Part shown: one piece after another, positions 1-64,000 of the stretch
Layout: each line of letters starts with the position of its first letter
Numbering within the stretch: the stretch's first letter is position 1
Assembly (NCBI GenBank): GCA_964036045.1
Contig: OZ038378.1
Location: 171,492,001 to 171,556,000 of the forward strand
From: Eutreptiella sp. 'Long Island Sound 2002'
Taxonomy: Eukaryota > Protista > Euglenida
Length of the DNA stretch: 64,000 nucleotides
Reading direction: 5' to 3'
Notes under the pieces: model-generated
Seen by the model: the letters and a program-made list of their open reading frames with translations, nothing else
Databases searched by the model: none
Told to the model about the DNA's origin: nothing
Program-made: the position numbers and the translations under genes

Positions 1-3000
1 CATGGGTGGAGGTTAAGATGCACCCATACCATGCGCTTACTCACGTGTCTTTCGGTAGTTGTATGTGTTGTGCCTATACTATGGCCTTGTCTAAGCTGCA
101 GCGGGTGTAGGGACCGTTGTAATTCGGGGCTTTTGCGTAGCGGGGTTAGTTGGGACCGTAGCATACATGTAGTGTGCCATAGTGGGCTACGCTGTGTTTG
201 GGGTGATCCTACTGGTCGCGGGCCCCATTCAACCATACAACTTACACCTAGTTGTCGCCTGTACATGGTGGGTGTGGGAGGGGGTAAGGTCAAAGGTCAA
301 CAGGGCGGGTCTCTGCCACTGACCCCAGCTTCTTGTGAGTTCTTACGATTAAAACCTCTGGTGGGGGTGAGTATGGTGCTAGGGGGTTGGGTTTCCAACT
401 GGAGTGGGGTGGGGTCAATAGAGACCCCCAAAACTGATTTGGGAAAAGTTGGGACAAGGGCTCAATTGACAGGATCATTAATCAACCATTATGAATTTTG
501 ACCCCAAAGGCATTGAGCATTGAAAATGGTAAATTTTGTTTTTCACCAAACACGTGGCAAATGATGATTTTTCTGAACCCCCTCGACGCGGTGATCCTAA
601 ATATCCCATTTTCATTTTTTGCCGGGTTTTGGGTCCGGGTCACCTGTGGGGCCTGGGGGTTAGTCTCAGTAGGATTTTGGGGGGGGGGACACCAATTGGA
701 CATTTTTTGGGGGTGGGAGGGGGTTGAGCTAGAGGGCTGTATAGACCCCGCCCTAGTTGAAAGCCTGATATCTGTGATCCCCCCAAAACATTGGAGTCTG
801 TGTCATATCAGCGAGGTGATGTGGGTATGACAAACGACCATGGTTGTAGGTAGAGTGCTACTAACCTTGCTTGTGGGAGGGTTTGAGCCGACGTGGACGG
901 CCCGTGAAACACTCGATGATGATGCTTCTGCGGGGGGTGGCGAGGACCTTATGCCTCAGATGCGGGGGTATCTGGTAGCTAAGTATCCGGTGCTTCATTC
1001 CCCAGTTGAAAGCCTGCCCGGCCTAGCCACAGAGAGAAACAAACGCACCGCGCGCACCGCACGCTCGTTTTTAGTTCGCGTTTTACACATTCGTGGCAGA
1101 TTTTCAGGGTGGCAGGGATGCGGTGGCCTAAGGGGTTAGCATCCAACAACGGAGGCCTTCCCACCAATGTCATCGTGGTTGTAGCTGCCCACACCCCCTG
1201 CCGGGGGGTTGAGCACAAAGAGACCTCCTCGGCACGGCCCACACCAAAGAGGGTGCCCCACAGGGTGCCCAAGCCCGCGGACCATTCGTTTCGACATGTT
1301 TCGCGGTTGGAACCTCACAGGTTGCTCAATTGTGTAAGGTGCCTCTTGGTTGGAGTACTCCTCCTCATTCTCTTCACCCTCCTCCTCAGCAGAAGTAAGG
1401 GATGTGCGCGACGTGGATGACGAGTCCGATGATGATGTGAGTTGTAGTGCAACGGAGCAAAGAGGTGAAGGTAACCAATGGGAAACAAAAAAGGATTCAG
1501 CACCTTGAAATGGGCTCACAACCCCACACCCATCATTGTTAGGGGCGACGGTCTCCAAGTGTGCCTCCCCTTGTGCAAGGAGGTGGGTGATCGCAAATTT
1601 TTGATCTCGTTGCCCTCCCACAAGCTCTACTTATGCTTATACTTATGTGGAGAGTGGTGTTTACAACCTGCTGTGACGAAGTGAAAAAATGGTGTGTTCA
1701 TGAAACAACGTGCACCAAACTGTGTGCACGGCGCGTGCTCACCGCGCGCACCGCGCGTTCGTTTCTCTACTGTGCCATCGTCTTGCTCCTCATACGCACG
1801 CAACCACAGTGAATCCCATAGTCGTCCCTAGGCTGCTGGCCTCATTGGACTGCACTAGGTGTATTTTCCCCCGCCGCAAGTGTTTGCTGTTTGTTGCCAT
1901 TGTTCCAGAGGGGGGGCTCACTGTCCTCTGAGCCCATGCTTGAGCCACCACTGTCACCACTCTGTTGTGGTTCAAGACAGTGAAGACAATGAAGACAATG
2001 TGGTCTTAGAAGATGCTCGAGGGGTACACATGTGAACACCTCGAGCATGTGATTTGCACACATGTGAACTACTTTGATGTGGAGGGCCCCTGAGGGCCCC
2101 CGTATGTTTGGGACCAGGTTGACCACAACCTTGATGACACTTTCATCCAGGCAGTCCATGTATCCTCTAGCAGTTGCCAGTGACCGCCATCGCCTTGAGC
2201 GATGGCATGTGACCTCCCCCATGCACGAGTAGGCCGAGTTTGAACCTCTTGTGTCACCGGCCCAGTAGCAGGGCATCAATAGGGCGAACAATGACCAGTT
2301 GTTTGCTGCATTTAGTTGTGAACCTTGTAGTTTGAGGAGACATTGTAATGATCTTGGCCCCCTTGCGCAGTGATCGCCTTGCACAATGATCAACATCCAC
2401 GGGCTTGTCCAACGGCCACAAAGTTTGCATCATTAGGTGCATGGAAGGTGATGTGCTAAGGTAAGATGAGGGTGCTTTATGCACAAAGCACAAATAAGTG
2501 CATAGCAAGTTAGACATGTACATGCAGGAAAGTCAAGCAGGGGTGTACACGTGACAAAACTGCAATGTGTGTGAAGCCCAAGGTGGCGACCTTTGCCGGA
2601 CATGCCAACAGCCACCGCATCAACCAGCGCCTGTTTGCTCGAAACATTGTCCAATCACCACCTGCCGGTCAAATGGTGAAACGTCGATGGTGGTTGTGCA
2701 AGAAGGGGGTGGTGTACAAGGCTAGCATTGACTGGATGCCCCAAACAATCGGGTCCTCCAAGCCTGGCCACCGTGCCCCCGCAACCCTTGTTGGGATACC
2801 AACACCTTGGGATACCAATACTTGTTGGGATACATGCTCCTACTGCGCTTTGGGAGGTGCTCATATTGGCGTCAAGGTCTCTTTGTCCCTCACATTCCCC
2901 TTTGCCACGTTCCGTGCTCTCCTCTCATGAGCCGGACTAGCCCACCAATAGTAAGTGCCAATTTTGCTTCTTTGTGTCGTTCTCATCTTCCCTCATGCTG

Positions 3001-3998
3001 CATGCATATCACACCCAAAATAGAAAACAGGACAATCGTTTGTGGTCCGCTTGTGCTAACTTGCAAAGTTCACTCCGAGAATTCCAGAAAATTTTGAAAG
3101 AACAAGTCCAAGAGCATTCAAGTATTATGGGCTTGGTAGGAATGGCCTGAGTATTGATTGGACCCTTTGCTGGTGGCACATGATGGTCACAGGGTTGTTG
3201 GGGTTGTTTGGTGAGGGGGTTTGGAAGGGTGGCAGTTCAGAGGCTTTTTTGAAGTAGTTGCAAAAGTGGCATGCAGTGGGTGCGCAATGTAGGATCCTCC
3301 CTAAAGGTGGGCGGGTACATGGGGGCAGAGATTCTTGTGTATGCCGGATGTTTGTTTGGCGGTGTGGGGGTTGCTGGCTTTGTGTACAAGGGGGAAGCAG
3401 CGTTGGAGGATAAATCCTAGGGATCATGTGTACACCAATGAATTTTTTGCTGTCTTTGATTAGATGTTTCACTGTAGGCCATGGTTTGGCAAATTCACTC
3501 ACAAATCATCAACTTGAGCTACCTCTTCAAAAGAAAAACCAAAAGAAAAGTCACCTGAGGAAATCACCTCGAATTTCGTTTCAAAATGGGAAGGGAACAG
3601 GGAACATGGACCACAGAGCGACAAATCATACTTGTCACCCCCCGTTGCATATAGTTAAGTGAATTCAGTTGCCATGGCCTTTTTTTTCCTTTTTGATTGT
3701 GCCCGGGTAGGGCACCCACTATTTTTGGCTGGTTGTAGGCACAACGATGGGTTTCAGCTTGGCATGAGGCGGTGACATTCACAGAGGTTCCTCAATACTG
3801 TCACCTGTAGGACAGCTTAAAGTTACAGGACACAAAATTTTGAGTTAGGCTGGCTCAGGGCCGTCCTTAAGGGACGAGATTTTTTTTTTCTTTTTTCTAT
3901 TAAGGACAGCCCTTAAGGACAGCCCCTAGAGGCCTTTTTGCCCCGGCCGAACGTGGGCCATGTCTACCCCCCCGGCCCTCTTTTGGGCACCACCTTGG

Positions 3999-4278
3999 CC
4001 ACTTCTGATTTTGCCCCCCGCTTTGCAGCGGTGGGGATCCCCGATACGGCAGGGGTGAGGTAGCCACTTTGCCCACTTGTGGGCCACTTCTGATTTTGCC
4101 CCCCGCTTTGAAGCGGTGGGGATCCCCGATACGGCAGGGGTGAGGTAGCCATTTTGCCCACTTGTGGGCCACTTCTGATTTTGCCCCCCGCTTTGAAGCG
4201 GTGGGGATCCCCGATACGGCAGGGGTGAGGTAGCCACTTTGCCCACTTGTGGGCCACTTCTGATTTTGCCCCCCGCTC
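3999..4278. repeat. 85-bp tandem repeat, ~3.3 copies
   Basis: Seen: CCACTTCTGATTTTGCCCCCCGC starts at 3999, 4084, 4169 and 4254, with units nearly identical. Confidence 0.95.
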
Positions 4279-5065
4279 TCATCAAGGGTAGCCGGATGAA
4301 GTTTCTTCGCAGTTTGATTGAGGACGTGCAGACACGATTCAAGCGAGCTGAGTGGGATGGTAGTGCTAACCTGGAGGTTTGGTTTGAGGCAAGCTCGTGT
4401 TCGTATGAGAGAGAGCTTTTAGCTACGTGACGGCTACGGACTTTGGCCAAACCACGGAGCGCATGTGTGAGACGCTGTGGGTAAGGTGCAATGGGGAGGC
4501 ACCAGAGGATTGGGGGCCCTTTGAGGTTTTTGAGGACCTTCGCAAGACCCCTTTCCGCCCGCGCAAACGGAAGCAAGGGCATGCGGTTGAGGTGGAAGAT
4601 GGTGGTTTGCTTGGGTCTGCGGCTTTCAAGGATTTGGCAGTTTCTTTGGAAGAGGATGGTCAGGCAGAGGTTCCGTTGGACATTCGAGATTTGTGGGTTG
4701 TCCCCACGAGGGCGACACGTGACGCCGACATTGGCGATGTGTATGGGGTTGAGTTGGAGGGTAAGGACGAAGACAGTGAGGACGAGGATTTGGAGCAGGC
4801 AGGTGCAGTTGCCAGTAGCTCCTCTCCTGACCTTCGTAACCCCTCAGCTGTCCCCTCCACCGATTCTAACCCTGCCGCGCAGTTGGTGTTTAGGTATGAT
4901 GTGGATGAGGCGGTGTTGAAGGCAATGGAGAGGGGGAGGTTGCATGAGTGGACTAAGGTTGAGTTTAAGGCCATTTGTAGGAAGCATGGTTTGAGTGTGG
5001 GCGGGGGGAAGGGTGAGCTTATGGAGCGTGTCAGGGTGCACTTCCAGAGGTTGTACCAGCAGTAG
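4279..5065 (+). pseudogene. C-terminal remnant of a hAT-like transposase with an acidic linker and C-terminal SAP domain
   Basis: Seen: removing one GA from the (GA)n run at ~4406-4414 gives SSCSYERAFSYV, matching the hAT dimerisation-domain SxxxERxFS motif. The C-terminus LHEWTKVEFKAICRKHGLSVGGGKGELMERVRVH (4940-5045) fits the SAP pattern. Assignment by eye. Confidence 0.65.
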
Positions 5066-5631
5066 GGAGTTTGTTTTCAGCTGTGCCACCGGCGATGGAA
5101 CATTCGGGTGGTCGAACGCTGCATCACTGTATTTGATCAGAAAAAGTATTGCTCTTGTTCATGTTGAATTGTGCAGGGTGTGAGGTAGGGTTCTGATTCT
5201 ATCATGCAACACATGTGGGGCTAGGATCATATGGTTGTGTGCTGAGACCAATTTGGGGCTAGGGACTCATGGTTGAACAATTGGGAACACCGGGGTGAAG
5301 ACATGCACTGTCCGCGGGCTCTTTTGAAATTACCTGGTTCTGGACGGACTTTTTTTTTTTTTTTGCGTTAAGGACAGCCCTGGGCTGGCTGTTCAGCAGC
5401 ATAGATCCCACATTGCCGTTTGTGTCGTCTGGCGCATCTTGTGTCCAAGTGTGCTTTCGATAGTCCCGGAGCAGACAGCAGTACAGGCACATGTGCTGGA
5501 TCTGCACAATGGGAATCGTCCGGTGTGTGCACCGTGGAGGAAGTCCCACATAGATCCCACATTGATATGCTCAACAAGCATGACATGCAAGTAGAGACTT
5601 ATTGCACCTGACACAACTGGATTGCAGGTGG

Positions 5632-8082
5632 AGGAACTGCCATACAAAAAAGCGTCCCAAAGCGCAAATTGCACTGACACTGAGCGCACCATGAAATCAA
5701 CACATATGAAAACAGCAGGTGACATGACAACGACACCTGCATCTGGCTCCCTGTTTCTTTTCTTCAGGCCCTATCACTATGCAATGGCCAAGAACTACAC
5801 CAGTTACAACCTGACTCTTGGACTATTGGTGACGATAGCCCTGTTTCTTTTGTTTCATGCCTCTACGGTACCCACAGGTATGCCCTGTGTTTTGCTCTTT
5901 GCGTCTCATGCAAACTCATTCTTCCAATAAGCATAAATTTCAGTGCACTGGGTCATGACCCTCTTGCCCTGGTAGACTCACCAAAATTTTGGGAAGGGAC
6001 TGTTGCCAGTCCCTGAATGTTTGACTGCGTGTGTGCTTGTAGTAGGGCCAGGTAGAGTGGGAACTTGAAACTGGACCCAAATGTACGTGCAGACCCCATT
6101 GTCTCTTGCTTTTCCATTTCATGCCCGGGTGGGATGACCCACAAAGGGAGCAATTGGCGGAGTGTGTGTGCGGTGCAACTATTAGAGCTTGCACAGTAGG
6201 GTGGGCTGGTCACACCACTAGACTGAAGATGACACTAGGCCCTGTGATGCATGATGTTGAGGTTCAAACATTTTGAGTGTATTGGGGGTCCAGGTCACAG
6301 CCCCCACAGGGGGGTGGGGATTTCGTGGGGTGATAATTTCATGGGAAATTTTCGTCTTTAAGGAAGGTGGCGAAAGTTTCCCTTGGCGAAATTTAGGGGT
6401 GTCGGCGCTGTGCAGGGTCTTTTGATGTCCTTGAGCCGTCCGTTTATTGCGATGGTGCACGAAATCTGCAGGCCCCGCACCTGTGAGTGCTGGCGCAGAG
6501 AGACCTCGTTTTAAGAGCATTCACAAAGTATAAAACACATATTGCGGGAATTCTTTGGCTGACAGCTGAGATACTGTCTGGCCATCGGTGTATTTTTGGG
6601 GTTGTGCATGCTGTGGGTAACCCAACTGGAGCACATCATTTTGTGGCTTCACGATTGAACTCCCTGCTGCCTTGGCAATATCAAAAACAGGGGTCACAGG
6701 CCCACATCAGCTATCCGCGCACTGTCACCACTGCTGTCACTACCACTACTATGGGGGAGGTATGGCGCGCGGTGTGCGCGGTGCGATGCGCGGTGCGCGG
6801 TCTTTTGGGTAGTGCGGCTGACTCTTTCCCCATAATTCCCCCTTCTGCTTTTTCTCAGCACCTCACCGGCCCTGTAGCACCCCCCCTCCAGTGAGCCCGT
6901 CTGCCGTGGCTGCGGGATAGGGCGCCAAGCCAGGTTGCGATGGCTGTCGCGATGGTGGACAATAGCCACGGGTGCCTCAACCCCTCCCCTGTAGGGAAAG
7001 CCACAAGCCACAATCAGAGGCACAAATGTTTTCCGCGGAAGCGCACGTAGGGCAAGGGGGCGGGGGTTTGTGCATTATTTGCAGTGTGTGCCAAGTAGTA
7101 AGTACCTCCCCCTATGGCAGGGTTCCTGAGTTTTTTTGGGGGGTTTGGTTAGTTGGGCAGTTGCCATTTTGGTGCACTTTGTATGCAAAAAACAGCCTTT
7201 GGCATGGTGATAGGACCTTCGAAACAAGCTCACTTTAGGGTACATTGAGCTTCTGAGTGTCCGGTCATCACATCAAACGGAGCTTGCAATCTGTGCAGGG
7301 TGCAAAATGCCGTCCTTTGCACCCACCATGAAAATGCCTTTGCATGCCACAGCTGCTGCACGTGTCACAGGAGAAGCATTAAGACAGGAGTTTTTCCAGG
7401 TAGTATCACAGATGTCTTTGAAAGTTTGGTCAAGATTGTAGGTGGTTCAGAACGGCAATGTTTATCTGTTTTTCTTTTTTTCTGCTTTGTCTTTGTGCGC
7501 AGTATTAGTGATGGTGGCTGGAGTTTGGGGATTTTCTTAGAGTATGCTTTGGTACCCGAATTCTGAGAGGATGTCCAAAAGTTGTGTTGGGTACACCAAC
7601 ACAAGAGCATCATTCTGAAGAACTGGAAGACATAGGTGGATTGTGGTCTGACACAAATATGAAAGGTGCAATGGTGCACTGTGTGTTGTGGCCCCTGAGG
7701 ATCACGTGAGTCAATGGGACGTCAGGATTGCAGGAGATCCAATGATGCAAGCTTCCCGTTTCCATGTCTTGTCTGCAGGAGTGTCAGTCGAAGTCAACAT
7801 CTCAAATAATGGTGCTCATGCTGACGATGGCCCTTACATGGCACTACATCCCGATGCATCCAGGGGACCACCGAAAGGACCAGCAATGAACCCCACAAAG
7901 TAGTTGGCCCTCTGCTTTAATCTAAGTGAGTGCTGCCCTCTGATGTTCCTGCAACCCTAACACAGATGCAGGTGTCGTTTTGATATCACATGCTGTTTTC
8001 ACATGTGAAAATGGCAGTCTGGGTGTGCTCAGTGTCAGTGCAATTCGCGCTTTTGAGATGCTTTTTGGTGTGGCAGTTCCAC
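5632..8082. repeat. Pair of ~115-bp diverged inverted repeats (5632-5746 and 7963-8082)
   Basis: Seen: GGAACTGCC...GCGCAAATTGCACTGACACTGAGC...TGAAAACAGCA...ACGACACCTGCATCTG at the left and its reverse complement at the right. No TSD found. Confidence 0.7.
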
Positions 8083-10761
8083 ATTTTAGCTATGTTGAGC
8101 CCCCAAATCCAAGGCTCAAAAATGGGTCAGTTCGGGAGTGAAACAGGGCCAAAAGGGCTCCAAAATGCATTCTTCCAAAAGTGAAGACCACTTGGGATGC
8201 TCATGCAAGCATTTTTGGGCTATTTTAACCCATTCTTTTCACCCTTTTCACCCATGCATTGGCATATCCCATGCGCACCATATATTGCAGCCATCCCCAC
8301 ATTACCCGGTGGGGGCACAAATGCAGGCATAGACAAGGACAAAGACTAGGGCGCAGCCAAGGCGCGTAGTTTGGTGTTTGTGGAGTGCATTGTTCATTTT
8401 CTTCAATGTTGGTGTCCTCACCAGCACATCCCTGGTATATTCAGTGATGGTACAAAATGTTTGGTGAACCATGCCAAGACAAAATTATGGAGGTGGCACA
8501 CAGAGTTTGTCAAAGATTATAACGTTCTCGGGAACAGAGTTCCAATCAATTTGCAAGTTTCCTTGGATAGTACGTCTTAACAGTAGCACATAGCACGTGT
8601 GCGATGCAAATGCACAAGGGTTTGTATCACTGTCAGCAATTTGAAGCGGAGGGCATTTCAGGGTTTACAGGGATCATGTTGAAAATAATGCTGCATTTCT
8701 TTCACCGCTGAGGCTATGCAAAGGTTGTCATGGGACATGTATAAAAATGGGCTAAATCTTGCCCACAGTGGGGAGGAGACGTGGCTTCATATCCTTTGCC
8801 GCATTAGGTTCTCACTAGCTACCTAGTGAAGGTCAAGGGATTGGGCACGTATATTCACCATGGTGGCGCCATAAATTAGTAATGTGGTCGCTCACTACCA
8901 ATCAAAGTTGATTACAAATGTGATGTTGAATGTTTCTGCCCTGTAAAGGGTGGTTTAGGAGGGTTGTGTGGTGACAATCCACACTCATTTAGAGTGTTAT
9001 GTACATTTACATGTCATGTACATTTTGTACGAGTGTTATGTACATTTTGTGCACAATACAAGAAGACTCTTCCATTCTTCTTATCATACGTCTTTTTGTA
9101 CATGTGTGCCTTATGAGCTTTGATGGACCCATAAAGGAATCTTTGTCATGTATCCCATGTGTGGAGCAATCAATGAAACATGCAAGCTGACCCAATGCCA
9201 TTGAAGCAAGTGGGATTCTCCCATTTGCTCAACATGAGCCGAGAGATACTCAAGTTACCCCATAAAGGTGTCTGCCTAAATTTGTGAGGATAATGGTCCC
9301 TAGCGGATCAATCGTGCTTGTTGTGTGTGTTGAATGTTTCCTGACCTGAGGGAAGGTGGGCAATGACTGTGCACAATAAGGGTGTTCAGAGGCTGGTCTG
9401 TGGGGGGCATTCGGAAGGGTGCAATTTTGGGCTTTCTTGGATAGTGTGTGTTAAAAGTAGCACGCACTGAGGACTCTGCGGGGATTCCCCCATGTCAGAC
9501 AGCACACGTGGTGAATGGTGTATGCCTACGCATTGCTGTCCAGGGGCGTTTTGCACGCTGTGCCGGCGCTGTGCCCGCGCTATGCACAAAGTTTGTACAG
9601 GACCATGCCCAACCTGCATAGTAGTGCCTAGTACCTGTAACAATGAGCCTTGTTATGCATTTATATGAGTTGCATGCATGCTTTGCCCTCATTTCTAGTG
9701 CATTGGTATGTGTTGTTGTGCATCCTTTCCTATAGGTTGGTGGTATCTTTTTCAAGATTCGCCCAATGCCTATCCAGTGGCTCTACTGTAAGTTACTGTT
9801 AGTTCTGATTTGTCCTCCTCATCAGCCGGCATCACAGAAATCCCATCGCGAAGCAAGAAGTATTGCCGTGTGGCTGTACATAGCCGAAAGGAGGTTGTGG
9901 ATGTGGACGCCATGTCGAGTGATGCATGTCCTGTACGTATGCTAAGCGAAGGGGAGTACGGCGTTCACACTTCGAGTTAAGGACAAATTTTATTCTTGCC
10001 TTTTTTTGCATGTGTCTTTGCTGTGGCTGGGTACACTGGCATCTCTTATGTTGGGGGTGGGGTGAAACATCAGGCTGTCCAACGTTGTGGGGGTGTAGTA
10101 CGGTTTGTATTGCCAATTGTAGCAAAAACCCCCAATTTCTTCCTGTCATGTGCGCGCTGTGCCCGCGCTGTGCATGCGCTGTGCACACACGCCCCCTATT
10201 GGTGTCAACAGTGGCTTTGATATTTCTTTCAGGAGTGCCATTCTCAGGTGTCTCAGCACCTGAAGCGCAGCAGTGTGAAGCAGGCTGTTGCACAGGAGTT
10301 TGGAGTGCATCAACAGTGTAGAGCAAGGCCCAGTTTGCATGGTCAACATGCTCAGGCAGAAATGATCTGCCAACCCAGGATTACACCGGGCAGGGCAAAA
10401 TGGGTGCAAGGGCAGTGCGCAGCGAATCTAACATGCAGGCAGGCAAGGCAAGTTGAGCACAGGAATGGGGTGGGAAAAGCGGGTGGATACAGTGCCAGAA
10501 CTATTGTAGATTTTGATGTGACGCAATCCCCTCATACCCATGACTTGTGGCAAGAAGGTACACTGTGGCTTGTTTGCGTTGTAGTGAGATAGTGCTGGGA
10601 AGCCGCCAGAAGCCGTTTTCTTGGCGTCTCAACTCGCTACCACAGAAGACGTCGTGCATGGATGGTTCAGCCGGAGGGGTGTATCTACGGGTCCCACATA
10701 CCCCCAGGTGTGCTGTGGTGTACATTGTGTTTTGTGCAGCCATTCATGTCTCAGACAGAAC

Positions 10762-11003
10762 CAGGCCTTTGCTTAGTGGCTGGTTGATACTATACCGGGG
10801 GGGGGGCTGGGTGGGTGGGTCAGAGGCCAAAAAAAATTTTGTGTACCTAAAATCGACCTCCAAGTTCGAGCCCCTTTGATAAATTTCATTTTTTTCCTGA
10901 GGAAAAATTTTCTGATGTGGCTGGGTGGGTGGGTGGGTCAGCCAAAATCCCGGGGGGCCAATTTGACCCCCCCCCCCCCCCAGTATCCCTAAGCAAAGGC
11001 CTG
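10762..11003. mobile_element. hAT-type MITE, 242 bp
   Basis: Seen: perfect 15-bp TIR CAGGCCTTTGCTTAG / CTAAGCAAAGGCCTG and 8-bp TSD GACAGAAC at 10754-10761 and 11004-11011. Confidence 0.9.
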
Positions 11004-11559
11004 GACAGAACCTAGATTCAGGGACATCAAGTCATGCACAGTGGGAATCATCTGACCCCAAAATCGTTCCGACCAGGTTGGCTGGGTGCGGTTGGAGGGC
11101 GTTTCGTTTCTGGGAGGGACATTTCTAGGAAGGGTAAAAAGGACTTTCTGACTTAATAATCCCCCAGGAATTTTGGTTGTTGTTGAGAAATCTCAATAAA
11201 ACTTTTGGCAAAAGCCAGTGGTAGCACAACACCGCTAGTTGGAGAGCACTGTGTAATTATAAACGGCATATGTGTACTAATGTACCCACCAGGGTGCAGG
11301 GTCACCAGGTGGGCTGTGGGAGGGAAGTAGGGACCCCCCCCCCCTATTTTGGGGTTGGGAAACACAAAAAAACATGTTTTAGAAGTGAATTGGATGGTTA
11401 TTAGTGGGTATTTGCCCCTAGAAAGGGTTCACGATGGCAAAAAATAGGGTATGACGTCACTACTAGTAATATCCTAACCAAAGTACTGATATTTGGGGTG
11501 GAAAGGGCTTGTAATAGGGGTTTGGACCACAAATTTACCTATGGGTGAGAAGACGGCAA

Positions 11560-12410
11560 ATGGCATGGACCTGTGGTCGATCAAGCTGCTGAAGTGGCTA
11601 CCAATGCTGCACTGGGAAAAGCTGGCGCAACTTCTACGAGCAGTGGAAACAACGGGTGTCTGGCCACACAGGATAGATGAAGGCTTCACGTCGCTAGTGC
11701 CAAAAGGTGAAGGGGGCGGAGACCCCATGAAACTGAGTTCACACAAGCAACAACACAAGATCAAAATCACCTTTTCGCAGAACTGCAGCAGAGATACAGG
11801 GGGGGTTGTGAACTATTATCTGCCCAGAAAAACAGGGGCAGACAGGAGACCTTTGACCGTCTTGTCGCAAGTGTACCGCATATGGGCAGGACTGCGTATG
11901 GAAGATGTGCTGGAGTGGCAAGAGCAATGGGCACACGAGGAATCGTACGCCTTCCGCCCCCACCGAGGGTCCATGGACGCTGCAGTGCTCATGTAGCTTG
12001 TGGAGCTGTCCCAGGCCCCGAAAGCCCCGCTGGTAGGGGCGGGCACAGATTATGCCAGATGCTTCGACTTAATCCCAAAAGCCATATCCATCGCCATGCT
12101 GGACCTCATGGGAATGGAACGCGGGGTGTTGAATGCTTTCCACGGAATGTACACGCAGCTACAACGCAAATTCAAGATCAAGGGATGCCTGGGGCCCTGG
12201 TGGCAGGCCACCAATGGCATCTTGCAGGGGTTCCCCCTGAGTGTCATAGTTATAAATGCGTTAACAACCACTTGGAAGCGCATGATAGACGACATCAAGA
12301 AACCGGTGGTGGTAGCCACAAAAGGATTGCCGTCGCAGCCGAAAGAGCCGGAGACACCATCGTGCTGGTGGAACAGTGTGGGAGCAGGAGCCGACCAAGC
12401 GTGGATATTG
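11560..12410 (+). mobile_element. Non-LTR retrotransposon reverse transcriptase fragment, N-terminal half, decayed
   Basis: Seen: TSLVPKG...RPLTVLSQVYRIWA, YAFRPHRGSMDAA, GTDYARCFDLIP and NGILQGFPLSVIVIN, matching LINE RT domains 1-4. In-frame TAG at 11994-11996. Truncated before YADD. Confidence 0.85.
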
Positions 12411-12574
12411 CAATGTGAGGTGCCCCCGGGGGGGGGGGCGACTCCGCGGGTCCTTGGACGCCAACTCCCCCCCCCCCCCCCCCAAGGGGCCTCCGGCCGA
12501 CAGTTAGTTGTCAAAGGTATGAGCCCAAGGAGCCAACGGGCGCCAAAGGCGCCCCGGCGCCAAAGGCGCCCAAT

Positions 12575-12792
12575 GGGGTTATGTAGCCACCTTGCCCACT
12601 TGTGGGCCTTTTTCTGATTCTGCCCCCCGCTCTGAGGCGGTGGGGATCCCCTAGGCGGCAGGGGTTATGTAGCCACCTTGCCCACAAGTGGGCCAATTCT
12701 GATTCCGCCCCCCCGCTCTATAGCGGTGGGGATCCCCGAGACGGCAGGGGTGACGTAGCCACTTTGCCCACAAGTGGGCCAATTCTGATTTT
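12575..12792. repeat. 85-bp-family tandem repeat, ~2.5 diverged copies
   Basis: Seen: same unit as 3999-4278 (GTAGCCACYTTGCCCACWWGTGGGCC...CTGATT..GCCCCCCGC...GCGGTGGGGATCCCC). Confidence 0.9.
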
Positions 12793-12837
12793 GGGGGCGC
12801 CTCAAGCGCAGTGCGCGCGCAGTGCAACTATTTGGGC

Positions 12838-13060
12838 GTGCACCAACCGGCCCATGCAATGCGTGTTGTGCCGAGATACCATCTGGTTGTATGGCATGGC
12901 CCATCATTTTGATTCAAAGCATGCCGGTTCTGCACCTCCGAGTGCCTTGTGCGTCAAGGCAGAGGAAAAGGAAATGGTGGTGAACTGGTCGGGAAAGAAG
13001 AACAACAGCAAGCGGTCTCATCATGAGATGCATGCTGAGGATGGAGGGGACGTAGCTTAG
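12838..13060 (+). pseudogene. C2H2-like zinc-finger fragment, probably transposon-derived
   Basis: Seen: CTNRPMQCVLCRDTIWLYGMAHHFDSKH has C-x2-C...H-x4-H spacing. It is followed by a basic patch and then a (TCC/TCG)n run at ~13110-13187. Confidence 0.45.
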
Positions 13061-13355
13061 GGCCCTCCTAGTGCCAGCACAGCACCAGCCCCGCACCCCA
13101 AGAGGATCAAGTCCTCCTCCTCCTCGTCCTCCTCGTCCTCCTCGTCCTCCTCGTCCTCCTCGTCCTCCTCCTCCTCCTCCTCCTCCGAGGCATCTTCCGG
13201 GGCGGAGCGTTCTCGCCCGTTGCAGAGTGTAGGGAGGAGGAACCAGGTGTTTAGTTGGCAGCCAAAGAAGAGGTCGGCCGCCGCAGCATATGATTCTGAT
13301 AGCTCATCAAGTGAAGGTGAGTTATTTAAGTAAGGGCTTTTTCCTGTGCCCTTAT

Positions 13356-13475
13356 TAGGTCGATACGCAGAAAGTGTTCCAAGGAGCCACTCTTGGTCTT
13401 AGGCCCCTCCCTCCTTAGGTCGATCCGTAGAAAGTGTTCCAAGGAGTCAATCTTGGTCTTAGGCCCTTCTTTTTC
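13356..13475. repeat. 60-bp tandem duplication, 2 copies
   Basis: Seen: TAGGTCGAT.CG.AGAAAGTGTTCCAAGGAG...TCTTGGTCTTAGGCCC at 13356 and 13416. Confidence 0.9.
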
Positions 13476-13655
13476 ATTCCTCGAAACATTTGGGGAGAAG
13501 GCTGCTGCAAGTGTGGTGTAAGCGGGGAGGGGTGATGTACCATCATGGCGGTGTGGTCCGAGGCCACCGCCCCAAGTTGCTATGACCACACGTTTGCAGT
13601 TGCATTCCAACCCCTATATATATAAATATAAATATATATATATATATCCTCCAAT

Positions 13656-14849
13656 CTACACCCCTCTCCCAACTCTAGGTGGCTCCACCACACGGCTCTA
13701 AGGTACGTGCGAAGGGCACAAAGTGGTGCATACATGTGGTGGAAGGGGCTAAACTCGGTCAAAACGGGCTCAAAACGGGCTAAAAACACTTGTTTGAGCA
13801 TCCCAAATGGTCCAGGATCACTTTTGGAAAAACACGTTTTAGACCCATTTTTGACCCATTTTTGGTCCCAAAATGGCCCATTTTCAGGGCATTTTGGCAT
13901 TTTCCATGAGCCAAAACCCGTCGCCACGGGCTCAAAACGGGCTAAAACCACTTGTTTGAGCATCATAAATGGTCCAGGATCTTTTTTGGAAAAGCGCGTT
14001 TTTGACCCATTTTTTACGCATTGTTGGTCCCAAAACGGCCCATTTTCAAGGCATTTTGGGATTTTCCATGGCCCAAAACGCGCCACCACGGGCTCAAAAC
14101 GGCCTAAAAACACTTGTTTGAGCATCCCAAGTGGTCTAGGAACAACTTTGGAAAAAATGATTTTTTTTCGCCCCGGGGACCCTGGTGGACCCACCGTTGG
14201 CCCCCACTGTGCGTGGGCTGGCCGGCCCTCCGGCTGCACCAAGTGACCTCTGGTACGGGGGTCTACGTGTCTCGTTGGGCGATTCTGAGGCTTGGAAACC
14301 ATAAAAAGTGGGGGGTTGCGGGTGGACTAGGTGCCTCCGGAATTCGTTTTTGAGGCACTTAGCCCAAGCTACGGCCCGTGCTTGGTTTCGGGGTGCTGGT
14401 GCACATTGCGCAGTTTTTGGGGCTTTTTGGCGCCTTTTTGGGCCGTTTCTCGGACATATCGTGGAGTTAGAGGGCACCAAAGGTCCCTTGGTCACGAGAA
14501 AGTCAAGCCGCACGTGGAGTGTAGCAGCCGTTTGCCTTCGTTTGGCTGTTTTGAACCCGTACTAGGGCTGTTTTGGGCGAAAAATGGCTGTTTTTGGCCC
14601 AAAACTGCGCAGATTCGGGAGGGCACCTCCCGACTTGGCGCCCCCGCCCCGGGCCGCCACCGGTGAGTTTCTGGCTCAAAACTTGGATTTGGCAAGGCCA
14701 CCACCTAGGCTCTAGGATGGCTAAAGTAGAGTCAAGCCCGAGGCGTTGGGAAGGTGCAATGACCAAAACGGCACGGAGACGTGCTTGTAGTTGTAGTTGT
14801 TGCTTGTTGCTTGTTGTTGTTAGCTAAATTTAAGGGGAGAGGGGTGTAG
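13656..14849. mobile_element. Non-autonomous TIR element (~1.2 kb) flanked by (TA)n tracts
   Basis: Seen: perfect 15-bp inverted repeat CTACACCCCTCTCCC (13656-13670) / GGGAGAGGGGTGTAG (14835-14849), with AT microsatellites outside both ends. A diverged relative lies at ~44040-45520. Confidence 0.7.
13766..14165. repeat. 162-bp tandem repeat, ~2.4 copies
   Basis: Seen: GGGCTCAAAACGG.CTAAAA.CACTTGTTTGAGCATC at 13766, 13928 and 14090. Confidence 0.9.
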
Positions 14850-15454
14850 TAATATATATATCTTTGTATGTATGTATGTATGTCTTGTGGCATGGTGTAA
14901 CTCTAATCCCATGGCCGCCTCAGGAGCCCACCCCCGTGAGGTTCCCAGTGTGGCTGGGAATACCCAAGCCGATGATACCCTACCCTCTATTGGGGGAAGG
15001 GGCGGTGCGAACTATTGGATCACACCTGGGCCGCATACCCAACTGTTCGGAGGTGCCCGACCCCCCCCCCCCTCCCCCCGGGAACCCCGGGAACCGCCCT
15101 CCCTGGCGCCCCTCCCAGAACCCCCCCCCCCCTCCAAGCCCCCCCCCCCCCCCCCCCCCCCCCTCCAGGGGCCTTCGGCCAGCTGTTAGTTGGGGGGGTA
15201 GTTGGCGTCCAGGACCGAGGGGTCGCCCCCCCCGTGGAGGTGCCGTGTTGTTGCGTAGAAATGGGATGGCTGGTGAACGCCACGCGGCAGCTGCCACCGA
15301 ACCTCGACCAGGGAAGCACAATCGACCCACCGCCCAAGCCGCACCGCAAAAGGGCGGGGGAAGACACGCCGGCGGCGCACGTGTGGGCCCGGCTGGGCTT
15401 GACAGAAATGGCCTCTCCCGCGAGCACGGAGACGTCTAGGGCAGGGGATAAACC

Positions 15455-17266
15455 ATGGTCATCCCATACCGAAGACTGTGTTGGTTAGCACGGCAGGCGC
15501 GTACGAGAGGCACGCCCCAAATAGTCATACAGGCGGTGTGGGAGACCACACCAGCACCAAAGACGACGGGTCTGCTTGGCCGGGCCCTGCAAGAATTCCG
15601 CAAGCTGGCATGGCAGCCGCTGGCGGGGTGGTGGACGTGGACGTACCCGGGGGCACATGCCCCAATCAACTTGGCGCTGGACTCACAATCATTCGTGGAA
15701 CACGTCTTCCAAGAGGCCGTGCGCCAGCAACGGTTGCGCAAGCTTGAGGCCAGGCGGCCCCAACTGTTTGGGGGCATGGACGCGCGCATACACCGGGGCC
15801 TCACGCTGGCTCACACCGCAGAGTGCGACAATGAGCTGGTCAGGGCCCTACTGCGGGGAGTCCCGGCGGGGGTGCTGCGGACGGCAGTCCGAGTTCATGC
15901 GAGGGGTCTCAGGCCAACGAACACATGCCCGCATTGCACAGCGGGAGTACCCGGGGACGAAGAGCACCTGCTCTGGTGGTGCAGCGCCTGGACAAAGGAC
16001 AGAGCACCCTTCATCGCGGACGTCATGCTGTTGGCCAGGGGTTTACGGCTGGGATCCCTGAGGGACCGGCCACCGTGCCTGCGGCTGTGTGGAATCGTGC
16101 TAGAGAAAGTGGTGAGAACTAGTGGTATGGACCACGATAGTCGCTGGCGCAAGCGCTGCAACAGACTGTACCGCATTCCGCGGAGTTGGCTGTCCCTGCC
16201 CGAGGGGGACCTGGAGCCTAAGAGGCGGGAGCTGCATTGACTGGCGGAGGCCGGGCGCCAATGGGTTGCGGGGGACCGACACCCGTGGGAATTTTTCATG
16301 ACGTGCCTGCATGGCATGTTCACGGCAGTGCTGCGGGCCAGAAAGCTCAAGGACGACGAGTGTGATTGCTGTTTCCGATCCAGACCCAAAACAACAAACG
16401 GGACACCTACCCGTGGTACCAGCTCCACCTCCCGCAGCTCCACGGGGTACCCTCGGAAGCCCCGGTCATCGGACAATTGCCAAGGGAGTGGAAGTGGGGA
16501 CCCGACTTGCTGCCCATGGTGCTACGGTGGCACTCCAAGCTGACGTGGCTGAAACTGCCCTAGATGCACGCGCACACCACGCAGGTGCATTGGCAGGTGT
16601 CTTTCATGGAATTGGCCCTGGACTTCGAAGCATTCGCAGGGCGGCCCCTGCCGCCGGCCCCGCAAGCCAAGTCCGCCGGGGGGCCCTCAAGCCATGTCCC
16701 TCCAGGAAAAGGGCAGGGTGCTGCGGCTGATTGTCACCCTGCTGGGCAGGGCCACAGAGCAGGAATCCATTTTCCCAGCCAAGATGACGCACCACTGCTG
16801 ATCTCTCACCTCAATGGGGGCTGGCATAGTCATGGGATTGGAGGGCTGCCTTGTCTTCACTCCACTGATGGTAGTGTGGAACCACCCCGAAAGGCGCAGA
16901 GCTTTTGGGGAAGCCAGGTGGGCGCAAAAGCAGAGGACACACACCTCAAAGCGCCAAGCCAAGGCGAGGGGCCAAACCAAGAAACCAGTGGAGAAGCCAC
17001 CGGCAAGACCAACCGACTCGGAGAAAAAGTGCTGCCCAGCAAAGGGAGGGGCGAAGAGCGTGCTGCGTCACTGTGCGACCGACTTCTATGCTAAGCGAGA
17101 GAGAGGCGACCGACCAGAGGAGCGGCGAATCTGCAGCGATGTGGAGGGCGCGGGGGGTGGACGGCCCACAATTCCCATCTTCACACCACGGGTGGCCCGG
17201 AATGGGGCCCGGAGAAAGGAAACCAGAAGGCGCACGACAAAGTTGTGGGTCCGCGAAGGCGCCTGA
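15455..17266 (+). mobile_element. Non-LTR retrotransposon post-RT/C-terminal region, decayed; possibly the continuation of the 11560 element
   Basis: Seen: a CCHC-type knuckle CPHCTAGVPGDEEHLLWWC (zf-RVT-like) in the 261-aa ORF, continuing over several broken frames. Linkage to the 11560 RT is inference. Confidence 0.65.
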
Positions 17267-17822
17267 CAAAGTCTTGGGTCTGCGAACGGCATGGGAACCC
17301 CCCTTGCTCGACGTGTGCTTTGACGCACCGGGGAGTACGGCATTGCTGCAGCAAGGGTCACCGCGGCCACCCGAAGGGAGTGTGTGTACCGTGCACACCA
17401 CGACACACACAAATGTGTGCGCGGCTAGCCAGCCAATGCACCCTGGGGGCGGGGGGGCCGCCAGCACCGAAGCGACTTATGGGAGACCCCCCCCCCCCCC
17501 GGGGGGGGCCTGCATGCACGCAACAAGCCCACCCAGCCCGCGGCCCCCGACAACGGGGCGAGGGGGATGAAGCGAACGACCCGGCAAGCAACAGCGCTTG
17601 GTGCGCCCAGCGGAACGGCACAGCTCCGTGGGCACGGAAGTGACATAAACACACTTTCCAAAGAGGCTCTGGCCTAGGCGAGGGCCGCGTGCGGGGGGAG
17701 GAGCCCTCTTTCCACCCACCGTCAGGAACACAGGTCCATATGCGGGCACCCCCCTCCTTTTGCAAGCGGCCCATAGACCCATGCAAGTTTTCCTCTTTAA
17801 TTTGGCATTCACCCTTGATAGG

Positions 17823-17872
17823 ATACACACACACACACACACACGCACACACACACACACACACACACACCA
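17823..17872. repeat. (CA)n microsatellite
   Basis: Seen directly. Confidence 0.95.
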
Positions 17873-18625
17873 CAAAGCACTACCTAGGCCCCACAGCACG
17901 GCATAGGCAAGGCCTACGGTCTATCAGCACACCGTGCACGCGCCGGGCATCTTTTTTTGACCATTCCCCGCCCGTGCCTATTTTTGCCCCCACCTCACCC
18001 AACAATTGGGAGTACCTTCTCGCCGTGTCTAAGAATTTGGCCCATCCTTTGCACCCAGTTTATGACGATGGCAAGGGTGGTGGTTGGAAGTGGTGGGAGT
18101 GACATTTTGTGTTGTTGAATTCTCATATTTCGGCTTGTACAAGGTGCCTTGCAAGGAAGGTTTGCGGTCTAGTGCAGTCTACTTCGGGGACTTCCCAAGG
18201 TGAGGATAAATTTGGTGCTAGAGATAAGATACCTAATGCCACGGTAGCGCGCTGGGCGCGCCGGGCAAGCATTCCCCTTTGGTGGGAGGACCACCCATAG
18301 CACTGCACTGCCTAGGCCCCACACCATATCTTGGGGGGGAGAAACACCCACTGAACATGCGTTGGCGGTGAATCCCTGAACCAACTAGCAACATGTTTGA
18401 ACATGGTGCGCACCATTGATCTTAGGCGTCACAAGTTGCCCACCCTCTAGGACCCCGTATACGCGCGATGTGAGAATATTCTACTTTTGTACTTTGAGTA
18501 TGCTATTTGACATATGTGACCGATGTTGTTGGCAGCGCTGTGTGACACCCATTGAAATACGTGTTGATGTGTTAGCCTTGTGTATCCACTTCTTCTAGTG
18601 TGTTGTATTTGACGTTCTTCTGAAG

Positions 18626-18926
18626 CTGGCAGAAAATGAGGCCAGCTTTTGGGTAACACGGCAAACAACTATGTGTATATGCAGTTTTTGACCCTTCTGG
18701 CCGAAATTTCGGCCAGCTTTTGGGTTTCTTGGTGAATAGGTATAGTTATTTTCATTTTTCTTCGGGCTGGCCGAAATTTTGGCCAGCTTTTTGGTCTGTT
18801 CACTATTCAAGCACTCATATTCCGGTTTTTGGTCGGTCTAGCTGAAATTTCGGCCAGCTTTTCCTATTCTAGTACATATAAGCAATTGTTTCCCCTTCGA
18901 ACACACCAGGCCGAAATTTCGGCTAG
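18626..18926. repeat. Array of five 20-bp palindromes (CTGGCCGAAATTTCGGCCAG consensus) with ~50-bp non-identical spacers
   Basis: Seen: copies start at 18626, 18697, 18767, 18838 and 18907 (spacing 71, 70, 71, 69). Each is followed by CTT, and the spacers differ. Confidence 0.9.
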
Positions 18927-18997
18927 CTTGCAATTGTCATTGTTCATGTGTATTCCACCTTACACTCCTACATAACTGTTTTCTTGTCTCAGTAGTA

Positions 18998-20828
18998 ATG
19001 TCTTCTGCTATTACTGTCAATGTCGTGCATGCTGCAGTTACTGGTGCTTTTGCTACTACAGCCAAAGGGCTATTGCGAAATGCATTACGTGGTGGGACTC
19101 TGCAAAAGCTTTTGCAATTCTGCCTTATGTTGCGGAAGAATCACAGGAGCCGGCACTCTATGACACAGTTGAAGGCTGCCGCCACCGAGAAGAAGCCCCC
19201 ACGATGGTACATGACATTTTTGTCACAGTTCGATGCCCTATATTGCCTTCTGCGTCGTATGGCCCTCCCATACTCTAACTGTGGGTCTGGTTACAACTGG
19301 GGTATTATGTCCTGCCGCCAACGCCGTAAGGTAGGAGTCCTTGGTCAGTGTAACACTAAGCAGGAGTCCATTCACCATCGTGGTGGACTAGCAGCACACA
19401 ACTTGTGGAACACCATGCACCGTAGGCAAGTTTGTATATGGTTTGATAACCTGAAGCGTTACAGGTCGGGAGCCGATCCCCATTCACCCGACTTAACCCT
19501 AAACTGTACAGCTGTTGCTGTTTTGCGAACTACTGCCCTACCTGCATATCCGGGTCTACCGGAGCTGGCCGAAATTGAGGCTAGGGTACCAAAGGTTGCA
19601 GATGACATCTTTCGCTCACATAGAGCATTGTTTGATCGTATTGATGTTGCCGACCAAGGTATTCAGAGAGTTTGGGTTCGTGCTCCTTTAGATATTGCCA
19701 GAAAAAATGTTCGTTCCCTCAACTGGAGACCCTTATTCCTGTCTGAGCTCCGCTCCGGCACACACAAAGAGCTTTTGCAACTCGTGGTTGATTTGTCATG
19801 TGTGGAACACCGCACCAGGCACTGTGTTCCACTGCTTGTGGACATGAAAATACACTTTGCCCTACTGTGTTATGGTGCCGCTTATGTTCCGTGGAATGTA
19901 CCGCAACTACTTTTGGGTTGTATACGGTGTATGGCATAGCTATAAGTACTGTGTTGAGTTGATCTACAGGGCCTTCCTGCCATTCATTAAGTGTTTGGAG
20001 CAGGGGAATAGCCTTCAGGTTGGGTCTATCCTACCTCGCAAGGTCAAGGTCATCCATATGGAGAAGACCTTGCTTGGACTCATGCTAGCCACAACGTCCA
20101 ATAGAGGCAGACTAGATGAGCGTGTGACTGCCCTGGTGAGTAGCCAGCGGGACTTGACACCCATTCAGCGCAAGGGTCTGCGTATGTTATTAGCCCTTAA
20201 GGCTTTGCTGTACGCATACTGTCCAGTTGCTTTCAGCATTGGGACTTTGGTGCGTGAGTGCAACTGAGAGTCCCGCGGGGCAGGTTCCGGGATTCTTGCT
20301 AAGCAATCACTTGAGATGTCCCTACTGCTCATGCTGAACATCATAAAGCCCGAGGAGCAGTTAGCCACGGAGTATGTGAAAACCACTGCTGTTGCTCTTT
20401 TGTTTTGGAGTCAGTGGCATTGCGCCTCCTTAGGGTGTATCCACTCTGAGGAGCTGGGCGAGGCACTTCTGAGTCGGTTCTTAGCCCACTGTCGTCGCAA
20501 CACTGCCTATAACAGTGTCCAACAGTCGTCTGATTTGTTTCTAACACTTCCCCCTGTCCAACCGGGAGAGAAAGTTTTGCGTGATGTGCTGACTGAGAGA
20601 TCTGTGGCAATGTTCTCTGCCAATCTGAAACAATTCATCTTGACAGCCCATACACAGAGCCTGCCGATATGTGTTCCCGTTCCTGACTATAAAGTTGAGG
20701 TGAGAAGACTGGATGCAGTTGAGGATCTGTCTTTCCCCGGTACCATGTCTAGGACACGAATCACCACACACCGGTTAAAAGTGGTTCTGTTGCATGCAAT
20801 GCAAAATCTGGGGTCTCCTTTTTTATAA
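18998..20828 (+). pseudogene. Putative DDE transposase (~610 aa reconstructed) with one frameshift and one nonsense codon
   Basis: Seen: ORFs 18998-19939, 19857-20267 and 20316-20828 join via a frameshift near 19910 and an in-frame TGA at 20265-20267 (CN*E). Candidate catalytic motifs are VCIWFDNL (D 19445), VPLLVDMKIH (D 19841), YGVWHSYK (H 19935) and SEELGEALLSR (20445-20477). Transposase function is inferred from position inside the TIRs and from motif order. Confidence 0.6.
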
Positions 20829-20923
20829 AGTCACTCGTATGTGTGTTGTTGTATTCTTCTCGATAGTACCGTTTTCGTGTCTGATTTTTCGACCCTGCTG
20901 TTTCTAATACTACTGTTCCGCAG

Positions 20924-23051
20924 CCACTCGCTGGGTTCTGTTGGGGGGTCAGCATGTGTACACTGCTGCCCAAAAACACAAGACGGAATTTGAGATGAAA
21001 AATATGGAGACTCCGGATTGGACCTTGGTATTTGGTGGTTATGAAGTCAAACAGGATTGCCCCCTGCGGACTAGGCGCCGGCTTGCAGGCTTACATCAAA
21101 TTCAGACCACTGCTGGCTCAGCATCCACCACATCGGAGCGAATGTCCCTACTCCTGGATAGGCTTGAGGATGAGGATGCCAATGAGCACACCCTTTTGCA
21201 TCACATTACTGTTATGCTTGAAGAGTGTGGTGTTACTGCCGAGGAAGGCACTGTGGTGTGTTTCGTTTATTAACTCGGTTCTGTCGATCGACCTGGCCGA
21301 AATTTCGGCCAGCTTCTCTATTCCACATTTTCTCCTGTGCAGACTGTTGTTGCCAAACGGTGGGGTGGCGTTGGGCGTTTGGTGAAATTTGTGGGTCTTG
21401 CTGCAGTAGACGCCATGGCAGCCATGGAGAAGCGTGGATTACATCCCGCACTGGGTACGTTCAAGGAAGTGGAAGGCATCACGCCTAACCGACTTCGCGA
21501 CATCGTAGGTTACATGGATGGGACAAAAAGTACCCTACCTGGTCTCAAAAAATTATATAAAAGATGTTAAAAAGGCCCAGATGTGGTCTTGGCACATCCT
21601 TCATCCCGAGGCGGTTACCAATGGGCTTGTGAACAACACCACAGGTATGTTTTGGTCAAACAAGGGTTTGTATTCGAATAAATCGACCGACCTGGCCGAA
21701 ATTTCGGCCAGCTTGTGTGTCGTTGAACTAATGCACAATAGGATCCCACTCTGTGACACCACCTATCTGCAGCTACACTTGGTACTATCGAGATGGCCAA
21801 AAGGCAGTGCGCTATTGCATCACACCTGAAGGTAGCCTATGGCAGCTGGACCTGGACTGAAGAAAACCCCTGGCCACCGTGGTCAGCAGTAATTAAGGCA
21901 CGTGTTTGGAAGGAACCCAAATATGAGGGGTTGCGGGGATTGTTGCTGAAGCCTGTTGCTAAGCCTATTTGTGAAAAATCGGATACTGGTCTGGTTAGTA
22001 TCCAGTGTGCTAGGGAGTCCCTCGTTGAGACAAGCCCAGGCAAACTCATTGCAGAGTCAGGCCGTGTGGAACTGATGGCAATGCGTTGTGGAGTCCATGT
22101 TCCCAGTATCATTAGTTCACTGCCCTTTGCTGCTTGCGTCATTGAGGTGCCCCGCCTCTATACAGCTGGTTTGCATAACCTGGTTGCGCAGCTGCTTCTG
22201 TCCGGTGTGCCTGTGTTCATTGCGGGTGAGTCTGCTGATGTGAAAGCCACTGTTGCTGCTTTGAAGGCCACTGTAGCTGAGGATATGTATCAGTGTGATG
22301 TTTCAATTTACAATTTGTCAACCAAGACCCCGTTGTATACTTCCACTTCCCATCTGGTTTCCATTTGTTCTGCCACCGCCTTTGATACCAAGTTGCCCCG
22401 TTACGTGGCTTATACTGAAGGACCCATGTCCTCTGTGATGCCTGTTGAGATATTCTCATTTCTTTTGAGCCTGGTTCCGGTCCCAGAACGGGCAGGCAAC
22501 TGGTTTCTGCTGGGGACTCTGTCTGTGTACTTTGCAAGCATGATGTCTACTAGGTTTTCCAAGGACTGTAATGTTGTGTGTGCCCTTTTGGGTGAGGAGA
22601 CTGCCGTGCCTGATGAGTTTGTTCAGTCCATCAGAGCGGCTATCACCAACGCCGACACGTGCCCCCCCAAGTCATGGGAGGATGTGTACCATGACTTGGG
22701 GGCAGGTTTTCCTGTGGATTGTCCTGGGGTTAGGTATGTAGATGAGGATCCCGAGGAGCAAGATGGGGAGGCAGAGTCGCAACCAGAGACACACACTCCA
22801 AAGAAGAAACCCAAAACTGCCCCTGCCCCCTCACCTAGTGGCACGCAGTGCGCTCAAGCCACCCCCGCTTCCTCCTCAGGCACTGTGGCAGAGGTATGAA
22901 TGCTTTCGTGAATCATTTTTCACCATCCCAGGGTGGAAACACACAGTCACAGAACTTTGCCACTGCCAAGCCTGCTGCTGCAGCCACTGCCAAGCCTCCT
23001 GCTAACACAGGTGCTAAGAAGCCCCGTGCATCTGGTCTGCGCAAGCGCTAA
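20924..23051 (+). pseudogene. Second transposon gene, multi-exon, unknown function, with a K/A/P-rich basic C-terminal tail
   Basis: Seen: predicted GT-AG introns 21256-21342, 21645-21741 and 22894-22931. Splicing the first joins EEGTV to TVVAKRW in frame. Splicing the last joins SGTVAE to GGNTQ...KKPRASGLRKR*. A 368-codon open stretch runs 21793-22899. Probable frameshifts near 21560 and 21857. Confidence 0.55.
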
Positions 23052-23924
23052 TGCCACTCCTAATGCTTCTATTGCCTGTCAGTATGAAGTCTGGCCGAAA
23101 TTTCGGCCAGCATGCAGTCTTCAGCCTCTTATTATTGTGTTTCTCCACAGGCACTGCAAAAGTTTGTTTTGATTGGTCAGGTGGCAAGTATTTGCTTGTA
23201 ATTGAGTATATTACGTTGCACACCATGTTGAAATGTCAATGCTCCTGTGTTCCTTGCTCCTGCGTATTGTCATAGATACCCATTTCAGTGATCATATTCC
23301 GAGTTTCGATGGACCTGGCCGAAATTTCGGCCAGCTCTTCGAAAAACGTCCAAACACATGGTCCTATTTGGCAGACAGGCCTAAGCTGGCCGAAATTTCG
23401 GCCAGGTTGGTTAAAATAGGAAATACAGGTACATGCTTTTGGGATAGTTTTCTGTGTGCTTCGATGAAAGGTATGTTTGGGGTTCCCTTACCTGTGGTGT
23501 ATAGGGGGGTTCTGTGATCACCCGGGAACAAAGGGGAGAGAAAGAATAGGCAGCCCCCCCCCCCCCCCCCGCACTGGAATGCAGTGGTCTAAATGTAAAA
23601 CAACACTATATTTTGGTGATTGTATATCTTTATTTTGAAAATCTGTGTGTTGCCAGAAATGCAAATAATGGCATATATTTGAAATACACACCTTGTTTTT
23701 GCATGTTGCCACCAGGGGGGTATGGATACCCAAAAAATAACACCCCTTTTCACATACTTTTCCCCTCACTACAACATGGACTTCCGTGGGCCATAGCGCC
23801 AGGTGGGGGGTGGGCAACTTGTGACGCCTAAGTTGATGGGTAACACTTGGTGATCCGGAACCCACTGGCCCTTTGTTACATTTCCCACATCACTGGTGGT
23901 GAGCACCCTCCAAACTTCACCGTC

Positions 23925-24200
23925 TTGGGGGGCGCACTCAACGTAGTGTGTGCGCACTGCAAGTATTTGGGCGTGTGGCCGTACTACAAACCCATACTTT
24001 GAGATACTAGGGGTATCATTGTTGCCCCTAGCGTAGGTTTTGATGCTTCTTCCACATTGGGGATTTGGTGTTTTTGGATTTTCACCCAATTTCACCCATT
24101 ACCACCCCCTTTCACACTTTTTTGCTCATCTCAACCACAAGTTCTCCCCACCATGGGGACCCGAGAAGGCAGGGGTGATGTAGCCAATCTGCCCAATTGT
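23925..24200 (+). repeat. Dispersed repeat family copy (GGGGGCGC...GCAACTATTTGGGC...CCCATACTTTG.GATACTA...TGCTTCTT...TTTTCACCC); other copies at ~28385-28590, ~33955-34260 and ~57765-58072
   Basis: Seen: the same motif order and high similarity among the four loci. Confidence 0.8.
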
Positions 24201-27200
24201 GGGCCTTCAACCTGCCGGTGCTATTGGGGAAACCGGGCCAATTATCATGAACCTTCCAGTTGTGTGTTGGGGTCATTCCGTGGTGTGAGTGCGAGTTTGA
24301 GGATGAAGTGTGGTTGCTCCTTCTGACATTTTCCGCGGTGTTGGTGGCACAGCTTGTGTCCTGTGTTGTTGAGGGTGGTTACCTGGGGTTGCGACCATCG
24401 CTGTTCTTGGCTTTCCGCATTTTGCATGATGTGTGACCTCTCGCATTTTTTTTTTTAAAACCTGCCCTCTTCGCCCCAAACCCAACGGATGGGCAACCCA
24501 CCCACCTGTCCACAAAGGGAGGATTTCCTCCTCAACCGGAAGTACCAACCAGCATACTCTTTCAGCCTTTATGCCTCCCCGCCCCCTGCGCCCCCCTCCT
24601 CTCCCTTCTAGCAGTGCAGCCAACCATACCCACAAAACAAAATGCCTGGCACCAATGAGGCCCGCGGCACCCAGGCAAACCCAAAAGTAGCGCGCCATCA
24701 CGGACATGTTCATTCCTCCTCACAGCTGTGACTTCAGGCTCACAGGCCTGGCCCGCCCACAACCGGCTGTGGTTGTGAGGCGACCACAATTACCAGCCTC
24801 CCAGTCAGACAAAAAATAACTATGCTCCGTCCCTGAGCTCAAAGATAGATGGGTATTGGGCTGCCTCAGTTATGACGTTGTTTTTGAACCGCAAAATGTT
24901 TTCAGCTCTCGGAGCCCCACCACTGCACCCCTGTCTGCAGGAACCCCAAGTGGCTGCTTCTCTTTGTGGATGGTGTGGGCTGGTGTCATCACTTCAGTAC
25001 TTGCCGTGCTCGAGGGTTTGGGGCCCCATTTCACAGCTCTGCTTCGAGCTCCAAATGGACGAACAACCCTAAATTCACGCACATGACACACGCTGGATTG
25101 TTGTCGCACAACTCACCTTTCAGGTTTGGGGATCTGTGCTGCTGTTCTCTCCCCTTCTGCCCACCAATTGTCCATGCCAGTTGAGATGTTCCATGTCTAC
25201 TAAGTGCGCCCTCCCTATGTTCTCTATGGGATGAGACGAGTGATCCACAGTTGTGCCAGTGCTGTGGTGAAGTGAACCTATCCACAGAACTATCACAGGC
25301 CAGAGTCAGAGGAGGAATGGCATTGGCTTCCCCATTACCGAAGCTCAACGGCAATCTAGCCTGGACAGCTCCGCCTCATCCATAAATGAGGAGGTGTTCT
25401 GGACGTAGCTGTACAAACATGTGGGTGATTGTTCCTTCCCGTCTTTTCAGGAGCAGCACAACATAACACGTTCTTTTCCCTCTGGAGCAGCGTCCCAATC
25501 CCCGCTGTAGGGGTTACTGAATCGGAGATGTGCCCCCATCAAAACTGAAGGAATCCAGTGATGTGTCGTCCGAATGGGTTGTCTTGCCCAGCCAGAGTTT
25601 GACGGTCCTGGTGCACAGCCACATGCGGGGTAATTTGGCTGCATGATCCCCCCGTCCTGGAGCTAACCAAGGCACCTGCTGTTCAACAGCAGAGGATGCT
25701 CAGTAGCAGAGCGGACAAGAACATTGGGTTGCTGTAATCCAGTTCAACTGGACTTTTTTGAGCTGAAGCCAATGCCCCTTTGCCAGTCTGGGTTGATGCT
25801 AATGCCGTGCCCAGGATATGCCGTTATGGGTGAAATATCTTTTCAAGCGGCATTAGATCCATGGCCGTAGCCTACCAGTGAGATTCCCCACGGATGTACC
25901 TACCCCAGAAACACACACAAAACATCCCTCACACAAGGCCCAAATACCACAGCCCAACTATGAATAGCCCCGAGCATGCTTTGCAGAGAGCTACAACAGT
26001 GCAAACAGGTGATGCCACAATAGTGGGGCTGAGAAGAGCATTTCTGCTCTTGACCTTGTTGCAGACTTGGGTAGTCCTTGAAAAGCTTTTTTTGTTCCCT
26101 CTAGGAGTGCTAGATCCTCCTTTGCACCGTATGATAGGGGCGAAGTAATTTGGACACATCAGTGTCAAGTTCTTGTGTTGCTTTTGCAAAACTCCCAGTC
26201 AAAACAAACAGGACACTCTGATCTCACAGAAGACAATGAGGCAACCTTCAACAAAACCCGCTGTCTGGGTTGTGCTGTATGTTTCAAACCTGCATTTATT
26301 GCTTTGGTGAGAGCACAACTCTTTGTCCGCGTGAGCGCACCATGGTTTCTGTGGTCCCAACCCCAAGACAATGTGGTGTCGATGTCTTATGCATTCTTTT
26401 AAGTGAAACAAACCCCCAAGAACCAGGTCGAAGAGAGGCTGTTAGATCAAGCACAGGTACGCATTCGCATAGCATACCAGTGTACTAATTCGGACATTTA
26501 AACCCTTGTCATCCTTTCAGGACATTGTGTGAAACAACCTGAAAATGCAGTTTTTACACCCAAACCGTTTTTTGTTGATATTCTGACCACCCATGATGAT
26601 CAAGTATCATATGTACCACTGTTTTGGGCCTTGTTTATACTGTTTTGCTGATGCACAGTTTCGTACAAAATTTTGAAATTGATTTTGATGAAATTTTTGA
26701 TTTGGTAAAAAAATCGATTTTGATTTTGTCAAAAGTGAGGCATAAACTCAGCCCCCACAATGTTCCATGTCCCTATGTGCTCCAAGCCCTCTTCGTGCTC
26801 TGGAGGCAATAGAATTTTTCAATTATGGCCCACCCAACCCTGAAACATGTGTATCCCATTTTTGAAATGGGCTGGAGTGTTGATTCCTTCATTCGCCCGG
26901 CCCCGCTTTTGAATTGTCAATCACATTGGGCAGAATTAAGCTGTACCCCCGCTATGGGAAACACCGCATACCCTCTCTTTTGGGCCAAGGGCCAAGGGGC
27001 CAACTCAGTGTACAGCCGTTTGTAAAATCCTTTTTTTCTGAGGCAGAAGTATGCTCCACAGAATTTTTTGTTGGGGCCCGCCAAAACCTCACCGCATTGA
27101 AAACCATTTTTCACGGGAGATTCAGACATTTGGTTGGTCTGCCACTACAGTAGCAACGGATTGCCCCCCGACAGCGTCCCCACATGTGGACATGCTCCAC

Positions 27201-27745
27201 ACGCATGAAGCTAAAGGTTTACCTATTCTTGCTGTACATATGTTCTGGGCCTAGATGCCCACGCACACCATTGGTCCGACGTCCTGAACTGATCTTGGTG
27301 TCAGCATAAAAAAAAAACATTTGGTTGGTCTACTGTACCACCATACGTTCAGCCCCCCCCCCCCCCCCCCAACAGGACCCGCGACCAGTGGTGGGTCCTA
27401 TTTCCCTTGGGTTATGCTTGTTTTTGTACTTGGGGTCTCCTTTTTTGGTAGTCGTGCTTCCATCAATAAAAAAGAGTGTTCTTGGGTTACAGCAAACAGC
27501 AATGTACCTGGGTCCCCCCCCCCCCTTGGGGCCGTAAGGTCCAACAACAACATTCCAATTATTATTTGGGCCTCTCTGATGTAGAGTCCTGAATATGGCA
27601 AAGGTAGCTATCTTCGTCCCGTCCACTTCGGGATGCGTTATACAGCCACTTCAGTGCTCTCTGCTTTGGGGTCCCCAACATGGTAGGGCTATGTAGCCAT
27701 TTGCCTCCCCTGTGCTTTGGAGTCCCCGATATATGAGGGGTTATG

Positions 27746-27945
27746 NNNNNNNNNNNNNNNNNNNNNNNNNNNNNNNNNNNNNNNNNNNNNNNNNNNNNNN
27801 NNNNNNNNNNNNNNNNNNNNNNNNNNNNNNNNNNNNNNNNNNNNNNNNNNNNNNNNNNNNNNNNNNNNNNNNNNNNNNNNNNNNNNNNNNNNNNNNNNNN
27901 NNNNNNNNNNNNNNNNNNNNNNNNNNNNNNNNNNNNNNNNNNNNN
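27746..27945. other. Assembly gap (200 N)
   Basis: Seen: run of N immediately after degenerate copies of the GGGGTCCCC...GGGGTTATGTAGCCA repeat core. Confidence 1.
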
Positions 27946-30159
27946 CCTGCATACCACAGTAGATCATGCTTCATCGGATTGTCGGTTTGCATAATATTTG
28001 TGATGGTCCGTGTCTGTGCTCCTTTTTGTTATGGTGGATGACAAGGACATTGAACACACCGTGAAAGGACCTTAGAAACCGAAATCATAGAAGTGGGGTA
28101 GCACCTTCAATGCTGCGAAGCGTGCTTGGCAGTTTCAAGGTGATTTTATTGCCAAGACGAGGACATCATGTGGTGTACATCATGCCAATGCTCTTTGTCT
28201 TGGCTGGGGAAACTATTTGGCTTGGCTAGGGAAACTATTTGGGGTCCGCCAGCGACAAACTGCCAAACTGAATGCGCGGAAGCCAAAAGTAGCAGCCCAA
28301 TCTCAGTGCCCTACTTGAATATCAACCACAGCCACAAATATCACCACAACCCTCCCCAAGTACATCAAGCTTTGTAGTTTATTCAGAGGGGGCGCCCTTT
28401 GCGCATTGCAACTATTTGGGCATCTAACCGTATTGGAGACCCATACTTTGTGATACTAGGGGCATCATTGTTGCCTCTAGCATAGGTTTTCATGCTTCTT
28501 CCACTTTGGGGATATGGCATTTTTGGATTTTCACCCACTTTCACCCGTTTCCACCCCTTTTCACACTTTTTTTTTCTCATCCTCACCATGGACTCCCACA
28601 CTTTGGTGTGGGCCCTTGAGTTGGGGTGATGGACTCCCACGCTTTGGCGTGGCCCCTCGAGTTGACGTGACGGACTCCCCAGTTTTTGCCTGACCACAGT
28701 CGAATGCTCTATGCGAGGCCGCATCTGTGCTGATGAGGATGCCTGGTTGTACCACAAGTTGAAAACGGAGGTTGACCTGCATTCCCTCCTGCAAGCCACA
28801 TTACCCGCCGGTCCGGTTGAGGATGAGGTGGACACATACGCAGCTTTGGGACTAGCTGGTAGGGTGAGTGAGCTTTCAATTGACCAAAAAGAGGATATGT
28901 GTGTGGCTTTCCGCATTTTGCATGATGTCTTATATAAAGGGAAGGTAGCTTGCATTTGTCTTGAGCTAGGGTAGTTTGGGTGACCTAAATTTAGGGGCGT
29001 TTGGGTGGCCTAATTTTGAGGATGTTTGGAAGGGGTCGGTATGGCGGTTCTTCATAGGGGAATCTAGTCTAAAAGTAGCGCGCAGTGTGCGCGCAGTGCA
29101 AGGATGGCCCCAGAGAATTGGGTATCTAAAGCTGTCTTCAAAAATCTGCAAAGGCAAAAAGGCCGCAGCTCTCGTCATGGCAAGTAATCATTTACTGGCC
29201 GGTTGTGGTTCAAGCTAGTTAGGAACAACCACAGAATTACCTGCAATTGCAAACCAGAAACTACGTGAAAAATACCGTGAAAAATACCGTTAAATAATAA
29301 ATCACGTTAAATCATGTTTCATCCAGGTCAGCCCAATCATGTTTTACTGAAAAACCCTGGTGGTTTTCAGACAACCACCTGTTTTAGGGTAGAAATATGG
29401 TGGAGTGTATAAATTTCGTGCCACCTTATGGTAGCATACCCATAATTTGGCTCCATCTTGTCTTCCAGCGAACACCTCTTCTAGGTGCAAATATGGTGTA
29501 ATGCTCAAGTTGATTTTCATGCCATGGCTCCATTGCTTTAACCATACCAGGGTCTCCAACAAGTCTGTGGGCTTATATGCGCACCACCTCTCATAGCAAT
29601 AGCAGTAGTTGGGTTCTTCTTGTTGTTTTTTTCTCCCTTTTTGTTTCAAAGAAACTCATCTTGGGTATAACAAAACAAAAAAGGTGCACTCAGGCTACAT
29701 AACCCCCCCCCCCCCCACACACATTTTTTGTGCCCTGGGATCACCTTAAGGAAACAGTGTACTTGGTTTACAGCAAAAAATACTTGGGTCACATATTTCA
29801 TGGTTACATTTATGTGGTGCCTGCGAAGATTTGGGCATGGCACAGGAGCAAAGCACCCAACATGTGCCCTGCCTGAAAAAGTGCCCGCTGGGGCAAGCTG
29901 GGCCAAGTGCACCAGAATGGGGTGCCCGCAAAGTGCCTGAGAAGGCCCGGGCATGACCGCAAGGCAAAGTGCCTGCAAAAGTGCCCTTGAAGGCATAGGG
30001 TAAAGCCCCCGCCCCCAGCCCTCAGCCCAACTCCCTCCCCCTCTTGGAAACACCAACTGGCAAACCGCTCCACCTTTATCCCCCCCCCCCCCCCCCTGTC
30101 CCCTGCCTTTTGCCTTGATGGTATACCATCCCCTCCCTGGGGCCATATCTCTGCAACAG

Positions 30160-33100
30160 CCATCATTGGCTTCATGCTGCCCTGCACCACAGTGACTGGA
30201 ATGCAGCTGCCTTTGGGTACTGTGATGGAGTGCATTCCTGGGCATCCGCCAAAAGGCCACCCTCGTGGGAGGCAAGCCTATCTCTTCAAAGGACAGCACA
30301 ACCTCTTGACATATCTGGAATGGCTGCAGGAGGAGCATGGCCTGCAAGAAGTACGGGAGGTTGTGGTTATGGGCTTTGGCTACGGTGCTTTGGCGACGTT
30401 ATTGCACCTACCGCTGCTGCGTCAGTGGCTGCCAGAATCTGTCCGCAGTATGTCCAGAGGTTGCGGGTTGCCCCAATACTGTAACGAACCCTCTAGCCTT
30501 AGGTTAGTGACTCAATAACAAGTCTCAGCCCAGCTGCCAGCTGCTTTAGATGCTGCCAATCATGGGACAATGGCGGGATCCCAGTAGTCGCCCTACCTCT
30601 TCTTGGTCTCCATCTCTCACACTGCCCAGCAATCATCTGCAGCTTCCCCTAGGCAAAAACTGTCTGCATAACTTGATGCGCTGCATGGCTTGCTGCAATT
30701 TTGAGATGCCTCTTTCTCTTTTGACTTTTGGTACCAATTTCCCATTTGAAGTTTATTGCAACGACACCTCTCATGTCCCCAGTGTCCCCGCATCTGGATT
30801 CGCCCCGTGCTTTCCTGCATCACCTCCTATTGGCATCACACCCGTGCGTGTGCCAAATCGGAGCCGGTGCATCGGCGGCTCACGACAGCCGCCCAGTTAC
30901 GAGGCCAGGACAGGGTCGTGTGCACACTGCCACCGCAAGATTGCATTGGCCCTGCTGAGAGGGCTCTCACCATCCATTTGAATGCTGGGCATCCCCTCAT
31001 ACTGCCGATGGCCACGAACACTCCAGAGACAGGATCCTGGAAGTCTCCAGCAAAATAGTTCTGGTCCTTTGGCAGTATGTTTGGTCCATGTTGGTCTGAG
31101 GCATCTAATTCTCTCTGCATGCACCTCCATTCTCCCCCTCTCCACTGCAGCTCCTTCCACCCGCCTTTTGTTTGCCCCTCTTCTGTTAGCCCCTTTTTCC
31201 TCATTTGCATCTTTCTCGTGCCAGCACATCCCCTACCTCTGTGCCTCACTTCTGCCCCACAGCACCTCTGCCCACTTGCCGTTCCTGTTCCTGTTCCTGT
31301 TCCTGTTCCCGTTCGGGTTCCGGTTCCTGTTCTTCCCCTCTCCATGTCATAGTTGCCTCATCTCTTTCGTTTCTCCGTGATCACATTCCACACTCACAGC
31401 ACTTCCTTCCCGCCCCCCACACCTCCCCTGTTCCCACAAAGCAGCATCTGCCTCCATTCCTGCCTTGTTCCATATTCACCTGCATCCGTTCTCCCCGTTG
31501 CCCGCATCACAGTGCCACCGCCATTCCACTACCCGCTGTCCTTGATACCCTTCATTGCTTCTTTGCGGCTCCTTAGTGTCTGCTGTGGTTGAGGCCCCCA
31601 TGTATCTTCATGTCCCGGAGCTGAAGCATGGGCAGGAGGGAGAGCCGCCGCATGCGCATGGCCCTGGACGCATGGAACGCCTCGGGCAGCCTAGTCCCTG
31701 AGTGCGTGGCAAAGCACTCCAAGAGCCCTGGCTCTGTTTTTTCCCAGAGTACTTTGGGCAATGGCTGCCTCCAAATGTGCCCCTGATGGTGGCACAGAGG
31801 CGTTTGGAACCGTTTGCACTGAAGCTTTATGCAGGTCTTGGCCCCAAGCAGGAAGTGAGCGAGGATGTGCGGGCTGCTCTAGTGCCGCGTGTGAAGGCAT
31901 CCCTGGAGGCGGTCAGGTGTGTGGGTGTATTGGATGCAGGGCTTTGCTCAGTGGCTACCCAATCCCCCGGTTTGTGTGCCTCTTGGCAACGCAACCACGA
32001 ACCCCCCCCCCCCCCCCCGCCCCTCTCCCTATCTACATCAAGCGGAGACCAGTACACAGGCAGCCCGAGAGACACGGACGGACAAACCAACCAGTTTGCC
32101 CAGGCCTCACTGCAGAGCCCTAGCGGAACAATTACCTACAGCATAACTGCCGAAGCCCCACTGCAGGCTCTGGCACCACCATTCTTCCGCCCTTTGGAAT
32201 TCAGCGTAGATAAGTCTGATTTCCGCCCTTACAAAGTGGTGGGGTAGACATGATGCTGATGCACAGATACCAAATGACACATTGATGATCCCCCCCTCCC
32301 AACACACACCCGAACCTCCAAATATTCAAAATTTTGGAATTTTCGAAGTCTCCAAATCTTCGTATCCACCAAATCTGCAAATCGGGGCACCTGCGATGCA
32401 CGCCGCCGAGTGGCACGCCCAGTGGTGCAACCCAATGCCAGCAGCATTGGGGCAACTTTGCTGTACCTGCCAGAACTAACACCAGTGACAGCTCAGTAAG
32501 ACCCAGTGATCTACTTTCTGCAGGGCGCTGGTTGGATCAGCCACCAAGAGGAGAATCCCTCAACAACAGAAGCCCCAGACCAGCAGGTGCTGATGAGACC
32601 TATCTCTAATGAGGGCAGAAACATTGCATCGTGCGGCGCCAGATGTTTCCCAGAAAAAGTTAACCACCAGTGAAGTGCTGATGCACCTGAACCTGTGAAG
32701 TGCTGATGCACCCCATGCACATCACTTCATCATCCTCAAAAAAGATGTGCCCACAAAAAACATATGCTGGTTTGTCACAGAGAAAATGGAGGGGCATTGG
32801 TCATGTGGGCTGGTGCAGTGGGATGGTGTCCGGGGTGGGGGGGAGGTGGGAAGGCTGCTAACAGGCCCCCAAGCCCTCCCAACCTCATTATTGGCGCAGC
32901 TACAATTCCCCCCTCCTCCCCCCTGCTGCTATCACTAGTCAGCATTGAGGACCCCCTCCCCCGAAGGGGGGCAGCCTGTTCCAATCAGCCCCCCCCCCCC
33001 CCCCCCAACTTTGTCTTGTCTTGTCCTGACCTGGAACCTAATCGGTGGGCGCCAGTGGAGCCCTGTGAATGTGTGGAGCAATTGATGACAGCACATTGCT

Positions 33101-36100
33101 GGACAGCTTGGACAATTTATGTTGCAGCTCTGCTGCGAGATACATGAAGTACTGTTGGAATGCCAGAGTGACACTGGAGGGTGACGACCATTGTTGATTT
33201 ATGGCCAGACCCCCAAAGTTCTGCAACCCGGCTTTCTGCAGTTTGAGATTTTGGGGAAATTGTTGGCCCCAAAGGCTCCGGAAAATCACCTCGAAGAGAG
33301 GTTGTATCAAGCGCAGGCGCGGGCGTCGTATACCCCCCTTTTTGGGGGTCATTCGCGTAGCATACCCCAAGGCATGCTGTTTGATGTCCAACCCCTTGTA
33401 AAATCATTATTTTGCCCAATAAGACGATCCCCCTATGGATTTTTTGATTCTGAGGCCTCTATCCCTGACACTGGATATCACTTTTGGGGGGGGTCAAAAG
33501 TTTATGCTCAGAAGTTTGTGCTCAGCGGGGTTTGAACGAGGTTGAGATTGGGCAGCGATGACCAGTTGGCTGGTGCCCCAGGGGTCGGCTGACTGGGAAA
33601 CGAACTGCCGAGCTGCACGTCTGCGGTCGGGTGCATTACCGTTTGACTGTTGCTTGATCTGATGATATTTGTGCTCCCCACTGCTTGAAGCCAAGTCTGC
33701 CACTGAAAAACCCAAACTGTGTGTTTCTGTCTGCCTGCCTGCTTGCTCGACTGACTGTCTGACTGACTGCTTGCTTGACTAACTGACTGATTGGCTTCGA
33801 GGTGCACTGCCGAAGGCAATAGAAAAATTTTTTGGCCCCCCGGGGGAGGAATTTTTTTTTTACCCTATGTGCCTATGGGGGAGCGTTAGCGCGCCGGGCA
33901 TGCGCCGGGCGCGCCCGGGCATCTTTTTTGACCCGTGCCCCACCGGTGACCTTTTAGGGGCCGCACTAAAAGCAACTATTTGGACGTCTAGCTGTCCTAG
34001 AACCCCATACTTTGTGATACTATGGGCATTGTTGTGGTTTGACAAAGGGTATTTTGATGCTTCTTTCACATTCGGGACGTGGTATATTTGGATTCTCACC
34101 CAGTTTAACCAATTTTCTTCCATTTTTGCTCGTTTCCACCACATCCACTCCTTACTAGGTTGATTTCTCCCCACCCTGGGGACCTCAAGAAAGCAGGGGT
34201 AATGTAGCCATATTGATTTCTCCCCACCATGGGGACCCCGAGAAGGCAGGGGTGATGTAGCGAATACTGAGTTTGCGCTTCGTTCTTATGACGTGAGGCA
34301 GAAACGCTGTCCAAACCGCTTGCGGCTTGGGGACTCATTACCATAGCGAAATCTATGGGAAAGGTAAAGGCAAAGTACCCTTTGTTAAGTAAAATACAAA
34401 TGACATTTGGAGTTGTGAATTCACAGCTATTGTCTAATTCTGCGACGTGCTTTGTAGGGAAGGTGTGCAGTCCATAATGGTCTATTTGGGGGGCCTTCTC
34501 CATCAGAGGGTAAATCTCGGGCTGAAGTCGGGATAGTTAATAGAAAGGTAGCGCGCCGGGCGCGGAGCCGGGCAAACATTCCCCCTATACTCAAAATACT
34601 CATAATTTTGTGGAAAATTCAAAATGGATGAAAAGCACAAAAAAATTTGACTGGCCTCCGGGTTGCACTGATGGGAGCCTCAGCCGATGGTCAATTTTTT
34701 TTGAAAATTTTTTGACTCCTGTTGCGTGTGTTCAAAATGATAAGCGCGCCATGGGGATCACTTTGAGGTATGTATGTCCCCCCCCCCCCCCCCCCGGACA
34801 CCGGTGGTTGACCGTCGACCCACCCCCCCCCCCCTTCCCCCCTTCCTCCGGACCCCCAAAAGTTCTCGGACACGGTTGGGTGTTGAACAGCCCCCCCCCC
34901 CCCAACCCACAATAGGAAAATACCGCACCAAGGGTGAAAAAAACCCCCACCACAGACCGTCACTTTAGGGGCAGTGGGGCAAAGTAAGGGAAAGGGATAG
35001 CATAGGCACTGCAAAATACCACGCATATAAAGCAAGTTGGTTAAGCAACAGCTCACGCGAAATGTCTGCATATGCAGCTCACCACTGATTCGTAGCAATT
35101 GGTGATCTGAAACCCTCTCGCCAAGTGTTCCCACTTCCTACATGAGTGGTGGAGAACACCCTTTGGACTTCAAGGTCTTCAAATGACTTTGAAGCTTGTC
35201 AGGCTGTTGCAGCGGCTACCTAGGGCAAATTTTTGATGCCGCAGTGCTTTCTTTGTGTCACACATTACCCCCCCCCCCCCTGCAACCCCCCCCCCCCTTG
35301 CAATCCCCCCCCCCCGGGAGACCGTCACTTCCATGTTTTTCTAGTTACCATGTATTGTGTTGGGTTGTGTTGCCCATCTGCTTTACGCATGGCCTTGCAT
35401 TGCTTTCCCATTACTTCAAATGAAGCACCTGTGTGTGTTTTGTGATATTCTCGCTCCAAAGGCCAGCCTCCAAACGGACTGGTCTGCCTTTGCAAGCGGG
35501 CGCTAAAGCGGCTGCCAAACCAGCCCCGCACGCCATTGCCTCCTCCTCATCAGCCAGTGCAACACGCCCCGTGCCTGTCATGCAAACTGAGCATGTGCAA
35601 CAGTTCAAAGTGTGTTATTCTCGTACCCAGAAGTTCTTTACCGTTCCTTTGGATCCTCAATAACATTTGTGTTGGATGAAACACATTGGCACCGCATCAA
35701 CGCAAAAGTCGCTTCACACGTGTTCTCTTTGCTTGCATCAGTGGAGGGTACCAAAGTTTGCCTTGAAATACCCTTGCAATCCCCCCCCCCCCCCCCCGGG
35801 AGACCGTCACTTGGCGACCGTCTCCCCCCCCCCACCCGGGAGACCGTCGCGCACTAACCCGGGAGTTTGCAAAGGGGGGGGGGGGGGGGGCAGGGTAGCT
35901 TCTCCTACAAGCTTGCCACTGATCCCTAATCCTCGGGTTGGTGTCCTAGTTTCTAGTCACTAGTATTAGGCGGTTTGGGTCACTAGTAGTAGTCGGTTTG
36001 GGTTGTAGGGCCTAGGCCTCACCTTGACCAACGGGAGGCTAGCACCCAGGCTGCCCAGCAGCACCTCAATGAAGTACAGCCACCTCGGACACAAGCTCGG

Positions 36101-37402
36101 GCAAGGCGCGGCAGAGCCGTGAACCCAGGCATGCCCTGCGCCAGGTGATCACACACACCAGCACCCACCTCCCCCACACAGTGACCCCAGCACCTGCCAA
36201 CCACACACACCACACACCTGACCCCCTCCCCCCCATCCCATCCCCAGAAATCAGTGCTCATATGCCATCCTCTGCGTCAAAGGGGCTACCCGCCCTGCTG
36301 CCCTGCACCCTTTCCAGGGAGAACCTGGTGGCAAAGGCCCCGCCAGCACGCACTGGCACCGATCAACCACGCAGCCCCCCCCCCCCCCCCCCCGGCAGGG
36401 AAAGGGAGGGCACAAGGTAGTGAGGCCGATGGGCGCTGCCGCCTATGGAGGGAAAGGGTTCAAGGAAAGGGCAAGGGTAAGTGGCGAGAGGCCAATAGGC
36501 GCCGCCAGCTGCAGACAGCAATACAACGAGGCGTCATGCCAAGCCCCACCCCCCCCTCCTCCAACTAGCACACTAAGCCTTTATGGTATCCCCCTGCTAC
36601 CCCTCTCCAGGGGTAATTTTGTGGTATATTGTGTGGGGCGGGGGGATAGGCCCGCTGATGGCAGATTCTTGTGTGCTTGTGTGGAGGGGAGGGAGGTCGG
36701 TGGGCTGTTGAGCCAGCCCCACGCTCACAAAATTCAGGTTGGAACTGCAGCACCTGAGAGAGCAGGGGTATCCTTTCCTGGTGGATGGGTTGCTGGGGTT
36801 GGTAGATTATCCCTGTTGTTTGGATTTTTTGACAATTGAGGTTGATGGCCAGTGTGCGTCCTTGTCCCACTTTCTTTCTACCCCTTGGTTGGGCGGACAA
36901 TATTTGGAGGGTAATGAGCACTGCTTTCAGAGTGACCAATAGCAGTCAGAGAGGAGCTGACGGTGATAGAAAGGGGACGTGTGTCGGGTGAAGGGCTTGT
37001 GCTATCCAAGGGCATTCTGCAACCCCCATGCCACTGCACTTGTATAGGCCGTCCGGCGTAATCCGACTGTGCGGGGATGCATCAATACTGACCTCCGCAC
37101 AGTGCAACGAGGTCCGTGTGGAGGGGAAGGCCACACCATGCGGGCTGGTCTCCCAGTGGTACGCAAATGAGGGGCGGACCCCGATGGTGCTGGAGGAGGA
37201 ATGCACATGATGTGCAGTGGGAGTGGCAGAGGCGACGCGCGCCTTGCCATGTGCGCCGCACCCTTTTCTGGCTCCGTGTGAACCGATAGCTCAGCACCTG
37301 CAGGCTCGCAACTGGTGGTTCGACGATGACTGGTCGGCCGACCTTCTCTCTCTTGCCCCTCTGTCCGTGAAACTGGCGGTGCTTGGTTTCTACACCACTT
37401 GA
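30160..37402 (+). pseudogene. Pectinacetylesterase/Notum-like gene, exons ~30160-30447, ~31595-31918 and possibly ~37050-37400, disrupted
   Basis: Seen: across two single-base deletions, DWNAAAFGYCDG(S)AFLGIRQKATLVGGKPI(Y)FKGQHNLLTYLEWLQEEHGLQEVREVVVMGFGYGALATLLH. Second exon WNASGSLVPECVAKH...EPWLCFFPEY. These match PAE-family YCDG, YFxG and CFFPQY motifs. The third exon is weaker. Confidence 0.65.
31281..31332. repeat. (GTTCCT)n hexamer microsatellite
   Basis: Seen directly. Confidence 0.9.
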
Positions 37403-40400
37403 GTGCCTCTTCGGAGTCTGAGATATTCGGTATCGGACTGCGCAGGCAGTGCTATGATGCCAAAGCGCATCTTCAGTCGTCATGTCCGCTTGGTTGTCCG
37501 ATCCATTGCAGCGGCGGCCTCGCAGGCTTAGGATGTTGCTCAATTGACCTGATCAGTGCTGCGGGTACCCTTTGGCAGTGCAGTGCAGAGTCGAGCGACT
37601 TAAGGGTTTGGCTGACGGACTGGCTGTTGCAGGCATTGGTTGAGGATTTGTTTCCAAAAGGGCGGGAACAACTCGGCTGGCAATGGCGGGAGCAGGGGTG
37701 GTCCAAAGTGAGGTGAGTGGCTCGTGCACCTTTGGTGCATGGCAAAACGATTGGTCCTGTCCCCCCCTCTCTGTTAAATCGACCGCGCATTGCTTCCATT
37801 TTGGGCTTTTCTCTTCCTTGGCAGTCCTCTGACCATCCCCTCCGTTTTGCCTGAGGCACAGATGAGGTAGCCTTGGGGTGGGAAGGTTGAGGTGTAATTG
37901 AACGTCACATCAGCGAGTTCAACCCAGCCCACTGGCATTGAGTGCCTGATTTGAACAGAGGTTTTCACTGATCCTTATTGCCGGCAAGCCCCTCGTGTCG
38001 AATGGGAAGACAGGCGGAGGTTTTTGAACTTCCAACCTCAGTCATGGTGCCATATGGGGGGGGAGGGGGAAACCGGGAAATTTGGTATGGCAGAATTTGG
38101 CCCAAGAAAACTGCGCCAAAATTCTGCTCTGGTGTCTCAGACTTGCAGCCAATTTTCTAGTCTAAGTTTGAGGGCTCTGGGTATGCACATGATGCCACAT
38201 GCCAGCAAATAGGTTGGCATGGATATTGGGAATCCGCCAATCAAGTGGCAAAATGGCACAATCCCTGATATCCATCAACTTCTCCGAAGCACTCAATTCA
38301 CCTCCATGTCTGTGTAGCAGTGCCATGCTGGTTGCAAGGGAGGGCTAGGCTAGGGTCGATGCTGTTTGTGCCGCCATTTGAGGATTTTTGTGCAAAAAAA
38401 TTTCCACGATTTATTTAATTCGCACCAAATCCCCCCCCCCCTTTAACAACAACAAATTGTGCCTGGCCAACCCCCCCCCCCCCTCCCCCCACACAGCACA
38501 CGAGTGGCCACAGGCAGGCACCAACCCAGTGGTGGGCCTCTCGTTCTCTGTGAAGCGAGAGGGTAGGCTGTTCGGAACACTTTCTGCACCTGAGACCTAT
38601 TGTCTAAGGCGCCGCTTGAGCAGCCTCACCCTGTACCCTCAACACATCGAACAGAGCTAAAAGCAGACATTGATTCACAAGTGTAGTGCTGGTCAGATGA
38701 TTACACTGGGGGGGGGGGGGGGCGGAGGAGCCTGCTGTCGATGGGGGGGATGGGGGGCGCTTTGGGCTGGGCGCCAGAAATGGTCTGGGGTCTGGTGCCC
38801 AAATTGTAGTTGGAGCGAAATCTTGGCTCCATCCAACAACCAATTTTTCTGTGTTGCCGGGGAACCTGATTTTAGTGTGTCTGGACAAGCTGACCAATTA
38901 CATTTAGATTTCGCAGTTGCGCAGTAGAAAACATTTGTCATTCGTTTTGCAGATGCCATCGGTAGTAAATGCAGTTTCCGAGGAAAGTTTCATGTGTTTC
39001 TGAGGTTAATCAAAGGCTGTTGCATTTCCCAACAGTGAAATTGGGTGCTGCAAGCACCGTTCAGTATTGACCGGCAACAGTTTGGATGGTTCCGTTCACA
39101 AAATCGAACATTGCTTAGTGGCGAAAAACCCTCAGCGTTGGGGGTGGGAGAGGGTGGGTCCCCCCCCCCCCCCCCAAACGTTTGTGTACCTCCGATTTCG
39201 GGCCCTATGAACAGCTTTCATTTTTTCGTCGGAATTTCCCAGGTGGGGGTTGGCCAGGAGCTCAAAGGCCCGCCTGACCCCTCCTGGGTGCAGGTAGGTC
39301 TCCTTAGATAGCCCCCCCCCCCCCCACCCCACCCCCTCCCAGGTCCTTCAGCAATGGCCTGGTTCATGGTAATGGAAGTATTGAACAGTCCAATTTCCTT
39401 GATTTTCATGGATCATGGTGGAAAGCGGCGAGATCACATTATCTGGATACTAGGTACCAGCACACCAGAATGGCTGCGCACAGCCCTCTGTTGGAACCAA
39501 CCAAAGAAAAGCGACACAGCTCACAACAAATACCAGCTGCACAGCCAGTATCCCACATGCTAAAGATCTCATCTGCACGTTTCCCTCCACCAAATTTGAC
39601 TGGTGCCTAACAGCAGATTTTTCAACCATTTGATTCTGGGTGTGGAAGCTGGGGTCCCCCAAACCTTGAGCAGGGGCACTTTCCAGGGTGCTGGAGGCAA
39701 AGGAACTCCATGCTACAGTGACATGCCTCTGTGTGAACTGGTTCCTGAAGCTCTTGGTAGATGCCTTTGTCAAACAAGTTCAGTCCTCCAGAGATTCTGT
39801 CCTCACTGTTTGTCTGCCAGCCTGTCTGACCTGATCTCAAAATGTCGTGCCCCTATTTTTCAGTTTAGCAAAACACTTACTGGGATAGGACTGTACATGA
39901 AATTTGCAGCTGACAATGCAGAAACAATGACCTTGCCCAAGCCGCACTGGGCATTAGTTCCATCAATTCCAGAGCTTTTGCTGTTGTGTGGACACCTGAG
40001 AGCTGAAACCTTCGGTCAGAGACAAAAGCCTGTCAAAGAGGGGCAGGACGCTAGGATGCCAGGACGCCATGCCCACTTTCTGAGTTCCAACAGCTGGAAT
40101 GCATGTCAGCCTGCATCAGAGCCAAGGCCAGTTGAGAGAGATATGATTGGTCGCTGAGAGAAATTGTATCTTGGCCCAGAAAGAGAAACAATTTGATAGC
40201 CAATGGGGTGAACTGAAGGGCATATTTTATATTGTGATGTCAACCTCCTAATCTATTCACTGATATTTCGTAGGGGCAGAGCCAAGGTCACATTCCAGTT
40301 GAATTTGAGTGATTTAACAGTGATCACCCTAACCCCACCTGCATATCGTTTTCTGAGGATGGCCTTGCTAGGGGTGCAGTGGCAATGGACACTGGGTAGG

Positions 40401-40835
40401 CCACCCGAAGCTGGTTGCACTCAATATTTTTTTTCAAACCAACATGAAACAAAATGCCAGGCGTCCACTGAAATGCTCCTCTCACACAGTTTGAAGATTT
40501 TAAGCTGTGGAACGTGATCAAATTCTGCTGCATCTATGCAGGGCACAAGCATGAACAAAGTGGGTCCCAGTTTGTACTCAAAATTTTTTTGTGTGTCATA
40601 GCTTTCAGTATGTCCAACAGGTGCAGTGTTGGACCAGAAGAAAGCAGGCACAGATGGGAGCAATGGAGTCCACGAGTTTTGAGGTGAACCTATGCTGTCA
40701 GGGAGGTGGTGCTGGCATTTCAGTGCAGTGGCATGAGATACGAGGTCAAGCTGTTCAAGCTGTTCAAACCTGTGGGATGACACGGTGCAAAGGTTCTGTT
40801 CTGCTGGAAATACCGGGCCCCAATATCGGGGAGGG

Positions 40836-41450
40836 CTCGCCGGATCCAACCGGACTTGGGTTCGGCGAACATATCGGCTTGGCAGACTTATCGGCTCGGC
40901 GGACCCTCCGCCGGCCGATCGGCTGGCCGAAAGTCTGGCCGGACTTGTGGCCGGCCGAAAGTCCGGTATAACCCATTTACCCCACCTTTTTGTTACTAAA
41001 GATGCGTCGAGCGAAGCTCGGGTGGTTTGGTGCTCCATAGGCAACGCGGTACACACACAAGGGGGTGCACACACAAGGCGTGCACACACAAGGCGGTCTG
41101 TGGCCACCGCGGGAGTCTTGTTATTTAAGGGGTGTGTGGGGGCTGGTCCCCGCGTCGAGCGAAGCGAGCCGAAGCAAGGGCTGGTTTGGCGGTCCATAGG
41201 CAATGCGGGCTGCAAGCGGGGTGGGGGTTAAATCTCGGGTAATAATACAGGGGGGTTACCAGAATGGACCGGTCGTTTGGCCGGCTGATCGACCCGCCGG
41301 AAGTCCGGCCGGACTTTCAGCCATTTTTTCGGCCAAAAAGTTACGTGGGACCGGATTAAACCGGACTTTCGGCCGGCCAATTGGCTGGCCGAAAGTCCGC
41401 CGAGCCGATAAGTCTGCGAACCCTGAGTCCGGTTTAATCCGGCGAGATAT
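40836..41450. mobile_element. Palindrome-rich MITE-like element with long imperfect inverted arms
   Basis: Seen: CTCGCCGGAT..AACCGGACT..GGGTTC...GCAGACTTATCGGCTCGGCGGAC at the left and its reverse complement at 41345-41450. The core GGCCGAAAGTCCGG recurs. No clean TSD. Confidence 0.65.
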
Positions 41451-41945
41451 CGGGGAGAGAGACATTGGATGCAGGATAGGTATCGGGAATTCTGCATTGC
41501 GTGAGCTAACCGGAATTTGCACTGTGTGCCTTTGATTCTCCTCGCCTTTGGGCCATGGATGCGTTATCAAAGAAGCACAGATTTGGTTGGTTGGCTGAAG
41601 TGTGTTTTGCTGCATGTGGTGCTCCTGGGAGGTCATGGTTTCATGTCAAAATGGTATAGGTTGTCCTAACCAAGGGGTATGCAGTCGTCATGCAGGCACA
41701 AAGTGCGGACGCTGTGCAAAGTCCCCCCCCCCCCCCCCCCAGAGCTCTGCAAACCTGTGCTGTTCCTGAGCTTTGTCACTGGAACATTTGGATATCTTTG
41801 GACCACCAGTTTTGCCCTTCGGGTCAAATCATGCATCACTGCATTGACTCCTGTTCAGCATTTTGAGGGTGTCAGAGGGCACAGGTTGAACCTGATTGAC
41901 ATTCTGTTAAGGAGCATCTTTGTGCTTTTTTTTCGAAACTGCACC

Positions 41946-42779
41946 ATGGCTACCAAGCAGCTGATTACAGCCCTGCGTAATAGCACGGGAGCCGGTCTAA
42001 TGCACTGCAAGAAGGCATTAGAGCACTCCAATGGTGATCTGAAAAAGGCTGCCGAGTGGCTTGGGGAACAGGGGCAACTTATGGCTGCCAAGAAGGCATC
42101 GCGGGCCACCGTCCATGGTGCGATTTGCGTTGCCATCAAGCCCTGCAAAACCAGCGGCATCCTGATGGAGGCGAACGTGGAGACAGATTTCTGCGCAAAG
42201 AATGAGACTTTCCTCGAATTTACCGGCAAGTTGGCGCATCTTGCATTGGATTTGCCTAAGAGCCAGCTCACTCCTGAGGCCATCATGAACGCCCGCATGG
42301 ATCGTGCTCCAGTGAACCTCCGGTACGTGAATACGATTGCTGCGATTGGCGAAAACATGAGCATTCGCCGGTTTGCCCGGGTCCAACCTAAGGGGGTTGG
42401 CATGGTGAGTGCATACATCCACAACCTGATTCAGGGCTCCACGTCTCATGGGCTCCTAGCCACTTTGGTGGGCCTGCAGGCCGATTTGGACTCCATGTCC
42501 GATGAGCAGAAGCAGACGCTGGACAATGTCGGAAAGCGGATCGCGATGCATGTCACTGCGGATCGAGACAATGAATCCCCTCTGTTGGACCAACCGTTTC
42601 TGCAGGGGGAGCAGACGGTGGGCGAGTGGCTGGAGCTCCAGAGCAAGGCTGTGGGGGGTTCGCCCATCAAGGTTGCTCAGGTTGAGAGCTTTAAGGTGGG
42701 TGACGGCCTGGAATCTACAGAAACAGATTTCGCTGCGGAGGTGGCCCGGCAGATGGAGAAGGCGAAAAAGACTGCATGA
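41946..42779 (+). CDS. tsf: Translation elongation factor Ts, mitochondrial type, 277 aa, single exon
   Basis: Seen: LRNSTGAGLMHCKKAL, EANVETDFCAKN, IGENMSIRRF, RIAMHV, LLDQPFL and DFAAEVA motifs, with no stops or frameshifts. The coiled-coil insertion between AMHV and LLDQ is missing, as in mitochondrial EF-Ts (established). Confidence 0.95.
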   Translation: MATKQLITALRNSTGAGLMHCKKALEHSNGDLKKAAEWLGEQGQLMAAKKASRATVHGAICVAIKPCKTSGILMEANVETDFCAKNETFLEFTGKLAHLALDLPKSQLTPEAIMNARMDRAPVNLRYVNTIAAIGENMSIRRFARVQPKGVGMVSAYIHNLIQGSTSHGLLATLVGLQADLDSMSDEQKQTLDNVGKRIAMHVTADRDNESPLLDQPFLQGEQTVGEWLELQSKAVGGSPIKVAQVESFKVGDGLESTETDFAAEVARQMEKAKKTA

Positions 42780-44039
42780 GCACGTGGGGAAGCTGCAAAT
42801 GTGCAAGGTGCAGCATGTGGGGAGGGTATTTATGAGGCAAGCTGAGGGGTACCCTTGCCCCCTGTGTTACCCAGCTTCCCCTCTTCTCTCCCCCAGGTTC
42901 CCTGCAACCCCCAGCAGCAACAAGCTCACACAAAAGACATGTTGTGGAGAGCATTCTCCGAAGGTCAAAGTGCAGGCTTCATGTGAAGCCTGCCAGTGCA
43001 GGCAGGGGAGTGGGCACCACGTGGACAGTATGCTGCAATGGTGAGCAGTAGGATCAACATTCCACCTTCATTTACAAAAGTTGAATTTTCCTCAGCCATA
43101 CCTTGCAAACAAACGACCCAATGAAAATCAATCGGGTCACACACAAGACAAAGCACTGGACACCGGTTGTACTGCACAGTACACGACAAGCCCTTTCTTC
43201 CCTCACGCATTATATCGGTCATGATAATGTGAAGGACATTGCGTTTGACACCAGGTGTTCTAACTGGTTTCTGGTTGCGGCTCTACGGCATCCCCCAGCC
43301 ACCGCCAGAAGGGCTCAACTCTCCCCCCCAAGCAGCAAACTCAAGGGCAAAAAGCAGCTACACGGTCGATTCTGACAATGGACCTCCTCTGTGGTGCTGC
43401 ACAACATGCATAATTCAGCCACTGCAACTTTGTTTGTCTACTGCAGCCACAAACTGTTCCCAGGTCTTATTCGACGTTCTTTCAGAATGACACCCCCAAC
43501 CAACAGAGGGTCCAGGGCCCTATTTCTGGGCACTCCGGATTGGCCCCCACATTGGCCCCGGAGAGGGTGGGCTGACAAACCACGTCACAAAGGATGTTAG
43601 ATAGTTTTTTGGGTGACCTTGGATGACCTTTGGGTGGCCTTGGGCCAGGCTCAGGTCATCATTTGGTGACAAAGGGAGTACATGTAAACCCGTGGGGTGC
43701 CATATAACACCAGTTAGGCCCCCCTCAGTGCCAGGCGTAAGTTGCCCATTGTTTTTTTTTTTTTTGGCTGTAGGTGTGGGAAAAAAAAGCTTGAAAATGC
43801 TATGGGTACGTGACCTATGCCAAAAAACAGACTCTTTGTCCTACGCTTTTTTTTTTTTACGCGACCTACATGAAAAAAACTGCTTGCGACCAAGGTAAAA
43901 AAAAACCAGTTTTATGCAACCTACATCCAAAAAAGAGTGCACGCTACCTATCCCAAAAAAATGAAAAGGAATGCCGCCAACGGTTCTGTGTTTTGATAGG
44001 GCTATGCAGCCACTTTGAATCCTCTGTGCTATGGGGATG

Positions 44040-45520
44040 CCCAGACGGCATGGTCGAGCAGAGCCCCAAGCGTTGGGACAGAGGTTTCGGCAAAATGGAA
44101 AGGAGATGTGCTTGCTTGCTTGTTGTTTGTTGGTTTTAGCTTTAGATGGTTTTAGATTTAAGGGGGGAGTTGTGTAGTAATATCTACCAACTTGCCCCTT
44201 CGTCCATGGTAGGATCCCGGTGCCAGCTCACCAGAGCCAAGTGCACCAGACAGGGGCTTAGGTATCTGTTGGGCCATTTTGAGGGTTGGAAACCACAAAA
44301 AGCGGGGTTGCAGGTGCATTTCCGATGGTGTGGCTGTTTGAGCCCTGTTTTTGGTGGACTTTGGTCTTATTTCGCCAAAAAATAGACGCAAAACCATGAC
44401 CGGCCATGACCGGCATGGTCTCATTGTGCCAAAGAGCCCCTTGGTGGCCTCCAGCTCTGCGATGTGTCTGAGAAACACCAAAAAATTGACCCAAAATGAC
44501 CATGGCTGCAAAAAGGCACAAGAGAGCAAGAGCAAGAATGGGCCGTATCATGGGCTACGTGGCTCGGAATCCAAGGGCACCTAGTCCTTAGTCCACCCGC
44601 AAGCCCCCAGTTTATGTGGTGTCCACCCCTTAGAATCGCCCAAAGGGATGCCTAGACCCCGCTACTAGGGCGTGTTGGGGGATAGTGCAAAGGGCCGAAA
44701 CCTACCAAAGCCAAAAAGGGTCCAACTGTTGTTGGCAGGTTTTGAGCATGTGCACCCTGTTTTGGCCCCTTGACACTCTCAAAAGAAGTTTGCAAATGGG
44801 CCATTTTGGCACGAAAACCGGTCAAACAGCTTGAAATTGGGCCAAAAAGACTTGTTGAGGATCCCAATTGGTTTGGGAACCACATTGGGAAAAGTCATGT
44901 TAGGCCCGAGAGACCCGTTGCACCCTTTTTGCCCCAACTGGCTCTGGGCACTGCCTTGGCAGGCCTTAGAGTATACTGGTATGGGGGTCTAGGTGGTCAG
45001 TTGCACGATTCTCAGTGCTTTTGGAACTGTGCGGCCAATATTCCGCACGTCAGCCATTTTACTGCCTTTTTTTGGTCATTTCTCGACTTTTTCCTTGCGT
45101 CAGAGGGTCAAACTGCCTTCTTCATCACGGCCAAGGCAAGCGGGTTGCAGCATATGACATTTGTTTCTTGTATTCACGCCATCTCAGTGGCGCTGCTGGC
45201 AGGGCCATCTGGATCTTTGGAAGGCCAAAATGGTTCAAAATCGGCTCAATGTAGACTTCAAGCACTTGATTGGGTGTCCCAAGTGGTCTGGGATCATTGG
45301 GAAAACTTTGTTTTTCACCACCTTTTGACCAGAGATTGGTCCCAAAATGGGACATTATAAGGCTGTGAAACTTTCGGAGGGCCAACGTCATCCCAAGTGG
45401 TCCAGAAACAATTTTGAAAAAAGCAAAAAAAAATCCGACCTTGGATCCCTTTGGACCCATTTTGGCCTGGGCCGGATTGGGCTGTGGATTGGGCTGAGGT
45501 TGGCAAGATTGTTTGCCATC
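44040..45520. repeat. Diverged, rearranged relative of the 13656-14849 element
   Basis: Seen: 44040-44185 resembles 14715-14855 and 44230-44320 resembles 14230-14320 (same strand). 44400-44500 resembles the reverse complement of 14440-14520. 44780-44900 and 45220-45470 resemble the 162-bp unit. Confidence 0.6.
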
Positions 45521-48500
45521 TGTGTTTCTCAATGGAGTCCTGCTGAAGATGGGGCTGAAGCCTCTGCTTCTCCTTTTCCATGGGTTTTACTTTCATGACA
45601 TAATGACGCTGCTTGCCCAGAAAGTGCGCACTGATGTTGCACAGAAATGATCCTCTCCGTTAGGTCTGATTCAACCAGGGGCAACAGAGGCATGCAGTCA
45701 CCAAGCAGGACGGGGGAAAGGAATGTGTGTGTCCACGAATCCACCAACCTTCACCTTCTAAGGATTCCAAAATTTCCTGATTTCACCTAAGGAACTGCAC
45801 AATGTGCAGACCCCCCAGCCCCCGCAGTCCTGCACTCTGCAAGAGAGTGATGGCAACTTCCTCTTGGGGAAAGTTACACAAACTAGGTGGCTGTCCAAAG
45901 GCAAGGGGGGGGGGGGGTGCATGCACCAGTGGTGCAGGTCTCAGGCAAGTTCTGCTCAATAACTCCCATTTTTATTTTCTTTTGGACGGAGGAGGTGTGG
46001 GCAGGGGCGGCAATGAATGGCTCAGATTGGTTGAAAGTGGTGGCCGTTGGCAGCAGCTGGTTTGGGGCCACTTGTCATGCCATATTATGTGAGCAGCAGG
46101 CAACCCAGACCTGACATCTGCCATCCCAGGTTACTTGTTCTCACCCATCCCTGGCAAAGCAGACCGCCCTTTGGGGCCCAATGAAAAGGTGCTATCCACG
46201 TGACATCGTATGTTTTTTGAGAGGGAGGCAGAAAGAATGGAGTGGTCTGGTGCCATGACGTGTGGGAATTTGGGCTACACCGGGGCTGCAATGGGGTTCA
46301 TTTAATCCTTGGCTGGTAGCTAGACTGGACGATTGTGGAGTGAGGCATTGCAGTAATGTCCGCTGGATGCTGAACCCCGCCTTCAAGGGGAACAACCCTG
46401 CAGATCATTTCAGCCCATTTCCAAAACAGGGTGTAAACAAGCAGGCAAATGTTTACAGACTGAGGGGGAGCAGGGTGTGGCGTGAAGAGCCGTGGCAGCT
46501 GTTCTAGTAGCATATTTCCTCTGCCCTCAGTGTAGCACTGCTCCAGAAAAACTCTTTTTATTCCCACATTCCCTACAAGTGCACTGCCTGCTTTGCAGCT
46601 TTGGTACCAGCTTGCCCCCTATCGCGTTCTATTTCTTTCCCTTGCAGATGTGAGCATTCACAAACTCCTTCATTTGGAAACTCAGTCAAGCCCCAAGAAG
46701 GGACATATGGGATTAGTGTTCTGGCAATCAGCAGCTCTGATTCCAATGAAATTCCCAAAACAATAACACATAGTTCATCCCCCATTCCCCCTGTTTTTAA
46801 GCCTGCCACTGTGACTTGATGACGACTGTCATCTTTCAGACGGCTCAACATGGGAGTCTCCAAAGGCGCTAGTGAGGTAGTGTCACTGTGTACAGTGCCT
46901 GGGGAATCTGCTCATCAGCAGGTCGCGTTGTTGATATTTTAGCTGCGATCTCCTTTGCCTTATTTCATATTGATTTGTTGCCCATCGGATGTGTTTGCCG
47001 TTACAACATGAGGTCTGCACTGATGCATGGTAAATGTAGTACTTGTAATGTGTACATCAGTTAGGAGAGAACATGCCACTGAGCATACATCAGCATTTGC
47101 TCGTCAGCCACCATTGCTTTCTCCATTTGTCCTGTGTACCCCAAACTGAATCATCTAGAAGCCTTCAAGAACTAACATCAAGCATCGAGAAACATTCAGG
47201 AACTGACAGAGAGCATTGAGAGCCTTGTAGGAAGCAACAGCAAGCACCCAAACCTCCCCAAGAAATATCAGCAGCATCCAGCTCTGCAGTGCTGAGAATT
47301 CTCGTACTGTAAGCAATGCAAAATTCGACTTTCACTGCATGGAGGGAAAAGCAATTTCCAAGCATGGACGTGGTTAGATGCTTTTTTTTTTTTAAGGATT
47401 GGGACGAATTTCATAGCAGTATATTTTGCTGTATCGCATTTTCCCCCAGACACGTTTTCCCCTCCTTGGTATTGTTGCTCTCTGCCTGGGGTTTGCGTGG
47501 GGGGGCTTGTATCCCCCCCCCCCCCACCCACCAGCCCACCCATCCCCCTGCTAGGTCTTGCAGGCGCACCTTGTGGTTGAATTTGAGTGGTTGAGTGAAT
47601 GCGTGTTGTCCCTCTTAGGTTTTGGGAGATATTGGTCTAGGTGTCATCGCACTGGCGGCACTGGAGGGTTTCAGCTCGAGGTGCAATTTTTGGTTTTGTC
47701 CCAAACGTTTCTACTCAATGCGCTCAGAATGCAAATGTAAATGTAGACCTCCAATATGAAAGAAAATGTTCAAGATTTGGCCCATCTCACCATTTTTGGT
47801 ATGAGGGCGAGGGTTATGTAGCAACTTTGAATAAACAAATGGTGCGTGGTGCCATTGCCTTCTGTTCATATACCTTTGGACACCGGAACTAATTCAGTGT
47901 GAGTGATGATTGCGCCCCCCTGACATTTGCACTGTACTGACACCAACCCCTCACCCCTCCCGAGGAGCGGTACTCAAACTTGTTGCTTGGTCCCCGCATG
48001 ACCCTCATCAAGGATTTATGAGTCTGGGTCCCAAGGAGAGTGCATTTCTACCAGCTCCAATGACTGCTTGACAGTGCTGGGGCACGGGGGCAACCCCCAT
48101 CCTACTGTCTCGCGGGACAAAAACCAAAGAGAGGGTAACTAATTGCCAACAAGAGGGGTGCAGTGTATTTGTATGGGGTTACAAGCCAACATGGGCGAAT
48201 GTTGGCACTAACCAGTCAACAAGCCATCGGCCTAATAGAGCAATGTGTTGAGCCACAAACCTGGATCGATTGACGCCATGGGTTGAGGTTGGCAAGAGGA
48301 GGTGGGATCCCTCTTGTAGGCACCTCACACACACTGGACTTCATACTGTTTTGAGTCATACCACCACATCCCAGATTCAATCCCTGTCACTAATGCATCG
48401 AGGGTGAATGCCACAGCCCTCACCTCATTCAAAGGTTAGTGGGTGAGTATGGGGTTCTAGGGTTGGCCGAGGAATCGGACCGCTCCCACTAAATGCCTCA

Positions 48501-49890
48501 TACCAGACCTCAATTCTAGCCTTCTATCTTGAATCAACACACCCTCAAGCCAACCGTAGCGTAGACTTAGGGCTCTGAGAGGCCAGGAGGAGCACCGCAC
48601 AGTACGGACCAACACTGCACAGGGGGTTGCGCCGGGAGGGGACACAGAACACCACATGCTGCGCAGCTACAGCCAGTTTTCGCATGACACCATAGCCATG
48701 GTGCCGAGGGCTGGGTGGAGTGACCTGACCCTACACACAGGGAGCGCAAGGACGTGGGGGATGGCAATCCAACACATCCAAATACATCCAAGACCATGGG
48801 GAGCATACCATACCATACCATACCATACCCCGTGCGGGTATGCCATGAGTGGCTAGTTTGGCCAGGTTTTGGTTTTGCATGTTTACACCACAAGTCAGAA
48901 AAAGCGGAATTGGAATTTAGCTCATTGGTTATGTGTCGTGCTATTATGGCCCATTTATGGGATGCTATGGGACCATTGCTAGATGGGGCAATGTTTGGCA
49001 CACACACAATTTGTCCAAGGTCAACCCTTTGAGTTTTTTTTGTTAAGGACAGTCCCTAAGGACGGCATTTGGGTGCATTGAGACTGATTGGTGGGTGCCC
49101 CCCCCCCCCCCCGCTGCCCCCCACTGCTATGAGAGTTGTGGCGATGACCATGTACCTGTGACGCAGGGGTATATGCGAGCCCTATATTTGTTGCTTCATG
49201 GCCCCAGGCTAAACGTGACATGGTTGGGCCATCCGACCACATTGAGCCCACAGGAGCTCTTCTCCATTTTGGCTGCAATCCTAGCATGAGGGGCGAAGAG
49301 GAGTGTTTAAAGCCTCATGTGAGACCATTAGTAGCAATGGACAAGGTACCAGCAAGACATAGCACGTGTGTGACACAAAGCCCTTGATGAGTGGGACTCT
49401 TTTGCAACAAACCATGTTGACCACCACCTTGCATAACATACTTTCGTGTGGTGGCCGGACAAGACAAATACAAATGAATTTACCACACCATGTAACAACA
49501 CCCTGCATTAGTCTCTCACGAACCCAAGGTCTACATGGATTTGCACACAAGCAGGAGGGCTGGCCACAACAACAGCTTGCGCATGAACAATTTGACCAAG
49601 AAATTAAAATCAGGGCACAGACCTTGCACATTGAGCATTTGGACAAGGGATCGAGCGAGGTTTCCCACAATTTGTGGTCCCATTCCTCCCTTGGGCATTT
49701 GTGTTTGAAGAACAGGTTTTGTCACATGGTTGTCATTTCTTTTGTGTAGTAGCCATGCATGGCCAGGTATGTCTCCTATACCGTGCATTCCCGGCACATT
49801 GGGACCCTAGCAATTGGGAGATCTAGATCAACTAACTCCCGGCCCAATGCAAGCCCCCCCCCCCCCCCACAAAGAAAAAACGTTTGTGAC

Positions 49891-50272
49891 CTCCGCCGCG
49901 GGGACTTCCTCCTGTGGACCCTCCATTTTGGCGGTCATGAGCTTCATGGCATCGCACATGCTGGTCCTTGAGCTCCAGCAGCGCCTGCAGCCATGGCGCA
50001 TCCACCCCATTCTGCACCTGCCGCCTGCCCTCCAACTCGTGTAGCTGCAGCTGCAGCGTGTGCCACGCCGTCTCCCACGCCACGAGCCCATTGCAGATCT
50101 CCGTGCACACCCGCACATCCCGCAGCCACGGGAGCAGCTCCTGCAGGTCCGTGAGGACGGCCGCGTGCAGCTCCAGCGCGGGGTGTAGGTACGGCACTGG
50201 GGGCACGGCGCGCGCGACCGGCTCCAGCGACTTGGGGCGCTGCGCAACGGCGCCACCCACGTCACGGACCGG
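49891..50272 (-). CDS. Probable internal exon of an unidentified helical protein
   Basis: Seen: GC-rich, stop-free frame PVRDVGGAVAQRPKSLEPVARAVPPVPYLHPALELHAAVLTDLQELLPWLRDV...GGSPRGG, bounded by an AG acceptor and a GT donor on the minus strand. Confidence 0.55.
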
Positions 50273-51589
50273 CTAGGAGCTGCTTCCCGTGTGCTCACCC
50301 AGGCACAGCCGAAAGTGGTATTTACATTGAACTTGCCCTCGCAGCCCATGGCACTTTCTTGATGGCCCATTTGATCAAAAACAAAGGGGCAGGACATACA
50401 CTATGCACATTGATGGCGAATGTACAATACATTTATAGCAATGATGGAAACCAACACAATGTCGACAACAATTGACAACAAAAGAGTAACACATGCCCAA
50501 TACATACTTTAACAATTGATACATTGGACAACAATGCAACGCACTGCAACAACAATCTGAACCAATGTGCAACGCCGTGCTTACAAGACACTGCCCATCC
50601 TTCTTGGAACGGTGTTACCTGCATGAAGCCTATGGCTATGGCCACAACAGTTGTGCATATTGCTGGGCAATTGCACCTAAGCACGCTGTCATTTGTTCAT
50701 TCTTTTGGGCTTATGTAGCGGCAGAACACAAAAACAACATTGTAGTCACACTACAGACATAGGAAAACAACGTACGGAGAAATGCGTTACACACATGAAC
50801 CTGCTGGCTAAACAATTCTTGCTATACATAGTACCTGGGCAGGATGCCCATGAACACGGACTGTAAATAAGCGAATACGGAGACACCTGTGCACAAAGGA
50901 AAGGAAGAGAGCATGCACGGCCAGATAGCATAGGTAGCGGAGCACACACTATTGTAGACCGACCATGAACTAGAATATGTAGTATTGCATGTGTGAGTGG
51001 CGCCACCGGTCAGCCCAAATTCCTGGAGCATTGAACCAACGAACTAATGGCTGAAAGTGCCTATGGAGGGGGCACTGAGTCTATGAGAACCAACCACCAA
51101 TCCCTGAAGACCGACCGTCTTGGTGAACAGTGTTGGTGTGTGTGTTTATGGTACACATTGAGTTGTTTTCCTATGTCTTTTTTTTGTTTAGACACCGGGA
51201 CAGTTTGTGCCATCATCCACATGAGTGGGAGGTATCCATGGAACCACCCCCCAAATGGCTAAGACGAAGCACAACCAACACTTCAAGTACAAGACTTTGC
51301 AGCAATGCCTCTGTTGTGTGGAGGTGGGGGACAACCCACAAGCCGTGCAGGGGTTTTGCGGGGGGGATGGTGCGGCAGGCGCAACCCCCCCGCCCCCCAT
51401 GTCATTTGGGTAAGGTACCAGTAAGGTACCACGGGAACGTGGGTCGACGGGTTCGAATCATGGGCGAAAGATGTGGGGCTGTCACTGAACCCGCACCTTC
51501 CCGTACCTGCAGCTGGCCGTAGTACGACTGCGACCACGCACTTGGATTCAAGCGTCATGCCAAGTGTTTTCTCGACTGCGTCAGAAAGC

Positions 51590-53087
51590 GCCAGCACCCC
51601 CACTAGTGGGGCCACCGGACAAAATGCCGCTATGGCGTAAAGTGCTATTCAGAAATTCCAAAGCACACACATAGTACTCGCCGAAACTGGTCCGAAAAGG
51701 GGTCACCAAGCTAGCTGAGGTCATGGAGGGGGGGGGGGGGGCTGAAGGCGTCAATTTCCTTACCCCCGACCTGGTAGACAGTCTACCAGTCTACAATACC
51801 ATTTGTCTCCTCTCTGCCAATCCAGGATCTTCCCATTGCATGGAACAAACATGGGCCAAAAATGTTGACAACAATGCAGCCGCTAGAGGAACCACAAAAA
51901 CGGCAAGAGCCGGAGGTGTGGGAACAATTGGCCAAACTGAAAATGCCGGGGGTTCAAAGAGATTTCGTGCGCAAGGCGTTGTGGAAGAAACTGACAGTGG
52001 GAGCACGGATGCAAAAAGCATATCACCAACCAAGCTGTGACTTGTGTGCCAAAACAGAAACCATTAAACATGTGCTGAGCGGATGCAAATTCTGGTCTGT
52101 GGCTTGTGATATCATCACCAAAGCCTTTGGTCCTGTGTGGGACCGCACAGGGGCAATGTGCCCCATGAATAAGTTGTTGATTGACAACCCCCTCCTCTCC
52201 TTGCAGACAACCTAGGGTTTGGCTCTGTGGGCAGTGGCACGAGCTGGGTGGGTGCTGAGGTGTGAGACAAGATTTAGGGGGGTGAGTCTGGCGCTGAGCG
52301 ACTTTGTCTCTGTGTGGTCCACGATTGTGATAATTTGGGCCTCGGCAGCCCAAACGTCCTTTGTTAGTCAGGAGGCAAGTCATTTATGTGAATGCCTAAC
52401 CCGATTCCAGCAAGGACAGCAGATGTTCCCTCTCGTGCAACCCCGGGGAGCAGTGGTGAGACCCAAGGCCATACATGTGCCGAAAAAACAGAAATGGGCC
52501 CATATTTTGCCGGAAAAGCTGGTCGTCATTTCCGAAAAACTCCAGCTGGGATGGGACGTCGTTTATGTGGATGGATCCAAAAATGAAGAAGGGGGAGTGA
52601 ATTTTGCTGGCTGGGGGTGTGGTTTGGGCCAAACGATGAGCGTAACACAGAGTTACCCCTCACTGTGCATGAAAAACAAACAATCACCAAAGCTGAACTC
52701 ACAGCAGTGCTGCATGTAATCAAGCATAAAACCCCTGGTAAACCACTTCTGATTGTGTCGGATTCTGAACTGGTATGTGTGGGACTGCAGTCCAAGTGTG
52801 AAAAGTGGGCCAGGCACAAGTGGGTGGGGTCACGGGGGCCCCTGGCACACAAAGACTTATGGACGGAACTGTGGGATCGGTGGCAGTTCTTGGCAGACAG
52901 TGTTGAAATCTTATGGGTGCCGTCACATGTGGGGGTAGCAGGAAATGAAGAGGCAGATGTCAGAGCAGCCAAAGGAGCCAAACAGGCCTTACATGATGTG
53001 CAAAAGGCAAAACAGGTGACCGACATTTGGGAAGAGCTGGGGTTGGAAGAAATGCCTAGCTCTTGGGATACAGACTCCAACCGCTAG
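51590..53087 (+). mobile_element. Non-LTR retrotransposon 3' part with zf-RVT-like CCHC finger and C-terminal RNase H, decayed
   Basis: Seen: CDLCAKTETIKHVLSGC, then VVYVDGS, AELTAVLHVI, LLIVSDSELV and WVPSHVGVAGNEEADVRA, giving a complete D-E-D-D RNase H set. In-frame TAG at ~52213 and a frameshift at ~52615. Confidence 0.85.
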
Positions 53088-54916
53088 GGGGGTCAGGTGT
53101 GTCCAGCGATTGCTCTGAAGATTATCCTGATGTCTGGCCCAAACAACCGAGGCTGCGGTGAGAACCAGCCTATGAAACATTCGATAGCCCCGAGGGGCGA
53201 ACTCAAGGCAACATTCAGCACTGGTTCGAGCTGTGACCTATGGCCTGTGACACGGGGGTCATATGGTAGCTGAGTATCCGTTGCTTCATTCCCACCATGT
53301 CATTTGGGGAACACCTGACACTGCATGCACCCCCATAATAAACCCCATAGTAAACCCCAGAGCCTGAGTGTTGGAGAGTCTGGGTTGTGTTTGCTTGCGG
53401 TACCAATGGTCTGAGTAGAAATGTGGATGTGGTTATTATCACGCAGAACTTAGACCATCACACTTACACCATTACGACCCCTGACCATTCACTGAAAAGC
53501 TCACGTAATCTCTGGGGATGGGGTGAGGGTTTTTCCTGGGGTTCTGGGCAGAGCAGCCAACCAAAAACCTCGGACAGTACCTCAAGGACCACATCTCAAT
53601 TGCTGTGAAACCAGAACAGAGGGACCAGGGCCAAGCAGTAGCATCATGGGGCCTGCATATCTCTCTGGGACATCCGGTTGGTGCCAACACGGAGCAAACT
53701 CGCAATTTTTCAGGGTTTTCTCACGTTTTGGTCCAATGCACTAAAATTTCGTTCCGTAAGGGGGGTATGTGTATGCTTTTTGAAATCTGTGAGAAAAGGC
53801 TGTTTCAGAAATGTATGGGTTTGGGGGGGGTAGGTGGTCACAGTTTTGCACAAAGAGCTGTAAACGGACGGACACACAGGGCACAGGCAATGCTCTGAGG
53901 ATCACTCATTATTCTGAATCCGATTCGTTGTCATCGTTGCGCCTTTCCACAGGAGCCGGGACTCCATTGGGGCACACATCCCCCTGCTTGTGACTAGGAA
54001 CATACTTCTTCAATTTCTCCCAGTCCTGCAGCCTGCGTGCCTTGACTGGCACCCACCCTGTGTTCAGGGGCATGGCCCAGAGGCCATCAGTTGTGAGGTC
54101 AACATTTCGCAGGTTGCTGCGAACCGGCTGTACGAGGCCTTTTGGCCTTCCTGCCAGGCTCGTCCCGACTCACCTACACCCACTTTACACCCCCAGAGCG
54201 TGCTCTTTTGCGTACCAAAGGCTTTTGTGGTGCATCGGGCGAAGCAACAGTACGTTGCGTGAATTTGTATGCAGACATGGTACCTGCCTGTTGACAAAAA
54301 GACGCAGCAGGCAACACAGGCACCGTCCAAAACGGACAAAGATCTCAAACATGTCGTCAGTACAGCATGCAGACCCAGGGTGTTCCAAATAGCCCTTTTC
54401 AAGGGCTTTCCGAATATACCCCACATACCCTACCTATGGGACACTCAGTGAGCACAAATCAGGCAACAATGGCACCGACCCCTGAAAACGCTCCGTGTTG
54501 GCACCTTCCCCACCGTCCCAGAGAGATGTGCCAGGGATGGACTGATTGGGATTTTTTCTTTTTTGATGAGACAGGGCACTCATAGTTCTGGCCTCGGTCC
54601 TGCACTGCGGTGCAAAGTGCCATGGGTCATAAGCACAAATGCTTTTGGAAGAGACATGAGGTCAATCTTGATCCCGGGTATGCAACCGGGCATCAGCTCA
54701 AGACAGGGCCCCCTTGTGGTCCTGGTGTTTGTAGGTTGTTTGTTGTTTGTAGGTTGTTTGGTGTAAGGTGTCGGCTGAGAAACCCGGATTGTGAAGGGTG
54801 ACATGCCATTTCAGCCCCCATCCCTCCTAGGCATGCAGACCAACCACGGCCCCCTGGACTGCACATTTCTGTCACTGACCCCCAACAACTTTTGCGCAGC
54901 GAGGCTTGTGCACATC

Positions 54917-56179
54917 ATGGCACGATGGGACTGGTCGAACCCGATGATGCGCCCTCATCACAAGGAAGAAATCAAGCGTCTGATTAAGGGAGAGCCCTTG
55001 CCTAAGAGCAAATTGGGGCTCACTCTTGCCGTATGGTTTACGGGCGTGGCTGGTGTTACTTGCTTGTGGTGGGACCATAAGTGCAAACTGCTCCCCCTTG
55101 GCGAAATCAAGGGCACCTGCAGTCTCGACCAGCTGAAGATGGGTGACATGTTGGTGTTCCAGTCGCCCAACGGAATAGGGGACTGTCATCAGCGCGACGA
55201 GCACTGGGCAGTGTATATGGGCACAGGAGATGAGATTGCGCAGCTTGCTGGCAAGGTACCTTGCTTTCGAAGTCCCTGCTTGGATAGTTTCTGGAGAGCC
55301 TTTCTTGCTGTTTTATTTTCTTCTTCCTTGCAAGGGGGTGACCCCTGCCTGGTGGTTGGCATTTGGCAGCCTACTACCGATTATTGCCAACTGCCAGCAA
55401 TTAGTGGCCAAATGTCCACAGCGATGCTCACAACTGCTGTTCGTTACTTGGACAGCTGTCCAAAAAAAAAAGATTTGCATAACCGCAATCTCAAAGCTGC
55501 ATTCACGTATCACATGGACACTGGTGGGGTTCGCTTCACGTTACTGAGACAAGGTGCATTTTGACATTCAATTAAGGCAGCGTTAATTAAGGCAGTGCAA
55601 CGACAACAACATTGAGTTGTAGATAATGATGAATTGCCATTTTTTTTTATGTGCTTACAAAACAAACTTCAAACAGGTGCACGGCGTTGTGCAAGCCTGT
55701 CACTGCGTGTTACTGCAGGGTCACACCACAGGCTTGGCACTCAAAGTCAGGATGTGCCTGCCCTGCAGGCAAGCAATAGCATAGTCATCCCACGTGTCAG
55801 AAGTGGGGGAGGGGGTTGGTCTGGTTTCACGGTTTGCGTGCCTACATAAACGGTATTTAACCAAACGCGAGGCAAAGTCTTGTGCTTCACCTGATTTCAA
55901 TAGGGTGTACGGCTGCCAAAATTGTCGCCCACAGAGCGGTACGTGGGGCACCGGTATATACCTTCTGGGTGGAGTGGAACAGCCAAGATCCGCCTCGATC
56001 GCTTGGACAGTCTGCGCTGCGTTCCCGGCTGTCGCACCTTCAGATCATACCTGCGCTGCTTCAAACCTGTGGGCACTCCCCAGAACATTGCTACTCGGGT
56101 GCTGGGTCGCCTAGGGGACACTGACCATGACCTTGCCACCAAGAACTGCGAGCATTTTGCTTCCTGGAGCAGGTATTGA
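54917..56179 (+). CDS. LRAT/PLAAT (H-REV107-like, permuted NlpC/P60) family gene; exons ~54917-55255 and ~55955-56179
   Basis: Seen: LKMGDMLVF...EHWAVYMGTG (His at 55202) and DLATKNCEHFASWSRY (NCEHF at 56144). GT donor at 55256. Middle exon(s) not resolved, and it may be a pseudogene. Confidence 0.7.
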
Positions 56180-57880
56180 GCGTTGCCGTCGGTGGTCAGT
56201 GCAGGTGCAGGAAGGAGCAAACAGGACACATTTCCTGGAGATTCTGCAAAGATGGACAGCCCCCTTCTGGCCCGCAAAACCCTTGCCCAGCAATGCAGCG
56301 ATATCCGTATGCTTGGTTTACATCGCTTTGCCCGTTCACCACCGTCCAGGGATCAAGCACAGCCTTATGTCAGGGCACCTTAAGAAAAAGGTGTACTGAT
56401 GTCCGATGTCCCAGCAAAAAAAAAAACAAAAACCTTTTTGCCTAGCTTTAGTGACAGTGAAACACCTACAAGTGGGCCACTTAAATTTTTTCAAACACTT
56501 TTTTTTGGTACTCAGGTTACATCTTTTCACCGCTACGTTTTTGCGGTGTCCTAAAAGTGCCTGTGAATCTTGGGCAAGCGCACCAGGGTTGTGTGCCCCT
56601 TTCTCCAGGCTTCGTTTTTTGTTGGTTTTGAGGACATGGACACTGAACACACTGCGACGGGACCTCAGAAAACGAATCATGGAACAAAAAAGCGAGGTAG
56701 CGCTTTCAATGCTGTGAAGAGTGAAGAGATGTTGGACAGTGTACAACATCTATTCATAGGATTGGGGGTTCCAAAGCCCTTTTCGAAAATCAGTAAAGGC
56801 AAAAAGGCTGCAGCTTTTGGTCATGGCAAGCAATGGCCTCTCCCCAACGGGATGTGAACATGCTGTATTGGCATGTATGTTCACATGTATGCTGTCAAGG
56901 CCAGGGGTGTTGGAAATGTTTCCAACCATAGATTTCCTGTAATACAATTGGCATTGTGTGGGTTCTAGCGCAGGGACGCTGTGCTTGTGGAGCCTGCACA
57001 AAGGTGACACCACGGGGGGGCGGCCGGGGCCGGTCCTTGTATGCGACACCCCCCAGCCCCCCCCCCCCCCCAAGGTGGTTTTGAGAGATAGCGGTGTTGG
57101 GGCCATTGCGCCAACGGCGTTGAAGTTTTTTTGTGCATGCTTCCCTTTCATCAAACCATCCATGTTTTGAGCGCCAGATTAGCAAGACAAGGTGCTAAAC
57201 AAATGTCATTTGTTGCGAAGTGAAGATCACCACAACCACTGTGGACATACCTGTGAATTTGCAGCCCCTACTTCACAACAGCCACCAGCAGCTTCCCCAA
57301 ACCCGCCCTAGACACACATCCCCCCTAGAGGTATGCATGTGGTTGTTGTGGGTTGTGTGTAGGCCCCCCACCTTGGGAATCCCCCCCCCCCCACCACACC
57401 CTCTAGCCGCCCCCCCCCCCAAACCCTCCAGCCAACCCCCCCCCCCCCCCACACCTCCACCCCCCAAACCCTCCAGCCGACCCCCCCCCCCCCCCCAAGT
57501 TTTGATCCCCAAGTTTTGACGGATAGCTGGGGGAGGGGTGTCGCATCAGGACCGGTTGTAGTCCCCCCCCCCCCCATGGGTGACACAGACTTTGCAAGTA
57601 GGGATGAAAAAAATGGTTGACTTGATTCCGTTGGTTGGGGGGTTGCAGAGGGGGGTGGGGAGCAACCCAACAGCGCAATGAAGAAAAAAGACTATGTTGC
57701 CACTGTTTCCCCCCCCAGTTCCCCCCATTTTCCGCATTTTTTGTCCCCACGTTGTCGTTTGAAAATGGATATTTTGATGCTTCTTTTGCATTGGGGATAT
57801 GGTATATTTGTATTTTCACTCTTTTTCACACATTTTTTGCTCATTTCCACCACATCCATTCCTTTTTAGGTTGATATTTA

Positions 57881-58072
57881 TCTATCCCCACTATGGGGAC
57901 CCCGAGAAGGCAGGGGTGATGTAGCCATATTGATCTTTCCCCACTATGGGGACCCCGAGAAGGCAGGGGTGATGTAGCCATATTGATCTATCCCCACTAT
58001 GGGGACCCCGAGAAGGCAGGGGTGATGTAGCCATATTGATCTATCCCCACTATGGGGACCCCGAGAAGGCAG
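57881..58072. repeat. 53-bp tandem repeat, ~3.6 copies; two more copies at 34161-34261
   Basis: Seen: TCTWTCCCCACTATGGGGACCCCGAGAAGGCAGGGGTGATGTAGCCATATTGA at 57881, 57934, 57987 and 58040. Confidence 0.95.
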
Positions 58073-59290
58073 GTATTGCGCTGAGTGTATTGACCCTCAC
58101 ACTTGTGGGGATGAAGTTGTGCATGTTGCACCGTAATTTTGCACTGTTTCTTTACATCTGTGACCTTTCCATGTTACAATACACCCCACATTATTTCCTT
58201 GGAACACAGTCCTCGGCAAGCATTACGGTTGTGGAATAACGATGCATAAAAGGTTCCTTGTTCACTTGCAGTTGTGCTTTGTGGTGTCATTCGTGCTCTG
58301 TATCTGTTGCTTCATGGCCCCTTGTCCTCACACAGGCTTGTCCAAACAGGGCAACCCCGTGTTTCTGCAATTTTGGATCTATTCTTGGAACCATTGTTTT
58401 GACGGTCCCAATCCAATAGAGAATGTAGTTTGTAGCTTTTGTGCAGACTGCAGGAAGGGTCGCTCTTGTGTTCTGGGGTGTATGCTGGCCTGTTGCTTTG
58501 TATTGTCATATTTTGAGGGTTTGGGTTGGCTAATGTGCGCAACATGTATTTTGTGGTACGTGCCGCGCGGTAACACTGGCTTGTCCAAACACAACAGCCC
58601 CCTGTTTCCGCACTTTGCCTCCTGAACCAGAACCTGGCCCATGTTATGACAAGTTGGGGGGTATGTCCCCATGTATGTCTACCGTTGGTGTTTCAGTCCC
58701 TCAGTAGTGGATGTTTGAGCTCGTGTTAACATTCCTTTGGAGGGGCTAAGGCTCAATTTTTCGACCCCTACTGACTAAAGTAGTGCCAAAACCCCTGTTT
58801 AATGAAGCCATTCGCCAGGCGCTGCTGGGCTTGGAGTTGACATTCTTGTGCCCGAATTTCACCGTTTTGGATTGATCTAGTTTAGTGGTCCTGTCAACCA
58901 CCGAGCACATTTGCGAATGTTGTCGTGTGATTTGGGACTTAATTTAATTCGGTGCCAAATGTAGTGCAGCCACCACATGAGACATGGGTTTGGTGACAAA
59001 TTTGCCAGTTACATGGAGTCATGGACACATTTTTTGTAAGCGTTTGCCCACTTGAACCCACATAGGTCTGATTTTGGGGATATTTGTGCATTATATCCCC
59101 CTTTCTTCCTCCAGCCCGTGTGTTTCGGTAGTTGTATGTGGTATGCGTAAGCTACGGCCTTGTCTTAGCTACAGTAGGCGCTGGGACCGTATTAATTTGG
59201 GACTTTTCTGCTGCTTAGACGGGGGGGGGGATCACCTCTACTCCCAACTCTTTCCGTTTCCATCATCGAATTGCTATCTCTTTTAACCAG

Positions 59291-59540
59291 GTACGGCCGT
59301 CCCTGGTCCAACTCCGTGTGCGACCCCCCGCTCGAACACCTTCTGCCGAGGGCGCTTTTCCAAGCCACGTTCTTTGGAGTCATTCCGCCAGCCTTCACCG
59401 GCCTCGGTGGCCCCGTGATAGTTATGTTTGCGACGATGGGGTGGGTCAGTGCCTGCATTATGCCATTCCAGAAGAGAAGTGAGGTGCAGACGCTGGAGCA
59501 GTATGAGCTGCCAGGTCCATCGGACGGCGCTGTGCAGTGA
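59291..59540 (+). CDS. Probable terminal exon of a membrane protein, family not recognised
   Basis: Seen: TTTTTAACCAG acceptor, then YGRPWSNSVCDPPLEHLLPRALFQATFFGVIPPAFTGLGGPVIVMFATMGWVSACIMPF...* with hydrophobic segments. Confidence 0.5.
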
Positions 59541-60329
59541 CAGAATGCAAGCAGCGTACCTTGATGCAGTGCCCCCTCACATTATCCAGTGTCCCCCTCA
59601 CAAAGATGTGTTGTGATTTCCTCAGGCAATGCTGCCAGCATTCAGACACTCAGATTGACAGTCCGCATGGCACGCCACATATCGAGTGCTAATGATCCAG
59701 TCACGAAATGATGCGGCATACCAGTAACCGACATGGCATTGCTCTCACCTAGCCCCCTGCACCTCCTTGCGCCAGTACGGCCTTGTCCAAGCATGGTGAC
59801 CACCTCTGACCGCAACTTTCATCCCAGAGTGTAAGATGACATGTGAGCCCGTTGTAGTGGAAAAGAGGTGCTGGATCATGTATGCAACAGTTCTTTCTGC
59901 CAACAACATTCTGCCTCAGAGTGCAGCCCAGTTCTGCACAGTGGAGTGGAGGTGGATTGGAGTGGATTGGAGAAGGCGGCAGGTCTACATTCAGCTTGGG
60001 ACATTGGGGTGTGTGCTTCTTCTTCTGTCGGAGGAAACACCATCTTTCGTTCTTGGACATGCATGGCCTGTTCAGCACGATAAGGACTGCCAAGCTCTCC
60101 TTTGTATGTAAACAACAGGCTTCGGCCTGTTCGACGCAGAATCATCACACTAACCCTTTGCGCTGTTCCCGAGCCCAACAACCAACTGCACCTCTGGCTC
60201 TGGCTGCCAACGCTTCCAATGCACTTCCAATGCACTTCGTCCAGCTGAATGCAGGAAATGGGCTTGCTCCTCTTGAGCCGAGTCACTAGGCTACAGGATC
60301 CAGGTGCCCGGCCACATGTAGACCATTGC

Positions 60330-60700
60330 CTCTATCTAATTAAGGCTTTTTGAGGTCATGCTGCGGCCGTCCGGTACTCCCGAAGTCAGGCACGACAACA
60401 TAAGGGGCTCTATGACAACCGCGCCAGTGTCTGAATTCAGCTTCTCCATCAAATTCCCGGTCTTCAATGCAATCTTTGCACACCAGTGAATTTTAAGTTC
60501 GCCATGAATTCACAGGCAATCACAACCGTGTATCAGACCTCTGCGGTCCATTGTTGCCCATGACGATAGTTGGTGCTGGCAGTCAGACCTCATCCCGTTG
60601 AACTCCGACCCACCAAACAACATAGTGTAGCGCACCGGCACCTGATTTCCATCTGGTCCAGGACATTATTCCGAGTCTAACCTCTGGATGCCGAGTAAGT
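60330..60700 (-). mobile_element. Highly decayed LINE RT fragment, domains 0-3
   Basis: Seen: CPGPDG at 60665-60648, with GRSM-like and DLKK-like remnants in broken frames downstream. Confidence 0.4.
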
Positions 60701-61945
60701 AGCCTGTGGCCAGGGCAAAGGCAATTTTTGCTTTTGCTGTTGACCTCATGAACTGTATCTTTGACCTCTGAGTTGGCACGCCTTGCAGCACTGACACGTA
60801 TCCCAGGTCCATCATCAAGTTGCAAGGAACAAGGGTCGCTGGCCAAGGGACGATCACACCGACGCCTTAAGCTGTGAGCCGGACCAAGGCCTGAAGGGCC
60901 CCGTAATTCCGCAATCCTATTTACATTGACAACGCACTGTACAACACCTACAACGCTGGATACCACATCAGTCCTTCACACGAGTCTACCCTTGGTAACG
61001 TGTATTCACATCATAGGCTGTCCAAACTGAGAGCTGGCTTGTATACCTTGAAACAAAAAGGTACACGTATGGATCCCTCGTGCCATGATGCCAATGATGT
61101 CATGTCAGTGATGTGCTGTACAAGAAAGTCTTCTCTCTGTGGAGTGACAACATGTGTTTCTACACACAGCATGCACGGTCGGCAGGCAGGCACTGTGCAT
61201 ACATCCCAGGGAAGATATTGTTGGACAACAGAAGCTTCGAAAAAGAACAGCAAAGAAATTAAAAAAAGACAATGAAAAAACTGTTACACATCTTTAGGCT
61301 TGTGTCGGATCTTATTTTGGAGCCACATGCCGTATGCAAAATCGGTGGCCCATGAAGCATAAAACCCATGCAACCATCGGAATCGGGAACGTTTGAACAC
61401 GTGGTTGGAAGGGACAGCTATCATCTTTTAAGAGTGGCGGTAGAACCGAGATTGGCCTCAAGTTGCGCGACATATCAACATAAAGTTCTGATGGCGGTAC
61501 GAAAACTGCCACCATAGTGATTGTTTTCACGGTTAATGAGTCATTTGGTTGGATTGTACGACCAAAACGGAGCATATAGGTGATGCTAGTTTCTCTTGCA
61601 GACAGTGGCGATGTAACGAAATCGATGCTGAATTTTGAGTGTGCTACATGAAATGATTTGCAAAATCGATCTCAAAAAGCATTGGATGGGTCTCTCTTAA
61701 CCAAAATGGAAGAGCGTTTCAGAGACGCGTACGATAGCAGCAACGCTGAGATTGACCAAGATGGGATGCGTAGTATGGTATTGGTCCCGATCACTGCTTT
61801 GGTTGTCAACTTCAGGTGCCAAGCCATGTTGCTCTTTCATCTGCTGTCGTCTCCTCACAAAGTGGCACCGTCCATCCCTAAGCAGCGCAATAGCATGAGG
61901 GATCATGCTTGTGCAGAGCCCTCTTCTGTTTTTGTTTTTGTAAAG

Positions 61946-62185
61946 ACATGGAAGCAAATGAACGTTTCGCGAAGTATTGTGCAGACCACAACATCAACAC
62001 TGAAGAATACAATGCCCCAGTACCACGATTCATTCGAGTCAACCCCCGCAATGGCATTTCCGAGGCTGAGCTGAGAACCTGTTTCGGGAGTTCTCTTCGA
62101 CCAGTTGCATGGTGTGCTCCATCCATTGTGCCTGTGGCTTGTGACCTCTCTTGTCAACTGCAAAGAGGCCTGGTGTTATGGGGGA
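61946..62185 (+). pseudogene. N-terminal exon of a NOL1/NOP2/Sun (NSUN)-like RNA m5C methyltransferase, frameshifted
   Basis: Seen: MEANERFAKYCADHNINTEEYNAPVPRFIRVNPRNGISEAELRTCFGSSLRPVAWC, resembling the PRYIRLxP...L..V.W N-terminus of eukaryotic NSUN-like proteins. No catalytic motifs were found in the window. Confidence 0.45.
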
Positions 62186-62899
62186 ACGCTGTCCAGTCCC
62201 CCCCCCCCCCCCCCTCCCCCCCCTGAGTCAGATGGATTGCGGGCAGCCTCCACCACTGGAACATGCAACAGCAGGTACGCCTCATGGGGAAGGTGCTACT
62301 GCCTAAACAAGGGCTGACCACAAACAGGAAATGCAACAGCAAGAAATGCACAAATTGAAAACTTGGCAAAACAAGCAACGGGAGAATCCGCCCCCTGTAG
62401 TGCCAGCCCCTGAGGAAGTACTGGTTGGTGTTGATGGGCCGAGCGTGTATGACAATGGCCGCAGAGGAGGGAGTAGGAGACCTGAACTGAACCAATAACC
62501 CCAGGATAGGAAACCTTTGCAGGGCCCAGAAACGCCCAAAAGCGGAACGTTCCCTGAACACCATTTAGAAAATTGGGGGGAAATGGAAAAATGGGGGAAA
62601 TGCGGGGAAACTGATTTTTTTTTTGTGAATTCTTGTTGGGAACATGGGAAAATCGCAGGCCAAAACCCCCAAAATACATGGTTTGGGAGTGGAGTGGGGG
62701 GGGGGGGGGGAGAAGTGGTGTCCTGTGCAGCAATGTTTCCTCAGGCAGGATGCCAAACAAGTCCAGATGACATCACATTTCACCAAAAGGGGGTATGCGG
62801 GTCGGACCGACTTACACATGAAGCAAATTACCGAAGGTCAAAATTAGCCAACAGAGCCCATTTTTTGGTCAATGTTTTTTGGGTGATTTTTCGGTATTG

Positions 62900-63790
62900 T
62901 AAGGGGACGTCACCTTTCCCCGCCACAATGCAGCACAATGCAACGGAAAACTGATGTGAGTTGCACCATTCATAAGAGAGACGTGTTCGTGCCGTCAAAG
63001 AACCACACTCACAAGGATGCTGGGTCTCTTTAGGATGAAGCTTCTTGAGAATGTCAAACATGGGTTCAATGGAGGGCACATCTCCCCATAGGGCTCGCGG
63101 AATCCCATGAGCGGACAATGGAGTCCACCGGCAGGTCCTTAATGGCCCCTGCCAATAAAGCATATTTACACTTTCGGGGTGCAGGCAAGTGAGAAACGAA
63201 CATTTTGGCATAAGCCATGTCGTTGGAATTGCACGCAAATATATCCTCAACCCATGCATCTCAACCTCGGCAAACATGTGTTTTAACTGTGGTGATAATA
63301 AACTGATCCACAGGTTGGTAAGCAGGAGTAGCCTTCTCAAGGATCTTACATGCACGGATCCTGTGGTGTTTAAGAGGCTCATCCCCTGAGTGTTGTGGCG
63401 CCTCATCCGCTATCAACAAAGCCTCCTCTTCGGTCTCTAGTCTTCGATGAACCACTATCACGTGATTCCCCAAGTGCTTGTAAAAAAATAAGATTGCCTG
63501 CAGCATTCGTGACAACTATTTAGGTAAACCCAAGTTTCCTTTTTCTGTTTGGGACTTGTCTTTTCAGCGTCCTTGGATGTCATGTCCATCGGTGATTTGG
63601 CGCCAACAACACCAGAAATTCGTCCAAATTAAACACCAATTCTTTGCATGGCACACTGCTGCATAAGGTGGCCAGTCCACAGAATGTAGGTGATAGCGGC
63701 CCCACTCTGCCCCCATGACAAAGACGTGTCCGACTCACAACACCACGGGCAACAGAGGCAACACTATTTGCTTTTTGCAATCAGTGACTC
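62900..63790 (-). mobile_element. Highly decayed LINE RT fragment, domains 4-7 and thumb
   Basis: Seen: GRVGPLSPTF (QGDPLSP-like), FNLDEFLVLL (YADD-like) and FYKHLGNHV (KYLG-like), in the expected order across broken frames. Confidence 0.4.
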
Positions 63791-64000
63791 ACAATTGGGC
63801 TTGGCGCTCAGTTTGGTGACGGCATCTTGAACTTCAGCACACTCAGCTTGAGACAGAATCCTTTTGCGACCTCGTTTCCGAGTGTGAAAATAATCACTAT
63901 TTTTTTTTTAAAAAAACTTCAGCCACCCCTAAACTGTGTGGTACCCCAACATGTGCTCCCTCTCATCACCCCTTTGATGTCGTCGTATAGCCCTAGCAAT

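Follow-up and report, generated by a model that had tools for sequence, protein, structure and literature searches.

The segment at positions 18421 to 23832 of the window, a 64,000-nucleotide stretch of contig OZ038378.1 of Eutreptiella sp. 'Long Island Sound 2002' that is numbered from its first letter, is very probably a dead copy, with an internal deletion, of a two-gene cut-and-paste transposon that has a high copy number and was recently active; this reading includes a model in which family-specific palindromes serve as docking sites for an element-encoded protein. The family shows the general features of class II transposons, namely terminal inverted repeats (TIRs), a target site duplication (TSD) of fixed length, a transposase of predicted RNase H-type DDE fold and many copies.

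The element is bounded by a perfect 25-bp TIR, CTTAGGCGTCACAAGTTGCCCACCC, which begins CTTAGG and lies at 18421 to 18445 on the forward strand and, reverse-complemented, at 23808 to 23832. It is flanked by an exact 5-bp TSD, TTGAT, at 18416 to 18420 on the left and 23833 to 23837 on the right. No other match to the TIR at three or fewer mismatches is present in the window, and the number expected from 100 shuffles is 0. Four more copies in the same genome assembly are bounded by the same 25-mer, each with its own perfect 5-bp TSD, bringing both the CTTAGG start and the 5-bp duplication to five of five copies; the duplication implies that the target cuts are staggered by 5 bp. A sequence-only reading of this DNA had proposed a bounded TIR transposon with these ends and this TSD, and on each of these points it was borne out. 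Full-length copies are ∼6.5 kb in length and code for two proteins, a transposase of 736 aa and a second product of 751 aa, and near-identical protein copies number in the hundreds. Young copies of the family are 97.7 to 98.7% alike, and at the family level the earlier suggestion of recent transposition holds; the window copy is ∼6% diverged from these young copies.

Comparison with full-length copies revealed extensive damage in the window copy. An internal deletion of 1,092 bp, with its junction at 20810/20811, took the tail of the transposase gene (ORF1), three intergenic palindromes and most of exon 1 of the second gene (gene 2), of which only 26 nt were spared; contigs of runs X5 and X17 run on into the missing sequence from both sides of this junction. 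The ORF1 remnant (18998 to 20810, forward strand) is 91 to 94% identical to the intact 736-aa ORF of L001. It lacks 6 nt in frame at ∼19864 and 7 nt at ∼19917, the latter a frameshift, carries a stop (TGG to TGA) at 20265 to 20267, and is without its final 127 codons because of the deletion. Gene 2 is frameshifted at ∼21555 and ∼22886. What remains is therefore 5,412 bp derived by deletion from a ∼6.5-kb element, with no intact two-gene unit, and the sequence-only reading, which counted only two lesions in ORF1 and implied a near-intact element, has to be corrected on both counts. The window copy makes neither protein any more and could at most be mobilized in trans.

In an alignment of 26 family members, the invariant or near-invariant columns of the transposase are D150/N151, D282, G315/W317/H318 and E489/E490/E493, which coincide with the order D (WFDN), D (LVDM), GxWH and E (EELGE) picked out beforehand from the window copy. 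We take the D...D...E series as a putative catalytic triad, based on conservation and on the ranges of the fold alignments; the ORF1 of L001, intact-looking, has Ala at 282. The protein is confidently predicted to adopt an RNase H-type DDE fold in which a large helical insertion separates the second Asp from the Glu, and a fold search identifies the P element transposase and Hermes as the nearest solved structures, followed by Transib/RAG1, Tn5 and ISCth4, in agreement with the RNase H-fold transposase with an insertion domain that had been proposed. Such an enzyme would bind and cut at the TIRs. At the sequence level, none of 76 transposase family members matches Pfam at E ≤ 1, the family profile finds no match among PDB sequences, and scans of Pfam, NCBIfam and PADLOC with these members, with the six window ORF pieces and with gene pieces of L001, L002 and L003 returned chance-level matches only. 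Over its full length, the shape is best matched by unnamed clusters of eukaryotic proteins from Mucoromycota, Mollusca and Cnidaria (TM 0.59 to 0.64 over 533 to 572 residues); in the Mollusca cluster (TM 0.59/0.62 over 533 residues), 35% of the members carry PF20231 (DUF6589). The likeness to DUF6589 and fungal proteins that had been guessed earlier is echoed in shape but not in sequence, the PF20231 model matching none of the 76 members at E ≤ 1.

The second, intron-containing gene that had been claimed lies downstream of the ORF1 remnant on the forward strand. In full-length copies it is predicted to encode 751 aa, read through three GT-AG introns. The window retains the final 26 nt of exon 1 (20811 to 20836, mapped from L001 5020 to 5045), intron 1 (20837 to 20923; GTATGT...CAG, 87 nt, no palindrome), exon 2 (20924 to 21255, with an LGGQH motif), intron 2 (21256 to 21342; GT...CAG, 87 nt, one palindrome at 21292 to 21311), exon 3 (21343 to 21644, containing the first frameshift), intron 3 (21645 to 21772; GTATGT...CAG, 128 nt, one palindrome at 21691 to 21710) and exon 4 (21773 to 23051, 429 codons when intact, containing the second frameshift). 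The splice sites of intron 1 are intact in four of five copies, and its divergence is 10.9%, versus 2.8 to 5% in exons 2 to 4. Contigs from RNA libraries across introns 1 and 2 are unspliced, possibly reflecting DNA carry-over, and no spliced intron joint is present among the joints listed for the contig runs. The exon-3 domain is conserved in distant relatives (E of 2e-8 and 3e-7 against L002 and L003). As judged from sequence conservation, gene 2 is shown to be an integral partner of the transposase, its conservation extending to lineages that share just ∼30% identity in their transposases.

Searches with 63 gene-2 members and with single pieces gave no match in Pfam, NCBIfam or PADLOC, and the family profile gave none among PDB sequences. 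The AF2 model of the N-terminal domain has a pLDDT of 54.9 and no meaningful Foldseek match; at this pLDDT the Foldseek list was dropped as noise. A language-model (ESM) feature search with the same domain pointed to a ParB_N cluster (0.92) and to DUF3723 (0.95), and its LGGQH strand-helix motif resembles the DGQHR/GxxR region. We treat the likeness to ParB only as a lead. For exons 3 and 4, AAA-like (0.79) and unnamed phage (0.88) clusters fell below 0.9 in the feature search and were rejected.

A 20-letter palindrome, CTGGCCGAAATTTCGGCCAG, occurs in 13 copies at fixed places in full-length elements, in both subterminal regions, in the intergenic space and in introns. The 5′ subterminal array (18625 to 18929) comprises five sites with ∼70-bp spacing, whose positions are shared by every full-length copy; in the window those at 18625 and 18837 are degenerate and those at 18696, 18766 and 18906 are good. 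Three more sites make up the 3′ subterminal set (23090 to 23109, 23314 to 23333 and 23385 to 23404). A CRISPR-like reading of the upstream array was rejected, as the same palindrome recurs at set positions along the whole of a eukaryotic transposon. Each lineage has its own perfect, private palindrome dispersed over its non-coding DNA, again subterminal, intergenic and intronic, and distant relatives share gene 2 but differ in palindrome. We propose that a dimeric DNA-binding protein encoded by the element, most probably the product of gene 2, docks on the palindromes. Docking of this kind would allow the transposase to tell the ends of its own family from those of sister families, and may help to bring the ends together, by analogy with TnpA and the subterminal repeats of En/Spm.

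An alternative that we regard as unlikely, though deserving of some weight, is that the palindromes have no part in transposition and function instead in RNA or in regulation, whether as gene-boundary hairpins, promoters or terminators, intron elements, or silencing triggers or decoys. The palindromes bracket each gene and occupy introns, as they also do in the layout of L002, and within intron RNAs they are predicted to fold as an 8-bp hairpin (z of -2.5 and -2.8); a symmetric change in the L008 palindrome keeps the hairpin too, and in L003 the center of the dyad is variable and loop-like. However, the palindromes are exact as DNA through their center and form arrays in both subterminal regions, as do the sites for transposase or accessory proteins in En/Spm, Ac and P; they match no Rfam family; and a private sequence for each lineage is better explained by co-evolution with a sequence-specific protein than by a generic hairpin. 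We prefer the docking model. Neither transposition, an excision footprint nor an empty site was seen, no paralogous empty site was found in the window or at the other loci examined, and among the joints listed for the contig runs there is no clean empty-site joint; one candidate (18321>23834) was discarded, its short side being 18 to 20 nt and the insertion boundaries not being matched. Apart from this want of a direct demonstration of movement, nothing favors the view that the segment is a non-mobile, host- or virus-derived pair of genes between chance inverted repeats, to which we attach a negligible probability: the identical ends with differing 5-bp duplications at five unrelated sites refute it in practice, and the multitude of near-identical protein copies, the DDE transposase fold and the empty result of the TIR shuffles also speak against it.

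Relatives of the mobile element are found within and beyond this genome. In a metagenome relative, L003, the TIRs are 23 bp long and start ATCTATGG, and the flanks read GTAAG and GTATG, which suggests a 5-bp TSD there as well. L007, L008 and L009, which represent sister subfamilies within this genome, have decayed; no TIRs were seen in them, and only L008 still has its own palindrome visible. We put forward, tentatively and at somewhat less than even odds, that these elements make up a superfamily of eukaryotic DDE transposons that has yet to be described, with 393 diverged cluster representatives in environmental protists, where it would be widespread, and with a self-recognition module in which the partner protein is conserved and changes together with a palindrome private to the family, the sites lying in subterminal DNA, between genes and in introns. 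A further superfamily defined by end and TSD rules of its own would be of real but specialist interest. More unusual is the way in which the element is built, with an obligatory second gene and with palindromes private to each lineage at its ends, in the intergenic space and within introns. Should the partner protein recognize these palindromes, each element would bear an address label of its own, which would account for the coexistence of many sister families in a single genome without cross-mobilization. Being both abundant and young in a euglenid genome, the family also matters for annotation, as hundreds of transposon ORFs could pass for host genes. Euglenid DNA transposons are undescribed in the literature searched, which contains no account of such an element in euglenids and in which a single paper mentions DUF6589, in passing.

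Eukaryotic cut-and-paste transposons fall into about two dozen superfamilies. Judged by its ends, its TSD and the searches of Pfam, NCBIfam, PADLOC and PDB sequences, the element departs from Transib, hAT, P, Academ and CACTA in defining features. We give a smaller but appreciable probability to a place inside a named superfamily, in which case the element would be a diverged branch and a new family only, most plausibly in Academ (provided that DUF6589 proteins are transposases of the Academ type) or otherwise on a deep hAT, P or Transib branch. Its transposase resembles in shape, over the full length, the clusters described above, one of them partly DUF6589, although it is we who infer that DUF6589 corresponds to Academ. 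AcademH is found in Basidiomycota, Ascomycota and Mucoromycota (PMC10799480), a host range overlapping that of the Mucoromycota shape-match cluster. A partner gene accompanies the transposase in AcademH, and a nuclease in AcademX, as gene 2 does here. However, gene 2 is neither an XPG nuclease nor a superfamily II helicase by the Pfam, NCBIfam and PADLOC scans, and the Academ TSD is 3 to 4 bp (AcademX) or 9 to 10 bp (AcademH) (PMC10045372) against the uniform 5 bp of the element.

The P element (6p5a) and Hermes (6dww, 8edg) are the best solved structural matches, at 8 to 10% identity and without a sequence-level match, and no THAP finger, BED finger or hAT dimerization domain (PF05699) was matched in Pfam at E ≤ 1. 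The P element has a THAP domain, an 8-bp TSD and a 31-bp TIR. The 8-bp TSD of P and hAT and the 31-bp TIR of P differ from the 5-bp and 25-bp values here, and the CTTAGG termini, the obligatory second gene and the private palindromes set the element further apart; a few hAT groups have TSDs of 5 to 6 bp, of which only the rare 5-bp groups would fit. Transib/RAG1 shares the 5-bp TSD, but its TIR begins CAC, its structural scores are lower than those of P and hAT, no RAG1 Pfam match was obtained for a RAG1-like core in the transposase, and gene 2, which has no family match, is unrelated to RAG2 so far as the two can be compared. In En/Spm, there are two element-encoded proteins and many short subterminal repeats at both ends that are recognized by an accessory DNA-binding protein. 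This likeness serves as a working analogy only: En/Spm, a CACTA element, has CACTA termini, a 3-bp TSD and a Transposase_21-type transposase, none of which the element has; its TnpA and TnpD arise by alternative splicing of one transcript rather than from two genes; and its repeats, unlike those of the element, are neither exact 20-bp palindromes nor located in introns. Beyond transposons, the palindromes recall parS, and the LGGQH motif and feature scores of gene 2 recall the ParB/sulfiredoxin fold; however, no ParB profile matched among the 63 gene-2 members in Pfam, NCBIfam or PADLOC, and ParB serves partition, whereas gene 2 sits in the context of eukaryotic transposition.

The transposon at window positions 18421–23832 belongs to an abundant, young and unnamed family of two-gene DDE elements whose palindrome architecture is unusual. 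CTTAGGCGTCACAAGTTGCCCACCC, 25 bp long, occupies 18421–18445 and has its exact reverse complement at 23808–23832, and TTGAT is present at both flanks (18416–18420 and 23833–23837), confirming the perfect 25-bp terminal inverted repeats (TIRs) and exact 5-bp target-site duplication (TSD) described in the sequence-only reading. No further TIR match was found in the 64-kb window at up to 3 mismatches, nor in 100 shuffles. The interior holds the transposase gene, ORF1, in three pieces and several more ORFs on the same strand. A 16-C run in the 3' part (23556–23571) is a point at which many public contigs break and go on into unrelated sequence; L007 and L008, two decayed sister copies from the same genome, also have long runs of G or C.

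The largest ORF of the partner gene, gene 2, has 60 near-identical database matches, every one in a single ENA assembly; its clusters contain 175 and 134 member sequences, and that of intact ORF1 267. We compared four full-length copies, each on a different contig of this assembly (L001, L004, L005 and L006; 6,532–6,947 bp), which are 97.7–98.7% identical to one another and 93.5–94% identical to the window copy. All four have identical perfect 25-bp TIRs and are flanked by perfect 5-bp duplications that differ from copy to copy (AGGCA, ATATG, TCCCT and TGACA), so the proposed check for 5-bp TSDs at other copies bounded by the TIR succeeded in 4/4. With TTGAT included, five of five copies have a perfect TSD, with no target sequence common to them; insertion of the element makes a 5-bp duplication. 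The element is covered by contigs from runs carrying three organism labels and from an estuary RNA-library run. Gene 2 exon 2 of L006 is split by a 480-bp insertion (L006:9253–9732) with ~16-bp inverted ends (TGTACCCTTCGTGAAC... versus its complement, one mismatch), which resembles a MITE-like element nested there, with 2–3 bp duplicated.

The window copy is a real transposon, yet dead and derived by deletion: 1,092 bp are missing (L001 3928–5019; junction at 20810/20811), a loss that takes the last 127 ORF1 codons, three intergenic copies of the element's 20-bp palindrome and all but 26 nt of gene 2 exon 1; contigs of two runs enter the missing sequence from both sides of the junction. ORF1 has also lost 6 nt in frame at about 19864 and 7 nt, with a frameshift, at about 19917, and has a TGG to TGA change at 20265–20267, more than the two lesions first credited to it; the reading frame of gene 2 shifts near 21555 and again near 22886. 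Because of the deletion and these lesions the copy is non-autonomous and makes neither protein. It lies in repeat-rich DNA, since its right flank (23950–24190) recurs within the window at 28400–28572 (87% over 173 bp) and, as short units of ~54 bp, at 33972–34265, 57772–58033, 4032–4255 and 12727–12840.

ORF1 is one 736-codon ORF in L001 and L004. At codon 282 of the otherwise intact L001 ORF (L001:2101–4311), Ala replaces a near-invariant family Asp (LLVD to LLVA), the presumed second catalytic residue, which is kept in L004. Four exons are predicted for gene 2 (L001 4712–5045, 5133–5464, 5552–5852 and 5981–7269), and removal of the three predicted GT-AG introns (87, 87 and 128 nt) leaves 751 stop-free codons in L001 and L005, bearing out the earlier claim of a second, intron-containing gene. 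The splice sites are conserved in 4–5 of five copies; the RNA-library contigs that span introns 1 and 2 retain them and may be DNA carry-over. Between the window copy and L005, gene 2 introns diverge by 6.9–10.9% and exons 2–4 by 2.8–5.0%. Differences at codon positions 1/2/3 number 24/16/63 in ORF1 (58 synonymous versus 37 non-synonymous changes) and 25/22/42 in gene 2 (40 versus 43), with crude dN/dS estimates near 0.2 and 0.3, respectively. By this codon-position pattern both genes were under purifying selection as the lineages diverged, and by the equal change at all three positions among young copies, decay after insertion is neutral; a functional transposon family should show just this succession.

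Used as the query in an exhaustive HMMER search, ORF1 piece 1 matched 393 cluster representatives (E≤1e-3). Many are 600–820 aa and ~30% identical and come from metagenomes (ENA, JGI) or Logan assemblies, and none bears a name besides 'hypothetical protein'. Invariant columns in a 26-member alignment are D150-N151, R228-x-P230-x-D232, G315-x-W317-H318, E360, G420, R424 and W475, and near-invariant ones D282, E489, E490 and E493. None of 76 transposase members matched Pfam at E≤1, including DUF6589, hAT, MULE, RAG1 and P, and the family profile found no match among PDB sequences. In the AlphaFold2 model from the family alignment (pLDDT 83.8, pTM 0.79), D150 is on the first strand, D282 just past the fourth, the WH motif past the fifth and the EE..EA helix after ~170 helical residues. 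Foldseek ranked Hermes, P element, ISCth4, RAG1 and Transib highest, each of them a weak match. When 48,161 representative chains were compared all against all in an independent pass, P element and Hermes once more came first, followed by Tn5, ISCth4, retroviral integrases, RAG1 and Transib, with integrase cores spanning residues 143–530. The modelled fold class, an RNase H-type DDE enzyme with an insertion domain, is thus secure; no single superfamily stood out among the matches of either search. The best ESM Atlas matches span nearly the whole model (TM 0.59–0.64, 533–572 residues) and are eukaryotic clusters without names, found in Mucoromycota, Mollusca (DUF6589 in 35% of the cluster's members) and Cnidaria. 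These shape matches offer a real lead to distant kin, a likeness and not membership, because the DUF6589 Pfam model itself never matched.

Two metagenome contigs, L002 and L003, encode transposases ~30% identical to that of the window element. L003 shares this element's gene order and has perfect 23-bp TIRs beginning ATCTATGG; in L002 the two genes are divergent. Relatives of gene 2 exon 3 are recognisable in both (E 2e-8 and 3e-7), as are relatives of the LGGQH region at the protein's N terminus (pairwise E 3e-6, 6e-5, 2e-8). No part of the gene 2 protein matched Pfam, NCBIfam or PADLOC; its LGGQH motif and its feature scores for DUF3723 (0.95) and a ParB_N cluster (0.92) make 'ParB-like' a lead, one that profile tests did not bear out.

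The perfect 20-bp palindrome CTGGCCGAAATTTCGGCCAG occurs eight times in the window (≤1 mismatch in the 16-bp core), always within the element. L003 has many copies of another, TGCGCGC-(4 nt)-GCGCGCA, and L002 many of TTCGTAAC-N-GTTACGAA, in arrays upstream, downstream and between the genes. That of L008, from a decayed sister subfamily (43% identity), is CTGGGCGAAATTTCGCCCAG, which differs from the window element's by one symmetrically placed change per half-site. The palindromes are lineage-private and at fixed positions, and, because the relatives have both, partner gene and private palindrome are family-level traits rather than single-element cargo. Spacing is 69–71 bp for the five upstream palindromes (window 18625–18929; L001:1731–2027) and 68–71 bp for the three intergenic ones; the spacers are partly alike too, so the arrays are loose ~70-bp tandem repeats. 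In L003 the palindrome also falls within the called transposase ORF (1235–1254 and 1852–1938; translated LRAQARN), once in conserved coding sequence and two or three times in a lineage-specific insertion, which may be an in-frame intron. Beside the decayed copy L007 is a 976-aa ORF (L007:11714–14644) whose Pfam match to MULE (Mutator-like transposase) is weak, probably another transposon.

We propose that the transposase would act at the TIRs in cut-and-paste transposition, and that the palindromes are putative binding sites of a protein that the element encodes and that acts as a dimer, most probably the partner; on the model of TnpA and the subterminal repeats of En/Spm, this protein might mark its own element's ends and aid their pairing. 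The main rival places their function at the RNA or regulatory level: each gene is bracketed by palindromes, exactly one lies in each of gene 2 introns 2 and 3, and these intron copies fold as an 8-bp hairpin.

A literature search found no paper on such elements in euglenids. Among cut-and-paste transposons the family is probably a variant that is new at superfamily level. Academ elements have 3–4-bp or 9–10-bp TSDs and carry a nuclease or helicase (PMC10045372), and so differ in TSD and partner. Transib has the TSD length of 5 bp and the predicted fold class in common with the family and nothing else; hAT and P, which resemble the modelled transposase in fold class, differ in TSD length, termini and accessory domains, and CACTA differs in both termini and TSD.
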